Virus record (IMG/VR): IMGVR_UViG_3300035670_013237
Location: 150,001 to 160,384 of that record
Length of the DNA stretch: 10,384 bases
Strand: one strand, 5' to 3'
From: a virus
Under the pieces are notes generated by a model. It had not been told where the DNA came from, did not search any database, and worked only from the letters and a program-made list of their open reading frames with translations. A program made the position numbers and the translations under genes. The stretch's first letter is position 1. Every line of letters begins with the position of its first letter. Shown here one piece after another: positions 1-10,384 of the stretch.

Positions 1-92
1 GATTTGGGCTCGTCGATGAGGAGAACCCCGAGAAGTATCCGATATCGGAAGATGAGCTCCAGTCTGTCATGAGTGGTAAGAGCCTCACATGA
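1..92 (+). CDS. 3' end of an upstream CDS (partial; frame 3, stop TGA 90-92), hypothetical protein
   Basis: Frame 3 is open from the window edge (FGLVDEENPEKYPISEDELQSVMSGKSLT*). Its TGA overlaps the ATG of the next ORF as ATGA (89-92), a typical translational-coupling junction. Confidence 0.35.
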   Translation, partial: FGLVDEENPEKYPISEDELQSVMSGKSLT

Positions 93-346
93 TAGACCTA
101 GCAATTACCATTTTGTGCACTGGAGTTGGTTCCGGTGCACTTTTTTTATCGCTCGCCTGTGCACATCGCATTGTGTCAGAGACTAGAATGAAGAAGAGCG
201 CGCTAGAGCGCTCGTTGCAAGCTGAAGAACCTCAGCAGGCCGTGGATGAACTGCAGCAGCGTCTAGAAGAGTTTAGGCGGGCTCGTTTTGGCCCCACGAT
301 GCAGCAGGGCTCTCCACACTCTCAGAAAATTCAAAAAAATAGGTAA
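89..346 (+). CDS. small membrane-anchored coiled-coil protein, hypothetical
   Basis: ATG start overlaps the upstream stop. The N-terminus is hydrophobic (LAITILCTGVGSGALFLSLACA), followed by a charged helical Q/E/R-rich tail. The stop TAA (344-346) lies inside the SD of the next gene. Confidence 0.5.
   Translation: MIDLAITILCTGVGSGALFLSLACAHRIVSETRMKKSALERSLQAEEPQQAVDELQQRLEEFRRARFGPTMQQGSPHSQKIQKNR
314..323 (+). promoter_or_regulatory. copy 1 of recurring motif CCACACTCTC (core CACACTCTC 315-323)
   Basis: The exact 9-mer core also occurs at 692-700 and 1162-1170. Each copy lies just upstream of a plus-strand start codon (360, 713, 1172). Function unknown. Confidence 0.3.
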
Positions 347-351
347 GGAGG
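344..351 (+). promoter_or_regulatory. Shine-Dalgarno site TAAGGAGG for the 360 start
   Basis: Near-perfect anti-SD complement, 8 nt upstream of ATG 360. Confidence 0.65.
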
Positions 352-359
352 AATTAGGA

Positions 360-668
360 ATGGCTTTGAAAAAAGGTGCTCGAGTTGACAGGGGATACGC
401 GACGGTCACAGATGATGAGGGCGTCAACTATCGTGAAATCGCAGAAATGATGACCGAGATTGGATTCACGATGAACCACTCGTCCGCACGTAATTATGTC
501 CTGCGTGTCATGCGCAAGTTTGCGGTAGCCTTCGATGAGAGCTGGGACCTCGACCTCACAGAGGATCGAATCGACGAAATTGCCAAGTCTCCATTCTTTC
601 AGCAGGGTATCGCAGAGCTCCTGCACAGCCTCGAGGCACTCCGGCGGGTTCGTAATTCTTCGACATAA
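360..668 (+). CDS. small helix-turn-helix DNA-binding protein (sigma-70 region-4-like HTH), 102 aa
   Basis: The strong SD at 344-351 argues for ATG 360 rather than the ORF-track start at 288. The segment VNYREIAEMMTEIGFTMNHSSARNYVLRVMRKF (nt 423-521) has the helix-turn-helix pattern of sigma r4/LuxR-type domains. Assignment is by eye only. Confidence 0.65.
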   Translation: MALKKGARVDRGYATVTDDEGVNYREIAEMMTEIGFTMNHSSARNYVLRVMRKFAVAFDESWDLDLTEDRIDEIAKSPFFQQGIAELLHSLEALRRVRNSST

Positions 669-690
669 AAGTAATAGTTATTTTGAATTA

Positions 691-700
691 GCACACTCTC
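691..700 (+). promoter_or_regulatory. copy 2 of recurring motif GCACACTCTC
   Basis: Exact 10-mer shared with 1161-1170. It lies in the 669-712 intergenic gap directly 5' of SD AAGGAG (701-706). CTCTC (696-700) and GAGAG (704-708) can pair across a 3-nt loop, which would occlude the SD. Confidence 0.35.
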
Positions 701-712
701 AAGGAGAGCGAG

Positions 713-1156
713 ATGATGAAGCAAAAGAGCCTTTCTAAGTCAAATATTTCAACTCTAAAGTTGACAGACCTCCTGCGCCGGCGGCGGGCGACCCTGCGCG
801 AATACATCGATGATTTTGGCATCATCACGTATGAGGCTCTCCTCGAGAGGTGCACCAGGATTGGTGTTATACCTCCCAGCAGGGAAGAATTTGCTGGACT
901 AAACATTCCTGTCGTCAATTCTCCTGCAGAGGGTCTTGTCGTGCTAGAGCCCCCACCTGTGATACGGGAGGTCACAGGAAAACCAATCGACCCTGAAACC
1001 AATGAAGAGCTACCCTTCTTCACCCAAGAAGATGAGAGCGTTAATTCTACGCCTACCACAGTGGGAGAAGGAGGAGAGCATGTTATGTTCCAGAAACCTT
1101 CTACAAAAAAGACCAAAAAGCGAAAAGTTGAGCTCTTTGAGCTTCCTGAAGAGTGA
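713..1156 (+). CDS. hypothetical protein with helical N-terminal domain, acidic/proline-rich linker and basic KKTKKRK tail (147 aa)
   Basis: SD AAGGAG lies 6 nt upstream of the ATG and the frame is clean. The N-terminal LKLTDLLRRRRATLREYIDDFGIITYEALLERCTRIGV looks like a SAP/Rho-N-like helix-hairpin. No family assignment is possible by eye. Confidence 0.7.
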   Translation: MMKQKSLSKSNISTLKLTDLLRRRRATLREYIDDFGIITYEALLERCTRIGVIPPSREEFAGLNIPVVNSPAEGLVVLEPPPVIREVTGKPIDPETNEELPFFTQEDESVNSTPTTVGEGGEHVMFQKPSTKKTKKRKVELFELPEE

Positions 1157-1160
1157 TGTG

Positions 1161-1170
1161 GCACACTCTC
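1161..1170 (+). promoter_or_regulatory. copy 3 of recurring motif GCACACTCTC
   Basis: Exact 10-mer in the 15-nt gap between stop 1156 and ATG 1172. It ends 1 nt before the start codon, and no SD is present for this gene. Confidence 0.3.
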
Positions 1171-1171
1171 G

Positions 1172-1627
1172 ATGTATGGAAAGAAGAAGAAAATCAAGCA
1201 CCGCACACCTGATTCAAGCACAGAAATTTTTCTTGCTTATGAAGCCCAACTTCAAGAGCTTGAGTCGATACGGCGAGGTTTAATATTTGCTCTTGAGAAG
1301 CAGACACATCAAAATTTTTTAGCGCAGGGAGGTTGCAGAGAGTGCAGGGGGCGTGGCTGGATTCCTTTTCAAGTAGAAGGTGGATTTGATTATCCACCTT
1401 GTCCTGTTGGTGAGTGCACACCTGAGAGCCGCAGGACCACAGGGGCTGATTCAGGCTTTGATTGGCATGATGAACTCAATGGTGTGGAAAACCCCTGTGG
1501 CTCACACACAGACCAGTATGCTGTACTCATTGGTCCAGTAGATTGTATGATCAGCGAGCTAATGTCACAGGTGCTCAGTACACGCGAGAGCGTAAAACTC
1601 CAAAAGAAGGTGCAAACCCCCAACTAA
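1172..1627 (+). CDS. hypothetical protein with DnaJ-type CxxCxGxG zinc-finger motif (151 aa)
   Basis: Long ORF in the same operon orientation. CRECRGRG (nt 1334-1357) matches the CxxCxGxG signature, and a second Cys pair CPVGEC (nt 1400-1417) gives a 4-Cys site. The N-terminus is lysine-rich. No SD, so the start is uncertain. Confidence 0.6.
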   Translation: MYGKKKKIKHRTPDSSTEIFLAYEAQLQELESIRRGLIFALEKQTHQNFLAQGGCRECRGRGWIPFQVEGGFDYPPCPVGECTPESRRTTGADSGFDWHDELNGVENPCGSHTDQYAVLIGPVDCMISELMSQVLSTRESVKLQKKVQTPN

Positions 1628-1645
1628 GAGTGATAAGGTTTGGAC

Positions 1646-3010
1646 ATGGACACTGTCATCGATATTCTTGAGTCGCTAGAATCAACTTCAGGATCTAACG
1701 CTAAACGAGATACTCTCGTGCGGCACAAGGACAATGCTCTGCTGCAGGGAGTTTTTGCTGCGGCACAAGATCCATACACGGTATATTACGTTAATAAGTT
1801 CAAAATGCCACATGCGTCTTCAGTTCCAAAAGCTGACGATGACACCGTCGACTCATTTTTGAGATTTTGTCACAAAGAGCTCTCGACACGTGCCATCACA
1901 GGTAACTCAGCTCGGAGCGCAGTCATTGAGAAGTTTAGTGCCATGTCCGCCCTTCAGCAGAAATGGTGTTTGCGTATTCTGTTGAAGAATCTACGGTGTG
2001 GCGTTCAGGACACCACTGTCAACAAGGTGTGGCCTGGTCTCATCAAGGGATTTGATGTCCAGCTTGCGACGACCCTGGGCGCCAGCCATGACCCCCAGAA
2101 GGGTATTGTGCTCAATGAGCGCCCGAAGTACCCTCTTCGTGCCGAACCGAAGCTTGATGGCCTCAGATGCATTGCTGTGAAGCGTGATGGTAAAGTCACC
2201 ATGTTTACCCGCAATGGAACTGAGCTTGATACTCTGCCGACGATCAAGGCAGTCCTCGAGGCGGCGACACACTACGACAATGTGGTTCTCGACGGAGAGG
2301 CCATGGGTGCGGACTGGAATGAGTCCGCCTCAGTCGTCATGTCCCGAAAGTTCGCCAAGGATGATTCAAATATCGTGTACCATGTGTTCGATGCAGTCCC
2401 GCTCAGCGACTGGACAGGACAGAGGGTCAATCTAAATCTTCCCTATAGCAATCGACTTAAACTGGTTGAGGGAGTCATGGCTGCCGTAGGGGTAGGACCA
2501 GTCCAGCAAGTCCAAGGTGTCACCGTCAATTCTGACGAAGAATTGCTGACATACTATGGGTTCACGACGCAGAAGGGATATGAGGGCATCATGCTGAAGG
2601 ACTTGTCCGCAGCTTATGCTTATAAGCGCTCAGACGCTGTGCAGAAACTCAAGCCCGTTACAACTTTTGAGGGAGTCATTGTGGGATGGTATGAGGGCCA
2701 GCGCGGCTCAAAGCGTGAAGGCATGTTCGGTGGGTTCAATGTCGTCCTTCCGAATGGTGTCATCACTCGTGTAGGTGGCGGTTTTACTGATGCTCTGCGG
2801 GCTGAAGTTCAACTCCTCGGCCCTGACACCTTTTGCGGTCGAATCATTGAGGTTGAGGGCCAGCCTGATCCGCTGACGAAGAATGGGTTGACGGTCGATG
2901 GAAAGATTCGTTTCCCGGTGTTTTCTAGGTATCGTGATCCGTCCGATGTTGATCCTAGGGTGATCGATGCGGGACGACAGTATGTAGCTAACCAGATTCA
3001 AGGAGACTGA
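1646..3010 (+). CDS. lig: ATP-dependent DNA ligase (DBD-like N-terminal region + nucleotidyltransferase + OB fold), 454 aa
   Basis: Covalent nucleotidyltransferase motifs are present. Motif I is EPKLDGLR (Lys codon 2150-2152). Also seen: VVLDGEAM (III), VYHVFDA (IIIa), EGIMLKD (IV) and AVQKLKP (V). The OB-fold-like C-terminus contains FEGVIVGW...GGFNV...VGGGFTD. The N-terminal KWCLRILLKNLRCGV resembles the Lig I-type DNA-binding domain. The ORF track starts at TTG 1640. ATG 1646 is preferred because TAAGG (1634-1638) sits 7 nt upstream. Confidence 0.93.
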   Translation: MDTVIDILESLESTSGSNAKRDTLVRHKDNALLQGVFAAAQDPYTVYYVNKFKMPHASSVPKADDDTVDSFLRFCHKELSTRAITGNSARSAVIEKFSAMSALQQKWCLRILLKNLRCGVQDTTVNKVWPGLIKGFDVQLATTLGASHDPQKGIVLNERPKYPLRAEPKLDGLRCIAVKRDGKVTMFTRNGTELDTLPTIKAVLEAATHYDNVVLDGEAMGADWNESASVVMSRKFAKDDSNIVYHVFDAVPLSDWTGQRVNLNLPYSNRLKLVEGVMAAVGVGPVQQVQGVTVNSDEELLTYYGFTTQKGYEGIMLKDLSAAYAYKRSDAVQKLKPVTTFEGVIVGWYEGQRGSKREGMFGGFNVVLPNGVITRVGGGFTDALRAEVQLLGPDTFCGRIIEVEGQPDPLTKNGLTVDGKIRFPVFSRYRDPSDVDPRVIDAGRQYVANQIQGD

Positions 3011-3011
3011 A

Positions 3012-3329
3012 ATGAGCTATGAACCGAGGGACATGATGGGTAACGCCATCGAAGTTGGAGACACGATCGCTTACGTTTCTGATCGTGGTGGGCCGTTTCT
3101 TACCCTGGGCAAGGTAATCAAGCTTGATGGGTACAAACAAATGATTCAAATCGCCCGATCTCACTCGAGCGGCCGCTCAGGCTCTTACAACAAGATTTCA
3201 AATGGGAATCGAAAGAAGTGGGTGTGGGACTCAGTCAACGAAACCGGCTACTATGCTGACACGCCTGCCGCACCAGTGTACGTGAGCATGACAGACCGCT
3301 GTCTGCTCATCAAGAAGGTGGTTACCTAG
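3012..3329 (+). CDS. hypothetical small beta-rich protein (SH3/KOW-like N-terminal pattern), 105 aa
   Basis: ATG lies 1 nt after the ligase stop, with AGGAG (3001-3005) 6 nt upstream. VGDTIAYV...LTLGKVIKL resembles a small beta-barrel. No family is recognised. Confidence 0.65.
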   Translation: MSYEPRDMMGNAIEVGDTIAYVSDRGGPFLTLGKVIKLDGYKQMIQIARSHSSGRSGSYNKISNGNRKKWVWDSVNETGYYADTPAAPVYVSMTDRCLLIKKVVT

Positions 3330-3330
3330 T

Positions 3331-3350
3331 TCGAATATTCTCGAATATTC
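3331..3350. repeat. perfect tandem duplication TCGAATATTC x2, each containing the palindrome GAATATTC
   Basis: Read directly: 3331-3340 equals 3341-3350. The two 8-bp palindromes are centred 10 bp apart (one helical turn). The repeat starts 2 nt after stop 3329. Operator-like geometry, function unproven. Confidence 0.5.
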
Positions 3351-3362
3351 TGAGCTCATCTC

Positions 3363-3417
3363 ACGCACTGCACTACTTTTTCGACAAGTTCGTTGATGAT
3401 TTAGGCAGTGCGTTTTT
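3363..3417 (+). terminator. candidate intrinsic terminator or structured RNA at the end of the plus-strand block
   Basis: ACGCACTGC (3363-3371) pairs perfectly with GCAGTGCGT (3405-3413), followed by a T-run to 3417. The 33-nt loop is much larger than in canonical terminators, so confidence is low. Confidence 0.3.
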
Positions 3418-3604
3418 CATTGACGAAAATTTTTTGTTATGTGTTGTGCAATGCCTGTTGGGTTGGGAGTACACTGTCAACATGTGGAAGGCAACGAATA
3501 CCGATTTCAACATAGAGAAGCGCCTCATTGTGTTTCTTCAGGAAAACCCTTTTTATGCGGAGGTGTCACGGCACATTCGTAAGATCGCTAAAGACACAAG
3601 GAGA

Positions 3605-3856
3605 TCAGGCAGCGGTTAGACCTAGTGCCTCGAGTGCTTTGGTCAATAAATAACTGTCATCACTTCCCCACTGATCATAATCAGATCCAGCTAGGGTAAA
3701 AGCTTCATTATGCAGGTGTTCGCCCGAGGCGCTTTGCAGAATGCAAAGAACGAGTACAGATCCGCCGGGACCCAGTTGACGAATGTTTACACCCATGATC
3801 TTGAGAACAGTTGCTGATTTACGAAAGAATGTCACTGGTTGAATTTCTGTTTGCAT
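3605..3856 (-). CDS. hypothetical protein, 83 aa (last gene of the minus-strand module)
   Basis: ATG is preceded by AAGGTG (reverse complement of 3861-3866), 22 nt after the upstream gene's stop. No recognisable motif. A cupin-like GEHLH stretch is too weak to call. Confidence 0.45.
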   Translation of the reverse strand: MQTEIQPVTFFRKSATVLKIMGVNIRQLGPGGSVLVLCILQSASGEHLHNEAFTLAGSDYDQWGSDDSYLLTKALEALGLTAA

Positions 3857-3878
3857 GTTGCACCTTGAATATAAGTAT

Positions 3879-4334
3879 TTATGCGGGGATTATTGGCCAC
3901 GCAAGTTCAAATGGGTTAGACTGGAGTGTGACGTCACGTAATTCTTGTCGATAAACTTGCCACTCAGATTTCTTCTCAGCTGTGAGCGGACTGTCAGAGA
4001 GCTGTGTCCAATCACTCTTGTAGAGTTTATGATTGCGTTCTTCTCGTATAGATGCCCACCTTGCTGATATACGTGCATCTATTTCCTCAGGGGGTGCTTG
4101 CGTCACAACCCATGCTTGAGTCCATCTTCCGCTGTTTGGGTCAATGACTGGCGTGCCCTCTGTAGTGTTCTGTGTATGGTTCGTTTCAGGCCTTGAAGTG
4201 CTGATGACAAGTGCATATTCTTGTCCCTCGATCAGGCCTCCCGTCCATCCGATGGGAAAACTCACATTAGGATGTTCCCTCCAAATATCGACGGGATAGT
4301 TGTTAATTGCTCCGTTATTGATCCTTGCGTACAT
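3879..4334 (-). CDS. tail-fibre assembly / tail assembly chaperone-like protein, 151 aa
   Basis: Strong SD GGAGGA (reverse complement of 4339-4344). The start overlaps the upstream gene by 20 nt. The N-terminus (INNGAINNYPVDIWREHPNVSFP) and C-terminus (IREERNHKLYKSDWTQLSDSPLTAEKKSEWQVYRQELRDV...WP) match the pattern I associate with phage tail-fibre-assembly/tail-assembly-chaperone (Caudo_TAP / DUF4376-type) proteins. Recognition is by eye. Confidence 0.65.
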   Translation of the reverse strand: MYARINNGAINNYPVDIWREHPNVSFPIGWTGGLIEGQEYALVISTSRPETNHTQNTTEGTPVIDPNSGRWTQAWVVTQAPPEEIDARISARWASIREERNHKLYKSDWTQLSDSPLTAEKKSEWQVYRQELRDVTLQSNPFELAWPIIPA

Positions 4335-4941
4335 CAGGTCCTCCGAGTGCTAAGAAAGCGGGTTTGGGCGCAGTTAGAAGTAGTTCTACTCTGCCATCGA
4401 CAAGCAGGGCTTTAGTTTGCTCGATGGCAGGTAATATGTGCGTCTCAAAGTCAGGATGTTGCCTCATTGAAGCGAAGTGATCGTGCGGTATTGTTCCTGC
4501 TGTGACGAGGAAGTTTACTGCCCTGTACTCTAGTTCGAGGCGCCATTCATCGCGCTGCGCCGCCTCATGCGCCTCAAGATCAGGTAGGTGTCCAAACTTT
4601 CGGTGTGGCTGTATCTTTGAGATGCAGTCATCAATGAATGCAAGTTCAGCCCTCGCCGCGGCGATGTTGCGCTGCAGTGTATCTGCGTGTGCCGTGATCT
4701 CTGATATGTCTGCCTGCGCCTTAAGTCTCTTGACTTCATCAGGGGATGATAAATTGCGCTCAGCTTTTATAAGCTTAGCACGAGTTCTAAGCGAGCTTGC
4801 TTCTACTTGTGCCAAAGCATCATTTCTTTCTTCACGAAGATCGCAGAGCAGAGAGTATGCACCATCAGCCGTGTGGCACGACCCAATTAGAAAGTGCTCA
4901 ATTTGAAAATGTGTATTGCGACGATTATTTTTTGCAATCAT
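4315..4941 (-). CDS. hypothetical coiled-coil protein, 208 aa ('MIAKNN' gene, the intact copy)
   Basis: Long clean ORF with an ATG start. The central part is heptad-like and helical (AQVEASSLRTRAKLIKAERNL...LQRNIAAARAELAFI). Its N-terminal 22 aa are echoed by two truncated copies upstream (4967-5050, 5928-5990). No family is recognised. Confidence 0.7.
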   Translation of the reverse strand: MIAKNNRRNTHFQIEHFLIGSCHTADGAYSLLCDLREERNDALAQVEASSLRTRAKLIKAERNLSSPDEVKRLKAQADISEITAHADTLQRNIAAARAELAFIDDCISKIQPHRKFGHLPDLEAHEAAQRDEWRLELEYRAVNFLVTAGTIPHDHFASMRQHPDFETHILPAIEQTKALLVDGRVELLLTAPKPAFLALGGPDVRKDQ

Positions 4942-4966
4942 ATAAGCTGGAAATGTACTCCATAAT

Positions 4967-5050
4967 CTAAGAAAAGTTTAGTGAGCATGAGCCGACAAGG
5001 AAATTGTCAATCTGAAAATCGGTGTTGAGGCGGTTGTTCTTGGCAATCAT
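4967..5050 (-). pseudogene. truncated copy (27 codons) of the 5' end of the MIAKNN gene
   Basis: Hand translation gives MIAKNNRLNTDFQIDNFLVGSCSLNFS*. This matches MIAKNNRRNTHFQIEHFLIGSCHT at 4941 in 17 of the first 22 residues, with 12 synonymous third-position differences. Its ATG overlaps the TGA of the 5047-5934 gene (ATGA). Confidence 0.5.
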
Positions 5051-5934
5051 AGGCCACCGGGAGTTGATGATGTCGAGTTCAGAAAGCCTCGGGCGGAACT
5101 AAGGCTCGTTCCATTTGCGACCGAATTACTCGAGAATGTATATTTCTCGCATGTGGAAACAAATGATCCAGTGCTTCCGCCTGCATAGATGCCGACTGTC
5201 GCATCACTGGCAGCTGTCAAAAACCCTCTTGCGTTTGCGAGGCTTGTTCCCGCTGCAACAGTATCCCCTGAATATGTGTATTTATCAGATGTCGCCACAA
5301 ATGGCGAGCCGCTTCTGCCTCCCGCGAAGATGCCGACTACGCTCGTTCCCGACGCGCCATGGTAATCTCTTGCAGTTCCCAACGCTGTTCCGCTCGAGAC
5401 TGTGTCTCCGCTGTAAGTGTATTTACTCACAGTGGTCACTGAGGTGTAACCTCCGGTAAAATAGCCAACAGTTGAATTTCCTGCCGATCCAATGCCAGAT
5501 TTCGATTGATTGATTGATGTCGTCGCTGCCGCAGTGTCGGTGCTGTAAGTGTATTTATCAGTGGTTTTTACCTCTACACCGGTATAGCCTCCGGCGAAAA
5601 TGCCAACAGTCAAAGTCCCGCACCCTGAAATGTCAGACCTTGCTTGCGATAAATTTGCCGAAGTAGAAACCACATCGGTAGAATATGTATAAATGTTTCC
5701 ATTTGCAACAAAGCCACTTATTCCTCCTCCGACAAATATCCCCTTCGAAAGATTTCCGGCTCCTCCTGGCCCCGTCTTGGCTGCAGACAAACTCGTTCCG
5801 AGCGTTCTGGAATCTGTAGAAAATTTATATTTGTCAACGGTGGCAACAGCCGAACCACCTGTGCCTGCGGCAAAATATCCAGAACCAGCGGCAGCCGGAG
5901 GTTGCTTCGCCAATAGCCACCGCAACATCACCAT
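5047..5934 (-). CDS. six-repeat Kelch-like beta-propeller protein, paralog 1 (295 aa); putative virion-associated receptor-binding/lectin module
   Basis: Six in-frame repeats of the form G[IY][FY]xGG ... [DE]K[YF]x[YF]S..[DN]..V...[ST]L..AR...G. The N-terminus MVMLRWLLAKQP is shared with paralog 2. GGAG lies 7 nt upstream of ATG 5934. The ORF-track start at 5958 is a TTG and adds 8 residues absent from the paralog. Confidence 0.8.
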   Translation of the reverse strand: MVMLRWLLAKQPPAAAGSGYFAAGTGGSAVATVDKYKFSTDSRTLGTSLSAAKTGPGGAGNLSKGIFVGGGISGFVANGNIYTYSTDVVSTSANLSQARSDISGCGTLTVGIFAGGYTGVEVKTTDKYTYSTDTAAATTSINQSKSGIGSAGNSTVGYFTGGYTSVTTVSKYTYSGDTVSSGTALGTARDYHGASGTSVVGIFAGGRSGSPFVATSDKYTYSGDTVAAGTSLANARGFLTAASDATVGIYAGGSTGSFVSTCEKYTFSSNSVANGTSLSSARGFLNSTSSTPGGL

Positions 5935-5990
5935 GACAATTCTCCGAAATTTGTACAAGAAAAGTCAGTGCTGTCGTTCTTTGCAATCAT
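5928..5990 (-). pseudogene. more decayed truncated copy (20 codons) of the 5' end of the MIAKNN gene
   Basis: Hand translation gives MIAKNDSTDFSCTNFGELSW*. It retains MIAKN..TDF...NF as in the 4967-5050 copy. Its ATG overlaps the TGA of the 5987-6925 gene (ATGA), and its stop overlaps the start of paralog 1. Confidence 0.4.
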
Positions 5991-6925
5991 GATAAATGTC
6001 CAGGGTTTGTGGATACTCCGGCTAAGCTATACCTTGCGGTTCCAAGACTCCCACCAGCTGCGACGGTGTTGGACGAGTAGGTGTAAACTTGGCTAGCTGA
6101 TTGATACGCGAATGATGAATTCAAGCCGCCGATGAAAACCGCAACAGATGAATTCCCAAACCCTGCATGAGCATTCACGGCATTTGTGAGAGCGGTCGCC
6201 GATGACCAAGCATTTGTCGAGAACGTGTATTTTTCACTCGTCGAAATGACTGACCCAGTATATCCGCCAGTAATCAAGCCGAAGCTATTATTTCCAGCAC
6301 TTGCCATGTTATATTTTCCGGTCGACAATGCTGTTGCCGATGTTACAGCGCCGTCGGAAAACTGATACTTGTTGTGTGTGGTGAAGTATACTGTGTCAGT
6401 ACCTCCGCCGGCGAAAAAGCCATGAGTTTGTGATGCGAATCCAGCCATAGCGCGTCGAGCAGTTCCTGTCAGGCTTGTTGCTGATGTGACCGAGTCAGTG
6501 TTATATGTGTATGACTCCGCTATCAGCGTATTGACGCTACTAAAAGTAGTGGTGCCACCTGCAAAATATGCCTTTTCGGAATTTCCTGCTGACACCAGAT
6601 ATGCTCGTGCGGTCGAAAGAGACGTCACAGACGAGACAGCGGATGTGGTATATGTAAATTTTTCAGAGGAAGAAACGACCGCCACTGATGATGGAGGCGA
6701 ACCAGCAGGCACTCCGCCTCCGGCTATTATTGCAAAAGAGAAATTCCCTGCAGATGCTGCGCCTTCCCTGCCAGTTGAAAGACTCGTGCTCGCCGTTCGT
6801 GAGTTGTTGGAGAATTGGTACTTATCGACATTGTTGAACACGACGTAACCGAAATTTGCGCCTGCTATGCACAGGCCGAAATTGTTCTGTGGCTGCCTCG
6901 CCAATAACCATCGCAACATCACCAT
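5987..6925 (-). CDS. six-repeat Kelch-like beta-propeller protein, paralog 2 (312 aa)
   Basis: Same six-repeat architecture and same N-terminal peptide (MVMLRWLLARQP) as 5047-5934. It starts 7 nt after the fibre gene stop. Confidence 0.8.
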   Translation of the reverse strand: MVMLRWLLARQPQNNFGLCIAGANFGYVVFNNVDKYQFSNNSRTASTSLSTGREGAASAGNFSFAIIAGGGVPAGSPPSSVAVVSSSEKFTYTTSAVSSVTSLSTARAYLVSAGNSEKAYFAGGTTTFSSVNTLIAESYTYNTDSVTSATSLTGTARRAMAGFASQTHGFFAGGGTDTVYFTTHNKYQFSDGAVTSATALSTGKYNMASAGNNSFGLITGGYTGSVISTSEKYTFSTNAWSSATALTNAVNAHAGFGNSSVAVFIGGLNSSFAYQSASQVYTYSSNTVAAGGSLGTARYSLAGVSTNPGHLS

Positions 6926-6932
6926 AGCCGGC

Positions 6933-9440
6933 TCACTTGCTGTCCGTCATGAGTGTGACTCCTCGCCATGTTGTTCCTCCGTCGTCTGTGACGAATGAGA
7001 GGACGTCCACACCCGACGCAGTTAGAGTTGGTGCTGTGCCGCCCGGCCATTTAACTGATAAGGGCCACTGTTGCACGCCCGTGCCACCATTCGTTAATTC
7101 CAGTGTAACCACCACCGCACCTGACGCAGGAACATTGGAGAAAGTCCACGTTAATCCACCAGATGCGGTCTTTGTGAAGTACCGTGCGTTGTTAGAGAGA
7201 TCCATGTCAGAAGCGCTCACGGCATTGACTGACATGTCGACATTGGCGGTGATAGTCACAGCACCATTGGAACCTGTGGAAGTTATTATATTAGGCCCAG
7301 CAATAAGATAAGGTGTGTTGTCAAACAACCTAGTCAGAGATCCTGTTATACCTGTCGCTGATTTGATTGTTCCACTGACAGTAACATCACCAGTGAATAG
7401 AGATTTTTCAGTGCTCTGGCCTATCGCACCGCTGACAAAGAAGAACGTATCGGACTTGAGTGAACCGGAACCGACTAAGACAGCACTTTGATTGACAAGG
7501 AAGATGTCACTCCTGTCTGCATCTAAATCGCCCGTTCCATTTCCCACTATAAATAATGAATCAGTATTGTCGCGCTTGTTGTACTGCCCAACCGTATTCT
7601 GGCCCGATCCTGATGCAATGGTTCCTATACCTGCAGCGTGTGAATACCAGCCAAATGCTTCGCACGCTTGGCCTTCGGCATGCGAATATGCGCCCCATGT
7701 GTGTGTGTTGAGACCCTCTGCATGGGAATATTCTGCGCCCGCATGTGTATATGCTGTTGCACCCTCTGCATGGGAATAGTCTGCATCTGCGATTGTACCA
7801 TTCCCCTCAGCATGGGAGCTGTATGCATTCGCTTGTGTGTTGAAGCCCTCTGCATGTGAATATTCACCTGCAGCGAGAGCACCATTCCCCTCAGCATGCG
7901 CGCCTGTATCAGTCGCTTGTGTGTTACGGCCTTCGGCATGCGATGCAAGCCCCGTTGCTGCTGCCTCATATCCTTCGGCATGTGAGTGGTCACCCCCAGC
8001 CGAGGTAAGAAGCCCTTCCGCATGTGCGCCCAACCCTGATGCTGTCGGTCCGCCGAGTCCTAAGCTATCATTTCTCGCACCCTCAGCATGTGAATAATCA
8101 CCAGACGCAGTTGTGTCATAGCCCTCAGCATGTGAATAATCGCCAGACGCAGTCGTAGAAATACCCTCAGAATGTGCGCCTATGACAGATGCTTGTGTAG
8201 CCTGTCCCTCTGCATGGGAATAATCACCTGACGCTGACGTTCCAATTCCTTCAGCGTGCGATCCCACGCCAGATGCTGTAGGGCCATTTAAAAGTAGTGT
8301 GACAAGATCTCCTGCACCTTCGGCATGTGAATACTGCCCGCTCGCTGTCGTATTGTAGCCTTCAGCATGTGAGTGCAGGCCTGACGTTATAGTCTGATAT
8401 CCTTCTGTGTGTGAGCCTTCGCCTTGCGCATCCGTGCTGACACCCTCAGCATGCGACCACTTTCCAGTAGATGTGGTGTTACTCCCCTCAGCATGAGAAG
8501 ATTCTCCCACTGACGTGGTATTATCACCTTCAGCATGTGACCATTCTCCCTCCGCTGTTGTCTGATAGCCCTCTGTATGAGCACCTGTGGCAAGGCCATC
8601 CACGCTGGTTTCTTGGCCCTCTGCATGCGAGTAATTTGCTAAAGCTATTGACTGGTAGCCTTCAGCATGTGCCCCCACACCCTCGACCTGTGTTTCATAA
8701 CCCTCAGCATGCGAATAATCGCCATTTGGTGACGTGTATGTGCTATAGCCTTCAGCATGTGAACCCTCTCCAAGTGTTTGAGTGCTCACGCCTTCTGCAT
8801 GCGACCATTTTTCTGTAGAAGTAGTACTATTTCCTTCAGCATGAGAGGATTCGCCTGTTGCGATGGTGTTATCACCTTCTGCATGCGAATACATGCCTGT
8901 GGCTGTCGTCCCATAACCTTCAGCATGTGAATAATTTCCATCTGCACTTGTAGTAGAACCCTCAGCATGTGTACCAATTGTTGATGCCTCAGTATTGAAC
9001 CCTTCAGCATGTGAATAATCTCCAACTGCTAGGCAGCCGCTGCCTTCAGCATGTGAATAAACGCCTGTTGCTCTTGCTTCAAATCCGTTTTCTAGAGACC
9101 CTGTCAAATAAACCGTGTCATTTGCGAATGTAAAGTTTGCTGATCCCCCAAATGCCCCTGACCCACCATTATATTGCACACTTGTGTCTGGGCTTGCGGG
9201 CAGGCCAGTGCCACCAGCAGCTTCAATAGTAATTGATCCGTCTATCTCTTCTGTGAGTGTGATGTTCGGGCCTGCATTTAGGTCGACTGACAAGGTCACA
9301 TCTCCCTCTGTGCCCCCTCCTGTGAGACCAGTGCCTGCTATCACAGCCGTGATGTCACCGCCCACCGCCTGCAGCACAGGCACTGCGCGGTAAAAAGAAT
9401 AGGTCTTCCTAAAGCGATTTTTATCAATTTTCTTCACCAT
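6933..9440 (-). CDS. tail fibre / adhesin with YadA-head-like (Hep_Hag, left-handed beta-roll type) repeat array, 835 aa
   Basis: N-terminal fibre-like motifs are present (AGTGLTGGGTEGDVTL, SVQYNGGSGAFGGSANFTF). There are 33 copies of the [YWS]SHAEG core, about 14 aa apart. The array closes with NTVGQYN...LFIVGNGTG, as is typical after such repeats. A 230-aa non-repeat C-terminus follows. Confidence 0.9.
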   Translation of the reverse strand: MVKKIDKNRFRKTYSFYRAVPVLQAVGGDITAVIAGTGLTGGGTEGDVTLSVDLNAGPNITLTEEIDGSITIEAAGGTGLPASPDTSVQYNGGSGAFGGSANFTFANDTVYLTGSLENGFEARATGVYSHAEGSGCLAVGDYSHAEGFNTEASTIGTHAEGSTTSADGNYSHAEGYGTTATGMYSHAEGDNTIATGESSHAEGNSTTSTEKWSHAEGVSTQTLGEGSHAEGYSTYTSPNGDYSHAEGYETQVEGVGAHAEGYQSIALANYSHAEGQETSVDGLATGAHTEGYQTTAEGEWSHAEGDNTTSVGESSHAEGSNTTSTGKWSHAEGVSTDAQGEGSHTEGYQTITSGLHSHAEGYNTTASGQYSHAEGAGDLVTLLLNGPTASGVGSHAEGIGTSASGDYSHAEGQATQASVIGAHSEGISTTASGDYSHAEGYDTTASGDYSHAEGARNDSLGLGGPTASGLGAHAEGLLTSAGGDHSHAEGYEAAATGLASHAEGRNTQATDTGAHAEGNGALAAGEYSHAEGFNTQANAYSSHAEGNGTIADADYSHAEGATAYTHAGAEYSHAEGLNTHTWGAYSHAEGQACEAFGWYSHAAGIGTIASGSGQNTVGQYNKRDNTDSLFIVGNGTGDLDADRSDIFLVNQSAVLVGSGSLKSDTFFFVSGAIGQSTEKSLFTGDVTVSGTIKSATGITGSLTRLFDNTPYLIAGPNIITSTGSNGAVTITANVDMSVNAVSASDMDLSNNARYFTKTASGGLTWTFSNVPASGAVVVTLELTNGGTGVQQWPLSVKWPGGTAPTLTASGVDVLSFVTDDGGTTWRGVTLMTDSK
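7626..9059 (-). repeat. in-frame 42-nt (14-aa) coding repeat array, 33 units (x-x-S-H-A-E-G-x-x-T-x-A-x-G)
   Basis: I counted 33 H[AST][EA]G cores between aa 128 and 605. Most are 14 aa apart, some are 15-17 aa apart, and two units are expanded to 23 aa and contain GPTASG[VL]G. On the plus strand the repeat appears as recurring CCTTCAGCATGTGAATA-type strings. Confidence 0.9.
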
Positions 9441-9509
9441 CGTGCAGCCCCTATACGATCAAAACTTAGCCATACGTATTCCTCGAGTGATCCAATCAGC
9501 GCGTGAAGT

Positions 9510-9515
9510 TATAAT
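9510..9515 (+). promoter_or_regulatory. consensus -10 hexamer TATAAT upstream of the 9525 gene
   Basis: Perfect TATAAT ends 9 nt before ATG 9525, which would give a nearly leaderless mRNA. The -35 is poor (GTGATC with a 17-bp spacer). Confidence 0.3.
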
Positions 9516-9524
9516 TTCCATCTC

Positions 9525-9749
9525 ATGGAAGAAAAAAATAAAACAGCAACTTGGCTCACGAGTCTCATTGCAGCAATCATTGTCTTTACACTCATAGCTT
9601 TCATTTTCCACCAAACATGGAATGTGGCGCTTGTCCCCGCGCTCGAACTCAAAAATCAGATCAACTTTGAGCAGGCATGCTGGTTGACAATGTCACTTTT
9701 TATGCTGGGTGCCATTCAACGCCTCTACACAGTCAAGCATAAAGAATAA
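9525..9749 (+). CDS. small membrane protein with two predicted TM helices (74 aa)
   Basis: The hydrophobic segments are WLTSLIAAIIVFTLIAFIF and ACWLTMSLFMLGAI, with a charged C-terminal end (KHKE). Holin-like topology, but no lysin is seen nearby, so no holin call is made. Confidence 0.6.
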   Translation: MEEKNKTATWLTSLIAAIIVFTLIAFIFHQTWNVALVPALELKNQINFEQACWLTMSLFMLGAIQRLYTVKHKE

Positions 9750-9756
9750 TTATTTT

Positions 9757-9993
9757 GTGAAATTTGCAGTCGGTGACATGGTCATGCTTTCGCCTATTGC
9801 GGGCAAGAAAGTTGATTTGACCATGTCGCCTTCGCATTTAATGTCTGTGGGTGATCCAGGGGGTAACCACCTCTCCTCAAAAGACGTCGGTGTGATCATC
9901 ACCATTGATCGAACAGACGGACGCAATGCTTATGTGCTGGGGCCGAATGGATGTGGGTGGGTTCCAGGCGCTTTTTTAGTCCGCGTTCGCTGA
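9757..9993 (+). CDS. hypothetical small beta-barrel (SH3/KOW-like) protein; start uncertain (GTG 9757 or ATG 9778)
   Basis: The ORF-track start (GTG 9709) overlaps the previous gene by 41 nt. The first in-frame starts after stop 9749 are GTG 9757 and ATG 9778. The patterns VGDMVML...DVGVIITIDR...AYVLGPNGCGWVPGAFLVRV are beta-rich and SH3-like. No clear SD. Confidence 0.5.
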   Translation: MKFAVGDMVMLSPIAGKKVDLTMSPSHLMSVGDPGGNHLSSKDVGVIITIDRTDGRNAYVLGPNGCGWVPGAFLVRVR

Positions 9994-10021
9994 ATGCATC
10001 TGGCACGCATACTTATTCTCC

Positions 10022-10384
10022 ATGAAGATCAAGATTTCAGAGCTGCGTCAAATCATCCGTGATGTCGTCAATGAGTGCTATGGGTGGCCCGTCGAGAAAG
10101 AGGAATCTCTTTACGGTGTGCCCAACAAAATGGGTGCTATGAACCCGGCGGATCCAAAGAACAAAGCGCTCAAATTCCCCAAGGGCCCTAACTCACGGGG
10201 CAGCATGAACGAATCATTCCAGAGAATCACACCACGTGAGCTGGCAGCCTGGAGCATGGGCAACTACGAACCCATCAACGAGGCTGAAGTCACACAAGAC
10301 CCCTGCGATGAGTGCGGCATGATGGTCGATTCCCACACACTCACTGAAAAAGATGGAGTGCATGTCTGCGAGAAGTGCTGCTAA
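10022..10384 (+). CDS. hypothetical protein with C-terminal CxxC...CxxC(C) zinc ribbon (120 aa)
   Basis: ATG start and TAA stop at 10382-10384. The C-terminal CDECGMMVDSHTLTEKDGVHVCEKCC (nt 10304-10381) is a four-Cys zinc-ribbon pattern. Confidence 0.6.
   Translation: MKIKISELRQIIRDVVNECYGWPVEKEESLYGVPNKMGAMNPADPKNKALKFPKGPNSRGSMNESFQRITPRELAAWSMGNYEPINEAEVTQDPCDECGMMVDSHTLTEKDGVHVCEKCC

Follow-up and report, generated by a model that had tools for sequence, protein, structure and literature searches.

The window, a 10,384-nt stretch of viral DNA (positions 150,001 to 160,384 of IMG/VR record IMGVR_UViG_3300035670_013237), belongs to a jumbo (giant) phage, and its genes are also found on a 271-kb contig. 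On the minus strand, a tail fibre gene is followed by a first Kelch propeller gene (propeller 1), a short open frame (stub 2), a second Kelch propeller gene (propeller 2), another short open frame (stub 1), a short gap, an intact gene designated MIAKNN, and a gene for a tail-fibre assembly chaperone (Table 1). An earlier reading of the locus, made from the sequence alone, had described three copies of one gene start on this strand. Their coordinates and translations proved correct, and each stub shares an ATGA with the propeller gene before it, its own ATG overlapping the TGA of that gene, as had been proposed. A repeat search recovered a 67-nt repeat (4876-4942 and 4985-5051, 72% identity), a 21-nt family with three copies (at 4921, 5030, and 5970), and a 35-nt “head” repeat (5900-5934 and 6891-6925, 89% identity).

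Table 1. Genes, stubs, and sequence boxes of the locus, with positions given in the window.
Feature	Position	Strand	Remarks
Tail fibre assembly chaperone gene, 151 aa	3879..4334	-	Pfam Phage_tail_APC, E 1.4e-17; PHROG tail fibre assembly families
Intact resident MIAKNN gene, 208 aa	4941..4315	-	starts MIAKNNRRNTHFQIEHFLIGSCHT; conserved downstream partner of propeller genes
Junction sequence, 43 nt	4942..4984	-	5 out-of-family codons and TAG of stub 1 (4967-4984); 25-nt gap (4942-4966)
Stub 1, 27 codons	5050..4967	-	MIAKNNRLNTDFQIDNFLVGSCSLNFS, then stop; ATG overlaps TGA of propeller 2
Homologous part of stub 1	4985..5050	-	first 22 codons of a foreign MIAKNN allele; protein and nucleotide HMM, L110/L111 match
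Propeller gene 2, 295 aa	5047..5934	-	six-bladed Kelch beta-propeller; flexible N-terminal head peptide, residues 1-16
Propeller 2 head box	5903..5935	-	33/33 nt identical to head of L020 first propeller
Stub 2, 20 codons	5990..5928	-	MIAKNDSTDFSCTNFGELSW, then stop; ATG overlaps TGA of propeller 1
Propeller gene 1, 312 aa, Kelch-type	5987..6925	-	starts MVMLRWLLARQ, ends STNPGHLS
Propeller 1 head box, conserved 35-nt start	6891..6925	-	ATGGTGATGTTGCG...; 89% identical to propeller 2 head
Tail fibre gene, 835 aa	6933..9440	-	PHROG tail fibre families at residues 739-831, phrog_25468

The tail fibre gene encodes adhesin-like repeats (“SHAEG”) and, at the C-terminus, a fibre-tip domain that ends in GVTLMTDSK, and it gives weak matches to models of trimeric autotransporter adhesins. 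In close relatives, the fibre-tip domain is a separate 113-aa gene directly before the propeller, and the 3' end of the present tail fibre gene shares 72-77% nucleotide identity with the fibre-tip genes of three such loci (L029, L016, and L110). At the other end of the locus, the chaperone gene overlaps the end of the MIAKNN gene, and relatives have a chaperone in the same position.

The two propeller genes are of the six-bladed Kelch type, with six repeats of about 47 residues. When the family profile was compared with the PDB, six-bladed Kelch domains were retrieved, among them KLHL12 with E 5.4e-19 over almost the full length. The AlphaFold2 model of propeller 2 (mean pLDDT 94.2) contains 24 strands and aligns in Foldseek with Kelch domains at TM 0.85-0.87; Pfam Kelch matches from single propeller sequences lie below the curated threshold. 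The propellers are presumed to be receptor-binding or fibre-accessory proteins. They are only distantly related to one another (37% identical). The nearest relative of propeller 1 among the loci is the L029 propeller (44%), and those of propeller 2 in other phages are P0121 (53%) and the propellers of L020 and L022 (47-50%); with the L110 propeller, propeller 2 shares only 40% identity. The starts of the two genes are more conserved. The head box of propeller 1 lies inside a fibre-tip/head block that is 72-77% identical to relatives. Apart from its exact match in L020, the head box of propeller 2 is 94% identical over 36 nt to L029 and 93% over 44 nt to L110.

The partner gene proved to be widespread, with 124 MIAKNN homologues found. 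Its product is modelled by AlphaFold2 as an all-alpha, helical protein (pLDDT 89.1). Function searches gave no Pfam match above the curated cutoff and none in PHROG or NCBIfam, and comparison with the PDB by sequence and by fold gave no significant match. In BFVD, the protein matches uncharacterised proteins only, several of them from large or jumbo phages. Among isolated phages, a nucleotide search found no match to the locus, and a protein search found the partner gene only in BcepSaruman and BcepSauron.

The metagenomic relatives indicate what the ordinary arrangement of these genes looks like. In the closest of them (L016/17/18, L029, L030/L041, L034, and L110/L111), a fibre-tip domain is followed by one propeller, an ATGA, a full-length MIAKNN gene, and a chaperone gene, and the single propeller is headed by MVMLRWLLA or a close variant. 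More generally, in 39 of 52 informative metagenomic loci the gene directly before MIAKNN is a propeller gene, and in 16 of these (about 40% of 39) the two overlap by 4 or 1 nt. Arrays contain 1 to 4 propellers across the MIAKNN loci, and the fibre chaperone comes after MIAKNN wherever gene tables were examined. The unit that the sequence-only reading took to have been copied, a propeller gene plus the coupled start of its downstream partner, thus has a natural counterpart, since the same unit stands as a single cassette in the closest relatives.

Stub 1 can be identified from its sequence as an unambiguous relic of a MIAKNN gene start. Against an HMM of the family N-terminus, it scores 47.3 bits (i-E 1.6e-12), and with a nucleotide HMM (nhmmer) it reaches 50.2 bits (E 1.2e-13), the intact gene scoring 51.5 bits. 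It retains every family-invariant residue (R7, N9, F12, Q13, F17, G20, and C22) and is far shorter than the family, most homologues among the matches listed being about 200-230 aa long. Its affinity is foreign. Over 66 nt, it is identical at 63 positions (95.5%) to the start of the full-length L110/L111 gene and at 58 (88%) to L029, as against 47 (71%) for the resident gene 109 nt downstream. Homology to L110 stops sharply, exactly after codon 22 (after TCATGC). No fetched locus contains a sequence similar to the 43-nt junction that follows this breakpoint. The possibility that the 43-49 nt after the breakpoint are the tail of a deleted third propeller was rejected, as their translation (…DYGVHFQLI, then stop) is unlike the SSTPGHL ends.

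The 19 differences between stub 1 and the resident gene fall 3/1/15 on codon positions 1/2/3 (binomial p = 6e-5). The count of 12 synonymous codons and 17 of 22 identical residues that had been reported earlier is exact, with 5 amino-acid changes. Because this divergence is mainly synonymous, it must have arisen while both copies were full-length genes under selection. The proposal that stub 1 derives from a diverged full-length homologue is borne out by these values and by its identity to L110/L111 and L029. An alternative is that propeller and MIAKNN start were duplicated in tandem in the present lineage and then diverged for a long time. The tandem layout, with repeated heads and repeated gene starts, would follow from such a duplication, and an apparent recent local duplication can be seen in L020, where three inner propellers have near-identical spacers. 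At the present locus, however, stub 1 is much closer to another phage's gene than to the resident copy, the propellers are closer to foreign propellers (44-53%) than to each other, and the differences between stub 1 and the resident gene are mainly synonymous. The copies are not each other's closest relatives, in agreement with the earlier claim that stub 1 is not the product of a recent local duplication, and duplication in situ is very unlikely.

Stub 2 appears to be a relic of the same gene start that is much more decayed than stub 1, to judge from its position and from 18 matching bases of 21. These 18/21 matches are to stub 1; the resident gene matches at 15/21. Of the 17 bases that follow the ATGA, a position specified beforehand, 14 agree with stub 1 (p about 1e-6). 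The nucleotide HMM score alone (nhmmer, 2.7 bits, E 79) is not significant. A gapped alignment extends the similarity through TDF..NF, with several indels required beyond codon 6, and 7 of 300 shuffled sequences reach a score as good against the family set. Stub 2 runs with its TGA into the start of propeller 2 (ATGGTGA; ATG at 5934), and its 3' end, GGAGAATTGTC, probably supplies the ribosome-binding site of that gene. In L020 and L022, the spacers that separate propeller genes look similar to the GGAGAAT of stub 2.

Stubs of this kind appear to be a peculiarity of the present phage. Searches of 108 loci (678 kb) by six-frame regex and by protein and nucleotide HMM detected none in the more than 100 fetched MIAKNN loci of other phages; weak stub-like matches in L029 (at 2285) and L020 (at 7323), with E 4-13, were judged to be due to chance. 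The stubs are therefore not conserved micro-genes. Both are ATG-initiated open frames, as independent small genes would be, but they have no counterpart in these loci, and the source annotations do not call them as genes. Neither of the two findings that would have spoken against the earlier reading was made: conserved short open frames do not occur in the loci searched, and full-length MIAKNN genes do occupy the coupled ATGA position after a propeller in relatives (L016, L029, L030/L041, L034, and L110/L111). A direct donor, with a near-identical propeller 2 followed by a matching MIAKNN start, was not found; a degenerate DNA pattern for NTDFQIDNFLVGSC had 0 matches among viral contigs and 0 among genome contigs. 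P0121 (in L109), the homologue closest to propeller 2, does have a coupled MIAKNN gene after it, but the start of that gene does not resemble a stub (45/66).

The arrangement is also well supported at the level of assembly. Independent assemblies from three other sequencing runs agree with the window at 100% identity over all of their overlap with it. One (SRR11566350) spans window positions 1..5935, which takes in stub 1 and the final bases of stub 2, another (SRR11566349) spans 10384..5906, with stub 2, and the third (SRR10854513) spans 6762..4422, with both stubs. Each stub is consequently present in at least two of them, and a chimeric assembly can be ruled out. Taken together, the readings in which the stubs are independent micro-genes or the arrangement is an assembly artefact are extremely improbable. 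Every recovered assembly of this phage has the same arrangement where covered, and population variants with one or three cassettes were not seen among them. Two independent Logan contigs stop at 5935 and 5906 (30-nt overlap), at the head box of propeller 2. These breaks were considered as a sign of cassette polymorphism, and this was rejected; they are explained more simply by the 33-nt head that is shared exactly with an L020-type relative. SRR11566349, one of the runs carrying the present phage, also has a contig that encodes the MIAKNN protein of L020 (P0004).

How the array was built has to be judged from the conserved boxes and from the ends of the stubs. In the sequence-only reading, foreign cassettes were inserted repeatedly upstream of a resident partner gene, with the propeller head and the MIAKNN 5' region as flanking homologies. 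The foreign affinity of the cassettes stands. Homologous double crossovers within the boxes would replace the propeller and leave no stub, so each event needs at least one illegitimate join. A version in which the two boxes are dedicated linkers for homology-guided capture has some attraction. The head box is 87.5-100% identical to L016, L110, L029, and L020, in a neighbourhood of coding sequence at about 68-73%, and stub 1, at 88-95% to L029 and L110, likewise stands far above its surroundings. Both stubs end near one codon, about 22, and arrays of 2 to 4 propellers are common among relatives. Yet two homologous crossovers would swap a propeller, not add one, and stub 1 terminates at a sharp non-homologous joint. 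Arrays in other loci are also built differently: those of L003, L004, and L011 use a unit of 152-aa fibre tip and propeller, that of L020 has 13-nt spacers with a ribosome-binding site, and none has stubs. No recombinase or endonuclease domain was detected in the main ORFs of the window, which covers 10 kb of a 271-kb genome, and the conservation of the boxes could reflect constraints on the protein or on translation initiation. Dedicated linkers are for these reasons a tentative and somewhat unlikely explanation.

We consider it probable, at roughly 80%, that the stubs are recombination scars from two successive illegitimate joins between related phages. The locus draws on a widespread module of fibre tip, six-bladed Kelch propeller, ATGA-coupled helical MIAKNN protein, and fibre assembly chaperone. 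In this scenario, its two propeller genes, which differ in ancestry, would each be trailed by the first 15-22 codons of a once full-length MIAKNN allele. Twice, DNA from a related phage would have been joined illegitimately, with the break inside the MIAKNN 5' end near codon 22. The older event would have left stub 2, which has since decayed and whose tail may now provide propeller 2 with its ribosome-binding site. Stub 1 would stem from the younger event and has stayed 95% identical to a full-length allele that exists today. The net outcome would be a stacked array of two divergent propeller genes. The joins may have been illegitimate or microhomology-mediated and may have taken place between co-infecting phages, and the conserved boxes may have aligned the partners. 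Insertion upstream of the resident gene and two single crossovers that replace everything downstream are indistinguishable from the present arrangement. A bolder extension is that the conserved head and MIAKNN 5' boxes act as linkers of a recombinase-free capture that stacks Kelch host-recognition genes in jumbo phages, with a preferred breakpoint at codon 22 and with stubs that keep the array coupled; this is a long shot.

The stubs might in addition have gained a present function as translational relays, with ribosomes restarting at the ATGA and being delivered to the next start. Such a role concerns the present and is compatible with the origin of the stubs as relics. An ATGA is found at both stubs, the stub 2 stop overlaps the propeller 2 start, and the stub 2 frame is still open despite several indels. 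The stub 1 stop lies 25 nt before the ATG of the MIAKNN gene, for which no ribosome-binding site lies within usable range (the GGAG is 17 nt away from the ATG); where relatives have a gap before MIAKNN, AGGAG is mostly present, and those with no gap are coupled. Nevertheless, chance alone would give an open frame of 20-27 codons roughly 30-40% of the time (estimated from (61/64)^n), propeller 2 carries a GGAG of its own 7 nt upstream, and three loci (L047, L048, and L069) also lack a clear ribosome-binding site before MIAKNN and yet have no stub. A relay function, suggested by the arrangement of the reading frames, is unlikely.

The two scars represent a well-documented case of a known process, illegitimate recombination that leaves gene fragments at mosaic joints. 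The locus refines this picture and does not call for a new mechanism. In the mosaicism model of lambdoid phages and mycobacteriophages, reportedly put forward by Hendrix, Juhala, Pedulla, and colleagues, illegitimate recombination leaves mosaic joints and gene-fragment scars. The features of such joints, namely sharp transitions from high to no similarity, sometimes within genes, truncated gene pieces, and neighbouring modules of different ancestry, recur here, with stub 1 losing all similarity directly after codon 22, up to which the identity is 95%. What differs is that two scars of one gene start lie in series at equivalent positions, in the ATGA-coupled position, and bracket a growing array of paralogous propellers. 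The locus thereby offers an unusually legible record of the growth of a phage host-recognition locus: two scars of the same gene start point to two separate acquisitions, and for stub 1 a living full-length allele is known that is 95% identical right up to the breakpoint.

Similar events have been described at tail-fibre adhesin loci of T4-type phages, where gp37/gp38 modules are exchanged (PMC3157838), and for modular shuffling mediated by PeSLs (PMC2839356, PMC4122927), cassettes of a promoter plus a stem-loop (PMC2839356). Common to these systems and the present locus are host-range genes beside the fibre and chaperone genes that are swapped or accumulated, and recombination at short conserved stretches on either side of variable modules. 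The variable module here, however, is a Kelch propeller instead of a gp38-type adhesin, and the conserved boxes, unlike PeSLs, lie within genes, one coding for the propeller head and the other for the beginning of the partner protein. Promoter-like sites occur in the window at the chance rate, with none placed at the stub junctions, and the junctions contain neither a terminator nor a stable RNA fold (z-scores of folding +0.75 and +0.63; no Rfam match). The serial build-up of variable cassettes upstream of a fixed gene is also reminiscent of integron-like cassette arrays. This is an analogy only: there is no integrase in the window, there are no attC-like inverted repeats, and the junction sequences differ between cassettes and between lineages.

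The analysis also brings out a widespread and uncharacterised tail-fibre module of Kelch propeller, helical partner, and chaperone. If the propellers are receptor-binding proteins, arrays of them would give jumbo phages a way to widen their host range. Six-bladed Kelch propellers are encoded by other jumbo phages as well. In vB_PcaM_CBB, three Kelch-type propellers are known (CBB_550/552/554), and CBB_552 is a virion component (PMC5259590). Propeller arrays or stubs have been described neither there nor in BcepSaruman, where the MIAKNN and Kelch genes are divergent and uncoupled and only one propeller is present. The same two partners are nevertheless neighbours in BcepSaruman, whose MIAKNN homologue (50.6% identity) is encoded beside the gene for gp110, a “kelch-motif containing protein”.

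The genes considered here form one compact operon on the minus strand of the window, and on recomputation all coordinates, translations and counts of the sequence-only reading proved correct. A gene named MIAKNN after its N-terminal residues is present intact, and two short copies of its start, called stubs 1 and 2, lie behind propeller genes 2 and 1, respectively. The ATG of each stub overlaps the TGA of the propeller gene before it (ATGA), and stub 2 ends in a TGA that overlaps the start of propeller 2 (ATGGTGA). A repeat search of the window returned a 67-nt repeat shared by stub 1 and the intact gene (72%), a 21-nt family with three copies, and a 35-nt propeller-head repeat (89%).

Features of the minus-strand operon in the window
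Feature	Coordinates	Strand	Remarks
Fibre gene	9440..6933	-	835 aa; annotated by Pfam and PHROG searches
Propeller 1	6925..5987	-	312 aa
Stub 2	5990..5928	-	20-codon ORF
Propeller 2	5934..5047	-	295 aa
Stub 1	5050..4967	-	27-codon ORF
Gap	4966..4942	-	25 nt
MIAKNN gene, intact	4941..4315	-	208 aa
Chaperone	4334..3879	-	151 aa; Pfam Phage_tail_APC, E 1.4e-17; also PHROG

The fibre is made up mostly of ~14-residue xxSHAEGxxTxAxG repeats (TRF periods of 42 and 84 nt), with a weak match to trimeric autotransporter adhesin models (EmaA, Ata, BimA) and a strong one to phrog_25468. In close relatives, a stand-alone 113-aa gene corresponds to its last ~110 residues; the fibre in this phage therefore looks like a repeat shaft fused to a fibre-tip domain. 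Past window position 1, a few kb beyond the ligase, a contig of the same phage (L025, 5844-6659) has a gene for a protein of 271 aa with Sigma70_r2 and r3 domains; the phage thus seems to have a sigma factor of its own.

Stub 1 scored 47.3 bits against a protein HMM of the family N-terminus (first 32 residues, 37 members). With a nucleotide HMM built from 78 distinct gene starts it reached 50.2 bits (E 1.2e-13), on par with the 51.5 bits of the intact gene. It differs from the resident gene at 19 of 66 nt, and 15 of these differences fall at third codon positions (p = 6e-5), giving 12 synonymous and 5 residue-changing codons. The profile score of stub 2 was not significant (2.7 bits, E 79, nucleotide HMM). 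However, at a position specified beforehand, 14 of the 17 bases after its ATGA match stub 1 (p about 1e-6), and a gapped alignment, which needs indels of 6, 3, 1, 1 and 5 nt, extends the similarity as far as TDF..NF. For these two reasons, stub 2 is accepted, on sequence grounds, as a much older, decayed copy of the gene start. The arrangement could have been produced by misassembly, but three independent assemblies agree with the window at 100% identity over all overlapping stretches, which rules this out. The SRR11566350 assembly spans 1..5935 (stub 1 plus the final bases of stub 2), that of SRR11566349 spans 10384..5906 (including stub 2), and that of SRR10854513 spans 6762..4422 (both stubs).

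Stub 1 had been proposed to derive from a diverged full-length homologue, and such an allele was found: the stub matches the full-length gene of loci L110/L111, from two JGI metagenomes, at 63/66 nt (95.5%) and that of locus L029 at 58/66 nt, versus 47/66 nt for the resident gene, which lies 109 nt further downstream. Elsewhere, the L110 locus and the window share only about 69-72% identity. The identity with L110 ends exactly after codon 22, at TCATGC|TCACTAAAC in the stub and TCATGC|CACACCGCC in L110, and the 43 nt 3' of this breakpoint have no relative among the fetched loci. The joint after stub 1 is sharp and non-homologous. All family-invariant residues (R7, N9, F12, Q13, F17, G20, C22) are kept, and judged from its sequence stub 1 comes from a foreign allele and is young and undecayed. 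Stub 2 agrees better with stub 1 (18/21) than with the resident gene (15/21) and contains indels, which makes it the older scar. The propellers might be regarded as local duplicates of one another, but they share only 37% identity and each is nearer to foreign propellers: propeller 1 to that of L029 (44%), and propeller 2 to homologue P0121 (53%) and then to the L022 and L020 propellers (47-50%). With stub 2 accepted as a decayed copy, the window holds two truncated gene starts whose affinities are foreign, and the propellers in front of them differ in ancestry.

For comparison, 14 IMG/VR loci, 80 metagenome loci and several contigs found by exact protein look-up were fetched. Upstream sequence of at least 1.1 kb was available for 52 distinct loci, and in 39 of these a Kelch propeller gene directly precedes the MIAKNN homologue. 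The overlap between this pair is 4 nt long in 8 loci and 1 nt long in another 8; one upstream propeller is found in 33 loci, two in 7, three in 1 and four in 1. The closest relatives (L016/17/18, L029, L030/L041, L034, L110/L111; MIAKNN 67-74% identical) share one gene order: a fibre tip (113-115 aa, C-terminal GVSLMTDSK), one propeller (head MVMLRWLLA or a close variant, end SSTPGHL-like), ATGA, full-length MIAKNN and chaperone. This order matches the copied unit inferred earlier, a propeller plus the coupled start of its partner. Pattern, protein HMM and nucleotide HMM searches of the fetched loci found stubs in no locus of another phage.

Propeller arrays take other forms elsewhere. Locus L020 has four propellers with 13-nt TAAGGAGAAACAATGA spacers between them. 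Those of the inner three (TAAGGAGAAACAAT[A/G]A; 2842-2854, 3599-3611, 4518-4530) are near-identical, and these propellers start with MLRFLLCKAQS, the MVMLRWLLAKQ head occurring in the first only; the near-identical spacers and heads suggest that this phage recently underwent local duplication or gene conversion. In a more distant clade (L003 601-4323, L004 464-2806, L011/L012), whose MIAKNN homologue starts with MNSNPHRNN, a fibre-tip gene of 152 aa (MTIPRNL...TQFK) and a propeller together form the repeated unit, of which there are 1 to 3 copies. Arrays have thus grown more than once, with unit boundaries that differ by lineage. In L022 (9130-11731) and L023 (3383-5984), three further genes of 312, 296 and 247 aa lie beyond the chaperone, two of them scoring as Kelch propellers, so propellers accumulate downstream of the MIAKNN-chaperone pair too. 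A 204-208-aa gene is inserted between propeller and MIAKNN homologue in L042 (6387-7001; start MYHCHYKED...) and L043 (1847-2473; MNYHCWCKED...). A few genes upstream of the array, L020 (229-459) and L022 (4307-4537) have a gene for a 76-aa protein that weakly matches Pfam Ribosomal_S21 and may be a phage-encoded S21-like protein.

Illegitimate recombination among phages leaves mosaic joints and gene-fragment scars, and the stubs belong to this known class. They probably arose by two successive illegitimate joins, possibly microhomology-assisted, between related co-infecting phages with a common module. Each join could be a single crossover replacing all downstream sequence or a cassette inserted in front of the resident partner gene; the data are compatible with either. 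The conserved 35-nt propeller head and the MIAKNN 5' box (ATGA plus gene start) had been suggested as flanking homologies. Both boxes are indeed conserved (87.5-100% identical to relatives versus about 70% in adjoining coding sequence), and both stubs end near codon 22. However, two homologous crossovers in the boxes would swap rather than add a propeller, so each event must have involved an illegitimate join at one end or both. The original observation is confirmed and its core interpretation supported, while the mechanistic detail is still an unproven proposal. No recombinase was detected among the main ORFs of the window, and no promoter/terminator cassette or structured RNA at the junctions, which do not have the defining features of integron-like systems or of PeSLs (PMC2839356). 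The case can also be grouped with modular exchange at tail-fibre/adhesin loci (PMC3157838; PeSL shuffling, PMC2839356). What is new is the widespread, unstudied Kelch-propeller/MIAKNN/chaperone module, the serial pair of scars of one coupled gene start, and a near-identical living allele that fixes one breakpoint, that of stub 1, to the nucleotide.

Over nearly its full length, the profile of the propeller family matches Kelch domains with six blades (best KLHL12, E 5.4e-19). The AlphaFold2 model of propeller 2 (mean pLDDT 94.2) superposes on Kelch domains with TM 0.85-0.87; residues 1-16, the MVMLRWLLAKQ head, have low confidence and lie outside the propeller. Kelch propellers have been described as unusual proteins of jumbo phages, and at least one is a virion component (PMC5259590). 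The MIAKNN protein is predicted to be all-alpha (pLDDT 89.1, AlphaFold2), and sequence and fold searches of the PDB gave no significant relative. Its BFVD structural neighbours are uncharacterised proteins throughout, several from large or jumbo phages (including Ralstonia RP12, Pseudomonas PaBG and Synechococcus S-ShM2), and the window's own protein is also encoded on a 271-kb contig. The only isolated phages with a homologue are the Burkholderia jumbo phages BcepSaruman and BcepSauron (263 kb; 50.6% identity). In BcepSaruman (L001 7020-8654), the homologue gp109 adjoins the divergently transcribed "kelch-motif containing protein" gp110 amid nucleotide-metabolism genes, not beside a fibre gene.

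The stubs may now relay translational coupling, which is speculative because open frames so short carry no statistical information. The intact MIAKNN gene, whose ATG lies 25 nt past the stub 1 stop, lacks a usably spaced ribosome-binding site, the GGAG being 17 nt away from the ATG. Where relatives have an intergenic gap, most carry AGGAG, and those without a gap are ATGA-coupled. The tail of stub 2 supplies the GGAG of propeller 2.

Propeller 2 and the first L020 propeller have heads that are identical over 33 nt, and the L020 MIAKNN protein is also encoded on a contig from SRR11566349, a run that carries the window's phage too. Two independent Logan contigs (L025, L026), one of them from SRR11566349, end at window positions 5935 and 5906, with a 30-nt overlap at this head, probably because it is shared with an L020-type phage. 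Short-read assemblies of the locus thus fragment at the shared head box.

Follow-up and report, generated by a model that had tools for sequence, protein, structure and literature searches.

Two tandem six-bladed Kelch-type propeller genes and the companion gene p208 behind a phage tail-fibre gene

[quoted passage not shown] Mass spectrometry of virions revealed another phage Kelch protein, CBB_552 (PMC5259590). In the receptor-binding proteins of staphylococcal and related phages (phi11 Gp45 type, P68, and NF5), the receptor-binding module of the tail appendage is likewise a beta-propeller (PMC12917162). These propellers, however, have five blades, are not of the Kelch type, and are domains inside trimeric proteins, whereas the propellers described here are free-standing monomeric gene products encoded in arrays. 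The novelty of Kelch propellers for phages that was implied in a preliminary description of the present locus was overstated, since virion Kelch proteins had been reported (PMC5259590, PMC12676376). Kelch proteins were already annotated in phages and found in virions, and gp298 is needed for adsorption to some hosts; therefore, no new class of phage fold is claimed.

The Burkholderia jumbo phage BcepSaruman (264 kb) encodes a 'kelch-motif containing protein', gp110, with gp109 as its neighbour. The gp110 protein (313 aa) was the best viral fold match of the propellers (TM 0.89, 28% identity; approximately 30% by tblastn), and gp109 is a homolog of the protein p208 described below (51% identity); this is the only cultured lineage that carries both genes. 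BcepSaruman differs from our locus in having a single Kelch copy, in the divergent orientation of gp110 and gp109, and in that no annotated fibre gene adjoins the pair.

The window, that is, the whole stretch of DNA that was analysed, comprises 10,384 nucleotides (positions 150,001 to 160,384 of IMG/VR record IMGVR_UViG_3300035670_013237) and gave no match to phages when searched in full with megablast. In the direction of transcription, the order is fibre, Kelch, Kelch, p208, and assembly chaperone, with the following features:

6933..9440, minus strand: tail fibre gene, 835 aa (phrog_25468, E 3e-118)
5987..6925, minus strand: Kelch propeller paralog A, 312 aa; ATG start, intact ORF
5935..5990, minus strand: degenerate p208-type 5' remnant, aligning with the true p208 start
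5047..5934, minus strand: Kelch propeller paralog B, 295 aa; intact ORF, ATG giving MVMLRWLL
4985..5050, minus strand: second p208-type remnant, 22 codons, MIAKNNRLNTDFQIDNFLVGSC
4315..4941, minus strand: p208, 208 aa, partner of Kelch arrays, with homologs behind Kelch arrays
3879..4334, minus strand: tail-fibre assembly chaperone-type gene, 151 aa (PF16778, Phage_tail_APC, E 1.4e-17)
3605..3856, minus strand: small gene, 83 aa, last on the same strand; ORF only

Two intact minus-strand ORFs were indeed found where the preliminary description had placed the propeller genes, and the 312-aa gene starts, as had been stated, 7 nt past the fibre stop codon. The fibre-assembly-like gene noted downstream was identified by its match to PF16778, and it also matched phrog_4912 'tail fiber assembly' (E 9e-18). 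The 208-aa gene that separates the propeller genes from the chaperone-type gene had been overlooked. For paralog B, the longest possible start is a TTG at 5958, which would give 303 aa; a GGAG sequence is located 8 nt upstream of its ATG. The chaperone-type gene overlaps the end of p208 and is found at the same position in three related loci (L007, L013, and L087). The 83-aa gene had no family match in Pfam or PHROG, its counterpart was called as a gene in locus L084, and the operon may end with it. When 3400-9700 was scanned for promoters and terminators, nothing exceeded the shuffled background, which fits a single operon without proving anything.

In the fibre protein, a 14-residue repeat (H[AST]EG) occurs 32 times, and the chain ends in a tail-fibre domain of about 100 aa, in which residues 739-831 matched phrog_9017 'tail fiber protein' (E 5e-10). 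Weak NCBIfam matches to trimeric autotransporter adhesins were also obtained. Genes for homologs of the C-terminal domain immediately precede the Kelch arrays in L007, L010, L035, and L087.

Paralogs A and B share 37% identity over their full length (E 5e-48), and in each of them the hydrophobic-x-GG strand and the [KIVS][YF]x[YF][STN] strand occur six times at a spacing of 44-54 aa, in agreement with the six-repeat build proposed earlier. In both paralogs, the hydrophobic stretch with GG (or AG) and the Tyr/Phe strand (K-Y-x-Y-S) were present in all six repeats, and Arg or Lys preceded the inner strand in most of them. The Kelch Trp position is not kept; alignment to KLHL12 showed Val or another residue there. 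An N-x-T motif before each GG strand was considered as a glycosylation sequon and rejected, since in the alignment it coincides with the A-B turn of KEAP1-type blades. Judged from sequence, the propeller repeats are far beyond chance. A profile of the family retrieved KLHL12 from the PDB (E 2.3e-15, positions 19-274), KEAP1 (over 16-299), and KLHL3/17/20, and paralog A alone matched the Kelch domain of KLHL17 by phmmer (E 2e-9). Both paralogs matched phrog_19111, a family of unknown function (E 6e-15 for A and 5e-18 for B). Against the Pfam Kelch thresholds, paralog A remained below the cut-offs (PF24681, 14.7 bits with a cut-off of 50; Kelch_3, 14.3 with a cut-off of 22), a Pfam scan of paralog B gave no Kelch match, and Kelch_1 reached E <= 0.01 in only 4 of 44 family members. 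The family is a divergent Kelch subfamily that Pfam fails to detect.

The AlphaFold2 model of paralog B (pLDDT 94.8, pTM 0.91) contained 24 strands. When it was searched against the PDB with Foldseek, KLHL and KEAP1 Kelch domains were returned (TM 0.85-0.89, E ~1e-22, rmsd ~2 A); the best matches were all six-bladed Kelch domains, with no non-propeller fold. The BFVD matches included proteins of Phabio, Noxifer, and PhiPA3 that are annotated as 'virion structural protein'. The profile, the model, and the fold search thus concur with the Kelch-like propeller originally suggested from the repeats, and both genes encode small single-domain six-bladed Kelch-type beta-propellers. In KEAP1 and KLHL proteins, blade 1 is completed by the C-terminal strand. 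In the model, the first strand of the chain is of the B type (hydrophobic-GG) and the last is of the A type, an order that agrees, by homology, with blade closure by the N- and C-terminal strands as in KEAP1/KLHL and with the 'velcro' layout put forward before. The six-bladed fold and the same closure logic are found in KLHL/KEAP1 and in the poxvirus BTB-Kelch proteins; the window proteins differ from these in the lack of BTB/BACK (a Pfam search of the propellers for a BTB domain gave no match), in the loss of the classical Trp, and in their sub-threshold Pfam Kelch scores.

The first 12 residues, MVMLRWLLA[RK]QP, are common to paralogs A and B, in line with the shared N-terminal peptide noted previously. 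The first 36 nt of the two genes agree at 31 positions, and four of the five differences are synonymous. This peptide is common to all paralogs within the window, as are the corresponding peptides within L007 and within L087; it is specific to a phage lineage and was found solely on Kelch proteins in the loci searched. It was modelled at low confidence (pLDDT 58). A function as a signal or lipoprotein peptide was rejected, as the peptide is too short and the window copies have no lipobox.

The face formed by the B-C and D-A loops is the ligand-binding face in the Kelch domains of KEAP1 and KLHL proteins. In the present family, the column entropy was highest in these loops (2.75 bits in B-C and 2.60 bits in D-A, with 1.8-2.3 elsewhere), and the B-C loops contained 12.8 of the approximately 15 inserted residues per sequence. 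As a sign of a binding role, this pattern is only weakly diagnostic because long loops outvary strands in any family. The near-invariant columns of the family are occupied only by Gly and Tyr (Gly24, Gly70, Tyr172, Gly206, and Gly253), which are structural, and the alignment carries no catalytic signature. The shared N-terminal peptide and the variable B-C/D-A loops fit the combination of a conserved anchor with a variable binding part that marks phage receptor-binding and tail-fibre-associated proteins.

Kelch arrays were found in 70 distinct related loci, and their copy number, whose variation among related contigs had been raised earlier, ranged from one to four paralogs per locus. The tail-fibre gene is located immediately upstream of Kelch in the window and in L007, L010, L013, L061, L086, and L087. 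In L002-L004, the Kelch gene lies downstream of the tape-measure gene and distal tail genes. In L008, a tail protein (phrog_1887) has Kelch as its C-terminal domain, as does, in L011, an RCC1-repeat protein that follows a collagen-like fibre. The Kelch genes belong to a tail-fibre or distal-tail module in the window and in all of these loci, BcepSaruman being the exception; homologs were not consistently outside structural modules, and in nearly all loci examined they lay in tail-fibre modules. The arrangement of fibre, Kelch, p208, and chaperone recurs in unrelated phages, and glycosyltransferase and 2OG-Fe(II) oxygenase genes are close to some arrays. By tblastn against phages, the 295-aa protein gave no match at a cut-off of 1e-5, and the 312-aa protein gave weak matches only (BcepSaruman and BcepSauron, S-SKS1, and a further two with E 0.1).

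In a six-frame HMM search, 53 of the 70 distinct loci had a p208 homolog immediately behind the Kelch array. The p208 proteins are 40-74% identical across loci and more conserved than the propellers; Cys22, Thr24, Asp26, and His162 are invariant and His23 is nearly so. They formed 275 clusters at 50% identity, always as stand-alone proteins, and an identical p208 is present on a 271-kb contig, which makes a jumbo phage, as BcepSaruman is, the probable source of the window. The AlphaFold2 model was all-helical (pLDDT 91.9). No match to p208 was obtained in Pfam, PHROG, NCBIfam, or PADLOC; its profile gave only coiled-coil noise against PDB sequences (E 0.01), and a Foldseek search of the model against the PDB found no fold match (best E 0.59). 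In two of six MAG loci, p208 is located behind non-Kelch proteins, and its role is therefore not specific to Kelch folding. Within the window, two remnants of the gene were recognised. The ATG of the first (5935..5990) overlaps the stop of paralog A as ATGA; its sequence ATGATTGCAAAGAAC... can be aligned to the true p208 start, and the remnant reaches as far as the paralog B start codon. The ATG of the second (4985..5050) overlaps the stop of paralog B in the same way and is followed by approximately 45 nt of unrelated spacer. These p208 5' remnants behind each propeller stop record the duplication of a cassette.

A likeness to the window proteins is offered by phiKZ gp298, a small (335 aa), stand-alone, virion-associated Kelch protein of a jumbo phage that acts as a conditional host-range factor for P. 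aeruginosa isolates, a function like the one that we propose for the propellers, but it lies neither in a fibre operon nor in an array. Orthology with the window Kelch proteins was rejected on the basis that no sequence relationship was detectable (hhalign E 0.35). Likewise, the downstream neighbour gp297 was rejected as a p208 ortholog, not being a p208 homolog. The resemblance of gp298 is an analogy within the superfamily.

On balance, the propellers are probably interchangeable host-surface-binding subunits of the tail-fibre apparatus. Of the virion-associated receptor-binding role suggested in the preliminary description, the tail-fibre-module context is borne out, whereas the binding role itself is what we infer. 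Each propeller would dock on the virion via its short N-terminal peptide, probably at the conserved C-terminal domain of the fibre, and would expose to a ligand on the host surface the face formed by its B-C and D-A loops, which are long and hypervariable. Two to four diverged paralogs would then provide alternative or additive specificities, and their duplication or exchange may be aided by conserved flanks, namely the coding sequence of the N-terminal peptide upstream and the p208 5' end downstream. The p208 protein would be made from the same message, often via the ATGA stop-start overlap, and one copy would serve all propellers of an array; its most likely role is that of a factor for assembly or attachment in the cytoplasm. 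Among the points that count against this reading, the BcepSaruman pair lies, divergently oriented, among metabolic and hypothetical genes, the phiKZ gp298 precedent is an analogy, and an anchor of 12 residues is unusually short for a receptor-binding protein.

Since the BcepSaruman pair is outside any recognisable structural module, it would suit a different explanation, in which the Kelch proteins and p208 are non-structural and intracellular, the propellers binding host proteins, as poxvirus BTB-Kelch proteins do during infection, and p208 acting as an effector or partner enzyme. The far stronger conservation of p208, whose Cys22, Thr24, Asp26, His162, and His23 are candidates for a metal or catalytic site, and the persistence of its linkage to Kelch despite a changed gene orientation point in the same direction. 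We nevertheless consider this explanation unlikely: the propellers have no BTB or BACK and only 12-16 residues before the propeller, the genes are flanked by fibre and fibre-assembly genes in dozens of loci, some are fused to tail proteins, a bacterial Kelch homolog carries an export-type signal, and PADLOC gave no match.

It is still less probable that the propellers are enzymes acting on host surface glycans (NanM-like sugar mutarotases or depolymerase-like proteins) rather than passive binders. No polar residue of the kind expected for a NanM-type active site is conserved family-wide, the paralogs differ most in exactly the would-be active-site loops, and the top 50 PDB fold matches were protein-binding KLHL/KEAP1 domains and designed Kelch proteins, not NanM. 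These points have to be set against the fact that bacterial NanM is itself a six-bladed Kelch enzyme, that the annotation of phiKZ gp298 includes an N-acetylneuraminate epimerase-like domain, and that the glycosyltransferase and oxygenase genes lie near some arrays. Equally improbable in our estimation is a role as scaffolds or chaperones of fibre assembly, or as decoration proteins without a part in host recognition. The propeller genes do lie between the fibre gene and the assembly chaperone gene, where chaperones often sit; however, diverging arrays of two to four copies are unusual for chaperones, which are seldom C-terminal domains of large tail proteins, and a dedicated chaperone-type gene (PF16778) is already there.

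Returning to the propellers as host-binding subunits, we tentatively put forward a broader proposal, which we regard as rather doubtful in its entirety: the Kelch array and p208 would be an undescribed two-component fibre-tip system, widespread in uncultured phages, in which p208 loads or matures interchangeable monomeric propeller adhesins onto trimeric fibres, cassettes recombine between the N-terminal peptide sequence and the p208 5' end, and the pair appears to have been taken up by a predatory Bdellovibrionales bacterium with a Tat-exported propeller. Within this two-component system, p208 may represent a new family that is all-helical and marked by an invariant Cys/Thr/Asp...His set (and a nearly invariant His23), and it is a well-defined target for functional study. 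As the locus and its approximately 70 relatives show, the Kelch subfamily is a routine, amplifiable part of the tail-fibre operon in phages of three kinds: jumbo phages, siphophages, and a very common environmental group. If host recognition is the task of the propellers, host range could be predicted for many uncultured phages from the variable loops and the copy number, and a small monomeric propeller would be an attractive engineering scaffold.

In a Bdellovibrionales MAG, the N-terminal peptide of the Kelch protein (RRRFL...) resembles a Tat signal, and the accompanying p208 has no signal, which fits an extracytoplasmic binder with a cytoplasmic helper. This Kelch/p208 pair adjoins a fibre-like protein of 1907 aa.

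Every gene between positions 3605 and 9440 lay on the minus strand. In transcription order these were:

6933-9440, minus strand: tail-fibre gene, 835 aa
5987-6925, minus strand: Kelch paralog A, 312 aa
5047-5934, minus strand: Kelch paralog B, 295 aa
4315-4941, minus strand: p208, 208 aa
3879-4334, minus strand: Phage_tail_APC-type assembly chaperone gene (E = 1.4e-17), 151 aa
3605-3856, minus strand: 83-aa gene

On the opposite strand to these genes was:

1640-3329, plus strand: ATP-dependent DNA ligase and DUF7205 protein

The fibre protein matched phrog_25468 (E = 3e-118), and its final 100 residues matched "tail fiber protein" families such as phrog_9017. It carried a 14-residue H[AST]EG repeat 32 times. 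This repeat is reminiscent of those in the heads of trimeric autotransporter adhesins; weak NCBIfam matches to the adhesins EmaA, Ata, and BimA were obtained. As the preliminary description had claimed, a propeller gene (paralog A) started 7 nt behind the fibre stop codon, and the 151-aa gene confirmed the presence of a fibre-assembly-like gene downstream. Promoter and terminator scans gave no signal above background, which is compatible with a single operon. A 17-kb contig extending the window added a sigma-70-type gene just beyond it, on the same strand as the ligase (L084; 2607-6659 for the ligase, DUF7205, and sigma-70-type genes). Because a p208 (P0121) identical to that of the window was recorded on a JGI contig of 271,347 bp, the window phage is probably a jumbo phage. 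The related loci L086 and L087 came from contigs of 259 kb and at least 130 kb, respectively.

Paralogs A and B had been described as Kelch-like propellers. Pfam gave only sub-threshold Kelch matches for paralog A and no Kelch match for paralog B, and Kelch_1 was matched at E <= 0.01 by 4 of 44 family members. When the profile of these 44 members (alignment A1) was compared with solved Kelch domains, near full-length matches were obtained to KLHL12 (E = 2.3e-15), followed by the designed SAKe6 proteins, KLHL3/17/20, and KEAP1; paralog A alone matched KLHL17 (E = 2e-9). AlphaFold2 modelled paralog B with A1 as 24 strands (pLDDT 94.8, pTM 0.91), and the best 50 Foldseek matches of this model in the PDB were six-bladed Kelch domains (TM 0.85-0.89, rmsd about 2 Å). 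These results bore out the Kelch-like reading and settle the fold: paralogs A and B are a divergent Kelch propeller subfamily without BTB or BACK domains. The chain opened with a hydrophobic-GG strand and ended with the type of strand that usually comes before one; from this strand order and homology we infer that the C-terminal strand joins the first three N-terminal strands to complete blade 1, as it does in KEAP1, in agreement with the proposed circular "velcro" closure.

The two proteins were 37% identical over their full length (E = 5e-48). In each, hydrophobic-GG strands and K-Y-x-Y-S-type strands occurred six times apiece, 44-54 aa apart, so that the description of two diverged tandem six-repeat genes held. 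The shared N-terminal peptide was likewise recovered as the first 12 residues, MVMLRWLLA[RK]QP. The DNA encoding it was identical at 31 of 36 positions with four of the five differences synonymous, which points to selection on the peptide. All paralogs of a given phage had the same type of N-terminal peptide, which differed between lineages: it read M[VFIL][MR]..LL[AC]K in L007, L087, and the window and MLEMLL in L086. In the loci searched, the window type was restricted to Kelch proteins. Bigger N-terminal domains, including fn3-like ones, were present in the common three-gene arrays. The C-terminal tail was conserved by clade as SSTPG[GH][LF] or SNGTxGVN.

A protein database search for relatives gave 130 matches, all metagenomic. 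Related loci were collected from a viral contig scan (77 loci) and, additionally, from contig look-ups and a genome scan. Examination of copy number, as had been proposed, indicated one to four Kelch genes per locus: in a first ORF-based count of 72 distinct loci, one gene was found in 32, two in 19, three in 19, and four in 2. The closest relatives had four Kelch genes: L087 in a single run, and L007 as 2+2. In L087, the four-Kelch-plus-p208 block was flanked by genes for two short fibre-like proteins (1332-1925 and 6169-6981) that begin alike (VGYKRYVTNSVTILSQSV...), and this arrangement suggests alternative fibres with one common attachment site. About 30 loci similar to L061 (9686-13445; e.g., L023, L041, and L056), from a phage group very common in environmental data, had three Kelch genes whose order did not vary, with products of about 395, 315, and 340 aa. 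The first product matched fn3 weakly and below threshold (E = 0.005; 17.4 bits, cut-off 25), and the second and third shared the N-terminal motif G-x-W-x-L-x-x-Q...G-x-W-P; p208 came next, with a 2OG-Fe(II) oxygenase (phrog_81) two genes on. Synechococcus phage S-SKS1 (HQ633071.1; L006, 8644-9869) matched the Kelch family in six places, and p208 was not found there by tblastn.

Wherever it was annotated, the gene directly upstream of Kelch encoded a tail-fibre protein, as in the following loci:

L061: 858 aa, phrog_8745
L013: tail-fibre protein, 1518 aa
L011: collagen-like, with the same phrog_9017 C-terminal domain
L086: collagen/fibritin-type
L087, L007, and L010: window-type fibre C-terminal domain

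In L002-L004, the Kelch gene followed the tape-measure gene and distal tail genes. The propeller also occurred as the C-terminal part of larger proteins: a 761-aa protein encoded directly behind the tape-measure gene, whose N-terminus matched a tail protein family (L008, 8573-10858), a 1405-aa RCC1-repeat protein (L011, 6626-10843), and a 1620-aa protein of phrog_4474 (L054, 8489-13351). Homologs occurring consistently outside structural modules had been named as evidence against a virion role; the single clear exception was the cultured Burkholderia jumbo phage BcepSaruman, in which the Kelch gene lay amid metabolic and hypothetical genes.

In KEAP1 and KLHL proteins, the ligand-binding face is built from the B-C and D-A loops. 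Mapping of A1 onto the predicted strands showed that column entropy was highest in exactly these loops (2.75 and 2.60 bits, respectively), and that on the other face the A-B loops (2.03 bits) and C-D loops (1.84 bits) were conserved like the strands, for which the values were 1.9-2.3 bits. Of the approximately 15 inserted residues per sequence, 12.8 fell in the B-C loops. No polar residue was conserved family-wide in A1, which argues against a common catalytic site; that the propellers are glycan-active enzymes is accordingly quite improbable. We lean, with some reserve, towards a function in host binding, as exchangeable subunits of the fibre apparatus: the N-terminal peptide would anchor the propeller, the variable loop face would do the binding, and arrays of paralogs would make specificity broader or let it alternate. 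It is unlikely that the propellers instead act as intracellular binders of host proteins, and a role as assembly scaffolds is highly doubtful.

Kelch-domain proteins have been remarked on as unusual in jumbo phages, and one of them, CBB_552, was detected in virions by mass spectrometry (PMC5259590); in 2020 their function was given as unknown (PMC7760394). According to a late-2025 preprint, the 335-aa Kelch protein gp298 of phiKZ is present in virions at low abundance and dispensable on PAO1, whereas on two wild isolates the phage needs it for plaques and for adsorption (PMC12676376). Profile comparison detected no relationship between gp298 and the window family; therefore, gp298 supports the mechanism by analogy only. 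Since Kelch proteins have been reported before both from phage virions and in adsorption, the propellers do not form a new class. What is new here is the size and regularity of a Pfam-invisible Kelch subfamily, its array organisation, and the uncharacterised, near-constant neighbour p208, which that description overlooked. We found no published description of the Kelch-p208 pairing or of Kelch arrays in a search that covered subscription journals in part.

Of 70 distinct loci, 53 had a p208 homolog directly downstream of a Kelch gene, one (BcepSaruman) had it next to the Kelch gene in divergent orientation, and six had it elsewhere within the locus; the 10 loci lacking it included several truncated ones and two with fusion proteins. 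The gap from the Kelch stop to the p208 start was mostly -4 to +31 nt. A search seeded with p208 revealed upstream Kelch genes in L085, L086, L087, and four of six loci from metagenome-assembled genomes (MAGs); in the other two MAG loci, p208 followed unrelated proteins, namely a 449-aa non-Kelch protein (phrog_3245) in L090 (6592-8621) and a 1091-aa non-Kelch protein without family in L092 (4629-8648), and thus is not strictly tied to Kelch.

Identity across loci was 40-74% for p208 and 30-50% for the propellers of the same loci. Fifteen positions were invariant, including Cys22, Thr24, Asp26, Glu132, Trp133, Arg160, His162, and Pro163, and His23 was nearly so. The protein was predicted to be all-helical (pLDDT 91.9), with no significant fold match (best E = 0.59) or sequence match in the PDB and no match in Pfam, PHROGs, NCBIfam, or PADLOC. 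An exhaustive profile search gave 275 clusters at 50% identity, and the relatives among the 150 clusters listed were all stand-alone proteins, about 120-284 aa long. In a set of 50,697 phage records, p208 occurred only in BcepSaruman and BcepSauron, and among 185,579 species genomes only in six MAG contigs.

One such contig, from a Bdellovibrionales MAG (JBFWQY010000009.1; L085, 2302-10633, the same as L089), carried a block of four genes flanked by cellular genes (GH114 on the upstream side, peptidase S9 and cytochrome bd oxidase on the downstream side):

201-aa protein
1907-aa fibre-like protein, weak T7-tail-fibre match at the N-terminus
Kelch protein, 351 aa
p208, 210 aa

The Kelch protein began with MKRTSSCAKQPCGRRRFLTRIGAYLGVFAGS...ASAS (RRRFL...ASAS type), which looks like a candidate twin-arginine (Tat) export signal, and its p208 appears to have no signal. 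Most likely, p208 is a cytoplasmic assembly or attachment factor for the whole array, because each array keeps a single copy, its translation is linked to that of the last Kelch gene, the Bdellovibrionales copy seems to lack a signal, and it is sometimes paired with other putative tip proteins; this is the weakest part of the account.

In the window, both propeller stop codons overlapped, as ATGA, an ATG opening a copy of the p208 5' end:

5935-5990, minus strand: p208-type 5' remnant behind paralog A, degenerate, about 56 nt, up to the paralog B start codon
4985-5050, minus strand: p208-type 5' remnant behind paralog B, 22 codons (MIAKNNRLNTDFQIDNFLVGSC)

The latter was followed by a spacer of about 45 nt and then by intact p208, and both remnants broke near the same codon. 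On the simplest reading, they would record a duplication or insertion of a Kelch cassette. The ancestral unit may have been a Kelch gene whose stop codon overlapped the start codon of p208; duplication or insertion of cassettes, each comprising a Kelch gene and roughly the first 66 nt of p208, would then have left a single functional p208 for the array.
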